Program-made: the position numbers and the translations under genes
NCBI GenBank assembly: GCA_947522695.1
Contig: CANNTX010000002.1
Coordinates: forward strand, 1 to 43,347
Source: an uncultured Bacilli bacterium
GTDB lineage: Bacteria > Bacillota_I > Bacilli_A > RF39 > UBA660
DNA length: 43,347 nt
Direction of reading: 5' to 3'
Shown: piece after piece, positions 1-43,347 of the stretch
Numbering within the stretch: position 1 is the first letter of the stretch
How the letters are laid out: the number at the start of each line of letters is the position of its first letter
Notes under the pieces: generated by a model
What the model was told of the DNA's origin: nothing
The model's input: the letters and a program-made list of their open reading frames with translations, nothing else
Database searches by the model: none

Positions 1-965
1 GCCAAAAACGTAATCATACTATTTTTACGATGATTAATAAAAAATTGTAAATTTTCTAAATTAGAATTAAAATTATCTATTGATTGAGAATTAACCTTCA
101 AACTTTTACTATTATCAAAATTATTAAGTTCATATTCATCTTTAATATAAATATCTTCTAAATTTGCCATATATTTATGATTAATATCAATATTATTAGA
201 TTCTTTATACTCAAGAATTTGGCTTTGTAATTCAAGATAAGATTTCTTAATATTATCAGAATCTATCTTAACAACTATCGGATTATCCAAAATATCATAT
301 AAAGTTGATTCAGATGCTAAATCATTTTCCTTATAAGGCTTAATAGTAACACCACTAATATTTTCAGTAGATAGCTGAGATTCTTCATCAAACTTTTTAA
401 TACTATCAATCTCATCACCAAAAAATTCAATTCTTATTGGTTTATCATAATTATACGGAAACAAATCAATTATAAATCCCCTAACAGAATACTCTCCAGT
501 TGAAGTAACTATACTCGTTTTATTATAACCATATTGAAATAATTTATCTTCTAAATCAGTACGTTTAAAATTATCATTTATTTTAATAACTATATCCTGA
601 TTTACAATATTGTCCTTTTTAGGAACAAACTTTAAAAATCCTTCTAAATTAGTTACAACAATCTTATTATCATCATTATTACTTATTAAAGACAAAGTTT
701 CTAATCTTTTAACCATTAAATCTGGTGAAGAAGTTGTAAGAACCGTAGTTATAAAATCATCCATTGGAAAAAAGTAACTATTTACAAAATAGTTATTAAT
801 TAAATTATAATAATTAGTTGCCTGATATAAAGAATTAGTTACAACTATTACATTTTTCTTAAATTTATCACATAAATATTTAATATATAATCCTTTTAAT
901 TCATCAGTTAATCCTGAAATAGAATTATTATTAAATTCATCAAATATTTTATCTAAAAAATCCAT
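1..965 (-). CDS. mfd: Transcription-repair coupling factor Mfd, N-terminal part (continues past window start)
   Basis: Unterminated minus-strand frame from ATG at 965..963, so absent from the ORF track. My translation is MDFLDKIFDEF...TGEYSVRGFIIDLFPYNYDKPIRIEFFGDEIDSIKKFDEESQ, which matches the UvrB-like N-terminal module of Mfd. It lies directly after pth, as in Bacillus. Confidence 0.85.
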   Translation of the reverse strand, partial: MDFLDKIFDEFNNNSISGLTDELKGLYIKYLCDKFKKNVIVVTNSLYQATNYYNLINNYFVNSYFFPMDDFITTVLTTSSPDLMVKRLETLSLISNNDDNKIVVTNLEGFLKFVPKKDNIVNQDIVIKINDNFKRTDLEDKLFQYGYNKTSIVTSTGEYSVRGFIIDLFPYNYDKPIRIEFFGDEIDSIKKFDEESQLSTENISGVTIKPYKENDLASESTLYDILDNPIVVKIDSDNIKKSYLELQSQILEYKESNNIDINHKYMANLEDIYIKDEYELNNFDNSKSLKVNSQSIDNFNSNLENLQFFINHRKNSMITFL

Positions 966-966
966 T

Positions 967-1500
967 TTAATTATACCTACTTTTTAATTTTTCTACATCA
1001 ACATCATTAATAAAATCATTTATAACACTATTAATCACATTACAAGAATTATTTAAAACTTCCCTTTCCTCCTTAGAAAATTTTCCTAATACATAATCTA
1101 CAATATCTTTACTATTTTTAGAAATACCAACTTTTAATCTTAAAAATTCATTGCTACCAATTTCATTAATAATACTTTTAATCCCATTATGACCACCAGC
1201 AGAACTATTATTTTTTACTCTTATTTTTCCTAAAGGCAAATCAAGATCATCTTGAATAACTAATAAATCCTTTTTATCTATTTTAAAATAATTCATATAA
1301 TATTTAACAGCTTCTCCAGATAAATTCATAAAAGTATTAGGTTTAATATATATAACTGAATTATCTTTATATACATCTGCTTTCTTTTCATGCTTAAAAG
1401 AAACACTATCTAAATAATTATCTAATGCCCAAAAACCAATATTATGTCTAGTATTTTCATATTCCTTACCAGGATTTCCAAGACCAACAATTAATTTCAT
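967..1500 (-). CDS. pth: Peptidyl-tRNA hydrolase
   Basis: MKLIVGLGNPG..Y..TRHNIGF and GGHNG motifs; 177 aa; pth-mfd synteny. Confidence 0.95.
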   Translation of the reverse strand: MKLIVGLGNPGKEYENTRHNIGFWALDNYLDSVSFKHEKKADVYKDNSVIYIKPNTFMNLSGEAVKYYMNYFKIDKKDLLVIQDDLDLPLGKIRVKNNSSAGGHNGIKSIINEIGSNEFLRLKVGISKNSKDIVDYVLGKFSKEEREVLNNSCNVINSVINDFINDVDVEKLKSRYN

Positions 1501-1502
1501 TA

Positions 1503-2189
1503 CTACCTCCTATAATTTTCTGTATAAAGTGGTGCTAATATTTTTAAATCATCTTGACCATTTTTCATCGCTTCAATTAAAATCATTGAAGATAAACTTT
1601 CACTATTATTATAACAACATTGCAATTTCTTAACCCCAAACTTATATTTATCAAATAACTTAAGAAGTTCCATCAATCTATCAGGACGATAAACCATATA
1701 AAGTTTACCTTTATCTCTTAAATATTTATAAGCAAGAGAAACAATATCTTCTAATTTAATAAGTATTTCATGTCTAGCAATTGCTTTAACATTATTATCG
1801 TTTATTTTAGAAGAATCAATCACTTTAAAATAAGGTGGATTGCAAGTAATAATATCAAAATATCCTTCTTCATAATAGTTACCAATATTTTTAATATCAT
1901 CATTAATTAATCTCACATTATTAATACTATTTAATTTTAAAGATTCATCACCAAGTTCGTATATTTCCTTTTGCACTTCAAACGCCACTATATTTTTAAT
2001 TGAATTAGACAAAATAATAGGTATTGGACAATTACCAGTACAAAAATCAAGTAATTTACTATCTGCCATATTAATATTGACAAAATTGGCAAGTAACATC
2101 GAATCTAAAGAAAATTTAAAATAATCAGAATTTTGTACTATTTTATAACCATAATCATATAAATCATTAATTTCTTTCATAATTATCAA
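1503..2189 (-). CDS. yabB: SAM-dependent methyltransferase, YabB/TrmN6-like (tRNA adenine-N6 MTase family)
   Basis: NPPY motif (ITCNPPYF) and a small-MTase fold pattern. It follows yaaT/ricT as yabB does in Bacillus. The start may instead be the ATG at 2180. Confidence 0.65.
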   Translation of the reverse strand: MIIMKEINDLYDYGYKIVQNSDYFKFSLDSMLLANFVNINMADSKLLDFCTGNCPIPIILSNSIKNIVAFEVQKEIYELGDESLKLNSINNVRLINDDIKNIGNYYEEGYFDIITCNPPYFKVIDSSKINDNNVKAIARHEILIKLEDIVSLAYKYLRDKGKLYMVYRPDRLMELLKLFDKYKFGVKKLQCCYNNSESLSSMILIEAMKNGQDDLKILAPLYTENYRR

Positions 2190-2943
2190 CTACAATTTCT
2201 TTTAATTCACCATCAACATTAATTACATAAGACATTTTTAAAACATTAACAGTTAAAACTTTATATTTTTTTCCTTCATAAATAACTTCACTACCAATTT
2301 TAGGAAGCAAACTTCTATAATAACTGTAATTTTCATCTTCATATGCTAAACAACACAACAATCTTCCACAAGCACCATTTATTTTAGAAGGATTTAAAGC
2401 AATATTTTGATTCTTAGCCATATTAATTCCAACTGCTTCAAGTTCATTTAAAAAACTACCACAACATAAAGGTCTACCACAAGGACCTAAACCAGATATT
2501 TTTCTAGCCTTATCTCTGATACCAATTTGATGTAATTCAATTCTAGTTTTATATTTACCAGCAAGTATTTTAACTAATTCCCTAAAATCAATTCTTTCAT
2601 CAGAAACAAAGTTAATTAATAATTGAGTACGATCAAAATTAAAACTAGAATCTATAAATTGCATTTTTAATCCTAAATTTTTAGCCGAACCTTTAGCAAT
2701 TTCAAGTGCTTCTTTAGCATCAGCCAAATTCATTAAATATATATCATAATCTTTTTTACTAGCAACTCTAATAATATTTTTTAAATCATTATTATTTGCT
2801 TCATTAGAAAGATTAAATACCTTTCCAAATAAAGTACCATTGTCAGACTGAACAATAACATAATCATCCTTTTTTAATTCAATTCCATTTGAATCAAAAT
2901 AAACACACTTATCAGTATCTTTAAATTTTACACCAACAACCAT
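2167..2943 (-). CDS. ricT: PSP1-domain protein RicT/YaaT (stage 0 sporulation / RNase Y regulator family)
   Basis: Conserved Cys clusters CGRPLCC and CGRLLCCL; 258 aa; position after holB. Confidence 0.85.
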   Translation of the reverse strand: MVVGVKFKDTDKCVYFDSNGIELKKDDYVIVQSDNGTLFGKVFNLSNEANNNDLKNIIRVASKKDYDIYLMNLADAKEALEIAKGSAKNLGLKMQFIDSSFNFDRTQLLINFVSDERIDFRELVKILAGKYKTRIELHQIGIRDKARKISGLGPCGRPLCCGSFLNELEAVGINMAKNQNIALNPSKINGACGRLLCCLAYEDENYSYYRSLLPKIGSEVIYEGKKYKVLTVNVLKMSYVINVDGELKEIVVDNYERN

Positions 2944-2969
2944 TTTTTCGCTCCTCTCAAAATAAAAAT

Positions 2970-3683
2970 TTATTCTAAACTCTCAAAATATAGTTTATCA
3001 AGTGCCAAATCAATATTAACATTATATCTTAAATTATTTAAAAAATCATTTACCTTCAAATAAAAAATATCATTTTCACTATCCAAATACGCTAAATATT
3101 TTATAAACAAGTTATTAATTATCACTTTATCTAATTTTGACACTACAACTTTAAATTTTATATAATCTTCAAAATTAAAATTTTTAAATTTACATAAATT
3201 ATTAAAAATATCTTCATCTACTAACACATTATTTACATCAATATCATTTTTTAAAACTTGACATCTACTTATTAAAGTTGGCAATAACTCATTTGAATTA
3301 TCACTAATTAAAAATCCAACAACTTTCTCATTAGGTTCCTCTAAAACTTTTAATAATTTATTAACGGATTGTTCATTCATTAAACCAGCATTCAAAATAA
3401 AAAATAATTTATAATACCCATCAAAAGACATTGTAGATAAAAATTCCTGTAAATTTAAAATTTGATCTTTATCAATTAAATTATCAATAGGTCTTAAAAT
3501 TCTAACTGAAATATTATTCTCAATATCATCAATATTAAATATCATTTTCTTTTCTAAAAACAATTTAAAAACACTATTCATAACATCTTCATAATTATTT
3601 GATTCAACTAAAAAAGCATGAGAAAGTTTATTCTCATCTATTACATTTGATAAATATTTTATGTTTTCTTCCTTCATACTCAA
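2970..3683 (-). CDS. holB: DNA polymerase III delta-prime subunit (short form)
   Basis: LSHAFL, LLKVLEEP and LISRCQ clamp-loader motifs; holB-yaaT synteny. Confidence 0.75.
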   Translation of the reverse strand: MSMKEENIKYLSNVIDENKLSHAFLVESNNYEDVMNSVFKLFLEKKMIFNIDDIENNISVRILRPIDNLIDKDQILNLQEFLSTMSFDGYYKLFFILNAGLMNEQSVNKLLKVLEEPNEKVVGFLISDNSNELLPTLISRCQVLKNDIDVNNVLVDEDIFNNLCKFKNFNFEDYIKFKVVVSKLDKVIINNLFIKYLAYLDSENDIFYLKVNDFLNNLRYNVNIDLALDKLYFESLE

Positions 3684-3686
3684 AAT

Positions 3687-3875
3687 CTACATTAAAAGTA
3701 GAAAAGATAAAGCAATCATAATTAAGCCCGGATATCCTAAACAAAATACCACCAAGACAGTAATCAAATTAATTGGTACAACAACATTAAAACCACTAAG
3801 AATTATGTCAAAACTATAAATCATCAAAAATGAATAACAAATTTTTTTCAGTAATTTTAATAACATGTTTATCAC
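3687..3875 (-). CDS. bofA: BofA-family small membrane protein (pro-sigma-K processing inhibitor family)
   Basis: 62 aa with two TM segments. VVPINLITVLVVFCLGYPGLIMIAL resembles B. subtilis BofA HVPINLVTTAISGILGIPGIAALV (recalled from memory). It sits after recR, as in Bacillus. Confidence 0.6.
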   Translation of the reverse strand: MINMLLKLLKKICYSFLMIYSFDIILSGFNVVVPINLITVLVVFCLGYPGLIMIALSFLLLM

Positions 3876-3902
3876 AATAAATTATATTATTCTTATTTAA
3901 AT

Positions 3903-4499
3903 TTATGCAATATTTTTTCTATCTTCAAATGCCCTTTCTAATGTTAATGAATCCAAATAATCAAGTTCAGTACCAACTGGTAAACCATAAGATAATCTTG
4001 AAATTTTGGTATTCATTTTTTCTAGTAATTTTTTAATATATTGTGTTGTAGTCTCACCCTCAATTGTAGGCTTTAATGCAATCACAAGTTCAACATCATC
4101 ATTATCACAACGTTCAATTAAACTATCAATATTAAGTTCATCTGGTCCAATCCCATCAATAGGAGAAATTAACCCACCTAAGACATGATATACTCCTTGA
4201 TACTTTCCCATCTTTTCAAAAGCAAATATACTTTTAAAATCTTCAACAACACATATTAAATTCTTATTTCTATAATCATTATCACAAACTGAGCATATAT
4301 CACCAGAAGTTATATTTCCACATATACGACAAGGATGTAAATTTTTTTTGCCATCCATTATACATTTTGTAAATAAATTTATATCATCGTCAGAAAAATC
4401 CAGTAAAGAAATTGCAAGTCTTTCAGCAGACTTTTCACCAATTCCTGGTAACTTTTTAAAATACTCAATTAATTCTTCTAGTTCCTTAGGATAAATCAT
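3903..4499 (-). CDS. recR: Recombination protein RecR
   Basis: LPGIG HhH motif, C4 zinc finger (CRICGN...CSVC) and Toprim segment. Confidence 0.95.
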   Translation of the reverse strand: MIYPKELEELIEYFKKLPGIGEKSAERLAISLLDFSDDDINLFTKCIMDGKKNLHPCRICGNITSGDICSVCDNDYRNKNLICVVEDFKSIFAFEKMGKYQGVYHVLGGLISPIDGIGPDELNIDSLIERCDNDDVELVIALKPTIEGETTTQYIKKLLEKMNTKISRLSYGLPVGTELDYLDSLTLERAFEDRKNIA

Positions 4500-4819
4500 T
4501 ACATCAAACCATTTAAACCTTTAGCATAAGCACCAAGTTTAACTTCTACGTCCTTATCAATTTTAGAAACTGCTTCATTATGAGCAATTTTAATCATATC
4601 TTGTAAAGCATCAATATCTTCAGCATCAGTTAATGATGGAGTATCTATTTTTATAGAAACCATTTCTTTCTTACCACTTAATACAACAGTAACAAAACCA
4701 GATTTACCTTCATAATTTGTTTTAAAAATTTCTTCTTGTTTTTCAGTTATAACTCTTTGCATCTTTTGTGCTTCTTGCATTAATTTTTGCATATTCATAA
4801 TATCATTCCTCTTTCTCAT
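4499..4819 (-). CDS. ebfC: YbaB/EbfC-family nucleoid-associated protein
   Basis: NMQKLMQEAQKMQ N-terminus. Lies between dnaX and recR. ATGA overlap with the dnaX stop. Alternative start at 4798. Confidence 0.9.
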   Translation of the reverse strand: MRKRNDIMNMQKLMQEAQKMQRVITEKQEEIFKTNYEGKSGFVTVVLSGKKEMVSIKIDTPSLTDAEDIDALQDMIKIAHNEAVSKIDKDVEVKLGAYAKGLNGLM

Positions 4820-6522
4820 TTAACTTCTAATAGCGAATCACCAAACAAATCATTTGCAATTGATACTGATAAATTCGCATCTTCTTCATTAATTATATCA
4901 TCTTTTTCTTCTATATATACAAAATTATTTTGTTTATTTTTAAGTAATTCCATATATCTATTTTTTTCGATATTCCAATCATTAAGTGTTAAACAAATAA
5001 AACTTTTTTTATTTTTACATGCTTTATTAAAAGCATTTTCAATCAAATCTAAGCTTTCATTAAATAATAAAACCGTCGATTGGGACTTATTAGCAAAAAT
5101 AACATTTGTTGGTGAAACAACTTCAATACTTACATTTTCAATCAAATTTAATAAATCATGATTATTTTCAAATTCAATATCGTTTAAAAATTTATCCCAT
5201 AATTCAGTAAATTCTTTTTTACAATCACGACTAGCATTAACATAAGAATTATTTATTCTAATTTTAATAAATTCGTCATTTATTTTCTTTTTAGTACTAC
5301 CAGCATTTATAACAACATTTGAAGTATCTTCTTTATTATCTAAAATATTGCTAACCTCAACTTTTGTTTTCTCTTTAACAATACTATTTTGTTCTAAATT
5401 ATTTACTACTTTGTCAATTAATAAATTGTCACCTTTATTGATATTTTTGTCAAATATCTCATTATCACTTGACTTCTCGATAATTTTTATTTTGTCACAA
5501 TTATCAACTTTACATTTTTGATAATAACTAAACAAGATAATTTTAATTAAATCTAAAGAATTCTTTTTACCAAAAACATTTGATAAATCAAAAGCCATAT
5601 TTTTTAAATCACTTACAGCAATTGGATAATTCATACCATTAACAATCTTCATTTCTAAATCAAAAATATAAGCAATAATTTTATTTACAAATAAATTAAT
5701 ATTTAATCCCTTATCACCATATTCATTAAATATAGCGTTAACATCATCATAACAAGCATCATTTAATAATTCAAAAATATTCTCTACATCCTTTGATCCA
5801 ACAAAACCAAAAGTATCACCAATAAGTTTATCATCAATTAAAATATTCTCTTTAGATAATTGATCAAGCATACTTAAAGCATCTCTCATTGCCCCATCAG
5901 CAAGTTCAGCAATCAAATTAGCAGCAGAATCAGTAATTTCAATATTTTCTAATTTAGAAATTCTTAATATATTACTTACAATAATATCAGGAGTCAATTT
6001 CTTAAATGAAAAACGTTGACATCTTGACAAAATAGTAAGAGGAATCTTTTGCAATTCAGTTGTAGCCAAAATAAATATAACATGACTAGGCGGTTCTTCT
6101 AATGTTTTTAAAAAAGCATTCCAAGCACTACCAGATAACATATGAACTTCATCAATAATATAAATCTTATATTTTGAAAAAGTTGGCAGAATTTTAGCAC
6201 TATCACGTAAATTTCTTATTTCATCAACACCATTATTACTAGCAGCATCTATTTCAATTATATCAGGAGATTCACTAAAATTTAAACAACTATTACACTT
6301 ATTACAAGGATTACCATCCACATTATTTTCACAATTAATTGCTTTAGCAAATATTTTAGCAGTACTTGTTTTACCAGTACCTCTAGGACCATGAAACAAA
6401 TAAGCATGTGATACTTTATTTAAAACAATTGATTCTGAAAGTAACTTTTTAATAGCTTCTTGCCCATATAAATTTTCAAAAGAATCAGGTCGATATTTTC
6501 TATATAAAACCTTGTATGCCAT
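4816..6522 (-). CDS. dnaX: DNA polymerase III subunit gamma/tau
   Basis: YRKYRP, GPRGTGKTS, Zn module CNKCNSC, IIDEVHML, SRCQRF. I prefer the ATG at 6522, which is preceded by AGGTGGTG. The ORF track extends to the GTG at 6534. Confidence 0.9.
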   Translation of the reverse strand: MAYKVLYRKYRPDSFENLYGQEAIKKLLSESIVLNKVSHAYLFHGPRGTGKTSTAKIFAKAINCENNVDGNPCNKCNSCLNFSESPDIIEIDAASNNGVDEIRNLRDSAKILPTFSKYKIYIIDEVHMLSGSAWNAFLKTLEEPPSHVIFILATTELQKIPLTILSRCQRFSFKKLTPDIIVSNILRISKLENIEITDSAANLIAELADGAMRDALSMLDQLSKENILIDDKLIGDTFGFVGSKDVENIFELLNDACYDDVNAIFNEYGDKGLNINLFVNKIIAYIFDLEMKIVNGMNYPIAVSDLKNMAFDLSNVFGKKNSLDLIKIILFSYYQKCKVDNCDKIKIIEKSSDNEIFDKNINKGDNLLIDKVVNNLEQNSIVKEKTKVEVSNILDNKEDTSNVVINAGSTKKKINDEFIKIRINNSYVNASRDCKKEFTELWDKFLNDIEFENNHDLLNLIENVSIEVVSPTNVIFANKSQSTVLLFNESLDLIENAFNKACKNKKSFICLTLNDWNIEKNRYMELLKNKQNNFVYIEEKDDIINEEDANLSVSIANDLFGDSLLEVK

Positions 6523-6553
6523 CAGCACCACCACCTACTAGTAATTATACCAT

Positions 6554-6985
6554 TTATCTCTTATTTTTCCAAAACAAATCACTTATTTTTTTATATTCAT
6601 TTTCAAGAATATTATTATCAATTTTATAAAAATTTGTTTTCGAATACATCTTCTTATCAGAACTTTTTTCAAATAAGTAATACACATTACTTATTCTACT
6701 TTCGCGAATAAATAACTTACACATTTCACAAGGCTCAATTGTAACATACAGCGAACATTTGTTTAATCTCCATTCATTTATTTTTTTTGAATACTTTGAA
6801 ATAGCAATAATCTCTGCATGATCAAATACACAATTACTTTTATGACGTTTATTATACGCATATGAAACAATTTTACCATCAGAAACTAAAACTGCAGCAA
6901 CTGGTACCTCATTATGTTTAATAGCTTTATTAGATAACTTTATTAATAATTTATATACATCATCCATCATAATTAAATTCTCCAT
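6554..6985 (-). CDS. tadA: tRNA-specific adenosine deaminase
   Basis: CDA zinc motifs HAEIIAI and PCEMC; 143 aa; adjacent to the SRP RNA and dnaX. Confidence 0.9.
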   Translation of the reverse strand: MENLIMMDDVYKLLIKLSNKAIKHNEVPVAAVLVSDGKIVSYAYNKRHKSNCVFDHAEIIAISKYSKKINEWRLNKCSLYVTIEPCEMCKLFIRESRISNVYYLFEKSSDKKMYSKTNFYKIDNNILENEYKKISDLFWKNKR

Positions 6986-6999
6986 TTCAAATAAAAAAA

Positions 7000-7070
7000 G
7001 TGCACATGCGTAGAGGTAAGTATGGCTGCTTTATTCCTAATCTGACCAAGTTATTACATACACATTGCAC
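7000..7070 (-). ncRNA. ffs: Signal recognition particle RNA, minimal (4.5S-like) form, ~71 nt
   Basis: The minus-strand RNA is GUGCAAUGUGUAUGUAAUAACUUGGUCAGAUUAGGAAUAAAGCAGCCAUACUUACCUCUACGCAUGUGCAC followed by U7. It contains the conserved domain IV GGUCAGA-UUA-GGAA-UAA-AGCAGCC (compare E. coli GGUCAGGUCCGGAAGGAAGCAGCC). The 5' and 3' ends pair (GUGCA/UGCAC), and the promoter places +1 at about 7070. Confidence 0.85.
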
Positions 7071-7076
7071 AAATAT

Positions 7077-7105
7077 AATATACCACAACAATTAAGAGAT
7101 AACAA
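7077..7105 (-). promoter_or_regulatory. Sigma-A type promoter of the SRP RNA
   Basis: On the minus strand: TTGTTA, a 17-nt spacer, then TGG-TATATT (extended -10). The RNA 5' G lies 6 nt downstream. Confidence 0.6.
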
Positions 7106-7113
7106 GAAAATAA

Positions 7114-7122
7114 TGTGGAAAA
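7114..7122 (-). promoter_or_regulatory. DnaA box (TTTTCCACA) at the left edge of the palindrome array
   Basis: tgtggaaaa on the plus strand. The same 15-mer context, aatgtggaaaacttt, recurs at 9042..9056. Confidence 0.5.
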
Positions 7123-7222
7123 CTTTTAAAATATCTAAAATAATAATAAAATATTATATTAATTACACGAAAATAAATATATAAAATCATAATTTTATAG
7201 TAAATATTATAAAAATTATATA

Positions 7223-7238
7223 TATTTCATATGAAACA
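7223..7238. promoter_or_regulatory. Decayed parS-like site TATTTCATATGAAACA (3 mismatches)
   Basis: Occupies the position of a parS in the first copy of the repeat unit. Confidence 0.3.
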
Positions 7239-7384
7239 TAACAAAAGAATTTATAAATGATATTACATAGATACAAATAATATATAAAAAATTAATTATT
7301 CATTATATGTAAAACATTTTAAAGTTATAAAATTATTAAAAAGTATCAAATTAATTATCTTAATCAAAAGAAAATCAAACAAAT

Positions 7385-7400
7385 TATTTCCCGGGAAATA
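7385..7400. promoter_or_regulatory. Noc-binding-site palindrome TATTTCCCGGGAAATA
   Basis: Contains the 14-bp NBS ATTTCCCGGGAAAT. Embedded in the 24-bp perfect palindrome AAATTATTTCCCGGGAAATAATTT (7381..7404). Confidence 0.8.
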
Positions 7401-7432
7401 ATTTAACAATAAAAACTATAAAAAAACGTATA

Positions 7433-7448
7433 TGTTTCACGTGAAACA
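7433..7448. promoter_or_regulatory. parS, perfect TGTTTCACGTGAAACA
   Basis: Exact symmetric form of the Firmicute parS consensus TGTTNCACGTGAAACA. The palindrome extends to 20 bp (7431..7450). Confidence 0.85.
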
Positions 7449-7567
7449 TATATAGAAAAAATAATGTTAATAACTTTAAGAATATAAACAAAAATATATA
7501 TTAAAAAATAGTATAAGTAATATTTAATAATTATAAATAACAAATCAATCAAAAAATTCAAAAAATA

Positions 7568-7583
7568 TGTTTCACTTGAAACA
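7568..7583. promoter_or_regulatory. parS-like TGTTTCACTTGAAACA (1 central mismatch)
   Basis: One substitution, G to T, at position 9. Confidence 0.55.
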
Positions 7584-7768
7584 TTAAAAAATGCATATAA
7601 ATAATTATTAAAAAATATTAAAAAATGATAAATATTAAAATAAATAGAAATAATTAATCTATATATAAAAAGTAAATTAATATATTATTATATAGTAAAT
7701 AGTATAATAAAGTTGTTAAATAAAGTTCTATTAATAAAGGAAATCCATTGATAGATCTAAAAATATAA

Positions 7769-7784
7769 AGTTTCACGTGAAACA
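7769..7784. promoter_or_regulatory. parS AGTTTCACGTGAAACA (1 outer mismatch)
   Basis: The 14-bp core GTTTCACGTGAAAC is perfect. Confidence 0.75.
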
Positions 7785-7899
7785 TAACAAAAGAATCTAT
7801 AAATGATAATACATAGATACAAATAATATATAAAAATTATAATGTTATATTTTATTTAAAAATTCAAAAAGTATTTAATCAAGTCAACATCAAACAAAT

Positions 7900-7915
7900 T
7901 ATTTCCCGGGAAATA
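7900..7915. promoter_or_regulatory. Noc-binding-site palindrome TATTTCCCGGGAAATA
   Basis: Same 24-bp palindrome as at 7381; here 7896..7919. Confidence 0.8.
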
Positions 7916-7969
7916 ATTTCACTAAATAAATATAATAAATTACATTATATTAAAAACAATAATCATTGA

Positions 7970-7985
7970 TGTTTCACGTGAAACA
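7970..7985. promoter_or_regulatory. parS, perfect TGTTTCACGTGAAACA
   Basis: Exact 16-mer. Confidence 0.85.
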
Positions 7986-8105
7986 TATATAAAAAATAAA
8001 GATAAAGTTAATAACTTTAGAAATATTAACAAAATTGTATATAAAATAATATAAGTTGTATTTAATTGATATAAATAACAAATCAACAAATAAAAATAAA
8101 TGTTA

Positions 8106-8121
8106 TGTTTCACGTGAAACA
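8106..8121. promoter_or_regulatory. parS, perfect TGTTTCACGTGAAACA
   Basis: Exact 16-mer; extended palindrome TATGTTTCACGTGAAACATA. Confidence 0.85.
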
Positions 8122-8246
8122 TAACAAGAACATATATAAACAAATTATTTTATCAGTATAAATTGTTATTAAATTAACTTAAGAAAATAATATATTATAA
8201 ACAAATTTAACTAGCTGAATCATAAAAAATAAATACAATACCCATA

Positions 8247-8262
8247 AGTTTCACATGAAACA
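8247..8262. promoter_or_regulatory. parS-like AGTTTCACATGAAACA (2 mismatches)
   Basis: Mismatches at the outer position and at central position 9. Confidence 0.4.
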
Positions 8263-8447
8263 TCACAAAAAACATATAATTAATGATACAAAAGAATTAA
8301 AAAATAAATAAATATTAAAATAAAAAAAATAATCTATAATTTAAAAATTAATATATAGTAAATAAAAGTATAAAGATATTTAATTAAATAAAAATAAATA
8401 ATTTTTTATAAATAATATATAAAAAAAATTATAAATAAATTAATAAA

Positions 8448-8463
8448 TGTTTCACGTGAAACT
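8448..8463. promoter_or_regulatory. parS TGTTTCACGTGAAACT (1 outer mismatch)
   Basis: The 14-bp core is perfect. Confidence 0.75.
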
Positions 8464-8583
8464 TATATACAAATTAAAAAATAATAATTTACTAAAATTA
8501 TATGTATTTAAAATAAATATAATTTTAGTAAATAAAAGTACTATTAATAAAGAAATAACATTAATAGATCTAAACAATAAAAA

Positions 8584-8599
8584 TGTTTCACGTGAAACA
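8584..8599. promoter_or_regulatory. parS, perfect TGTTTCACGTGAAACA
   Basis: Exact 16-mer. Confidence 0.85.
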
Positions 8600-8739
8600 T
8601 AACAATAGAATTTATAGTTAGTATTTCAAAAACACAAATAATATATAATTAATTATTCATTATATAAAAAAATTATAATGTAATATTTTATTAAAAAGTA
8701 TAAAATTAAGTGTCTTAATCAAAGCAAAATCGAACAAAT

Positions 8740-8755
8740 TATTTCCCGGGAAATA
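8740..8755. promoter_or_regulatory. Noc-binding-site palindrome TATTTCCCGGGAAATA
   Basis: Same 24-bp palindrome; here 8736..8759. Confidence 0.8.
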
Positions 8756-8788
8756 ATTTTTGCAATAAATACTATAAAAAGACGTAAA

Positions 8789-8804
8789 TGTTTCACGTGA
8801 AACT
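8789..8804. promoter_or_regulatory. parS TGTTTCACGTGAAACT (1 outer mismatch)
   Basis: The 14-bp core is perfect. Confidence 0.75.
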
Positions 8805-8840
8805 TAATAAGTATATTTATTAATGAATATCTATAACACA

Positions 8841-8856
8841 ATTTTCACATAAAACA
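8841..8856. promoter_or_regulatory. Decayed parS relic ATTTTCACATAAAACA (4 mismatches)
   Basis: Weak resemblance only; probably non-functional. Confidence 0.2.
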
Positions 8857-8956
8857 TAAATGAATAAAAATAATGTTAATAACTTTTGAAAAAGATAATA
8901 AAAAATCAAAAAATTATTAAGTTAAGAAGAAATCAATATCAAATTATTAAAAAAAA

Positions 8957-8972
8957 TATTTCCCGGGAAATA
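8957..8972. promoter_or_regulatory. Noc-binding-site palindrome TATTTCCCGGGAAATA
   Basis: Perfect 16-bp palindrome. The flanks differ from the other three copies. Confidence 0.8.
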
Positions 8973-9043
8973 ATTTTATAAAATATATAAATAAAATGTT
9001 AATAAATATGTAACTAAAATTTATATATTGAAATGAAAAAGAA

Positions 9044-9052
9044 TGTGGAAAA
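9044..9052 (-). promoter_or_regulatory. DnaA box (TTTTCCACA) at the right edge of the palindrome array
   Basis: tgtggaaaa on the plus strand, in the same orientation and context as 7114..7122. Confidence 0.5.
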
Positions 9053-9061
9053 CTTTATTTA

Positions 9062-9100
9062 AATAAAGAAAAACGATATAATTTACTCATTTATATCGTT
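9062..9100 (-). terminator. Rho-independent terminator of gyrA
   Basis: 9-bp stem aacgatata/tatatcgtt (9072..9080 / 9092..9100). The loop spans the gyrA stop codon. A T-rich run follows on the minus strand. Confidence 0.6.
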
Positions 9101-11659
9101 ATTTTCATCATTATTCTTTGAAATTAAACTAATAGCTGCAACTTTTTGATCATTTTTTAAATTTATTAATCTAGTTCCTTGAGTAACTCTACCCAATTGA
9201 CTTAATTGATCAAGTGGAATTCTTATAATAATACCCTCATTTGTAATGATCATTAAATCACAATTATCTTCAACACGTTTAATTGCAGCAATACCACCAT
9301 TCTTATCAGTAATATTTAATGCCTTAACACCTTTGCTACCTCTACTAGTTTTTCTAAATTCACTAATTAATGTTAATTTACCATATCCTTTTTCAGTAAC
9401 AATTACAATATTATCAGATTCCTTAGTAGTTTCTACACCAACACATAACTCATCACCAAGATTAATTCCTTTAACTCCAGAAGCAGTTCTACCCATCATT
9501 CTAATATCGGATTCTTTGAATAATACAACTCTTCCAGCTGATGAAGCAAGAACAACATCGCATTCACCATCAGTTTTCTTAACGCCAATCAATTCATCAT
9601 TATCTCTTAAACTAATACAAATCTTGCCAGATTTTCTAATATTATCAAATTCTTCAATAGCAGTCTTCTTTACAATACCTTTCTTAGTAGCAAATAGTAA
9701 ATATTTAGCACTGTCATTTCTAGAATAAGTAAGCATTGAAGTTATATATTCATCCTTCTCAATTTGTAATAAATTAATAATTGGTAATCCCTTAGAAGTT
9801 CTACTAAACTCAGGAACCTCATACCCTTTAATCTTATAAACCTTACCTTTATTAGTAAACAATAATACATAATCATGAGACATTAAATTTGACATATACT
9901 CGACATAATCTTCCTCGTTAGTTGACATTCCCTTTACGCCTACACCACCTCTATTTTGAATCTTATAAGTTTCAGAAGTAGTTCTCTTAATATAACCTTT
10001 TGATGTTAAAGAAATAACAATATTTTCATTTGGAATTAAAGACTCATCTTCAATATAATCAATAGCAGTCATATCAATAGAAGTACGTCTATCATCAGAA
10101 TATCTATTCTTAATATCTAATAACTCTTGTTTTATAATGTTTAAAACTTTTTCTTCACTAGCTAAAATTGATTTTAATTCCTCAATTAGTTCTAATAGTG
10201 ACTTTAATTCCTCTTCAATCTTACTTCTTTCTAAACCAGTTAAACGTCTTAACTTTAATTCTAAAATACTTTCAGCTTGAATTTGAGATAAGAAAAATCT
10301 ATCCATTAAAGTCTTTTTAGCAATTTCATCGGTTTCAGATGTCTTAATAACCTTAATAACCTCATCAATATTATCAAGAGCAATCTTATAACCTTCTAAA
10401 ATATGAACTCTAGCTTCACTCTTTTTCAAATCAAACTTAGTTCTTCTAATAATAACTTCTTTTTGATGATCTATATACTTCGAAATAATAGATTTTAATC
10501 CCAAAGTACGTGGAACACCTTGATCAAGCATTAAGAAGATAATACTATAATTAACTTGAAATTGAGTATGTTTAAATAATTTATTTAAAACAACCTGGGC
10601 ATTAGCATCCTTCTTTAAAGTAATAGTAATTTTAACTCCATCCTTTAAATCAGTATGATAATCAGTTATACCATCAATAATCTTGTTATGAACAAGTTCA
10701 GCAACTTTATTTTTAAGTTCACTAGTATTAACACCATAAGGAACTTCAGTAATAACAATATTAGAATGAGTTCCCTTTTCCTCAATTTCCGCTCTACTTC
10801 TAATAGTAATCGTTCCCCTACCAGTTTCATAAGCCTGTTTTATACCAGAATTTCCTAAAATTATACCACCAGTTGGAAAATCAGGACCTTTAATATACTG
10901 CATTAAACCTAAAGTATCAATATCAGGATTATCAATATAAGCAACACATCCATCTATAACCTCACCTAAATTATGTGGAGGAATATTAGTAGCCATACCA
11001 ACAGCAATACCCATTGTTCCATTTACAAGTACATTTGGAAATTTACTAGGTAAAACCTTAGGTTCTTTTAAAGTTTCGTCAAAGTTAGCCATAAAATCAA
11101 CAGTATCTTTATTAATATCCCTTAATAATTCAAGAGATAATTTTGATAATCTAGCCTCAGTATAACGGTAAGCAGCAGCACCATCGCCATCAATATTACC
11201 AAAGTTTCCGTGTCCATCAACTAAAGTATATCTTTGACTAAAATCCTGTGCAAGTCTTACCATTGCTTCATAAATTGAAGAGTCACCGTGTGGATGATAA
11301 TGTCCCATTACATTACCAACAGTTGTAGCCGATTTTCTATGAGGTTTATCAGGAGTATTACCTTCCTCATACATAGACCATAAAATACGTCTGTGAACAG
11401 GTTTTAAACCATCTCTTAAGTCTGGTAGAGCACGAGATGTAATAACACTCATAGAGTATCTTAAAAACGAATCCTTGACCTCAGTAACAATATTATTAAC
11501 ATCTCTAGAATCTCTTTCATGAAATACACCACTAAAATCATCAGTCGAATCATTATTTACCTTAATATTATCATCAACAATTTCTTCATGGGTAACTAAA
11601 TCTTCATTAGTATCTACGTTTGTAGTATCAATTATATTTTCATTTTCTTCATTATTCAT
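9083..11659 (-). CDS. gyrA: DNA gyrase subunit A
   Basis: [31 protein letters not shown] (active-site Tyr) and C-terminal beta-pinwheel repeats. AGGAGGTG lies upstream of the ATG. The protein has an acidic ~45-aa N-terminal extension. Confidence 0.97.
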
Positions 11660-11672
11660 ATCAAAACACCTC

Positions 11673-14688
<3,016 letters not shown>

Positions 14689-14719
14689 TTTAAACCCTCT
14701 TTAAAGCCATATAGAACAA

Positions 14720-14751
14720 AATAGGTATATTCTAAAGTACCTATACCTATT
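14720..14751 (-). terminator. Hairpin terminator after the ComK-like gene
   Basis: Perfect 10-bp stem aataggtata/tatacctatt with a 12-nt loop. The U-tract on the minus strand is modest. Confidence 0.45.
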
Positions 14752-14785
14752 TCATTATACCACATTTTAATGTTGCTTAAAACAA

Positions 14786-15244
14786 TTATTTATCTTTTTT
14801 TCTATTTTTTAATGCATTATCAAGCGATAAAGATTTAAAGTACTGATTTCTTATTATATTATAAGTTGCATCTACATTTATTTCTTCATCATTTAAAAAC
14901 TGAATAGTTGTTTTTTCATCATCCGGAACTATTTTTTTAATATTTCCTAAATTAATCCAAGAGCATTCTTTTAATCTAGGAGAACATGTTGGAAAAAATA
15001 TCATATTATCTTGTTCAGACATAACAATTGGAGCTTTATAACCAAAACCAAGCATTGCATAAGTTCCTTTTAATCTTCCATCAATACTACTTCCATAATA
15101 TTCACAATTTTCATTAATAACTGACGATACATTCTTCTCTAAAATAAAATAATCATGATTTTCATATACTACCGTCTTCTTTTTACTTAATGGTACAATC
15201 GCTAATGTATTTTCTGTAATCTTATAACTTTTCAAACCACTCAC
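14786..15244 (-). CDS. comK: ComK-family competence transcription factor-like protein
   Basis: CEYYGSSIDGRLKGTY, KAPIVMS and IFFPTCSPRLKECSWI parallel B. subtilis ComK CRFFGSSYAGRKAGTY, KPPIMV and LFPTLSS..QCGWI (recalled). The GTG at 15244 abuts the SD GAGGGGG, so the TTG at 15235 is an alternative start. Confidence 0.75.
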   Translation of the reverse strand: MSGLKSYKITENTLAIVPLSKKKTVVYENHDYFILEKNVSSVINENCEYYGSSIDGRLKGTYAMLGFGYKAPIVMSEQDNMIFFPTCSPRLKECSWINLGNIKKIVPDDEKTTIQFLNDEEINVDATYNIIRNQYFKSLSLDNALKNRKKDK

Positions 15245-15278
15245 CCCCTCTTTAGTCGTATATTAAATCACAACATTT

Positions 15279-15305
15279 TGTCGAAATATGCCGAAATTTG
15301 TCGAA
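15279..15305 (+). promoter_or_regulatory. Three tandem Spo0A-box matches (TGTCGAA, TGCCGAA, TGTCGAA) at exact 10-bp phasing upstream of the ComK-like gene
   Basis: Boxes at 15279..15285, 15289..15295 and 15299..15305 each fit the 0A box TGNCGAA. A-tracts continue the 10-bp phase to about 15319. Confidence 0.5.
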
Positions 15306-15368
15306 AAAATTTGAAAAATTAAAAAAAAGCGAATTATTTAAAATCCACTTTTCTATAAATATCAATTT

Positions 15369-16484
15369 TTAATATGTTTTTATTGGTAAAATCAACTGAA
15401 TTAAACTATCATCCTTAGCATTTTTTAAAATTATTGGTTTAGAATCACCATTCATTAATATAATTAACTCATCATCACTTAATGTCTTTAAAGCATCAAG
15501 CATATATTTAGCACTATAAGAAATCGCAATATCATTATCATTATTTTTTGAAATAGCAACACTTTCCTCAGATTTACCAATTTCACTAGCAAATGAAGTA
15601 ATAACAAGTTCATTTCCTACTGTTTTCATATTAATTAAATTTTTATCCTTATTTTGTGTAAGCAACGCTGCTCTATCAATTGCGCTATAAAAATTATTTA
15701 AATTAGTAGTTAATATATACTCAAAATCTGTTGGTATTAAATTAGATGTATTAGGATATTGTCCACTAAGTAAACTAGTTTGAAATAAATAACCATTATA
15801 TTCAAATAATAACTTGTTACTAAATAAATTAATCTTAACATCCTCTTCATCAGTTAATATCTTATCAAATTCTTGAATATTTTTTCCTGGAACAACAATA
15901 TCATAAGTTCCATAATCAGCATCTAAAATAATTGTCTTCTTAGCAAGTCTATAACTATCAGTTGTAACACATTCCATCACATTACCATTAATTCTAATAT
16001 TTAAACCAGTTAATAATGGACGAGACTCTTGAGTTGAAATAGCAAATAAAGTTTGTGAAAATAACTCCTTTAAGATTGAACTGTTCAAAACTATTGGGTT
16101 ATTAACAGTTTCTAAATTTATATTAGGATAATCTTCAGTACTTAAACAATTTAAATTATAAACTGTATTCTCTGTACTAATTATTATTTTTAATCCATCT
16201 ATAACCTCAATATTAATATCTGAATTAGGCATTTTCTTTATTATTTCTAATAGATATTTACTTTGAATAATAATTTTACCTGTTTCCTCAATAGATTTAA
16301 TCTTATCACTTGGAATAAACTTTCTTATAACAAGATCACTATCACTAGCAGTTAAATATAAACCTTCTTCTTTTAAATCAAACATAACTCCATTTAATAT
16401 AGGAATAATATTTCTTGGAGATACTGCTCTAATAACATTACTTAAACTTTCTAATAAAATATTTTTTTCAATTATTAATTTCAT
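15369..16484 (-). CDS. dnaN: DNA polymerase III beta sliding clamp
   Basis: 371 aa with three-domain clamp length and pattern; C-terminal MPIK-like LILPIKT; immediately downstream of dnaA. Confidence 0.93.
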   Translation of the reverse strand: MKLIIEKNILLESLSNVIRAVSPRNIIPILNGVMFDLKEEGLYLTASDSDLVIRKFIPSDKIKSIEETGKIIIQSKYLLEIIKKMPNSDINIEVIDGLKIIISTENTVYNLNCLSTEDYPNINLETVNNPIVLNSSILKELFSQTLFAISTQESRPLLTGLNIRINGNVMECVTTDSYRLAKKTIILDADYGTYDIVVPGKNIQEFDKILTDEEDVKINLFSNKLLFEYNGYLFQTSLLSGQYPNTSNLIPTDFEYILTTNLNNFYSAIDRAALLTQNKDKNLINMKTVGNELVITSFASEIGKSEESVAISKNNDNDIAISYSAKYMLDALKTLSDDELIILMNGDSKPIILKNAKDDSLIQLILPIKTY

Positions 16485-16599
16485 TTTATATCCTTCTTTC
16501 TAATTTAATAATAATAATGGTGTTCATTTTGTGGAAAACTCTAAAACTTCCTTATTTTAAAGGCTTTCATTAAAATTTTTATTTTCAAACTTTTCCACA
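16485..16599. promoter_or_regulatory. oriC downstream module (dnaA-dnaN spacer): 2 DnaA boxes, a (TAA)4 run and AT-rich unwinding candidate
   Basis: tgtggaaaa at 16530..16538, ttttccaca at 16591..16599 and taataataataat at 16506..16518. Confidence 0.6.
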
Positions 16600-17985
16600 T
16601 TAATTAACAATTTTATTTTTTATGTTCTCTATATCATCTTTTAACTTTGCATTTGTGTTAATATCTTCAGCTATTTTATCACAGGCATGAATTACTGTTG
16701 AATGATCTCTATTTCCAAATTCAAGTCCTATTTTAACAAGTGTTTCATCAGTTGTTGTTTGACTTAAATATATCCCAATTTGTCTAGCATAATTAATATT
16801 TGCTGTCCTTTTTTTACTTTTTAAATCTTCAACACTTAGATTAAAATATTCAGCAACTGCTCTTTGAATTCTTTGAATATTATTTGTTATATACATTGAT
16901 GTGCCTAGGAAACCTTTTAAAGCCTCGGTTGCAAATTCAACATTTATCTCATTTGGTACCATAATTGCAGCATAAGCATATAACCTATTAATAGCGCCTT
17001 CTAACTGTCTAACATCATTCTCACAATTAGATGCAATATATTCAATTACCCTATCATCAACCAATTTAGCAACTTCATGGCCCATCATTTTATTTCTAAG
17101 AATTTGGCATCTTAATGCAAAATCAGGTGGATAAATATTAGCCGTTAATCCCCATCTAAATCTTGTTAAAAGTCTTTCTTCTAATAATTTTAAATCATCT
17201 GGTGATCTGTCAGAACTAATAATTATCTGTTTATTTGAATCGTATAATTCAGTAAATGTATGGAAAAATTCATCTTGTGATTTATCAGCACCAGCTAAAA
17301 ATTGAATATCATCTATAATAAGAACGTCGATGTTACGATATTTCTCTTTAAAATTGTTCATAACTTCATAATTGTCAACATTCTTATCTTTTCGAAGCAT
17401 TCCTGTAAAATCAGCTATAAATTCACTACTTGTTACATAAAGAACTACTTTGTCTGAGCTATTTGAAATTCTATTACCAATTGCATGCATCAAATGTGTT
17501 TTACCGAGTCCACTCTTTCCATATATAAATAAAGGGTTATAAATTTTACCTGGATTTTCTGCAACTGCCTGTGCTGATGAGCAAGCAAATCTGTTTGTAT
17601 CTCCTACAATAAAATTATCAAAGGTATATTTCGGATTTAAATTAGAATTTAATTTTTTATGCTCTATTTCTAGGGCCTTGCCAATATTTTTTGTTTCAAC
17701 TACTCTATCATTTTGAGCTATTTCTTCTTTATGATTACCACTTTTAAGAACAAATTCAAAATCATAATTAACATTAGTTATTTCATATAAAACTTCACTC
17801 ATTAAATCAGTATAATTTCGTGCCAAAAAGTTCTTTTGAAATTCACTCTCTACCTCTACAATACAAGAATTTCCATTTATACCCAGTAATTTCGTGGGTT
17901 TTAGCCAACTATTGAAAGAAAAAGGTTGTAGTATTTTAACTTGAATTTGAGCTAAAAATTTATTCCACAATTGTTCATTATCCAT
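16600..17985 (-). CDS. dnaA: Chromosomal replication initiator DnaA
   Basis: AAA+ Walker A GKSGLGKTHL, IDDIQFL, and domain IV (NRDHSTVIHACDKI). Confidence 0.97.
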   Translation of the reverse strand: MDNEQLWNKFLAQIQVKILQPFSFNSWLKPTKLLGINGNSCIVEVESEFQKNFLARNYTDLMSEVLYEITNVNYDFEFVLKSGNHKEEIAQNDRVVETKNIGKALEIEHKKLNSNLNPKYTFDNFIVGDTNRFACSSAQAVAENPGKIYNPLFIYGKSGLGKTHLMHAIGNRISNSSDKVVLYVTSSEFIADFTGMLRKDKNVDNYEVMNNFKEKYRNIDVLIIDDIQFLAGADKSQDEFFHTFTELYDSNKQIIISSDRSPDDLKLLEERLLTRFRWGLTANIYPPDFALRCQILRNKMMGHEVAKLVDDRVIEYIASNCENDVRQLEGAINRLYAYAAIMVPNEINVEFATEALKGFLGTSMYITNNIQRIQRAVAEYFNLSVEDLKSKKRTANINYARQIGIYLSQTTTDETLVKIGLEFGNRDHSTVIHACDKIAEDINTNAKLKDDIENIKNKIVN

Positions 17986-18220
17986 ACCATCACCCCGATG
18001 TTCCGTTTTTTACTACCATTATTGTAAAACACGATTGTGGAAAAATAAAGTAAAAAATACAAAAAATTTTTTTAAACATAGTTATACACACACTTTTCCA
18101 CAAAAATAAGACCATTTTATCGGTATATAAACAACTTATCAACATTATCAACAAATTTATTTTCACATTGTTTAAAAGTTTTCCACTTTTCCACACTTTT
18201 CTGTGGAAAACTATTTTTTC
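17986..18220. promoter_or_regulatory. oriC upstream module: cluster of at least 8 DnaA boxes
   Basis: Boxes: 18036..18044 tgtggaaaa, 18082..18090 ttatacaca, 18094..18102 ttttccaca, 18136..18144 and 18145..18153 ttatcaaca, 18179..18187 ttttccact, 18187..18195 ttttccaca, 18202..18210 tgtggaaaa. The strand switch of all genes occurs here. Confidence 0.8.
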
Positions 18221-18249
18221 TTTACTTTTTACCCAACTTATATTATACT
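18221..18249 (+). promoter_or_regulatory. Promoter of rpmH-rnpA operon
   Basis: TTTACT, 17-nt spacer, TATACT. Confidence 0.5.
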
Positions 18250-18279
18250 ATGATTACGAATGAAGCGGAGGTGCAAACG

Positions 18280-18402
18280 ATGAAAAGAACATATCAACCA
18301 AACAATAGAAAAATGAAAAAGAAACATGGATTCTTTGCTAGAAAAAATTCTAACATATTAAAATCTCGTAGACGTAAAGGTCGTAAAGTATTATGTAAGT
18401 AG
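18280..18402 (+). CDS. rpmH: 50S ribosomal protein L34
   Basis: Not in the ORF track because it is under 60 aa. MKRTYQPNNRKMKKKHGFFARKNSNILKSRRRKGRKVLCK; SD GGAGGTG upstream. Confidence 0.93.
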   Translation: MKRTYQPNNRKMKKKHGFFARKNSNILKSRRRKGRKVLCK

Positions 18403-18444
18403 CCACGTAAGTGGTTTTTATTCTAATCAATAGGAGGAATAACA

Positions 18445-18771
18445 ATGAATACTAAAATGCGAATTAAGTCCGCTGATGAATTTAACGATATTATTAAAAC
18501 CGGAACCAAGATCTATTCTCCATTCTTTATAATTTATTATAAGGAAAAGAAATTAGATAATCCTAGATTTGGAATTACCCAAGCTAAAAAGTTTGGTAAA
18601 GCTTATAAAAGAAATCGTTATCGTAGAATATTAAGAGAAATTATTAGAACTAATATAAAAGTATTTAAAAATGAATATGACTATATTATAATAATAATGA
18701 AAAAGTGTGATACTTTAGATTTTAAACAAATCGAAGATAATTTGCTTAAAGTAATAAAGGAGAAACTATGA
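18445..18771 (+). CDS. rnpA: Ribonuclease P protein component
   Basis: 108-aa basic protein with an RNR-like motif (KRNRYRRILRE). Lies after rpmH. Confidence 0.9.
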   Translation: MNTKMRIKSADEFNDIIKTGTKIYSPFFIIYYKEKKLDNPRFGITQAKKFGKAYKRNRYRRILREIIRTNIKVFKNEYDYIIIIMKKCDTLDFKQIEDNLLKVIKEKL

Positions 18772-19700
18772 AAAAAAAGTACATCATAATTTTAGTCAGC
18801 TTATGTTTCTTATTAACAGGTTGTACTAAATACTTATCAGACACTGATAACAAAAGAGTCATAAATGAAGAAACAGGTCAAAGTTTACCATCAAATATAT
18901 TATGTAAACCAACAGATGAAAATTTAAAATCTATTTATGAAAAATATGAAGATAAACTAGAGTTTAAATTAGAAGATTTACCTGAATGTGAAAATATCAA
19001 AATTTACGATTCTAAAACTTATAGTGGTTTATGGGTTCAATTAATTGTAATGCCACTTGCCTACTTAATTATTAAAATTGGAAATTTTGTTGGTAACTAT
19101 GGTTTATCAGTGATGATTGTCGGCTTATTAATTAGACTTATCTTAGTTCCATTTTCAGCTAAAACAATGAACCAATCTGAAAATATGAAAAAAGCAAGTC
19201 CCGAACTAGCTAGACTAGAAAAGAAATACGAAAATAAAAATGATCAACAATCATTAACTATGAAAAGTACCGAAATGTTACAAATTTACAAAAAATATAA
19301 CATTAACCCAATGGGAAGTTGTTTAATCTCATTAATTCAATTTCCATTATTCTTCGGATTCCTAGAAGCAATAAATCGTATTCCGGCAATCTTTGAAGGA
19401 ACCTTAGGTGCATATCACTTAGGTATAACTCCATTAATCGGATTAAGAACTGGAAATTATTACTATATCGTGTTACTATTATTAATAATGTTAACAACAT
19501 ATTTGTCATTCAAAAATACTATGACTCAAACAAGTGGTAATCCCGAACAAGATAAACAAATGAAACTGATGACATACTTCATGTTAGTGTTCATAACAAT
19601 TGCATCATTTAGTTTACCAACTGCCATTGCCTTATATTGGGTTGTAACAAATGGATTTAACGTTATTCAAAATTTAATAATAATGAAGGGAAGAAAATAA
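18768..19700 (+). CDS. yidC: Membrane protein insertase YidC/SpoIIIJ (lipoprotein form)
   Basis: Lipobox LLTGC, five TM segments, rnpA-yidC-jag synteny. Confidence 0.9.
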   Translation: MKKKYIIILVSLCFLLTGCTKYLSDTDNKRVINEETGQSLPSNILCKPTDENLKSIYEKYEDKLEFKLEDLPECENIKIYDSKTYSGLWVQLIVMPLAYLIIKIGNFVGNYGLSVMIVGLLIRLILVPFSAKTMNQSENMKKASPELARLEKKYENKNDQQSLTMKSTEMLQIYKKYNINPMGSCLISLIQFPLFFGFLEAINRIPAIFEGTLGAYHLGITPLIGLRTGNYYYIVLLLLIMLTTYLSFKNTMTQTSGNPEQDKQMKLMTYFMLVFITIASFSLPTAIALYWVVTNGFNVIQNLIIMKGRK

Positions 19701-19701
19701 A

Positions 19702-20313
19702 GTGGAAGTATATTCATATGAAGGAAAAAAAGAAAATGAGGTATTTGCAAAAGCCTTATCAGATTTAAATGTAACAGAAGATGAAATTTTATATCATAAA
19801 CAAATTAACAAAGGTGGTTTCTTAAAAAGCGATACAGTTAAATTTACAATCGTAAAACTAACTGAAGTTCAAAACGCTATCAAAGAATTCCTACAAGAAA
19901 CAATTAACAACATGGGATTAGAAGTTAAATTTGAAAGTAATATTAGAGAAAAACAAATTAATATAAAAATGTTTTCTGACAATAATTCAATATTAATTGG
20001 AAAAGATGGTAAAAACCTAACTGCCTTAGCAACAATTTGTAAACAATACGTATATAATCAAATAGGAGTTTATCCTTATTTAAATCTTGATGTTGAAAAT
20101 TACAAAGATAAACAAATAACTCACATTGAAAGATTAGCTAAAAATTTAGCTAGAGAAGTTAAAAATACTAAACAAGAGATAGTAATGGAAAATATGAATT
20201 CATATGAAAGAAGAATTGTTCATAATTGCTTAACAAATATGAAAGGAATTACTACAATTTCCGAAGGTGAAGAACCTAATAGACACGTTATTATCAAACC
20301 AACAGAGGATTAA
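19702..20313 (+). CDS. jag: Jag/KhpB RNA-binding protein (KH + R3H)
   Basis: R3H motif SYERRIVHNCL and a KH-like GKDGKNLTAL. GTG start. Confidence 0.88.
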   Translation: MEVYSYEGKKENEVFAKALSDLNVTEDEILYHKQINKGGFLKSDTVKFTIVKLTEVQNAIKEFLQETINNMGLEVKFESNIREKQINIKMFSDNNSILIGKDGKNLTALATICKQYVYNQIGVYPYLNLDVENYKDKQITHIERLAKNLAREVKNTKQEIVMENMNSYERRIVHNCLTNMKGITTISEGEEPNRHVIIKPTED

Positions 20314-20328
20314 TTTAATCCTTTTTTT
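20307..20328 (+). terminator. Terminator hairpin ggattaatttaatcc plus T7 (copy 1)
   Basis: 6-bp stem GGATTA/TAATCC overlapping the jag stop codon. An identical 22-mer recurs at 21085..21106. Confidence 0.6.
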
Positions 20329-20372
20329 CTTACTTAAAAATGATATAATAAACTAAGAGAGAAGGATTAATT

Positions 20373-21065
20373 ATGAAATTAATTTTAAAACCAATCACTT
20401 TAAAAGAAGATACCTTAAATGAAATTAATAGAGGTAATTATGATGTAACCAATTTTATATCATCAATTAAAGAATATCTATCAAAATCAAATGACCTACT
20501 TTATACCAAAATAGAAAGTCTAAACGAATATGAACTATATCAAAACTTACAACCAATTTATAATATTAAACTAAATACAAATGATTATTTAAAAGCCTTA
20601 TCAAAAAAATATAACAAACATTATACCAATTTTATAACTATCAAAGTTAATGATGATAATTATTTTGCATTATCAACTAGCAAATATGCCTATTTAGATG
20701 AAAGTACTATTGATTTAAATAAATTTAGAAATTTAACAAATAGAGAAGAATTAATCATATTAAATAAAGAATTAATAAGCAACGAATATCTTGACGAAAC
20801 AAATTGCTTATTTCCATATTTTCTCGAAATATTAAAAAAAGAACTTTTAGTTAAAAACATCTTATTCGATCTAAAATGGTATACAAAAGAAGTAATGCAT
20901 CAAGCAAGGACAGTTACAGACTTAGCAAATAATGAAACAAATCCCGAATTAGCCGAAATAGGTAAGATGTATAAAGATGCACTAGCTAATTGTTATAACG
21001 AAGGAACAATTTCCAAAACAAAAAAAATATCAGTTCCAAAACATCGAAAAAATAAAAGGAATTAA
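20373..21065 (+). CDS. Hypothetical protein (230 aa, basic C-terminal tail), orphan insertion between jag and mnmE
   Basis: Long ORF with SD GAGAGAAGGA and codon usage like its neighbours. No family recognised. Confidence 0.6.
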   Translation: MKLILKPITLKEDTLNEINRGNYDVTNFISSIKEYLSKSNDLLYTKIESLNEYELYQNLQPIYNIKLNTNDYLKALSKKYNKHYTNFITIKVNDDNYFALSTSKYAYLDESTIDLNKFRNLTNREELIILNKELISNEYLDETNCLFPYFLEILKKELLVKNILFDLKWYTKEVMHQARTVTDLANNETNPELAEIGKMYKDALANCYNEGTISKTKKISVPKHRKNKRN

Positions 21066-21084
21066 TATAAATCATCAAAAACAT

Positions 21085-21106
21085 GGATTAATTTAATCCT
21101 TTTTTT
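21085..21106 (+). terminator. Terminator hairpin ggattaatttaatcc plus T7 (copy 2)
   Basis: Exact duplicate of 20307..20328. Confidence 0.6.
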
Positions 21107-21154
21107 AATTATTCAAGTGTGATATAATACGCACGAAAGAAAGAGAGTGATACC

Positions 21155-22507
21155 ATGAATTCAACTATATGTGCAATATCTACAAGTTTAGGTGTAGGAG
21201 CCATTTCTATAATAAGAGTTAGTGGCCCAAATGCCATAAAAATAGTTAATAATTTATTTGATGGAAAAGATCTTACCAAAGTTTCAACCCATACAATTCA
21301 CTATGGACATATTGTATCTAATAAAGAAATAATAGATGAAGTGTTAGTTTCAGTTATGCTAGCTCCAAAAACATTTACCATGGAAGATATAGTTGAAATA
21401 AATTCTCATGGAGGTCCTGCTACAACCAATAAAATTTTAGAATTACTTCTATTAAATGGCTGCACCCAAGCTGAGCCGGGTGAGTTTACCAAAAGAGCCT
21501 TTTTAAATGGTAGAATAGACCTAGTTGAAGCAGAATCAATCAGTGATTTAATCTCATCTCAAACCGAAAAATCACGTAAACTTGCTATTAACGGAGTAAC
21601 AAAAAATTTATCTAACAAAATAAATGATATTCGTAAAGACATAATGGATATCCAAGCAAATATTGAAGTTAACATCGATTATCCAGAATACGAAGAAGGA
21701 GAAAAATATACTAAAGAATCATTAAAACCATTAATAGATAAAGTATATTCAAAAATAAATGAGTTATTATCAAATTCCAAAAATGGTAAAATAATCAAAG
21801 ATGGTATCTCAGTAGCGTTAGTAGGTAAACCAAACGTAGGAAAAAGTAGTATATTAAACGCATTATTAGAAGAAGAAAAAGCAATAGTTACAAATATTCC
21901 AGGAACAACAAGAGATATAGTAGAAGGTAAAATAAATTTAGACGGAATAATGTTAAACATCATCGATACTGCTGGAATCAGAAAAACTAACGATATCGTC
22001 GAGCAAATAGGCGTCGAAAAGAGTTTAAAAATGATAGATGAAGCCGATTTAATAATCTATGTTCTAAATAATAATGAAGAACTAACTAGTGAAGATTTAG
22101 AAACAATTAAAGAATTACAATCAAAACAATCCATCATCTTTATCAATAAAAACGATTTAGATAATAAACTAGATTTAAAGAGATTATCTAACTATAATAT
22201 AATAACAGGTAATACCTTAAATTATGAAGGTTTAACAAATTTAAAAAATGAAATAAAGAGATTATTTAATCTTAATGAAATTGAACAAGAAGATTATACA
22301 TATCTTTCAAATGCAAGACAAATCGCATTAATAACTAAAGCCAAAGATATGATAGAAAATATATATAACAATTTTGAGAATGTTCCTATTGATATGTTCA
22401 CAATTGATTTAAAAAATACCTATGAAACATTAGGTGAAATAATAGGTGCAACATATAAAGATGACTTATTAGATGAATTATTCTCAAAGTTTTGTTTAGG
22501 AAAGTAA
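21155..22507 (+). CDS. mnmE: tRNA modification GTPase MnmE
   Basis: G1 GKPNVGKSS, G3 DTAGIR, NKND and the C-terminal CLGK tetrapeptide. Confidence 0.95.
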   Translation: MNSTICAISTSLGVGAISIIRVSGPNAIKIVNNLFDGKDLTKVSTHTIHYGHIVSNKEIIDEVLVSVMLAPKTFTMEDIVEINSHGGPATTNKILELLLLNGCTQAEPGEFTKRAFLNGRIDLVEAESISDLISSQTEKSRKLAINGVTKNLSNKINDIRKDIMDIQANIEVNIDYPEYEEGEKYTKESLKPLIDKVYSKINELLSNSKNGKIIKDGISVALVGKPNVGKSSILNALLEEEKAIVTNIPGTTRDIVEGKINLDGIMLNIIDTAGIRKTNDIVEQIGVEKSLKMIDEADLIIYVLNNNEELTSEDLETIKELQSKQSIIFINKNDLDNKLDLKRLSNYNIITGNTLNYEGLTNLKNEIKRLFNLNEIEQEDYTYLSNARQIALITKAKDMIENIYNNFENVPIDMFTIDLKNTYETLGEIIGATYKDDLLDELFSKFCLGK

Positions 22508-22516
22508 GGAATAAAA

Positions 22517-24376
22517 ATGAAATATGATGTAATAGTTGTCGGTGGTGGTCATGCTGGATGTGAAGCAGCCAATGCTTCAGCCAAAATGGGTCTAAAAACC
22601 GCATTAGTTACTGCAAATATAAAAAATATAGCCGATATGCCATGCAATCCATCAATAGGTGGAACAGCTAAAGGTATAGTGGTTCGTGAAATAGATGCCT
22701 TAGGTGGATTAATGGGTAAAATTGCAGATAAAACCCATATTCAAATCAAAATGCTTAATAATGCTAAAGGTCCAGCAGTAAGATCACTTCGTGCCCAAGG
22801 TGATAAAATAACATACCCAAGAGAAATGTTAAAAGCGCTAAACTCACTTGAAAATTTAACCATAATTGAAGGAATGGTAGAAAATTTAATTGTTGAAAAT
22901 AATACCATTAAAGGAATAATATTAGCAGATAATACGGAAATATTATGTGATGCCTTAATTTTAACAACAGGAACATATCTAAGAAGCAAAATATTAGTAG
23001 GAAGTACTAGTAAAGAAGAAGGACCACATGGTGAAAAACGATCTAACAATTTAAGCAATGTTTTAAAATCTTATGGTTTTGAAATTCAAAGATTAAAAAC
23101 AGGTACACCCCAAAGATTAGATCGCTCAACAATCGATTTTAGTAAATTAAAAGAAGAATGTGGCGATGACTGTTATTGGACATTCAGTTTTGATAACGGT
23201 CCATTATATGATAAAGATAAACAAATCAAATGTCACATAGTTTATACAACTCCCGAAACTCATGAAATAATTAGAAAGAATTTAAAAAAATCCGCTATGT
23301 ATGGTGGATATGCCGAAGGAATAGGCCCAAGATATTGTCCATCAATTGAAGATAAAGTAGTCCGTTTTGCCGATAAAGAAAGACATCAATTGTTCTTAGA
23401 ACCAGAAAGTCTTTACTATGATGATATTTACTTACAAGGATTTTCAACAAGTATGCCAGAAGACGTTCAAGAATTAATGGTTCATAGTCTTCCCGGATTA
23501 GAACATGCTAAAATATTAAAATATGCTTATGCTATCGAATATGATGCTATAAACCCATTACAATTAAAGTCATCACTAGAAACAAAAGTAATTAATAATT
23601 TATTTACTGCCGGACAAATTAATGGTACAAGTGGATATGAAGAAGCAGCCGGTCAAGGTATAATTGCTGGTATAAATGCTGGACTTAAATTACAAGGAAA
23701 AGATCCATTAATCTTAAAAAGAAATGAATCATATATCGGAGTTTTAATTGACGACTTAGTAACTAAAGGAACCAAAGAACCATATCGTTTATTAACATCA
23801 CGTGCTGAATATCGTTTATTACTTAGACATGATAACGCTGATATTAGATTAAGAAACTATGGTTATCAAGTAGGTTTAATATCTGAAGACCAACATAATC
23901 GTTTACTAAAAAAACTATCTGATATTCAAAAATTATTAAATTATTTAAAAGAAACTCGTATTACTCCAAGTACAATTCCTGCATCATTAAAAGAAATAGT
24001 TACTTTAAATAGTGGAGTAAGTCTATACGAATTATTAAAACGTCCTGAAATTACATTAGATTTATTAATTGAAAATAATTTAGTTCCAAATGATTACAGT
24101 GATGAAGTAAAAGAACAAGTCACATTTGCCGTTAAATATGAAGGATATATCGCAAAAGAAGAGCAAGAAGCAGAGAAGTTATTAAAACTTGAAGAAAAAG
24201 AAATACCAGAAGATATTGATTATGATAAAGTAAAGAATCTTGCCAGTGAAGCACGCAGTAAATTAAAACAAGTTCATCCTAGAACAATTGCTCAAGCATC
24301 AAGAATAAGTGGTGTTAACCCAGTAGATATATCTGTTCTTTCAATCTATTTAAAAAAGGAATATCCTCATGAATAA
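22517..24376 (+). CDS. mnmG: tRNA uridine 5-carboxymethylaminomethyl modification enzyme MnmG
   Basis: FAD motif VIVVGGGHAGCEA, GPRYCPSIEDK and QINGTSGYEEAA. Confidence 0.96.
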   Translation: MKYDVIVVGGGHAGCEAANASAKMGLKTALVTANIKNIADMPCNPSIGGTAKGIVVREIDALGGLMGKIADKTHIQIKMLNNAKGPAVRSLRAQGDKITYPREMLKALNSLENLTIIEGMVENLIVENNTIKGIILADNTEILCDALILTTGTYLRSKILVGSTSKEEGPHGEKRSNNLSNVLKSYGFEIQRLKTGTPQRLDRSTIDFSKLKEECGDDCYWTFSFDNGPLYDKDKQIKCHIVYTTPETHEIIRKNLKKSAMYGGYAEGIGPRYCPSIEDKVVRFADKERHQLFLEPESLYYDDIYLQGFSTSMPEDVQELMVHSLPGLEHAKILKYAYAIEYDAINPLQLKSSLETKVINNLFTAGQINGTSGYEEAAGQGIIAGINAGLKLQGKDPLILKRNESYIGVLIDDLVTKGTKEPYRLLTSRAEYRLLLRHDNADIRLRNYGYQVGLISEDQHNRLLKKLSDIQKLLNYLKETRITPSTIPASLKEIVTLNSGVSLYELLKRPEITLDLLIENNLVPNDYSDEVKEQVTFAVKYEGYIAKEEQEAEKLLKLEEKEIPEDIDYDKVKNLASEARSKLKQVHPRTIAQASRISGVNPVDISVLSIYLKKEYPHE

Positions 24377-25073
24377 AGAAGAATTTAAAAGTGAATTATC
24401 AAAACTAGGAATAAACTTAACAAACGATCAATTAGAATCCCTAGAAAAATATGCTAACATTTTAATTGAATATAACAAACATACCAATATAACCGCTATT
24501 ACCGATAAAGAAAGTATTTATTTAAAACACTTTTATGATTCACTAACCTTAACTAAAATAACCAATTTAACTAAAGATTTATCAGTTCTAGATGTTGGAT
24601 CAGGTGGCGGTTTTCCCGGAATTGTTATAAAAATAGTTTATCCTAATTTAAATTTAACTTTATTAGATAGCAATAATAAAAAAAGTGAATTTCAAAGATA
24701 TGTTATTAACGAATTAAAATTAACAGATATAAATGTAATAAATGAACGTGCTGAAAATTACTTTAAAAAAGGCAATAAATACGATCTAGTTGTCGCAAGA
24801 GCAGTATCAAATATGCCAGTTTTAGATGAATTATGTATACCATTTCTAAAAATAGGTGGTAATCTAGTATTAATGAAAGCAGATGCTAGTACTGAACTAG
24901 AAAATAGTAAGTCAAGCATTAAAATATTAGGTGGAGAAATTGTTGATATTCAAAAATTTAATTTACCAAAAGAAGAATCTTTAAGAACGTTAATTAAAAT
25001 AACAAAAGTAAATGAAACACCATCTATTTATCCCAGAAATTATGATAAAATAATAAAAAAACCTCTGAAATAA
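24369..25073 (+). CDS. rsmG: 16S rRNA (guanine527-N7)-methyltransferase RsmG
   Basis: DVGSGGGFPG SAM motif; mnmG-rsmG synteny. Confidence 0.93.
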   Translation: MNKEEFKSELSKLGINLTNDQLESLEKYANILIEYNKHTNITAITDKESIYLKHFYDSLTLTKITNLTKDLSVLDVGSGGGFPGIVIKIVYPNLNLTLLDSNNKKSEFQRYVINELKLTDINVINERAENYFKKGNKYDLVVARAVSNMPVLDELCIPFLKIGGNLVLMKADASTELENSKSSIKILGGEIVDIQKFNLPKEESLRTLIKITKVNETPSIYPRNYDKIIKKPLK

Positions 25074-25075
25074 AA

Positions 25076-25110
25076 AAGCAAAAGTATTATTATAATGCCT
25101 TTGCTTTTTT
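25076..25110 (+). terminator. Rho-independent terminator after rsmG
   Basis: Stem aagcaaaag/cctttgctt followed by a T-run. Confidence 0.6.
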
Positions 25111-25173
25111 CTTTATCATAAATGATTTTTTACTACCTTTTTACATCAATAACTAAAAACTAAATTTTTTCCA

Positions 25174-25202
25174 TTGAAATAAATACCAAAATAAAGTAAA
25201 AT
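25174..25202 (+). promoter_or_regulatory. Promoter of the Noc-like gene
   Basis: TTGAAA, 17-nt spacer, TAAAAT. Confidence 0.45.
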
Positions 25203-25228
25203 TAATTTTAGAATAGGAAGGGTATTTT

Positions 25229-26467
25229 ATGGAAAATGCGATTTTAAATGTAAATATCGATTTAATAATGCCAAATCGTTTTCAACCACGTCTTGTTTTC
25301 GATGAAAAAGCTTTAAATGAACTTGCTGATTCCATTAAAGAACATGGAATTATTGAGCCAATTATCGTAAGACCATTAAATGATAAATATGAAATTATTG
25401 CTGGTGAAAGACGTTATAAAGCAGCATGTATTGCTGGCTTAACTAAAGTACCCGTTATTGTTAAACATTTAAGTGATTATAAAAGTGCTCAAGTAGCAGT
25501 TATTGAAAATGTTCAAAGAAGAAATTTAAATCCTATTGAAGAGGCAAAATCTTATAAGAGAATATTAGATCATGGTTTAAAAACACAAGAAGAATTAGCT
25601 AAAGAAATAGGAGTATCTCAAAGTACAATTGCTAATAAGCTAAGACTACTTAGTCTTGCTGAACCAGTTAAACAAGCTTTAAGTGAAAATAAAATAAGTG
25701 AGCGTCATGCAAGAGCCCTACTTAAAATAACTTCCCTTGATAAACAAGAAGAACTATTAAATAAGGTTATCACTGAAAGATTAACAGTAAAAGATTTAGA
25801 TGATGAAATTAAAAAACTTGATACTTCTACAACTCCAAATATAACATTCAAAATGCCAGAAGTACCAAATATTGTTAACACATTAAATTTATTTGATGAA
25901 AAAATATCTGAAGAGCAAGTAGCATCTTCAAAACCCGAATTTGTTACCCCAGCTGTAGAACCAAAAGAGGAGCCATCAATAACTGAACCTAAAATAGAAA
26001 CAGTTCCAAAAGAAGAAACTATTGAAGTAAGTCCAGTTCCTGAAATTAAGGAAGTTCAAGAAAGTCAAGGTATACAAGCACCACCAGAACCTCAACCCGA
26101 TAATGGTACAAATATATTTGATATACCAACAATAGGAAAAGAACCAAAACCGGATTATCCATCCTTAGAAGATTTACAAACAAATATGGATTTAGGTGTA
26201 GAAAGTGATATTTTAGTACCAGAACAACCAGAAGAACCAATTGTTGAAGAAAAAGAAGAGCCAAAATTAGAAGTAACAGAACCAATCGTTGTACCTGAAA
26301 CACCAGTTGAACCACCTAAGCCAAGAATTGTACCAAACGATTTAAATAGTGTTAAAACTGCAATATCTGATTTAAATAAAGAAATTAAAGATGCTGGTTT
26401 CAACATTGAATTCGAAGATTATGATTTTTCTGATTTATATCAAGCAATAATTAAAATAAATAAATGA
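25229..26467 (+). CDS. noc: ParB-family CTP-switch DNA-binding protein, Noc-like, with long Pro/Glu-rich insertion
   Basis: PNRFQPR and GERRYKAA (ParB N-domain). The HTH QSTIANKLRLL...ISERHARAL is like B. subtilis Noc rather than Spo0J (RPHIANHLRLL...GHGRTL, recalled). The C-terminus FNIEFEDYDFSDLYQAIIKINK resembles the Noc tail. It sits directly after rsmG. An in-frame TAG 5 codons upstream rules out a longer N-terminus. Confidence 0.75.
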   Translation: MENAILNVNIDLIMPNRFQPRLVFDEKALNELADSIKEHGIIEPIIVRPLNDKYEIIAGERRYKAACIAGLTKVPVIVKHLSDYKSAQVAVIENVQRRNLNPIEEAKSYKRILDHGLKTQEELAKEIGVSQSTIANKLRLLSLAEPVKQALSENKISERHARALLKITSLDKQEELLNKVITERLTVKDLDDEIKKLDTSTTPNITFKMPEVPNIVNTLNLFDEKISEEQVASSKPEFVTPAVEPKEEPSITEPKIETVPKEETIEVSPVPEIKEVQESQGIQAPPEPQPDNGTNIFDIPTIGKEPKPDYPSLEDLQTNMDLGVESDILVPEQPEEPIVEEKEEPKLEVTEPIVVPETPVEPPKPRIVPNDLNSVKTAISDLNKEIKDAGFNIEFEDYDFSDLYQAIIKINK

Positions 26468-26493
26468 CCTATGATTAAATTTCATAAGTCATT
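26463..26493. terminator. Bidirectional hairpin terminator between the convergent noc-like and PBP genes
   Basis: 12-bp arms aatgacctatga/tcataagtcatt with one mismatch. A-run and T-run flanks. Confidence 0.55.
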
Positions 26494-26494
26494 T

Positions 26495-28414
26495 TTAATT
26501 TTCCGTACCCTTTTTATAATAATAAATTACCGTATTTTTACTACTTTTAGGAGTTTCACCAGACACCGCATCTAGTGGAATACCTATAATATTATCAGAT
26601 GGTTCATACCAACTATCTTCCTTATTCTTAAGATATTCTTCAATCGTATCACACCAAATATTTTTAATTTTTTTACTATAAACCGAATTAACACTCTTAT
26701 TCATGTCATTACCAGCCCAAACCATCATTAATGCATCCGGATTATATCCAACAATCCAATAATCATTTTCCGTAGTACCACTCTTAATTGCATATTTTCT
26801 TGAAATCTTACTATTTAAATAAATAATAGTCGGATTTAAATAATCAATAAAAGCCGGATTATAAGTATTTGTTAACATCTCATTAATTATAAACACTGAA
26901 TCCTTATTAAAAACCTCCTTAGAGTTTTCCTTATGTTTATATAAAAGATTTCCATTAACATCCTCAACTCGTTCAATAAAATACGTTTCATTTGTAGTTC
27001 CGTAATTAGCAAGAGTTATATAACTGTTAGCGTAATCAAGCATATTAAGTTCTTGAGAACCAAGCGCAAGTGATGGTACCGGATTTAATTTCTCCTTTAG
27101 GCCAGCCATTTTCATAGTTTTAACTAGCTGTTCTTCACCTAAAAACAAATGTGTCTTAACCGCATAAATATTATCCGAATAGGCAAGAGCCGCCGCCATC
27201 GTTATTTCCTTATTAGCATATAAATTAGAATAATTATTAGGTGTATAAGTTTCCTTATTACCAAATACAAAGCTTACCTTCGAACTATAAAACCTACTAC
27301 TTTCTGTCATATTATTTTCAAGTGCCGAATAATAAAGAAATGGTTTAATAGTAGAACCAACCTGTCTTTTAGATTGAGTAACTCGGTTATATTGACTACT
27401 TGCATAATTTTTTCCACCAGCTAAGGCTAGTACCCCTCCAGTTTTCGGATTAACAAGAATTCCGGCTAATTGCACATCATCCTCATTACTACCATTTTCT
27501 TTAATCGAATCATCTAACTTCTTTTGTGCATTAACATCCAAAGTAGTATAAATTTTAATACCACCTGATTTAATTAAACTTTTAGGAATAGAAGAAATAC
27601 TATTTAACTCCTCATTAACCGCATCACTATAATACATTAAAGTGCTCATATTATTTCTTTCTCTTTTACCATAAATTTCAATTTTATCTTTATACAAATT
27701 ATCATATTCTTCTTTAGTTATATAACCATTTTTAACAAGCAAACTAGCAATAATTTTAGCCCTTTTAATACAATTATCATAATTAGCAATTGGATTATTA
27801 TTTTCTGGACTTCTTGGAATACCTACTAGCATCAAAGCTTCCTCAAGTGTTAAATCACTCGCATTTTTATTAAAATAATACTTACTTGCACTAGCAATCC
27901 CATAATTACCTTGTCCATAATTAATTGTATTTAAATACCCTTCCAATATCTCATCCTTAGAGTATCTAAGTTCTAATTTAATTGTTAAAAATGCCTCATC
28001 AATCTTTCTCTTCCAAGTTTGATTAAAATCCAAATACAAATTCTTAACATATTGCTGGGAAATAGTAGATGCCCCTTCTACAATTGTTCCACTTTTAATA
28101 TTATTAAACATTGCCTTACCAATTCTTAAATAATCAAATCCACTATGATCATAAAAACTCTTATCCTCACTAATAATAGTCGCATTAGTTACATATTCTG
28201 AAATATCCTTAAGAGCCACCCAATCATTATTGTTATTACTTTCAAACACTAATTCTTCCTTATTATCATATAAATAAATCCTATTTGCTGAATTAAGAAC
28301 AATCTTCGGACTTATATAAGCATATAAATAAATCCCCCATATACCAACAACAAAGGATATCCACAAAAAAAGAAATATTCTATATAAATTATACATTCTT
28401 TTCATAATCATCAT
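26495..28414 (-). CDS. Class A penicillin-binding protein (glycosyltransferase GT51 + transpeptidase)
   Basis: EDKSFYDHSGFD, GASTISQQ, RKIDEA (GT51), then STIKP, SDN and KSGTT transpeptidase motifs. N-terminal TM anchor. Confidence 0.9.
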   Translation of the reverse strand: MMIMKRMYNLYRIFLFLWISFVVGIWGIYLYAYISPKIVLNSANRIYLYDNKEELVFESNNNNDWVALKDISEYVTNATIISEDKSFYDHSGFDYLRIGKAMFNNIKSGTIVEGASTISQQYVKNLYLDFNQTWKRKIDEAFLTIKLELRYSKDEILEGYLNTINYGQGNYGIASASKYYFNKNASDLTLEEALMLVGIPRSPENNNPIANYDNCIKRAKIIASLLVKNGYITKEEYDNLYKDKIEIYGKRERNNMSTLMYYSDAVNEELNSISSIPKSLIKSGGIKIYTTLDVNAQKKLDDSIKENGSNEDDVQLAGILVNPKTGGVLALAGGKNYASSQYNRVTQSKRQVGSTIKPFLYYSALENNMTESSRFYSSKVSFVFGNKETYTPNNYSNLYANKEITMAAALAYSDNIYAVKTHLFLGEEQLVKTMKMAGLKEKLNPVPSLALGSQELNMLDYANSYITLANYGTTNETYFIERVEDVNGNLLYKHKENSKEVFNKDSVFIINEMLTNTYNPAFIDYLNPTIIYLNSKISRKYAIKSGTTENDYWIVGYNPDALMMVWAGNDMNKSVNSVYSKKIKNIWCDTIEEYLKNKEDSWYEPSDNIIGIPLDAVSGETPKSSKNTVIYYYKKGTEN

Positions 28415-28470
28415 ATTTATTATGGAATTTAACTAAAATATTATGCTAAAATACGTTTAGGTGGTAACTA

Positions 28471-28785
28471 ATGAGTAAAATAAAATTATATAAAAACAAT
28501 TCCCTTGTCTTTGAAAAAGATGGCAACATTAATGATAATATTTTTGAGGTAGAAAATATTAAAGTAGATTTACTAAATCACATCTTATATAGAGAAGATG
28601 CTAGTTATAAATATACCCTAGATTATAAACAAAACAATGCTAATATAGAGTTAAAAGAACATAACTATAGTTTAAATTTACTATTAGAAACTAAAAGTAT
28701 TTTAAAAAATGATGAATATCTAAGAATAATTTATTCTATTGAAAGTGAAGATAAAATTGATAATATATTAGAAATCTATTTTTAG
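28471..28785 (+). CDS. Hypothetical protein (104 aa; weak resemblance to DUF1934/YwiB-type small beta-barrel proteins)
   Basis: ORF with SD AGGTGG. The family call is tentative and from pattern only. Confidence 0.5.
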   Translation: MSKIKLYKNNSLVFEKDGNINDNIFEVENIKVDLLNHILYREDASYKYTLDYKQNNANIELKEHNYSLNLLLETKSILKNDEYLRIIYSIESEDKIDNILEIYF

Positions 28786-28861
28786 TTTATAAATATTTAA
28801 ATAGTTATATTTCCTTAATATATATGCTAGAGTATACGACAACAAAAGGAGAAAATATAAA

Positions 28862-29482
28862 ATGGATATTAAAATGAATCTTTATGAAGCTAGAAAACTA
28901 TTTAAATTACCAGTTAATTATACATTTGAAGAATTAAAATCATCTTATCGTAAATTAATAATTAAATGGCATCCTGATAAATTTGCAACTTCATTAAAAG
29001 AACAACAGGACTTAGCTGAAAAAATGACCAAACAAATAAATGAAGCAAATGAAATACTTATAGAAGAACTAAATAGTCATAGTTTAACTCAAAATGAAAA
29101 AATTGAACCAGAGGACGCCCTAAAAATTATAAAAAATATATTAAATAAATATTTAGATATTAGAAAAAAAGCATTATCTGATTTTTACTTTAATAATTTT
29201 ACTTTATTTGATGGCTTAGAATCATTTACAAAGAAAGATTTAAAAGCTGAATTATATTTTTTATATTGTCAATTGCCTGATAATTCTAATTTTATAACTA
29301 AAATACTATTAACATGCTCTATCGAAGAAGCAATTAAATTTTATGAACAAATCATTTTAGAAGATTATCTACAAAATATTTTTAAAAAACAAGAAATTAG
29401 ACATTATGCAAATATCTTTATAAAAGAATTAGATAAATATACCAAAAAATATTATAATCAAAACTACAAATCCAAGCATTGA
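28862..29482 (+). CDS. J-domain (DnaJ N-terminal domain) protein with unknown C-terminal region
   Basis: ELKSSYRKLIIKWHPDKF contains the HPD motif. There is no Gly/Phe or zinc-finger region. Confidence 0.7.
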   Translation: MDIKMNLYEARKLFKLPVNYTFEELKSSYRKLIIKWHPDKFATSLKEQQDLAEKMTKQINEANEILIEELNSHSLTQNEKIEPEDALKIIKNILNKYLDIRKKALSDFYFNNFTLFDGLESFTKKDLKAELYFLYCQLPDNSNFITKILLTCSIEEAIKFYEQIILEDYLQNIFKKQEIRHYANIFIKELDKYTKKYYNQNYKSKH

Positions 29483-29512
29483 TACGAATTTATAACACTA
29501 GCAAACAAATGG

Positions 29513-29541
29513 TTGCATTTATTCTTGCGATATGCTATAAT
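29513..29541 (+). promoter_or_regulatory. Near-consensus sigma-A promoter for the 60-aa ORF
   Basis: TTGCAT, 17-nt spacer, TGC-TATAAT (extended -10). Confidence 0.6.
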
Positions 29542-29564
29542 ACTAACCCGTAAGGGGGATTACA

Positions 29565-29747
29565 ATGAAAAAAACAATAACAGTTGAAGAATTTGAAATT
29601 TTAAGACAAAGTATATCTACAATAATAGATCACGTTGAAAAAGGACAATTAAATGCTGATATTTTAAAAAGTCTTCATGAATATTTACAAACAGTCAGTG
29701 TTCTTCCAGAATTTAAATATGATACAAAACCAAATTTTACAAGATAA
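29565..29747 (+). CDS. Hypothetical small protein (60 aa)
   Basis: Strong SD AAGGGGG 7 nt before the ATG, its own promoter and its own terminator. Confidence 0.55.
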   Translation: MKKTITVEEFEILRQSISTIIDHVEKGQLNADILKSLHEYLQTVSVLPEFKYDTKPNFTR

Positions 29748-29757
29748 AAATATTAAG

Positions 29758-29789
29758 TAAGTAAGAAAATTAAATGCTTACTTATTTTT
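29758..29789 (+). terminator. Rho-independent terminator
   Basis: Stem taagtaag/cttactta, 11-nt loop, T5. Confidence 0.6.
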
Positions 29790-29825
29790 AATTTTACATT
29801 AAATACATCTTAATAAAATTTTCTA

Positions 29826-29853
29826 TTGACAACCTACGATATTATGATAAAAT
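29826..29853 (+). promoter_or_regulatory. Promoter of rpoE
   Basis: TTGACA, 16-nt spacer ending in TGA, then TAAAAT (extended -10). Confidence 0.55.
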
Positions 29854-29925
29854 CATAAGTGTTAAAAAAAGCCATTATCATATTTATAAATAACACATAT
29901 AATGGTTTAGGAAAGAGGATTTATA

Positions 29926-30357
29926 ATGATTAAATTAACTGATGAAGAAAAAGATACTTTATCATATAATGATGTAGCCTACTTAATATTAAAAGATAAA
30001 AATAAAAAAATTAAAATTCAAGATTTATTTAAAGAAGTAATTAAAGTCATGGATTTACCTGAATCTACTTTTGAAGATGATATCGAAGAATTTTTTGAAT
30101 TAATAATTACTGATAAAAGATTAACTATGATAGACAATGGATTTGTAGATTTAAAAATTAACCATAGTACTAAAATGATTGTTGATGAAGATGAAGACGA
30201 AGATATGTTAATTGAAAATGAAGAAGATCTTGAAGAAGAAAATTCAGAAGATAATTATGATGATGATTCAAATCCAGAAGATGATACCGATAACGATTTA
30301 CAAGATTTAGTAATCATTGATGAAGATAGTGACGATTTAGATTCTGATATGATGTAA
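29926..30357 (+). CDS. rpoE: DNA-directed RNA polymerase delta subunit
   Basis: N-terminal HARE-HTH-like domain (LSYNDVAYLILKD...) followed by a long Asp/Glu tail typical of Firmicute RpoE. Confidence 0.85.
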   Translation: MIKLTDEEKDTLSYNDVAYLILKDKNKKIKIQDLFKEVIKVMDLPESTFEDDIEEFFELIITDKRLTMIDNGFVDLKINHSTKMIVDEDEDEDMLIENEEDLEEENSEDNYDDDSNPEDDTDNDLQDLVIIDEDSDDLDSDMM

Positions 30358-30391
30358 CTAATTCTTTTTTCTTATATAAAGGAGGATAACA

Positions 30392-31450
30392 ATGATAGAT
30401 AGATTAGAACTATTAACTAATAGATATAATGAAATAAACGAAGAATTATTAAAACCAGAAGTATTATCAGATTTTAATAAGCAAAAGAAATTATCAAAAG
30501 AAAAAGGTGGCATAGAAGAAGCAGTAAATAAATATGCCGAATATAAAGATTTAGTTTCTGAAATAGAAGGCTTAAAGGAACTAGTAATGGATCCTGAAAT
30601 GCATGAAATAGCATCTATTGAACTAGATGAAAAAAAGGAAAAACTTGCATCTTTAACTAAAGAAATTGAAATACTACTTTTACCTAAAGATGAAAATGAT
30701 GGAAAAGATATTATCATGGAAATTAGAGGAGCTGCCGGTGGTGATGAAGCTAATATTTTTGCTGGCGACCTATTTAGAATGTATTCAAAATATGCTGAAA
30801 AAGTTGGTTGGAAATTAGAAGCAACTCATGCTGTTGAAGGAGATTCAGGTGGCTTTTCAACTATTGAATGTTCAATTAAAGGTGATAATGTTTATTCTAA
30901 ATTAAAATTTGAAAGCGGAGTTCACCGTGTTCAAAGAGTTCCTGAAACAGAGACAGCCGGACGTATTCATACATCTACTGCAACTGTTTTAGTAATGCCT
31001 GAAGTTGAAGATGTTGATATTGAGATAAAACCAGAAGATGTTCGTGTTGACGTTTATCGTTCAAGTGGTAAAGGTGGACAAGGAGTAAATACAACTGACT
31101 CTGCTGTTCGTGTAACTCATATTCCAACTGGTATTGTCGTAACATGCCAAAATGAAAGAAGTCAAATAAAGAATAAAGAAAGAGCTATGGTTGTTTTAAA
31201 ATCTAGATTATATGATGCCGAAATGCAAAAACAAAATAATGAGACAGGTACAGCTCGTAAGAGTATGATTGGATCAGGCGATCGTTCAGAAAAAATAAGA
31301 ACATACAATTATCCACAAAATCGTGTAACCGATCATCGTATTAACTTTAGTATTATGGAACTAGATCGTGTAATGGAAGGAAACTTAGATCCAATTATAG
31401 AAGCCTTAATAACAGAAGATCAAAGAAGGAAAATGCAAGGTGAGGAATAA
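30392..31450 (+). CDS. prfA: Peptide chain release factor 1
   Basis: GGQ motif ([16 protein letters not shown]) and the PxT-type anticodon loop [13 protein letters not shown]. Confidence 0.95.
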
Positions 31451-32180
31451 ACCTGAAAATATTAGCAACTTAGATTGGAATTTACTATGTCAAAAATATG
31501 ATAACTTAGAAGAAGTTATTGCTAAAATAGATGAAGGCTATCCAATTGCCTATTTAATAGGAGACGTATCATTTTACGGTTATCCCTTTAAAGTAAATGA
31601 AAATGTTTTAATTCCCAGATTTGAAACAGAAACTTTAATTGAAAAAACTATTAAATTAATTAAAAGTCTAAATTTAGAAAATTCCAATTTAATTGATTTA
31701 GGAACTGGTTCTGGTGTTATAGCAATAACTTTAAAAAAAGAAATACCTTCTTTAAATATTACAGCAATTGATAAAAGTAATGAAGCCCTAAAAGTCGCTA
31801 TAGAAAATTCTAAATTAAATAATGTAAATGTAGATTTTCAAAATCAAGATATTTTTAATTACGAATTACCTGAAAATATAAGTATTGTAATAAGTAATCC
31901 TCCTTACATAGAAGAAAATTCTAATTATAATCAAAATGTTCTTTACGAACCAAAAGAAGCTATCTTTGTTTCTAATATAAATCCATTAATTTATTATGAA
32001 CAAATATTAAAAATGGCTAAAGAAAAAATTACCAAAAAACATCTTATTGCTTTTGAAATAGATGAAGATCACAAAGAAGACATGTACAAATTATGTAAGA
32101 AGTATTTTCCAAGTGATAATATAGTTATTGAAAAAGATTTAGCAGGTAAAAATCGTTATGCTTTTATATATAGTGAATAA
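31440..32180 (+). CDS. prmC: Release factor glutamine methyltransferase PrmC/HemK
   Basis: DLGTGSG and NPPY motifs. GTG start overlapping the end of prfA. Confidence 0.88.
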
Positions 32181-32191
32181 AAAATAAAAAG

Positions 32192-32226
32192 ATTACCCAA
32201 TATTATTTTAGAAAGGGTAATTTTTT
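32192..32226 (+). terminator. Hairpin plus T-run after prmC, abutting the spoIIR start
   Basis: Stem attaccc/gggtaat with a 16-nt loop, then T6. The 3' arm contains the spoIIR SD-like AAGGG. Confidence 0.4.
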
Positions 32227-32227
32227 A

Positions 32228-32743
32228 ATGAAAAATACTTTAATATGTTTATCAATAATAATTTTTAGTTTAACCTTAATAAAAAATAAAAATCAAAATG
32301 AAGTAATAATACCAACTGACTCAATTCGATTTCGAGTAATTGCTTCATCAGATAGTGAATTAGATATAGAAACCAAATTAGAGCTTAAAGATCACATTGA
32401 AAAAGTTCTTATAGATTTAACAAAGAATGCTACAACTACTGAAGAAGTAGATAAAATAATTGTTGATAACTTAGACTTTATCAACATTCAAATTCATAAT
32501 TTTTTAAAAAACGATAATTACAAATTAGATTATGGTTTAAATTATTTTCCTAGTAAAACTTATAAAGGAGTAGTTTATGAAGCAGGTGTCTATAACTCAT
32601 TAGTAATAACAATTGGTAATGGTCTAGGAAAAAATTGGTGGTGTACCTTATTTCCTCCCTTATGTTTATTAGAAAATAACGAAACAACAAACGATGTAGA
32701 ATACAAATTATTTATTTCTAGTATAATTGAAAAGTTTAAATAA
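32228..32743 (+). CDS. spoIIR: Stage II sporulation protein R
   Basis: IRFRVIASSDS...NWWCTLFPPLC hallmark of SpoIIR; N-terminal signal/TM; near prfA-prmC as in Bacillus. Confidence 0.85.
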   Translation: MKNTLICLSIIIFSLTLIKNKNQNEVIIPTDSIRFRVIASSDSELDIETKLELKDHIEKVLIDLTKNATTTEEVDKIIVDNLDFINIQIHNFLKNDNYKLDYGLNYFPSKTYKGVVYEAGVYNSLVITIGNGLGKNWWCTLFPPLCLLENNETTNDVEYKLFISSIIEKFK

Positions 32744-32764
32744 TATACTTAACTAGGTGATCTT

Positions 32765-33298
32765 TTGTTAAGTATTTTTTTAATTGGAGTAGCGCTTTCT
32801 ATGGATGCCTTTTCCATTGCTCTCTCCATCGGAACAACCCATTTATCCAAAAATAGATTTATATTAATTCCCATTGTAGTAAGTATAATGCACTTTGTTA
32901 TGCCCTTAATTGGTTTATTTCTAGGTAATCAAATTTTATCGGTAATAAATATCAATCCAAAAATTATCATGACCATAATCTTGTTATATCTAGCGTTTGT
33001 TATGTATAAAGATCGAAATAATGATAAAATAACTAAAATAAACTCATTATCAAGCATCTTTTTATATGCATTTTCTGTTTCTCTTGATAGTTTTTCAGTA
33101 GGAATTGGCTTAAAAGCCTTAACTGATAAAATAATCATACCTCCAATCATTTTCTCATTATGTGCCGGAACAATTACTTATATGGGATTAATTCTAGGAA
33201 AGTATTCTCAAAAGGTATGGAAAGAAAAAGCATCACTTATAGGAATAATATTATTAATATTGATATCGATTGTCAATATTTGTAAATTATTTACTTAG
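32765..33298 (+). CDS. mntP: Manganese efflux pump MntP family
   Basis: Duplicated DUF204 repeats (ALSMDAFSIALSIG and SVSLDSFSVGIG). TTG start. Confidence 0.85.
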   Translation: MLSIFLIGVALSMDAFSIALSIGTTHLSKNRFILIPIVVSIMHFVMPLIGLFLGNQILSVININPKIIMTIILLYLAFVMYKDRNNDKITKINSLSSIFLYAFSVSLDSFSVGIGLKALTDKIIIPPIIFSLCAGTITYMGLILGKYSQKVWKEKASLIGIILLILISIVNICKLFT

Positions 33299-33354
33299 AT
33301 ATTTGACTAAAACAAACTAAAATATTATATTATATTTAGAAAGGTAACTTTTTT

Positions 33355-34611
33355 ATGAAAAAACTAATTATAGAAGGCCAGAAAGAATTATCTGGTACAA
33401 TAAAAATAAGCGGTGCTAAAAATAGCGTAGTTGCGTTAATCCCCGCATCCGTATTAACAAAAGGAAAATGTATAATAAAAAATGTTCCTAAAATAAGTGA
33501 CGTTAAATTATTATTAGAAATATTAAAATTATTGGGATCCAAAGTCGAATTAGAGGGAGATACCCTTTATATTGATAATTCAAACATCCATAATGAATTT
33601 ATCCCTAAAGATATAGCATCTAAAATGCGTGCATCATATTATTTTATGGGATGTTTATTATCTCGTTTTGGTTATGCTAAAGTATCATACCCAGGTGGTT
33701 GTACAATTGGAGCTCGTCCAATAAATTACCATACAGCTGGTTTTGAAAAGTTAGGAGCAAACATAACAGTAGAAGATGATATAAATTATATTATTGAAGC
33801 TAAAGAATTAATTGGTAATAATATCTTCCTAGAGTTTGCCTCTGTAGGAGCAACTATAAATATTATGTTTTCTGCTGTTAGAGCCAAAGGAACAACTGTT
33901 ATTCACAATGTAGCGAAAGAACCAGAAATAATAAATATTGGAGAGTTCCTAAATAGTATGGGAGCTAAAATTACCGGATTAGGAACAGATACCATCACAA
34001 TAGAAGGTGTAGATGAACTACATGATGGCGAAATAACTGTTATTCCTGACCGTATCGAAGCAGGAACCTACATGATGATTGGAACTCTTCTTGGTAATAA
34101 TTTAAAAATAGATGGAATCATCCCTGAACATTTAACAAGTGTAATATCTAAACTTAAAGAAGCCGGTGCATCACTAGAAGTTAAAGAAGATTATGTTATT
34201 ATTAACAAGGTAGATAAACTAGAGCCAGTTAACATTAAAACCTTAGTTTATCCTGGTTTTGTAACTGATTTAGGTCAACCAATGAGTACTCTATTAACCC
34301 AGTGTGAAGGAACAAGTATCTTTGAAGAAACAATTTATGAAAATAGAATGAGACATATCAAATATTTAAATGAAATGGGTGCTAACATCGACCTAGATGG
34401 TAAAGTAGCCATGATTCATGGAAAAACATGTTTACATGGTGAAACAGTCGAAGCAACTGACCTTAGAGCAGGTGCTGCTATGCTACTTGCCGGAATGATA
34501 GCCAAGGGAACAACAACCATAACAAATATAGAACATATTTTAAGAGGCTATGAAAACATAGTAACCAAACTAACAACAGTAGGAGCAAATATTAAAATAA
34601 TAGATGAATAA
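33355..34611 (+). CDS. murA: UDP-N-acetylglucosamine 1-carboxyvinyltransferase
   Basis: ISGAKNS, active-site PGGCTIGARP and LRAGAAMLLAG. Confidence 0.95.
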   Translation: MKKLIIEGQKELSGTIKISGAKNSVVALIPASVLTKGKCIIKNVPKISDVKLLLEILKLLGSKVELEGDTLYIDNSNIHNEFIPKDIASKMRASYYFMGCLLSRFGYAKVSYPGGCTIGARPINYHTAGFEKLGANITVEDDINYIIEAKELIGNNIFLEFASVGATINIMFSAVRAKGTTVIHNVAKEPEIINIGEFLNSMGAKITGLGTDTITIEGVDELHDGEITVIPDRIEAGTYMMIGTLLGNNLKIDGIIPEHLTSVISKLKEAGASLEVKEDYVIINKVDKLEPVNIKTLVYPGFVTDLGQPMSTLLTQCEGTSIFEETIYENRMRHIKYLNEMGANIDLDGKVAMIHGKTCLHGETVEATDLRAGAAMLLAGMIAKGTTTITNIEHILRGYENIVTKLTTVGANIKIIDE

Positions 34612-34624
34612 TAAGTGAGGAAAT

Positions 34625-34942
34625 ATGTATAAATACACATTAAATGATAATGAAGATATCATTAAAATATTTGATAATCTATATATAAAACAAGGAAGAA
34701 ATGAGAAAACAACCTCAGCAATTTTAACAAATCAAAGATTATTATTTTTAGATTATATAGTTCAAAATGAAGGGTTAGAAGTTCTAAGAATCGCCCGTGG
34801 ATCTCAATCACTTCAATATAAAGAAGTATATTATCAAATAATCTTAAATGATATAAAAACAATTAATAAAAAAGAATTATATGAAATAGTTCTTAACAAT
34901 AATTCAATAATCGAATTTAATGAAAAAAATTATATGATTTAA
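34625..34942 (+). CDS. Hypothetical protein (105 aa)
   Basis: ORF with SD GTGAGGAAA directly after murA. No family recognised with confidence. Confidence 0.5.
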   Translation: MYKYTLNDNEDIIKIFDNLYIKQGRNEKTTSAILTNQRLLFLDYIVQNEGLEVLRIARGSQSLQYKEVYYQIILNDIKTINKKELYEIVLNNNSIIEFNEKNYMI

Positions 34943-35107
34943 TTTTAAAACTTAAAGAAGAGTAATGTCTTCTTTTTTTGTTTGTTAATAATTATTAAGT
35001 ATTCCAGATTAAAATTTAAGTAAGTGTAAAATTTAAGTAAATTAATAACTTTTAAATTTAAAATTATCATTAACTCTAGTATATTTGATAATATTAAAAT
35101 AGAAAGT

Positions 35108-36202
35108 GTGAGTGTTATGGAAACTAATAATAATAAAAAAATAATAATTCTCTTAACAATCCTATTTGCAATTGTAATTGCACTTTTAATAGTCTTAATA
35201 TTTAAAACTAACAATTTAAAAAAACAACCTGAATTAGACTCGAGTACAATAACCACGACAACAACTATATCTTTCCAAAAAGATGAAAATATTCAATTTG
35301 ATCTATCAAAATTAAATAATGAAGAAATCAAATTTGTAAATATTGATGAATTAAATGAATATGAATATACCATGGAAAATAATTTATTTCAAAAAATAAA
35401 TTCTGAAACATTTGCTTATAAATCAAGTGAAAACAATGACAACAAAGTATTTGAATTTGATTATATACCTTTTTTAAAAATAGAAAATAGCAAATTGTTT
35501 TGGAAAGTTAATAATAAATGGGAATTAGATTCTACTATTAAAGACGATATAAAATATTTCAATTATTTTAGTTCAGCAGATGTAACAATTTACAGTTTTA
35601 TTGCGATTACATCAAATAAAATTTATATTATTGAAATCCCTGATGGGATTGATACAGATAGCGATATTTTAAAAGAACATGCATTAGAAGAATTTAATAA
35701 AAAATATAGTAAATTAATATATAATGTCATTGATGCCAAAACAGAAAGTGTTATAGAAAAACATAAACCAATTGCCTGTAATCTTTATAGTGATTTCTAT
35801 TTTTCTATAAATAATAAAACATATCGAATAAGTAATAATAAGTTAAAATTAGCAAGTGATTATTCAGAATATTTTTCTGATAATTTGATAGAATATTTAG
35901 GAACATGCGAACCAGACACGGCTTCAATCAAAATTGATAAAAATGGTTTAATTTTAGACAATAATATTGATAAAACCAAAATAAATAAAGTAAAGTACTA
36001 CTTAAAAAATGCTAATATTGAAATGATTATAGATTCTAATATGAATTATTATCTTAAAACTAATAATAAAGACTATTATGGAAAAATTGATAATTTAAAT
36101 TTTAATAAACAAACTAAATTGTTAACTTTAACTTTTAATAATAACTCAATAATTCTTAAAGAAGTATCATATTATTTATATGACTATTCACAAAATAACT
36201 AA
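35108..36202 (+). CDS. Hypothetical membrane-anchored protein (364 aa, N-terminal TM, Asn/Lys-rich ectodomain)
   Basis: Long ORF. The start may be the ATG at 35117. One TM (IIILLTILFAIVIALLIVLIF). Confidence 0.6.
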   Translation: MSVMETNNNKKIIILLTILFAIVIALLIVLIFKTNNLKKQPELDSSTITTTTTISFQKDENIQFDLSKLNNEEIKFVNIDELNEYEYTMENNLFQKINSETFAYKSSENNDNKVFEFDYIPFLKIENSKLFWKVNNKWELDSTIKDDIKYFNYFSSADVTIYSFIAITSNKIYIIEIPDGIDTDSDILKEHALEEFNKKYSKLIYNVIDAKTESVIEKHKPIACNLYSDFYFSINNKTYRISNNKLKLASDYSEYFSDNLIEYLGTCEPDTASIKIDKNGLILDNNIDKTKINKVKYYLKNANIEMIIDSNMNYYLKTNNKDYYGKIDNLNFNKQTKLLTLTFNNNSIILKEVSYYLYDYSQNN

Positions 36203-36256
36203 ACTATGATAATATAAAAATGTATTAGAAATAATACGTTAAATAAATAATATTAA

Positions 36257-36376
36257 TTTTATCAAGAATGAGGGAGAGAATTAGCTCTAAGAACTCATAC
36301 CAACCTACTTAAGGCAAGGTGGTAATGCTAATATCGATGAAAGAGATTTATTACTAACTCTTTCAAGAGTTTTTTA
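36257..36376 (+). promoter_or_regulatory. S-box / SAM-I-like riboswitch with terminator in the metK leader (apparently lacking P4)
   Basis: P1 UUUUAUC/GAUGAAA (36257..36263 / 36326..36332). J1/2 is AAGA. P2 is AUGAG/CUCAU around GGAGAGA...AAGAA. ACCAACC corresponds to GCAACC, and GGUAAUGCUAA to GGUGCUAA. Terminator AACUCUU-UC-AAGAGUU plus U6 at 36356..36376. AAAGAG (36331..36336) can alternatively pair with CUCUUU (36358..36363). Confidence 0.55.
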
Positions 36377-36405
36377 TTTTTGATAAAAATGGAAAGAGGT
36401 AGATT

Positions 36406-37500
36406 ATGAAAAATTATTATTTAACAAGTGAATCTGTAACGGAAGGACATCCAGATAAAATATGCGATAAAATAAGTGATTATATTTTAGATGAAGCATT
36501 AAGACAAGACAAAAATAGTAAAATGGCAGTCGAAGCAACAATTAAGGATGATCTAATATTAATCTATGGAGAAGCTACTACAAATGCAAAACTTAATTAC
36601 GAGCAACTAGCTAAACATGTATTAAAGGATATTGGTTATAACGAAGAATATAATGTAATAGTTAAGGTAAATAAACAATCAATTGAAATTAATAATGCTG
36701 TAAATAAAGATAAAATAATGGCAGGAGATCAAGGAATCATGTTTGGATATGCAACTAATGAAACTAAAGAATATATGCCATTGACCATTCTTTTAGCAAA
36801 TAAACTCGCTAAAAGATTAACTGATGTAAGAAAGCAAGTCAAAGACTCAATATTAAAACCAGATGGAAAAACTCAGGTAACAATTGAATATGAAAATGAT
36901 TTACCTAAAAGAGTTGATACAATAATCATCGCAAGTCAACATAAAGAAAATATTGATTATGAAGAATTAAAAAATTTAATTATAGATGAGGTAATAAAAC
37001 CGATAATCCCAAAAGAGTTACTAGACGAAAATACCAAAATATTAATTAATACTAGCGGTAAATTTACAATTGGCGGTTCATTTGGCGATAGCGGTACAAC
37101 CGGTCGTAAAATAGTTGCAGATACTTACGGTGGAGTAGGTAAAGTAGGCGGTGGTTGCTTTAGCAGTAAGGATCCATCAAAAGTAGATCGAAGTGGTGCA
37201 TATTATGCTAGATACGTTGCCAAAAATATAGTTGCTCATAATTTAGCAGATAAATGTGAAATAGAGCTAGCTTATGCCATTGGAAAAGAATATCCAATAT
37301 CAATTTATATTAATACTTTTAACACTAATAAAGTATCAATGGATAAAATCTATGATTATGTTAACAAAAACTTTAACTTCAGTGTTGATAATATCATTAA
37401 GGAATTAGATTTATTAAATCCAATCTATTACAATTTAGCAGCTTATGGTCATTTTGGACGAACTGATTTAAATTTAACATGGGAACAAATTAAATCTTAA
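36406..37500 (+). CDS. metK: S-adenosylmethionine synthetase
   Basis: ESVTEGHPDK, GDQGIMFGYA, and GGGCFSSKDPSKVDRSGAY. Confidence 0.95.
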   Translation: MKNYYLTSESVTEGHPDKICDKISDYILDEALRQDKNSKMAVEATIKDDLILIYGEATTNAKLNYEQLAKHVLKDIGYNEEYNVIVKVNKQSIEINNAVNKDKIMAGDQGIMFGYATNETKEYMPLTILLANKLAKRLTDVRKQVKDSILKPDGKTQVTIEYENDLPKRVDTIIIASQHKENIDYEELKNLIIDEVIKPIIPKELLDENTKILINTSGKFTIGGSFGDSGTTGRKIVADTYGGVGKVGGGCFSSKDPSKVDRSGAYYARYVAKNIVAHNLADKCEIELAYAIGKEYPISIYINTFNTNKVSMDKIYDYVNKNFNFSVDNIIKELDLLNPIYYNLAAYGHFGRTDLNLTWEQIKS

Positions 37501-37526
37501 TTTACTGAGCTAAGCTAAATTGCCTC

Positions 37527-37554
37527 TTGCAATTTCTCAAATATATGTTATACT
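37527..37554 (+). promoter_or_regulatory. Promoter of rpmE
   Basis: TTGCAA, 16-nt spacer ending in TGT, then TATACT (extended -10). Confidence 0.5.
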
Positions 37555-37611
37555 ATCGAAGTAAACGAATTTCTATGATTTAATTTAAATCATGGCGGAA
37601 GGAGAATAAAA

Positions 37612-37815
37612 ATGAAGAAAAATTTACATCCATCATTTGTAGATTGTACAGTAACTTGTGCTTGTGGACATACTTTCCAAACAAAATCTAACAAACCAAC
37701 ACATTTTGTTGAAACTTGTAGTGCATGCTCACCAGCATATAATCCAGAAATGAGCAAAACTGCTAAGAAAACTGGTACTGTAGAAAAATTCAATAAGAAA
37801 TATAATTTAAATTAA
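37612..37815 (+). CDS. rpmE: 50S ribosomal protein L31 (Cys-containing type A-like)
   Basis: MKKNLHPSF...CACGH...CSAC...EKFNKKY. The overlapping minus-strand ORF 37590..37793 is a shadow. Confidence 0.9.
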   Translation: MKKNLHPSFVDCTVTCACGHTFQTKSNKPTHFVETCSACSPAYNPEMSKTAKKTGTVEKFNKKYNLN

Positions 37816-37839
37816 GTGCTAAATAAAGCACTTTTTTTG
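37815..37839 (+). terminator. Rho-independent terminator of rpmE
   Basis: Stem agtgct/agcact, loop aaataa, T7. Confidence 0.7.
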
Positions 37840-37918
37840 TTAACTTCATGTCAAATTATATTCAAAATTTAAATATTTGTAATCAATTGTGATAACATAA
37901 TAATGTATAGGAGGAACT

Positions 37919-38146
37919 ATGGAAAAAGAATATTATGAAAAATTATTAAACAATTCGGTTAATTTATATACTAAAGGAACATTAATACAATATGGATTAA
38001 GAGAAGATCAAGCATTAGAAATTGTTTCAAATTTAACTGGAATAGCACCTGAAAAATTACAAGAACTTAGAAATGAAAGAATAAATACAATAAGTAATGA
38101 AATGAACAAATCAAATGAAATTCTTTCATCAATGCTATCTAGATAA
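37919..38146 (+). CDS. Hypothetical protein (75 aa)
   Basis: ORF with SD AGGAGGA 6 nt upstream. No family recognised. Confidence 0.5.
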   Translation: MEKEYYEKLLNNSVNLYTKGTLIQYGLREDQALEIVSNLTGIAPEKLQELRNERINTISNEMNKSNEILSSMLSR

Positions 38147-38164
38147 AAGAAAGGGATAATTAAC

Positions 38165-38608
38165 ATGAAAGTAGCAATTGCAACAGACCATAATGGCGTT
38201 AATATCAAAAAAGAAATAATTAGATTTTTAAATAATCACAATATTGAAACCATTGATTTAAGTGAACATAATTCAGCAGTCGATGATTATCCACTATATG
38301 CTTTTGAAGTAGGAAAAGTAGTATCATCTAAAGAAGCAGATTATGGAATTTTACTTTGTGGAACTGGTATTGGAATGAGTATTGCCGCTAATAAAGTTAA
38401 AGGTATTCGTTGTGCTCATGTAACAAGTAATACAGAAGCAATGCTAGCCCGTGCTCATAATAATGCTAATATTATCGCTTTAGGAGTAAATAATCATAAA
38501 GTTAATGACTTAATTAAATGGATAGATTTATTCTTAACAACCGATTTTAAAAATGAAGAAAGACATGTAAGAAGAAATAAACAGATAATGGAGTATGAAC
38601 AAAAGTAA
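38165..38608 (+). CDS. rpiB: Ribose-5-phosphate isomerase B (RpiB/LacAB family)
   Basis: MKVAIATDH and LCGTGIGMSIAANKVKGIRCA; 147 aa. Confidence 0.88.
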   Translation: MKVAIATDHNGVNIKKEIIRFLNNHNIETIDLSEHNSAVDDYPLYAFEVGKVVSSKEADYGILLCGTGIGMSIAANKVKGIRCAHVTSNTEAMLARAHNNANIIALGVNNHKVNDLIKWIDLFLTTDFKNEERHVRRNKQIMEYEQK

Positions 38609-38802
38609 TGATTAAAACGATTATATACATAGTTTGCGTCCTATTATCTGTATTTGTTTTAAATGGAATTAATTTTAATAATTTTTTTAAAAAAAATCAC
38701 ATAATTGAAGCAAGATTTTTTGTTATTATCATAAGCTTAATTATGGGATATCTATTAGGAAGTTTTATAATAGAGTTTTTAAATGTAAGTGCAATCTTTT
38801 AA
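38608..38802 (+). CDS. DUF1146 (YwzB-like) small membrane protein
   Basis: Two TM segments. INFNNFFKKNHIIEARFFVIIISL...FIIEFLNVS resembles B. subtilis YwzB (recalled). ATGA-type overlap with rpiB. Confidence 0.6.
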   Translation: MIKTIIYIVCVLLSVFVLNGINFNNFFKKNHIIEARFFVIIISLIMGYLLGSFIIEFLNVSAIF

Positions 38803-38810
38803 GGAGACCT

Positions 38811-39677
38811 ATGAAAAAAATATTATTATTAATCTCATTCTTATTACCAATATTTATAAGTAGTTTTAATAAAACTACTTTTTTATTTTCTAATAAGGAT
38901 AAAAATATAATTGTTCATTTAACTGATTTAGATTTATATCTAGATTTAAATGACTATGTTACCGGGGTTGTTGCATCCGAAATGCCCGCTTTATTTAATG
39001 ATGAAGCTTTAAAAGCCCAAGCGGTAGCAGCCAGAAGTTTTGCAACATCAAAAATGGAAAATAATTATTTAGAACTAACGTCAGGAATAAGTGATCAAGT
39101 ATATAGTCCAATTTATAAATTGCAAGAAAAATGGCAATCTGACTTTGATAAATATTATCAAAAAATATCAAAATGTGTTAAATCAACTAATAATGAAGTA
39201 ATAAAAAGAGATAATAAAATCCTAAGAACCTATTATTTTTCTATGAGTAATGGTTATACTGAAAATTCTCAAACTGTATTTAATGATACCACTTTTACCA
39301 GTGTTAAATCTCTTGAAAATGAAGATACTCCAAATTATAAATTCCAAAAAACTTTTTCAGCAGAAGAACTTCAAAAAATCTTGAATATATCAAACATAAA
39401 TATTCAAAGTATCGAAAGAAACAATACAAACCATGTTTCCACAATAACTATTAATAACAAAATATATACTGGAATTCAATTCCGTAAATTACTAAATCTT
39501 CGTTCTACTGATTTTACTATTCAAAAACAAGATAATAACTACATTATAACCACAATAGGTTATGGTCATGGAGTAGGAATGAGTCAATATGGAGCTAACC
39601 AAATGGCCAAAAATGGCTCTAATTATAAAGAAATATTAAATCATTATTATGAAAATACCGAAATATCTGAAATTTAA
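38811..39677 (+). CDS. spoIID: Stage II sporulation protein D (SpoIID/LytB family lytic transglycosylase)
   Basis: ALKAQAVAARSFA and GHGVGMSQYGA motifs; signal/TM at the N-terminus. Confidence 0.88.
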   Translation: MKKILLLISFLLPIFISSFNKTTFLFSNKDKNIIVHLTDLDLYLDLNDYVTGVVASEMPALFNDEALKAQAVAARSFATSKMENNYLELTSGISDQVYSPIYKLQEKWQSDFDKYYQKISKCVKSTNNEVIKRDNKILRTYYFSMSNGYTENSQTVFNDTTFTSVKSLENEDTPNYKFQKTFSAEELQKILNISNINIQSIERNNTNHVSTITINNKIYTGIQFRKLLNLRSTDFTIQKQDNNYIITTIGYGHGVGMSQYGANQMAKNGSNYKEILNHYYENTEISEI

Positions 39678-39722
39678 AGTATAAAAATTAATAAATTACC
39701 CAAACTTTTAATAGGAGGAAAT

Positions 39723-40364
39723 ATGAATAAAAAATATAAATTAAAAGGGTGGGTAGTTTTTTCAGTATATGCTATTTCAATTATTACAATTATTTCAAGC
39801 TTATACTTAGTAGGTAAGACATTAGAAGGAATGATTTATTCAAATGAATCTATATCTTATGTTTATAGAGGAATAATTGATGATGCAGTCCCAGTTATAA
39901 GTACTACAAAGAGTAAAAAGTTTACAATGCCTTATCAAGATGGAAATGTGAAAATTATTAAAAACTTCTATGATAAAGATTCTGATAATGTAACTCAAGA
40001 AAACTCATTAATACTTTACCAAAATACCTATATGCCAAATACCGGTATTCTTTACGGAAATGATAATGTTTTTGATGTATTAGCAGTTCTTGACGGAACA
40101 GTTGAATCAGTAACAACAGATGAAGTATTAGGAAATATTATAACCATTAGACATACCAATAATATGACAACAACATATGAAAGTTTAAATAATGTTGACG
40201 TAATTGTTGGTCAAGCAGTTAATCAAGGTGACATAATTGGTAAAAGTGGAACAAACAAAGTAGAATCATCTACAAATTCAATGTTATTATTTGAAGTAAA
40301 CTACAATGGTAATAATATCAATCCAACAAATATTTATGATAAAGAAATAAATGAACTTAATTAA
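39723..40364 (+). CDS. SpoIIQ-like membrane protein with degenerate LytM/M23 domain
   Basis: N-terminal TM followed by an M23 fold pattern (VLAVLDGTVESV...GQAVNQGDIIGKSG). The His ligands appear replaced (LYGND for HxxxD, YESL, MLLFE for HLHFE). Confidence 0.65.
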   Translation: MNKKYKLKGWVVFSVYAISIITIISSLYLVGKTLEGMIYSNESISYVYRGIIDDAVPVISTTKSKKFTMPYQDGNVKIIKNFYDKDSDNVTQENSLILYQNTYMPNTGILYGNDNVFDVLAVLDGTVESVTTDEVLGNIITIRHTNNMTTTYESLNNVDVIVGQAVNQGDIIGKSGTNKVESSTNSMLLFEVNYNGNNINPTNIYDKEINELN

Positions 40365-40894
40365 TGTTTACTTTTGAATTAACAGATAATTATATACTTA
40401 TTTATAATCATAAAACAAAAGAAATAATAAAAGAAGAAATCCCTTATAATATTATCTCAAATAATAAAATATATGATTATCTAAAATTAAACAAAATAAT
40501 AATTGATATTATTAACAAATACAAATTATTAAATTCACTATTTAAAACAAAGATAAATATTTTAATTTTTGAAAATAAAACTCCAACAGAAATATATCTT
40601 TTAAAAAATTTATTTAAAAATCTTTCTAACATAAACATAAATCTTATTCATGTTTCTAGTTTATTTGATAATAAACATTTATTTATAAGTGGAAATAAAT
40701 TATATTATCAAGATAAAAAAGTTGAAAGATTAAATAATAATGAATATATTTTAGTTGGTTATAATGAAAATTATCCTAAATTAAAAGAAAAAATATATCA
40801 AAAATATAATATTAAATTATTACAATATGAAGATTCTTATCGTAAAATATTCGACAAAGTCTTCTGTTTACTTTTAATATTGTTAATTGTATAA
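40364..40894 (+). CDS. Hypothetical protein (176 aa, C-terminal hydrophobic tail)
   Basis: TAATG overlap with the preceding gene. No family recognised. Confidence 0.55.
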   Translation: MFTFELTDNYILIYNHKTKEIIKEEIPYNIISNNKIYDYLKLNKIIIDIINKYKLLNSLFKTKINILIFENKTPTEIYLLKNLFKNLSNININLIHVSSLFDNKHLFISGNKLYYQDKKVERLNNNEYILVGYNENYPKLKEKIYQKYNIKLLQYEDSYRKIFDKVFCLLLILLIV

Positions 40895-40920
40895 TTATTA
40901 TAATAAAGGAGTAAACAATA

Positions 40921-41481
40921 ATGATTCAAATTGATAAAAAATTTGCTTATATATTTGTAATATTAACAGCAACAATGTTATTAATTACTGGTAGTTTTTT
41001 AATATTTAAATCAAGTGCATATCTTTCAAGAGATAAAATAGTTACAACAAGACCTAATAAAAATACTGAAATAAGTGTTGTAAATGAAAAAATTGAATTA
41101 ACAGATGAATTAAAAAATGATTTAAAACAATTAATTCCTAAAAATACTTGTAATGAAGATTTATTATACTCACAATTTAATGGTGGATTTTATCTAGGTA
41201 TAAATAATGATGAATCACTTGAAGATTGTCCAAATATTAAAGTATATACCAAAGATTATAATTGGCAATCATCATCAGATGAAATAATGTTATATAGTTA
41301 TGTTCTTTTATTTGACGGTGTAAACTATGGTAAAACATATCAAAATTTAGTAGTTCCAAGTTCTAAAATTGAATCACTATCCGAAAATTCTTTTATAGGT
41401 TATGGTGGTAAATATAAATTCACTTTTGCAAAAGTAAATAATGATTATGTTTATACTTCAACAAGTTACATAAATTCTTAG
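40921..41481 (+). CDS. Hypothetical membrane-anchored protein (186 aa)
   Basis: SD AAGGAG upstream; one N-terminal TM. No family recognised. Confidence 0.55.
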   Translation: MIQIDKKFAYIFVILTATMLLITGSFLIFKSSAYLSRDKIVTTRPNKNTEISVVNEKIELTDELKNDLKQLIPKNTCNEDLLYSQFNGGFYLGINNDESLEDCPNIKVYTKDYNWQSSSDEIMLYSYVLLFDGVNYGKTYQNLVVPSSKIESLSENSFIGYGGKYKFTFAKVNNDYVYTSTSYINS

Positions 41482-41553
41482 ATTTCTAAGAGTTTTTTCT
41501 TTTTCTTAAAAAAGTTATGATATAATTAATTAAAGATAGATTGGAGATAAAAT

Positions 41554-43347
41554 ATGAAAGTTGTTGATGGAAATACTGCCTGTTCTATGATGGCCTATAA
41601 ATTAAGTGATATAAGTTTTATATATCCAATAACCCCATCTAGTCCTATGGCAAGTAACATAGATAATATGAATAATAAAGACATTAAAAATATTTTTAAT
41701 GATAATGTAAATGTTTATGAAATGCAAAGTGAAGCAGGTGCTGCTGGTGCCCTTCATGGTGCTTTAAACGCTGGAAACTTAGGTACAACCTTTACTGCAA
41801 GTCAAGGATTACTTTTAATGATTCCTAATATGTATAAAATGGCTGGAGAATGTTTACCTGCTGTAATTCATGTAGCTGCTCGTAGCTTAGCAACCCATGC
41901 CTTAAGTATTTTTGGTGATCATCAAGATATTTATAGTGCAAGACAAACTGGCTTTTGCTATTTAGCAAGTACGAATGTTCAAGATGCTCATAATTTAGCC
42001 TTAATTTCCCATTTATCAGCCATTGAAAGTAGTTTACCATTTTTACATTTCTTTGATGGCTTTAGAACCAGTCATGAATATAATGTTATAAATGAAATAA
42101 GTGATGATGTAATCAAGAAATTAGTAAATTATGATAAAATCACTGAATTTAGAAATCGTGCTTTAAACTCAAATAAAAGTATCACTAAAGGAACAGCTCA
42201 AAATGAAGATATCTATTTTCAATCAGTACTAACAAGAAATAAAGATTACGCCAAAGTTCCTGATATCGTAAACGATTATATGCAAAAACTAAACAAAGAA
42301 ATAGGAACAGACTATAAACCATTTAATTACTATGGTGGAACAAACGCTAAAGTAGTGCTTATCGCTATGGGATCAGTATGTGATACTATTAAATCAGTTG
42401 TAAAAAATAATCCCTTATTTGGTTTAATCGAAGTCCATCTATATCGTCCATTTAGTAAAGAATACCTACTTAACGTTTTACCAAAAACTACTAAAATAAT
42501 TGGCGTATTAGATCGTACAAAAGAACATGGTGCCAGTGGTAACCCCTTATATTTAGATGTATTATCATCTCTTAAAAATACCAATATCAAAATTTATGGT
42601 GGAATCTATGGACTATCAAGTAAGAATACCACCCCAAATGATATTTACGATGTATACATGAATTTATTAAATAATCCTAAAGATGATTTCTCAGTCGGTG
42701 TTATAGATGACGTAACAAATACAAGCCTAACTCACTATAAATATATTGAAGAAGATAATTTTAGAGAATTTAAAATCTTTGGTTATGGTTCGGATGGATC
42801 CGTAAGTGCATCAAAAGATATGTTAAAAATCTTAGGTAAATCTGCTTATGTTCAAGGTTATTTCGAATATGACTCTAAAAAAAGTGGTGGCGTAACAGTT
42901 TCCCATTTAAGATTATCTAACAACCCAATAAATGCCCCATACTATACAAATCATCCTGAATTATTAGTAGTAACCAAAGACGAATATTTCCATAAATTTG
43001 ACATGATAACCGGTTTAAAACCAGGCGGTAATTTAATAATAAATACCTCAAAAACCGAAGAAGAACTAAATAAATTCCTGCCAACAAACATTAAAGAATA
43101 TCTAAATGCAAATAATATCAAAACATATATAATAAATGCTAGTAAATTAGCCGAAGAAAATGGAATTAAAGGTAAAATAAGTTTAATAATCGAAACCTCA
43201 ATTTTAAATTTACTAAATATTCCAAATTACCAAAATATCTTAATTGAAAACGTTAAAGAAAGATTTAGAGCTAAAGGAGAATCTATTGTTGAAAGTAATA
43301 TCAAAGTTATAAAAGAAACTCCAAATAATCTATTTAATATCAAGATT
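41554..43347 (+). CDS. nifJ: Pyruvate:ferredoxin (flavodoxin) oxidoreductase, N-terminal ~598 aa (continues past window end)
   Basis: Unterminated frame from the ATG at 41554, so absent from the ORF track. My translation is MKVVDGNTACSMMAYKLSDISFIYPITPSSPM...EAGAAGALHGAL...TFTASQGLLLMIPNMYKMAGE, typical of PFOR domain I. Minus-strand ORFs 41825..42040 and 42330..42590 are shadows. Confidence 0.88.
   Translation, partial: MKVVDGNTACSMMAYKLSDISFIYPITPSSPMASNIDNMNNKDIKNIFNDNVNVYEMQSEAGAAGALHGALNAGNLGTTFTASQGLLLMIPNMYKMAGECLPAVIHVAARSLATHALSIFGDHQDIYSARQTGFCYLASTNVQDAHNLALISHLSAIESSLPFLHFFDGFRTSHEYNVINEISDDVIKKLVNYDKITEFRNRALNSNKSITKGTAQNEDIYFQSVLTRNKDYAKVPDIVNDYMQKLNKEIGTDYKPFNYYGGTNAKVVLIAMGSVCDTIKSVVKNNPLFGLIEVHLYRPFSKEYLLNVLPKTTKIIGVLDRTKEHGASGNPLYLDVLSSLKNTNIKIYGGIYGLSSKNTTPNDIYDVYMNLLNNPKDDFSVGVIDDVTNTSLTHYKYIEEDNFREFKIFGYGSDGSVSASKDMLKILGKSAYVQGYFEYDSKKSGGVTVSHLRLSNNPINAPYYTNHPELLVVTKDEYFHKFDMITGLKPGGNLIINTSKTEEELNKFLPTNIKEYLNANNIKTYIINASKLAEENGIKGKISLIIETSILNLLNIPNYQNILIENVKERFRAKGESIVESNIKVIKETPNNLFNIKI

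What the first reader, a model, noticed from the sequence alone, without database searches (positions are those of the whole stretch)
7223..8972. Dedicated non-coding array interleaving 8-11 parS sites with 4 Noc-binding sites, ~9-11 kb from oriC
About 2 kb between the SRP-RNA promoter and the gyrA terminator has no credible ORF. It is almost pure A/T apart from two kinds of GC-centred palindromes.

(a) TGTTTCACGTGAAACA is the fully symmetric version of the Firmicute parS consensus TGTTNCACGTGAAACA.
- 4 perfect copies at 7433, 7970, 8106 and 8584.
- 4 copies with one mismatch at 7568, 7769, 8448 and 8789.
- 3 decayed copies at 7223, 8247 and 8841.

(b) TATTTCCCGGGAAATA contains the 14-bp B. 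subtilis Noc-binding sequence ATTTCCCGGGAAAT.
- 4 perfect copies at 7385, 7900, 8740 and 8957.
- Three of them lie inside an identical 24-bp palindrome, AAATTATTTCCCGGGAAATAATTT.

The two motifs differ only at two positions per half-site, and these are the positions known to discriminate ParB from Noc.

In model organisms parS sites are single, scattered around oriC and often intragenic, and NBS sites are dispersed chromosome-wide. I am not aware of a described chromosomal locus where both are interdigitated in one plasmid-centromere-like tandem array.

The array could nucleate two different ParB-family CTP clamps on the same 2 kb: segregation/SMC loading versus nucleoid occlusion. Alternatively it could be serviced by one dual-specificity protein.
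Basis: partly seen in the sequence, partly recalled or inferred. Interest (0 to 1): 0.9.

Follow-up and report, generated by a model that had tools for sequence, protein, structure and literature searches.

The report
Composite parS–NBS centromere array near oriC
A 2-kb gene-free stretch next to the replication origin of an uncultured gut bacterium carries two kinds of docking site, one for the chromosome-partition protein ParB and one for its cousin Noc, interleaved in one array, and the same design recurs at the same spot across a broad uncultured lineage, which suggests the two protein systems work together there.

Summary
All 10 parS-like sites (0-3 mismatches) and all 4 perfect NBS palindromes of the 43-kb window lie at 7223-8972, between the SRP RNA gene and gyrA, 8-11 kb from oriC. 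Chance expects about 0.2 and 0.05.

It is not a generic repeat. The same mixed array follows gyrA in six related genomes. A metagenome scan found 117 more low-GC loci, nearly all in the gyrA|tadA-dnaX context. Many are strictly alternating tandem arrays (NBS-37 bp-parS-69 bp, and similar).

- The site classes are discrete, with no hybrids.
- parS-NBS spacing is helically phased at half-integer turns.
- Outside arrays, NBS recur (24 perfect cores in 742 kb) but parS do not (1).

The only ParB-family gene within about 62 kb follows rsmG, where noc normally sits. It belongs to a large Noc-derived subfamily. Its specificity residues are Q-K-(S/N)-R, which predicts NBS binding. It lacks Noc's N-terminal membrane helix. 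No canonical ParB or ParA was found, and whole genomes could not be searched.

Best reading: a lineage-wide composite centromere that loads two ParB-family clamps. Binding itself is untested. It is a new variant of known systems, and I found no description of it in the literature searched.

The parts
6986..7081 (-). SRP RNA gene (ffs); left boundary of the gene-free stretch
   Evidence: Rfam RF00169, 53.4 bits, above the gathering score
7114..7122 (-). Perfect DnaA box TTTTCCACA, just outside the array on the ffs side. Accessory feature found only in the close clade.
   Evidence: Apart from the oriC clusters and one TTATCCACA at 31309, the only perfect boxes in the window are this one and its partner at 9044. 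A box in this position is present in the relatives whose loci reach the ffs side (L007, L008, L010-L012, L019), but the pair is not general in the wider lineage.
7223..7238 (.). Decayed parS (TATTTCATATGAAACA, 3 mismatches); start of higher-order repeat unit 1
   Evidence: families D2/D3
7381..7404 (.). NBS site 1: TATTTCCCGGGAAATA (7385-7400) inside the 24-bp palindrome AAATTATTTCCCGGGAAATAATTT
7433..7448 (.). parS, perfect 16-mer; 48 bp centre to centre from NBS 1
7568..7583 (.). parS with one central mismatch (TGTTTCACTTGAAACA)
7769..7784 (.). parS with a perfect 14-bp core and one outer-position mismatch; start of repeat unit 2
7896..7919 (.). NBS site 2 inside the 24-bp palindrome
7970..7985 (.). 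parS, perfect; 70 bp from NBS 2
8106..8121 (.). parS, perfect, inside the longer palindrome TGTTATGTTTCACGTGAAACATAACA
8247..8262 (.). parS with 2 mismatches (AGTTTCACATGAAACA)
8448..8463 (.). parS with a perfect 14-bp core and one outer mismatch
8584..8599 (.). parS, perfect; start of repeat unit 3
8736..8759 (.). NBS site 3 inside the 24-bp palindrome
8789..8804 (.). parS with a perfect 14-bp core; 49 bp from NBS 3
8841..8856 (.). parS relic (ATTTTCACATAAAACA, 4 mismatches)
   Evidence: Read directly
8957..8972 (.). NBS site 4, the site nearest gyrA; left flank AAAA instead of AAAT
9044..9052 (-). Perfect DnaA box TTTTCCACA just beyond the gyrA terminator; partner of the box at 7114
9083..11659 (-). 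gyrA; right boundary. Arrays in all relatives follow this gene.
   Evidence: Pfam DNA_topoisoIV plus GyrA_C; synteny
16530..18210 (.). oriC region: dnaA (16600-17985, minus strand) flanked by DnaA-box clusters at 16530-16599 and 18036-18210; the GC skew turns here
25229..26467 (+). Noc-derived ParB-family protein (412 aa), immediately downstream of rsmG; presumed reader of the NBS sites. Specificity residues are Q131/K137/S142/R159, equivalent to positions 173/179/184/201. It has a GERRYKAA CTP motif, no N-terminal membrane helix, a long Pro/Glu-rich linker and a ParB-type C-terminal domain.
   Evidence: PMC7383237; PMC8429893

Best explanation
The stretch is the chromosome's centromere-like region, built as a composite of two kinds of loading site for ParB-family CTP clamps.

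- **parS sites.** The core is GTTTCACGTGAAAC, extended to ATGTTTCACGTGAAACAT. They are the nucleation sites for a canonical ParB. That protein is inferred and has not been located. It would then spread and, as in other Firmicutes, presumably recruit SMC.
- **NBS sites.** These are the 24-bp palindromes AAATTATTTCCCGGGAAATAATTT. They nucleate the Noc-derived protein encoded after rsmG (25229-26467).
- **Co-occupancy.** The two site types are interleaved, and across the lineage their centres are separated by half-integer numbers of helical turns. Dimers of both proteins can therefore sit side by side on opposite faces of the DNA. This gives one mixed nucleoprotein complex 8-11 kb from oriC.
- **The Noc-type protein elsewhere.** It also has dispersed sites elsewhere on the chromosome. 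It lacks the membrane-targeting helix, so its role here is more likely architectural or regulatory within the partition complex than classical membrane-tethered nucleoid occlusion.
- **Dynamics.** The array grows and shrinks by unequal recombination between its internal repeats.

**Shown:** site identity, clustering, conservation, phasing, and the nature of the nearby protein. **Inferred:** who binds what, spreading, and SMC loading.
For: 1. **Clustering.** All 14 sites lie in 1.75 kb and none elsewhere in the window.
2. **Conservation.**
   - Mixed arrays follow gyrA in L007, L008, L010-L013, where DnaA identity is 99-78%.
   - They also occur in 117 metagenome loci. GyrA identity there is mostly 47-72%. 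At least one flanking gene (gyrA, tadA or dnaX) was recognisable in 115 of the 117.
3. **Selection on the sites.** Information content is maximal over the cores. It extends 2 bp (parS) or 5 bp (NBS) beyond them and is zero in the spacers.
4. **Two discrete classes.** There are no hybrid sites apart from one decayed copy.
5. **Different distributions.** Outside the arrays there are 24 perfect NBS cores against 1 parS core in 742 kb. One extra NBS lies inside mfd in this species.
6. **Alternation and phasing.**
   - Tandem units are 27+45, 47+35, 37+69 and 45+67 bp.
   - parS-NBS spacing peaks at 26, 36, 47, 58, 68.5 and 77 bp.
   - Rayleigh z is 64 for 366 unique spacers, 20 after clustering the spacers, and a median of 21 with one pair per locus. 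The phase is 0.47 turn.
   - In the window itself the spacings are 48, 70 and 49 bp.
7. **The nearby protein is Noc-type.**
   - Its best PDB and NCBIfam matches are Noc.
   - It sits after rsmG.
   - Q173 and R201 read the two NBS-specific bases, and K179 is sufficient as the permissive residue (PMC7383237).
   - The signature QK(N/S)R holds in 130 of its 150 closest cluster representatives.
8. **Copy-number variation.** Strains differ: 9+4 against 11+5 sites.
Against: - No canonical ParB (R173/G201) or ParA was found.
  - None lies in the window or in about 62 kb around oriC of this species.
  - None lies within 10 kb of the Noc-type gene in three divergent relatives or beside it in L013. 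The ancestral noc-soj-spo0J position holds only the Noc-type gene.
- Whole genomes could not be searched, so the parS reader is hypothetical.
- No binding, ChIP or localisation data exist for this uncultured lineage.
- The phasing statistic is inflated by shared ancestry of spacers, although six regularly spaced peaks remain.
- Position 184 is S/N rather than the near-invariant K of characterised Noc proteins. The specificity prediction is therefore extrapolated from a Caulobacter ParB scaffold.
Confidence: 0.6

Rival explanations
1. One protein reads both sites. The lineage has lost soj-spo0J, and the Noc-derived QK(N/S)R protein is its only ParB-family clamp. It loads at both NBS and parS palindromes, perhaps with different affinity or clamp-closing efficiency, and has taken over the centromere role.
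For: - It is the only ParB-family gene in about 62 kb around oriC.
- In five genomes across the lineage the rsmG-noc position is followed directly by a reverse-strand PBP gene, with no soj-spo0J.
- The protein has no N-terminal peptide for either membrane or ParA contact.
- The subfamily-defining change K184 to N/S departs from canonical Noc (PMC7383237).
Against: - In the deep mutational scan of PMC7383237, parS binders have an invariant R173. Dual-specificity variants mostly carry T/S at 201. Q173 with R201 characterises NBS-specific variants.
- The two site classes stay perfectly discrete, with no intermediates, over large evolutionary distances.
- They have different genomic distributions: NBS dispersed, parS array-only. 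This is what two readers would give.
Confidence: 0.2
2. Only one motif class is functional. The NBS sites are a Noc-type loading cluster. The parS-like palindromes are relics, hairpin terminators or spacers carried along by repeat amplification (or the reverse).
For: - The array is built from higher-order repeats, so sites can hitch-hike.
- Some copies are decaying (7223, 8247, 8841).
- One parS scores as a terminator-like hairpin.
Against: - Both cores are near-invariant in more than 330 (NBS) and more than 430 (parS) unique contexts, while the adjacent spacers carry no information.
- Independent unit architectures (72, 82, 105 and 112 bp) all keep both motifs.
- The phasing links the two classes.
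Confidence: 0.06
3. The palindromes are generic REP/MITE-like intergenic repeats or a structured non-coding RNA, unrelated to ParB-family proteins.
For: The region is an AT-rich intergenic stretch with palindromes and internal repeats.
Against: - There are no copies elsewhere in the window, and only one extra NBS in a further 19 kb or so.
- The locus is fixed across the lineage.
- The motifs are identical to the experimentally defined Firmicute parS and to the 16-bp NBS used in Noc studies (PMC7383237).
- There is no Rfam hit.
Confidence: 0.02

Closest known systems
Bacillus subtilis / Firmicute chromosomal parS sites bound by Spo0J (ParB), which load SMC near oriC
   Same: The 16-bp palindrome has the same consensus (TGTTNCACGTGAAACA) and is origin-proximal. 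It presumably serves as a nucleation site for a CTP-dependent ParB clamp.
   Different: - From my own knowledge, in B. subtilis about 8-10 sites are scattered singly over hundreds of kb, often inside genes.
- Here 8-11 sites are packed into 2 kb or less of dedicated non-coding DNA at one fixed junction (gyrA|ffs-tadA-dnaX).
- They are often true tandem repeats and are always mixed with NBS.
- The cognate ParB has not been found.
Noc-NBS nucleoid occlusion system of B. subtilis / S. aureus (PMC7383237, PMC8429893)
   Same: - The NBS 16-mer is identical.
- The protein has ParB_N plus HTH_ParB domains and a GERR CTP motif.
- It carries Q173, K179 and R201 and sits after rsmG.
- NBS sites also occur dispersed on the chromosome.
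   Different: - The protein lacks helices alpha1/alpha2, the membrane-targeting region required for nucleoid occlusion.
- It has S/N instead of K184 and a long acidic/Pro-rich linker.
- It scores below the NCBIfam Noc cut-off (274 against 315 bits).
- NBS sites are concentrated in the centromere array and recognised as a 24-bp palindrome.
Clustered chromosomal parS regions (e.g. Myxococcus xanthus, Corynebacterium glutamicum, Streptomyces; from my own knowledge, not checked here)
   Same: Multiple parS copies are grouped near oriC to build one large partition complex.
   Different: Those clusters span tens of kb, contain one site type only and are not tandem arrays. None is reported to be interleaved with sites for a paralogous clamp.
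Plasmid/phage iterated centromeres (e.g. F sopC 12 x 43 bp; from my own knowledge)
   Same: Both are tandem arrays of short units, each carrying a palindromic ParB-type site. Copy number varies and the DNA is non-coding.
   Different: This array is chromosomal, each unit holds two alternating site types, and it lies in a fixed housekeeping context. No partition operon is adjacent.
RacA-ram origin-anchoring sites of sporulating B. subtilis (from my own knowledge)
   Same: A second, non-ParB set of GC-rich palindromes is enriched near oriC and acts alongside Spo0J-parS in a spore-former.
   Different: RacA is not a ParB-family protein. The ram sites are spread over about 600 kb and are not interleaved with parS. 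No RacA analysis was done here.

Membership tests
Chromosomal parS (ParB centromere site) | Match to the 16-bp palindromic consensus TGTTNCACGTGAAACA | tested here: met
   4 perfect copies, 4 with one mismatch and 1 with two mismatches; 7 sites keep a perfect 14-bp core
Chromosomal parS (ParB centromere site) | Origin-proximal location | tested here: met
   7.6-11 kb from the DnaA-box clusters and the GC-skew turn
Chromosomal parS (ParB centromere site) | A cognate ParB with parS-type specificity residues (R173, G201) in the same genome | tested here: inconclusive
   None in the window, in about 62 kb of this species, or in the origin regions of relatives.
Chromosomal parS (ParB centromere site) | Bound by ParB in vivo or in vitro | not testable with these tools
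   Uncultured organism; no ChIP or biochemical data
Noc-binding site (NBS) | Match to ATTTCCCGGGAAAT / TATTTCCCGGGAAATA | tested here: met
   4 perfect 16-mers. The same 16-mer appears in the Noc papers.
Noc-binding site (NBS) | Dispersed over the chromosome | tested here: met
   Within the DNA reached, not genome-wide. A perfect NBS lies in mfd about 7.4 kb from the array. 24 perfect cores lie outside arrays in 742 kb of related loci. The heavy concentration in one array is atypical.
Noc-binding site (NBS) | A Noc-type protein with Q173/R201 in the same genome | tested here: met
   The protein at 25229-26467 has Q, K, S and R at the four positions (PMC7383237)
Noc protein family | ParB_N plus HTH_ParB domains and a CTP-binding GERRxRA motif | tested here: met
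   Pfam E-values 4e-33 and 5e-32; 'IIAGERRYKAA' in the sequence
Noc protein family | Four specificity residues Q173 K179 K184 R201 | tested here: not met
   Three of four are present. Position 184 is S here and N in most of the subfamily. Only 1 of the 150 closest representatives has QKKR.
Noc protein family | N-terminal amphipathic membrane-targeting helix (alpha1) plus alpha2 | tested here: not met
   Query residue 6 aligns to residue 29 of G. thermoleovorans Noc and to residue 5 of its N-delta-26 construct. The ORF cannot extend upstream and has its own Shine-Dalgarno sequence. All 150 closest representatives also lack the extension. Its requirement is stated in PMC8429893.
Noc protein family | NCBIfam TIGR04285 score at or above the cut-off | tested here: not met
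   274 bits against a cut-off of 315. It is still the best-scoring family.
Noc protein family | Gene immediately downstream of rsmG (gidB) | tested here: met
   Window 24369-25073, then 25229-26467. The same arrangement holds in L013 and L142-L144.
REP/MITE-type dispersed intergenic repeats | Comparable density of copies throughout the genome | tested here: not met
   There are no copies elsewhere in the window, and parS is essentially array-only in 742 kb of related DNA

The most novel reading that the evidence does not exclude
In a broad uncultured lineage of low-GC gut and rumen Bacilli, the Noc paralogue has lost its membrane anchor. It has been recruited as an obligatory second subunit of the chromosomal centromere.

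ParB-type and Noc-type CTP clamps would load at alternating, helically phased sites and form a heterotypic partition complex. In the more radical version, the Noc-derived QK(N/S)R protein has replaced ParB altogether and reads both palindromes.
Probability: 0.45. Interest if true: 0.88.

Novelty: new variant of a known kind. Interest (0 to 1): 0.78.

Why it matters
ParB and Noc are the textbook case of a duplicated DNA-binding clamp whose copies acquired insulated specificities and separate jobs: segregation and SMC loading versus division-site selection.

Here the two site types are hard-wired in alternation at one fixed origin-proximal locus and phased on opposite faces of the helix. The Noc-type partner has lost its membrane anchor. 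This implies functional coupling between paralogous CTP clamps, which has not been described in the literature I could search.

It makes several questions directly testable with short natural DNA substrates:
- Do heterologous clamps pass, block or stabilise one another?
- Can a Noc-type protein contribute to a centromere or to SMC loading?
- What does the natural Q-K-N/S-R specificity set bind?

It is also a practical marker of the origin region in MAGs of this poorly known lineage.

Tried and rejected
1. **Second ParB or ParA.**
   - Pfam scans of the named window ORFs found only the one ParB-family protein.
   - Gene tables for 10 kb beyond each window end showed no other.
   - tblastn against the loci held at that point (L001-L018) and, separately, against the 117 metagenome loci found no other copy; L019-L024 and L142-L144 were checked only through their gene tables.
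   - Neighbourhoods of three divergent orthologues showed none either.
2. **Experimental values for the QKSR and QKNR variants.** I looked in the supplements of PMC7383237. They are not held as text.
3. **ParB/Soj gene counts for RFN20/RF39/ML615J-28.** I looked in PMC10868615 and its supplement and found nothing.
4. **DnaA boxes as an integral part of the array.** They bracket it perfectly in the window's close clade. Only 2 of 62 complete arrays in the wider lineage have boxes on both flanks, so I demoted this to an accessory, clade-specific feature.
5. **Promoter scan of the array.** It found no more sites than shuffles do: 34 against 33.6.
6. **Structured RNA.** There is no Rfam hit at E<=1.
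7. **Coding potential.** Only short low-complexity ORFs are present.
8. **Prior descriptions.** Literature searches for the NBS sequence, for parS/NBS clusters and for ParB-like clamps in metagenomes found none.
Full report
**1.
Reading 6800-9400 and pattern searches confirm the reported sites.
- TGTTTCACGTGAAACA occurs perfectly at 7433, 7970, 8106 and 8584.
- It occurs with one mismatch at 7568, 7769, 8448 and 8789, with two at 8247 and with three at 7223. A four-mismatch relic lies at 8841.
- TATTTCCCGGGAAATA occurs perfectly at 7385, 7900, 8740 and 8957. Three copies sit inside the identical 24-bp palindrome AAATTATTTCCCGGGAAATAATTT.
- Neither motif occurs anywhere else in the 43-kb window. 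Shuffles give 0.01-0.2 and 0.05 matches.
- The stretch lies between the SRP RNA gene (6986-7081, minus strand) and gyrA (9083-11659, minus strand).
- It is 14-16% G+C against about 25% elsewhere. It has no ORF longer than 67 low-complexity codons and no Rfam match at E<=1.
- It has a higher-order repeat structure, with units starting near 7223, 7769 and 8584.

**2. Genomic setting.**
- The gene order is pth ... holB-recR-ybaB-dnaX-tadA-ffs | array | gyrA-gyrB-recF-comK-dnaN-dnaA | oriC | rpmH-rnpA-yidC-jag-mnmE-mnmG-rsmG-(ParB-family gene)-PBP(reverse)-prfA-spoIIR ....
- oriC is marked by perfect DnaA boxes at 16530/16591 and 18036-18210 and by the GC-skew turn. The array is therefore 7.6-11 kb from it.
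- The organism is an uncultured, spore-former-like (SpoIIR, SpoIID), 25% G+C bacterium from human gut metagenomes. Related MAGs are labelled 'uncultured Bacilli', 'Tenericutes UMGS1661' and 'Bacillales UBA6331'.
- It probably belongs to one of the RFN20/RF39/ML615J-28 orders. This is my inference and was not tested.

**3. The array is conserved, and far beyond close relatives.**
- *Close relatives.* A DnaA-anchored scan of species-representative genomes returned eight relatives with 99-78% DnaA identity. Every locus that reaches past gyrA has a mixed array there: L007, L008, L010, L011, L012 and, cut short, L013. The five complete arrays each carry 8-10 parS and 3-5 NBS sites (up to 2 mismatches).
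- *Strain variation.* Strains of the window's own species differ in copy number, 9+4 against 11+5 sites. The array therefore expands and contracts.
- *Metagenome scan.* A scan for NBS-N{30,58}-parS core found 117 further loci, all with 22-34% G+C.
- *Context.* tblastn with window proteins places these arrays in the same context. gyrA is recognisable in 84 loci, tadA in 95 and dnaX in 78. Only two short loci gave no hit. GyrA identity is mostly 47-72%.
- *Consequence.* The design is an old, fixed trait of a broad lineage. That lineage also shares comK between dnaN and recF. No hit fell in any other kind of genome or context.

**4. Evidence that the sites themselves are under selection and form two separate classes.**
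- Across 436 unique parS contexts and 332 unique NBS contexts the cores are near-invariant. Conservation extends to ATGTTTCACGTGAAACAT and to AAAtTATTTCCCGGGAAATAaTTT, and the information content of the spacers is zero.
- Sites are strictly either G2/A7 (parS) or A2/C7 (NBS). There are no hybrids apart from one decayed copy.
- Outside the main arrays, 742 kb of related sequence holds 24 perfect NBS cores but only 1 perfect parS core.
- In the window's species one perfect NBS lies inside mfd, just beyond the window's left end.
- NBS therefore behaves like classical, dispersed Noc sites that are additionally concentrated at the centromere. parS behaves like a pure centromere element.

**5. Architecture.**
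- Many arrays are exact tandem repeats with strict alternation. Examples are L085 (37+69 bp, 9 units), L027 (69+36), L087 (45+67), L059 (27+45) and L035 (47+35).
- Over all loci the parS-NBS centre-to-centre distance peaks at about 26, 36, 47, 58, 68.5 and 77 bp.
- The 10.5-10.7-bp periodicity gives Rayleigh z=64 for 366 unique spacers. It gives z=20 after collapsing spacers at 60% identity, and a median z=21 when one random pair per locus is used (124 loci).
- The phase is about 0.47 turn, which places the two dyads on opposite faces of the helix. parS-parS distances tend weakly to whole turns (z of 3-4.5).
- The window's own spacings (48, 70 and 49 bp) fall on these peaks.
- Shared ancestry inflates these statistics. 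Six regularly spaced length classes are still hard to obtain by descent alone.
- I read this as selection for simultaneous occupancy of neighbouring sites.

**6. The protein side.**
- *Only one candidate.* The only ParB-family gene in the window is 25229-26467. It has ParB_N plus HTH_ParB domains. Gene tables for the flanking 10 kb on each side show no other.
- *Noc-like by similarity.* It sits where noc sits in Firmicutes. Its best PDB matches are Noc structures (7ng0, E=3e-53), ahead of Spo0J (6sdk, 2e-47). Its best NCBIfam model is nucleoid_noc, at 274 bits against a cut-off of 315.
- *Specificity residues.* At the four positions defined by Jalal et al. 2020, ParB has R173-T179-A184-G201 and Noc has Q-K-K-R. 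Q173 reads A1 and R201 reads C6. A lysine at 179 or 184 is sufficient as the permissive residue. R173 and G201 are invariant in ParBs (PMC7383237). The window protein has Q-K-S-R. The prediction is NBS binding and not parS binding.
- *Subfamily.* The 150 closest 50%-identity cluster representatives form one large subfamily. QKNR occurs in 111, QKSR in 19 and canonical QKKR in 1. None has an N-terminal extension. Linkers vary widely (240-770 aa in total length), and the C-terminus is conserved as ...EDYDFEDLYQIIIKIxK.
- *Missing membrane helix.* The missing N-terminus corresponds to Noc helices alpha1/alpha2. These form the Noc-specific membrane-targeting region required for nucleoid occlusion (PMC8429893; alignment offsets; start codon and Shine-Dalgarno sequence).
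- *Conclusion.* The protein is Noc-derived and very probably reads the NBS. It fails three defining features of Noc proper.

**7. What is missing.**
- No canonical ParB or ParA was found. None is in the window, in about 62 kb of this species, or in the metagenome loci.
- None lies within 10 kb of the Noc-type gene in three divergent relatives or in the 2.4 kb of L013 beyond the gene.
- In all of them rsmG-(Noc-type gene) is followed by a reverse-strand PBP gene (directly or after one short ORF) rather than by soj-spo0J.
- I could not search whole genomes, so the parS reader remains inferred.
- The following favour two readers (about 0.6):
  - the discreteness of the two site classes;
  - their different distributions;
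  - the published rule that parS binders need R173.
- The consistent absence of soj-spo0J from its ancestral place keeps a single dual-reading Noc-derived protein alive as a rival (about 0.2).

**8. Accessory observations.**
- In the window and its close clade the array is bracketed by two perfect, co-oriented DnaA boxes (7114-7122 and 9044-9052), in the context AAAAGTTTTCCACATT.
- The array-side box next to gyrA is present in every close relative examined. Both boxes are present wherever the locus reaches the far side.
- Only 2 of 62 complete arrays in the wider lineage have boxes on both flanks. This is therefore a clade-specific addition and not part of the core design.

**9. Comparison with what is known, and novelty.**
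- The motifs are the canonical Firmicute parS and the B. subtilis NBS. The exact 16-mer is the one used in the Noc literature.
- These features are new:
  - packing into a dedicated non-coding array at a fixed junction;
  - obligatory interleaving of sites for two paralogous clamps;
  - helical phasing between the two site types;
  - pairing with a membrane-helix-less, K184N/S Noc subfamily.
- Full-text searches found no description of such a locus.
- I classify it as a new variant of known systems and not as a categorically new one.

**10. Verdict.**
- Its interpretation is partly supported. The tests it proposed that could be run computationally came out in its favour:
  - the density of sites outside the locus;
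  - homologous arrays in relatives;
  - the absence of a structured RNA.
- The identity of the parS reader and all binding remain untested.
- Interest is high for the chromosome-segregation and CTP-switch field.

Noticed in passing
window 7114-7122 and 9044-9052 (minus strand): Two perfect, co-oriented DnaA boxes (ATGTGGAAAACTTT context) bracket the array exactly. One abuts the -35 region of the ffs promoter. The other follows the gyrA terminator. The pair is conserved in the close clade but is not general in the wider lineage.
   Followed up: yes
L001 21724-21739 (= L019 11565); about 65 bp beyond the window's left end, inside mfd: A perfect NBS 16-mer lies inside a coding region about 7.4 kb from the array. 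This shows that NBS sites are also dispersed.
   Followed up: yes
window 14786-15244 (minus strand): A ComK-family gene sits between dnaN and recF. This placement is conserved across the whole lineage (L026, L042, L071, L079, L082, L142-L144 and others) and looks like a synapomorphy. Its role next to the replication genes is unexplained.
   Followed up: partly
L019/L020 2492-4295 versus window 7223-8972: Strains with identical Pth protein differ in array content: 11 parS + 5 NBS against 9 + 4, with a spacer of 2150 against 2113 bp. This indicates recombinational expansion and contraction.
   Followed up: partly
window 7464-7477, 8006-8019, 8873-8886: A recurring ATGTTAATAACTTT motif inside the repeat units resembles a decayed copy of the flanking DnaA-box context. 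It suggests the units arose by duplication that included an array border.
   Followed up: partly
L022 17093-20078 versus L023 17093-20561 (about 7 kb right of the window end): The content differs between strains at the same position after DUF975. One strain has HamA plus a DEAD-box helicase (Hachiman-like). The other has DNA methyltransferases. This looks like a defence-island hotspot.
   Followed up: no
window 25829-26330 (residues ~200-365 of the Noc-type protein): A long Pro/Glu/Val-rich, apparently disordered linker lies between the DNA-binding and C-terminal domains. Across the subfamily, linker length makes the proteins vary from 240 to 770 aa.
   Followed up: partly
window 36256-36343 and 37573-37604: There is a SAM riboswitch upstream of metK and an L31 ribosomal-protein leader. 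Both are ordinary Rfam hits.
   Followed up: no
L046 1238-1595; L029 2213-3547: Some distant arrays carry several perfect DnaA boxes inside the array, about 100-130 bp apart in L046. This hints that DnaA boxes are recurrently recruited to these loci.
   Followed up: no
window 20373-21065 (+): A 230-aa ORF between jag and mnmE has no Pfam match. In relatives L142 and L144 a perfect NBS lies in the jag-mnmE intergenic region at the corresponding place.
   Followed up: no

Follow-up and report, generated by a model that had tools for sequence, protein, structure and literature searches.

A probable Noc orthologue with an acidic disordered tether and no N-terminal membrane helix in an uncultured gut lineage of Bacilli

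The window analysed here, a whole stretch of 43,347 nucleotides from an uncultured Bacilli bacterium, contains a ParB-family gene which on balance is probably that lineage's noc, in a group of Bacilli known from the gut, its product being an NBS-loaded clamp that would act through a tether. The anchor-less, tethered design is, judged from sequence, common to many uncultured gut bacteria: it occurs in about 80 species and in no fewer than 150 clusters formed at 50% identity. An earlier reading, made from the sequence alone, had drawn attention to the protein; its architecture is not confined to this genome but is standard in a clade of uncultured bacteria that is very large. The lineage is RF39-like (formerly 'Tenericutes'), RF39 being the group to which CAG:302, CAG:460 and similar relatives belong. 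Two groups of relatives, L078 and an L026-like genus, are of particular use in what follows; in pairwise identity to L078, the present genus ranks below the L026-like genus.

The noc-like gene and its surroundings

The noc-like gene occupies 25229..26467 on the forward strand, an open reading frame for a ParB-family protein of 412 amino acids with the stop codon included in the span, and was recognised by the Pfam domains ParB_N and HTH_ParB and by TIGR04285 as the best NCBIfam model. Its upstream signals (25174..25222, forward strand) comprise a promoter-like site, TTGAAA-17-TAAAAT, at 25174-25202; a TAG at 25214-25216, seen by direct reading of the sequence to lie in frame 12 nt 5' of the ATG; and the Shine-Dalgarno-like AGGAAGGG at 25215-25222. 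The start of the gene is secure, and the promoter-like site is its own.

The gene order in Bacillus is rsmG-noc-soj-spo0J. Here the canonical 5' neighbour of noc, rsmG (gidB; 24369..25073, forward strand; an open reading frame, with Pfam GidB found on the same-species locus L093), is in place, and it adjoins the noc-like gene in most of 81 loci. The position of soj-spo0J is taken by a convergent class-A PBP gene (26495..28414, reverse strand; an open reading frame with Transgly and Transpeptidase), an arrangement kept in at least 51 of the 81 loci, and a terminator-like hairpin lies between the two convergent genes (26462..26494). The absence of soj-spo0J from its canonical place, proposed in the sequence-only reading, is thus confirmed; relative L078 retains the full rsmG-noc-soj-spo0J order. 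That this is the sole ParB-family gene here was likewise upheld, since tblastn searches of the 43-kb window with Soj, Spo0J and Noc found neither a ParA nor a second ParB, and none is present in the 10 kb past either end on same-species contigs. The reference sequences used throughout for Noc, Spo0J and Soj of B. subtilis have only indirect validation: the Noc reference scores 373 bits on TIGR04285, and its residues 29-224 agree with PDB 7OL9.

Assignment to the Noc lineage

The protein opens with a ParB N-terminal (CTP-binding) domain at residues 5-96 (25241..25516, forward strand; PF02195, E 4e-33; placed also by alignment with the two B. subtilis proteins, Noc and Spo0J), modelled by AlphaFold2 at pLDDT 70-90 and evolving with a dN/dS of 0.04-0.08. 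This is followed by a ParB helix-turn-helix DNA-binding domain at residues 99-197 (25523..25819, forward strand; PF17762, E 5e-32), with AlphaFold2 helices at 102-197. The CTP motifs GERRYKA (residues 59-65) and ENVQRRNL (residues 93-100) match their counterparts in the aligned Noc and Spo0J of B. subtilis, except that the noc-like protein has Lys for the third Arg of the GERRxRA box. By domain order and CTP-binding motifs, therefore, the sequence belongs to the ParB/Spo0J/Noc superfamily.

Within that superfamily several comparisons point to Noc. Among NCBIfam models TIGR04285 (nucleoid_noc) scores highest, with 274 bits, ahead of the generic parB model TIGR00180 at 187 bits (cut-off 58), and the best-scoring solved structures are those of Noc (7NG0, 7NFU and 7OL9, 176-185 bits), with Spo0J 6SDK at 165 bits. 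In alignment the protein has the Noc-type boxes PNRFQPR and A-x-VA-x-IEN, for which the Spo0J counterparts are PNPYQPR and REI-x-LLEN. The cut-off of TIGR04285, 315 bits, is not reached by the full-length protein, while the B. subtilis Noc control reaches 373. The tether described below was considered as the cause of this shortfall and rejected: its deletion gives 271.8 bits, no rise at all, even though the tether-deleted construct spans positions 2-255 of the 255 in the model. Two observations thus run counter to a Noc reading, the missed TIGR04285 cut-off and the absence of the feature that defines how Noc works.

The C-terminal (dimerisation) domain, residues 365-412 (26321..26464, forward strand), comprises two helices predicted by AlphaFold2 and has a dN/dS of 0.03-0.16. 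A clade profile of this domain aligned end to end with residues 243-283 of B. subtilis Noc, at 20.6 bits, and gave no match to three Spo0J proteins. This is modest evidence, from sequence comparison, that the last 47 or so residues form a C-terminal domain of Noc type and not of Spo0J type, as had been claimed for the C-terminal motif.

DNA-reading residues

The recognition region, residues 128-164, was located by alignments and reads GVSQSTIANKLRLLSL...ISERHARAL (25610..25720, forward strand). Alignment with B. subtilis Noc and Spo0J identifies the four specificity positions as Q131, K137, S142 and R159, so that the Noc-type recognition helix noticed at the outset holds up at Q131, K137 and R159. 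In Caulobacter numbering, the Noc residues Q173/K179/K184/R201 confer a preference for NBS; of these, Q173 and R201 are the specificity-switching residues, reading A1 and C6 respectively, and a single Lys, at either 179 or 184, is enough (Jalal et al. 2020, PMC7383237). In parS binders, R173 and G201 are invariant (PMC7383237), and the noc-like protein has Gln131 and Arg159 at those positions. It carries the residues of a Noc, and a preference for NBS is predicted for it.

The Ser at position 142 had been taken as neither a ParB nor a Noc state, and as a possible sign of an intermediate. This did not survive comparison: all 80 of 80 orthologues have Q-K-x-R, where x is N, S, T, A or G and never Lys, and because Gln, Arg and one permissive Lys suffice for NBS specificity (PMC7383237), S142 is unremarkable and dual reading of parS and NBS is unlikely. 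The residues of L026 (QKSR) and L078 (QKAR) follow the same rule, and both of these relatives also carry a canonical Spo0J.

It is against this evidence that the plainest alternative has to be set, namely that the gene encodes chromosomal ParB (Spo0J) with a lineage-specific insertion, binding parS and loading SMC, its Noc features being superficial. Its sub-cut-off Noc score would lead public pipelines to name the protein 'ParB/RepB/Spo0J family partition protein', and it is the sole ParB-family gene near oriC, with abundant parS nearby. Against this stand Gln131 and Arg159 in place of the ParB-invariant Arg and Gly, the Noc-type boxes and C-terminal domain, the lack of both a ParA partner and a ParA-interaction peptide, and the maintenance of perfect NBS across the clade; moreover, L078 and L026-like genomes hold both the noc-like protein and a true Spo0J. 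The probability of this alternative is accordingly put very low, the lowest of the readings considered here, and assignment to the Noc lineage is preferred.

The missing N-terminal anchor

The membrane-targeting helix of Noc is amphipathic and spans approximately residues 1-10; it was found in all Noc homologues examined and is needed for function (Adams 2015, PMC4331003). The noc-like protein has no such helix, and in this, as in the long motif-bearing tether described below, it departs from every Noc so far studied. It begins 14 residues before PNRFQPR, equivalent in alignment to about residue 27 of B. subtilis Noc, and only four residues precede the first strand. The claim that no N-terminal membrane helix could be encoded is borne out both by the in-frame TAG and by conservation of the start, for about 80 related species and all of the best 150 cluster representatives begin 14-29 residues before PNRFQPR. 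A hidden upstream start, frameshift or sequencing error was considered and rejected because the short N-terminus is common to all of the approximately 80 orthologues from other species. Without an N-terminal amphipathic helix, the known CTP-released membrane insertion is not expected. In alignment the noc-like protein also lacks the ParA-interacting N-terminal peptide (LG-K/R-GL), which the co-resident Spo0J proteins of L026 and L078 do carry (KKALGKGLEELF / RRALGRGLEELF).

An acidic disordered tether with conserved motifs

Between the helix-turn-helix and C-terminal domains lies a Pro/Glu-rich tether of 167 amino acids, residues 198-364 (25820..26320, forward strand), delimited by AlphaFold2 and by composition. 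It is 18.6% Glu and 16.8% Pro with a net charge of -27, and was also subjected to charge-hydropathy analysis. The sequence-only reading had described a low-complexity spacer of about 170 residues and called for structure prediction of the supposed disordered linker; the AlphaFold2 model duly gives pLDDT below 50 across residues 199-365. The prediction of disorder stands, but low complexity is not the whole description, for the segment is acidic without exception and contains three motifs conserved in the clade. The tethers analysed, from 225 of 230 sequences (orthologues and representatives), were acidic in 100% of cases; in relatives the tether measures 41-535 residues. The dN/dS of the tether is 0.38-0.55, and the protein length of 412 amino acids is preserved across 85%-identical species.

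All three motifs were delimited by conservation and alignment. Motif A (residues 209-226, MPEVPNIVNTLNLFDEKI; 25853..25906, forward strand) is a conservation peak and alignment block with the clade consensus D-I-P-[LI]-[VI]-x3-P-N-I-x2-I-K; it has the highest hydrophobic moment in the tether, about 0.5, and a negative net charge. Motif B (residues 292-323, NGTNIFDIPTIGKEPKPDYPSLEDLQTNMDLG; 26102..26197, forward strand) is likewise an alignment block, with conservation peaks at 292-296 and 313-323 and the clade consensus P-N-K-F-F-N-F-L-E-D-E-x-A-N-M; in this genus it is split by an insertion, as the alignment indicates, and pLDDT rises slightly at 307-318 within it. Motif C (residues 346-356, KLEVTEPIVVP; 26264..26296, forward strand) has the clade consensus I-E-M-L-D-(D)-F-x-x-P.

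In composition (Pro, Glu, Val, Lys, Thr) the tether resembles the Pro-Glu/Pro-Lys segment of TonB, the PEVK segment of titin and the C-terminal linker of FtsZ, and like them it is predicted to be unstructured, varies in length between species, and would serve as a spacer bearing short docking peptides. It differs in having no sequence homology to any of them, and in lying within a DNA clamp, where it sets the size of the lumen.

A possible mode of action

By analogy with the rest of the family, CTP would be bound by the N-terminal domain, and a dimeric clamp, closed by the Noc-type C-terminal domain, would load at NBS and then spread. Output would come via the tether instead of by membrane insertion, its motifs serving as docking sites for one or more partners in division, replication or membrane attachment, and the Noc-DNA complex would act by recruitment, or as a bulky acidic 'brush', and not through direct binding of the membrane. 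The candidate partner-recruiting motifs, given as consensus, are PNKFFNFLEDE-x-ANM, DIP[LI]V-x3-PNI and IEMLDDF. We regard this as the most likely mechanism, with about an even chance of being correct. More tentative is the wider proposal to which it belongs, that this branch of uncultured Bacilli may have exchanged CTP-gated insertion for a motif-bearing acidic tether that recruits a partner, acting at a composite parS/NBS 'centromere' array by oriC.

It might be argued that the membrane anchor was moved and not lost, so that the aromatic motif of the tether (PNKFFNFLEDE) serves as a membrane-binding amphipathic helix, with DNA tethering as in Noc. The consensus [SN]-[KR]-[FL]-F-[GN]-[LF] does occur also in the N-terminus of B. 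subtilis Noc (S-R-F-F-G-L), the hydrophobic moment of the consensus motif, 0.52-0.56, compares with 0.46 for the Noc helix, and in most species no other part of the tether is as well conserved. Against this, the motif has a net charge of -2 inside a tether of -21 to -30, for which repulsion by anionic membranes is expected; B. subtilis Noc no longer binds the membrane once the charge of K2 or R7 is reversed (PMC4331003). In this genus the corresponding sequence is NIFDIPTIG...PSLEDLQTNM, which contains prolines and has a hydrophobic moment of 0.15-0.17, and AlphaFold2 predicts no helix there; a site in the tether would, furthermore, be beyond gating by the N-terminal CTP switch of Noc (PMC8429893). 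On grounds of charge, prolines and the lack of a predicted helix, a relocated membrane helix is rated unlikely for the noc-like protein, and partner recruitment or an acidic brush is preferred as the output of the tether.

The parS/NBS array near the origin

The presumed cognate sites lie in a non-coding array between tadA and gyrA (7223..8972), where four perfect NBS are interleaved with 9-10 parS; an array of parS and NBS 17 kb from the gene had been noted already from the sequence, and it is substantiated here. NBS is the 16-bp palindrome tATTTCCCGGGAAATa, of which the window thus holds four perfect copies, as expected of the cognate site of a Noc; they read TATTTCCCGGGAAATA and lie at 7385, 7900, 8740 and 8957. 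Across six same-species contigs the array contains 2-5 NBS and 5-11 parS, so that copy number varies between strains, and all six of the six contigs fetched have an extra perfect NBS within mfd. Relatives' loci, 1.3 Mb in total, contain 19 NBS, each in a locus of its own, of which 15 are perfect and 4 have a single mismatch, versus none expected by chance. Identity among the parS cores is 93%, against a random level in the flanks. Tandem Repeats Finder detected no long-period repeat in the array, because the units are too diverged, and only the parS and NBS cores are conserved.

Every NBS observed falls in a stretch of about 20 kb to one side of oriC, and most belong to a single array; in B. 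subtilis, by contrast, the sites are scattered over the genome. Given this clustering, the role of the noc-like protein may be other than nucleoid occlusion.

Which protein reads parS?

Two explanations had been offered for the juxtaposition of parS and NBS: that one protein, an evolutionary intermediate, reads both, or that a separate Spo0J is encoded elsewhere. The second is favoured. Since the parS cores are under selection, a separate reader is implied, and the interleaved parS are very probably read by a canonical Spo0J encoded outside the approximately 63 kb viewed. Consistent with this, the array persists in six strains, and L026-like and L078 genomes combine the same Noc signature with Soj and Spo0J. 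No Spo0J or Soj of this species was found in the 63 kb or so viewed, out of a genome that measures 1.17 Mb or more. When the Spo0J proteins of L026 and L078 served as seeds for a protein search, 118 of the 120 matches listed were L026-like and the other 2 were L078-like; nor did any of these matches fall on the Noc-bearing contigs of 275,730, 204,139 or 1,172,732 bp. None of the 80 relatives, Spo0J carriers included, has a parS closer than 10 kb to its noc-like gene, so a missing parS there says nothing about ParB.

If, on the other hand, the sole ParB-family protein read both parS and NBS, segregation and occlusion would be combined in one dual-specificity intermediate. This would account for the lack of a second ParB or ParA in some 63 kb around the origin, for the absence of soj-spo0J within 10 kb in most of 80 related species, for the interleaving of parS with NBS in one array, and for Ser at 142 where Bacillus Noc has Lys. 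The residues themselves speak against it. In a deep mutational scan, parS binders had an invariant Arg173 and dual-specificity variants mostly Thr or Ser at 201, where Gln and Arg are found here; and QKAR falls, by elimination in a panel of 15 variants, in the NBS-preferring class (PMC7383237). The recognition helix is nearly identical to those of the Spo0J-bearing L026 (QKSR) and L078 (QKAR), so that nothing in it suggests adaptation to another site, and the ParA-interaction N-terminal peptide is absent. A dual reader is therefore judged distinctly improbable, more so than a relocated anchor, and the separate Spo0J, which for this species is deduced and not observed, is retained as the preferred explanation.

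Comparison with known systems and significance

The closest known system is Noc itself (B. subtilis, Geobacillus thermoleovorans and Staphylococcus aureus; TIGR04285; PDB 7NG0, 7NFU, 7OL9 and 6Y93). Shared with it are the CTP-binding N-terminal domain and helix-turn-helix, the switching Gln and Arg with a permissive Lys, the Noc-type C-terminal domain, an identical 16-bp NBS in the genome, and the position of the gene straight after rsmG. Unlike Noc, the protein has neither the amphipathic N-terminal helix nor the autoinhibitory helix alpha-2, and its chain opens with the first strand of the N-terminal domain; where Noc has a short basic linker, it has the 167-residue acidic disordered tether with its conserved motifs; the third specificity position is Ser, Asn or Thr and not Lys; the score is below the curated cut-off; and the NBS observed to date sit together with parS by oriC, whereas those of Noc are scattered. 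Chromosomal ParB/Spo0J (TIGR00180; PDB 6SDK, 1VZ0, 4UMK and 6T1F) shares the fold, the GERR and ENxQR motifs, about 45% identity over the first 200 residues, and the architecture of a dimeric clamp, with dimerisation through the C-terminal domain. The noc-like protein departs from it in having Q and R for the invariant R and G, and in lacking the ParA-stimulating peptide, an adjacent parA and a ParB-type C-terminal domain; true Spo0J paralogues co-occur with it in L026-like and L078 genomes.

These findings bear on how the family is annotated as well as on how it works. Because the protein falls below the curated Noc threshold, it will receive a generic ParB name, and surveys of genomes may wrongly credit these organisms with ParB beside rsmG, or wrongly deny them Noc. 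The occurrence of Q-K-x-R without a third-position Lys in 80 orthologues amounts to a natural test of DNA-reading specificity, and it fits the prediction that a single permissive lysine is enough. The current model of Noc has a single output, in which an N-terminal helix released by CTP draws DNA to the membrane; this clade keeps the DNA-reading module and NBS without the helix, so that either membrane tethering is dispensable for proteins of the Noc lineage or there is an alternative route to the same end. The conserved tether motifs offer experimental handles on that output. If the tether is indeed the output device, it would represent a second, mechanistically distinct way in which a ParB-family CTP clamp couples the chromosome to the cell cycle.

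The noc-like gene and its surroundings

The noc-like gene (25229–26467, + strand) encodes a protein of 412 residues and is preceded by AGGAAGGG at Shine-Dalgarno spacing (25215–25222, + strand) and by a sigma-70-like sequence (TTGAAA-17-TAAAAT, 25174–25202), in a window of 25.7% G+C. Its upstream neighbour is rsmG/gidB; downstream, on the opposite strand, is a gene for a class-A penicillin-binding protein (PBP), with a hairpin (26462–26494) between the two. The order rsmG, noc-like, convergent PBP recurs in at least 51 of 81 loci. The sequence-only reading had reported soj and spo0J to be missing from their place after rsmG-noc, and this was borne out by tblastn with B. subtilis Soj, Spo0J and Noc as queries, which revealed no second ParA or ParB in the 43-kb window. 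Exact-protein matches of the outermost window genes gave same-species contigs reaching 10 kb past each end, where one flank codes for mfd, tatD, ksgA, a cold-shock protein and glyS, and the other for PFOR, recG and defence genes; neither 10-kb flank houses a ParA or ParB.

The convergent PBP is elsewhere a single protein of 584–639 aa (window 26495–28414), but in the same-species locus L093 (11267–13020) gene calling splits it into a Transpeptidase piece of 380 aa and a Transgly piece of 176 aa, which suggests that this strain has a frameshift or an assembly error; L093 also lacks the DnaJ-like gene (window 28862–29482). A 143-aa protein conserved beside prfA (29926–30357) has an extremely acidic C-terminal half (D/E runs) and no Pfam match in the same-species loci. 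The window also encodes homologues of the sporulation proteins SpoIIR (32228–32743) and SpoIID (38811–39677), identified in same-species loci through Pfam Spore_II_R and SpoIID and accompanied by a class-A PBP and an M23 peptidase, although the lineage has small genomes and generally goes under the name Tenericutes/Mollicutes. To the right of the window, beyond recG/DUF975, the content varies by strain (L087 and L090, about 17–20 kb, versus L088), with either a HamA and helicase pair (Hachiman-like defence) or DNA methyltransferases (restriction-modification-like).

Relationship to Noc and ParB

Pfam places ParB_N at residues 5–96 of the noc-like protein and HTH_ParB at 99–197, with no match in the C-terminal half. 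The best-scoring NCBIfam model was nucleoid_noc, at 274 bits, followed by the generic parB model at 187 bits; the corresponding scores were 231 and 203 bits for a true Spo0J, that of the related locus L078, and 373 and 219 bits for B. subtilis Noc. Solved structures of Noc (7NG0, 7NFU and 7OL9; 176–185 bits) were likewise matched better than B. subtilis Spo0J (165 bits), and the protein bears the Noc-type boxes PNRFQPR and A-x-VA-x-IEN in place of PNPYQPR and REI-x-LLEN. A clade profile of the last 47 residues matched the B. subtilis Noc C-terminal domain end to end (20.6 bits) and gave no match to three Spo0J proteins, in support of the Noc-like dimerisation motif proposed earlier. In L078 the ancestral order rsmG-noc-soj-spo0J is kept, with the same architecture of the noc-like protein. 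On this combined profile, structural, box, C-terminal and gene-order evidence, we judge the noc-like protein to be an orthologue of Noc by position and sequence.

Uncultured gut MAGs, variously classed as Tenericutes, Bacilli or Mollicutes, are the genomes nearest to it, and we take them to correspond to RF39-like orders of Bacilli; identity is 93% in UMGS1661 and 85% in Hadza MAGs, with CAG:302 and CAG:460 more distant. The protein is abundant in metagenomes, where the best 120 protein clusters are all 85–95% identical and 399–415 aa long (412 being commonest), and one variant is encoded on a 1.17-Mb contig.

Absence of the N-terminal membrane helix

The N-terminus of Noc comprises a membrane-targeting helix alpha-1 and an autoinhibitory helix alpha-2 (PMC8429893). 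Because the first residue of the noc-like protein aligns with about residue 27 of B. subtilis Noc, in the first strand of the N-terminal domain, both helices are absent. An in-frame TAG (25214–25216) shuts the frame 12 nt upstream of the start. Among 80 orthologues of other species, the distance from the start to PNRFQPR is 14–25 residues, and when residues 1–200 were searched against 1.84 billion cluster representatives, the match began at protein residue 1–16 in all 150 clusters returned (protein lengths 227–785 aa). The sequence-only reading was thus correct that the membrane-targeting helix is missing, while its reservation that a sequencing error might hide an upstream start fails, since the short start is common to the orthologues; assembly error is rejected on the same 80 orthologues and 150 clusters. 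The short N-terminus is thus a property of the lineage, and the lack of the anchor is real and clade-wide. [quoted passage not shown] It also scores less than the 315 bits of the curated Noc cut-off, with or without its acidic insertion (residues 198–364, here called the tether), and for these two reasons is filed as a variant of Noc rather than a full member. As far as our literature searches went, an anchor-less Noc design has not been described.

The acidic tether

AlphaFold2 models were made for 27 sequences, comprising 16 close orthologues and 10 Spo0J besides the window protein itself. In the window protein, residues 1–198 are predicted to be folded (pLDDT 70–90), residues 199–365 have pLDDT below 50, and the C-terminal domain has two helices (pLDDT 54–69). 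Residues 198–364 contain 18.6% Glu and 16.8% Pro, carry a net charge of −27, and are classed as disordered by the charge-hydropathy boundary. All tethers analysed are net acidic (81 from fetched loci, median charge −21; 144 from the 150 representatives, median −30), with lengths of 41–535 residues. Against relatives down to 85% identity, among which the length is steady at 412 aa, dN/dS is 0.04–0.08 for the folded N-terminal half, 0.03–0.16 for the C-terminal domain and 0.38–0.55 for the tether. The low-complexity spacer of about 170 aa described earlier is, then, predicted to be disordered but is not featureless, as conservation across species peaks at three places: motif A (residues 209–226, clade consensus DIP[LI]V-x3-PNI-x2-IK), motif B (292–323, PNKFFNFLEDE-x-ANM) and motif C (346–356, IEMLDDF-x2-P). 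In the window genus motif B is split by an insertion of about 16 residues, giving NIFDIPTIGKEPKPDYPSLEDLQTNM.

The resemblance of N-K-F-F-N-F in the motif B consensus to S-R-F-F-G-L at the N-terminus of Noc, together with a high hydrophobic moment (0.52–0.56, versus 0.46 for Noc 1–12), might suggest that motif B is a relocated membrane anchor. However, motif B is net negative and lies within a very acidic tether, and charge reversal abolishes membrane binding by Noc (PMC4331003); the version in the window genome contains prolines and has a hydrophobic moment of only 0.15–0.17, and AlphaFold2 predicts no helix there. We consider a relocated anchor improbable.

Specificity residues and NBS sites

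At the four positions that switch ParB to Noc specificity (173, 179, 184 and 201 in Caulobacter numbering) the noc-like protein has Q131, K137, S142 and R159. The pattern Q-K-[N/S/T/A/G]-R is found in 80 of 80 orthologues, none with Lys at the third position; the cluster representatives agree save for rare exceptions, one with Arg or Leu in place of Lys at the second position and two with a third-position Lys. According to Jalal et al. 2020 (PMC7383237), adenine 1 is read by Q173 and cytosine 6 by R201, one Lys, at 179 or 184, is sufficient to permit binding, ParB invariably has R173 and G201, and most dual-specificity variants have Thr or Ser at 201. By elimination from the 15-variant panel of that study, QKAR belongs to the NBS-preferring class. 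The alignment thus sustains the Noc-like Q, K and R noted earlier, but under these rules Ser142 is no evidence of an intermediate state.

The window has four copies of the NBS 16-mer TATTTCCCGGGAAATA; in each of six same-species contigs the array has 2–5 copies and the mfd coding sequence a further one. This perfect mfd copy, 64 bp past the left end of the window (position 11565 in L081–L086), is kept in all six, so NBS are not restricted to the array. Loci of relatives (1.3 Mb) contain 19 further NBS, 15 perfect and four with one mismatch, typically 3–4 kb upstream of the noc-like gene; the calculated chance expectation is about 3e-4 for 1.3 Mb of 26%-GC DNA. A single perfect NBS at that distance, near jag/mnmE/mnmG, is seen in L014, L015, L017, L021, L027, L031, L037, L069, L074, L078, L080 and others; the window, unlike many related species, has none in this stretch. 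The genome's own sites support NBS reading by the noc-like protein.

The parS/NBS array and its putative parS reader

The array (7223–8972) occupies a non-coding, very AT-rich gap of about 2 kb between tadA and gyrA. Four perfect NBS are interleaved with nine parS, four of these perfect and the others with one or two mismatches, and with a tenth that has three; an NBS typically lies 32–54 bp before a parS. Close to each edge (at about 7115 and 9046) is a DnaA-box-like TGTGGAAAA. Conservation is confined to the 16-bp cores: parS cores are 93% identical, and the 40 bp on either side 46–48%, the random level for this composition; Tandem Repeats Finder detected no long-period repeat. The array persists in six same-species strains (L081–L086, at about 2400–4300) with 5–11 parS and 2–5 NBS, one strain having a 1.3-kb version. 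Conserved cores amid random flanks, and this persistence, show that the parS cores are under selection, which in turn implies a parS-binding protein.

That the noc-like protein reads both sites, one of the two alternatives raised earlier, is disfavoured by the published determinants and by relatives with the same signature that also have soj-spo0J. The CAG:302-like relative L026 (1.675-Mb contig) encodes a noc-like protein with QKSR, as in the window, together with a canonical soj-spo0J divergent from rpmH, and L078 has QKAR and soj-spo0J; a two-protein, two-site system therefore exists in the clade. A parS-reading gene of the window species was not found in the window, in its 10-kb flanks or by a protein search with the Spo0J of L026 and L078, whose 120 hits all belonged to those two lineages, and very probably lies elsewhere in the genome.

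In L091 and L092, of a CAG:302-like genus, soj-spo0J is divergent from rpmH, in the place of dnaA in the window; next come a cold-shock gene, dnaB (loader), dnaI and dnaE. In one strain an IS66 transposase has inserted between rpmH and soj. The origin region of the clade has been rearranged more than once.

Proposed mode of action

The noc-like protein joins CTP-binding and DNA-binding domains of ParB type, with the reading residues of Noc, to a Noc-type C-terminal domain by way of an acidic disordered tether with conserved motifs; it has no N-terminal helix, and NBS sites are present in its genome. By analogy with the family, a dimeric clamp would load at NBS in a CTP-dependent manner and then slide, and its lumen would be much larger, the 167-residue tether of each subunit replacing the linker of about 20 residues in ParB or Noc. 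There is perhaps an even chance that its output would be recruitment of partners via motifs A–C, or steric or electrostatic exclusion by the acidic tethers, rather than direct membrane insertion. Since the NBS observed are clustered with parS beside oriC, its role may lie in the origin region, in segregation, control of replication or anchoring, no less than in nucleoid occlusion of the classical kind.
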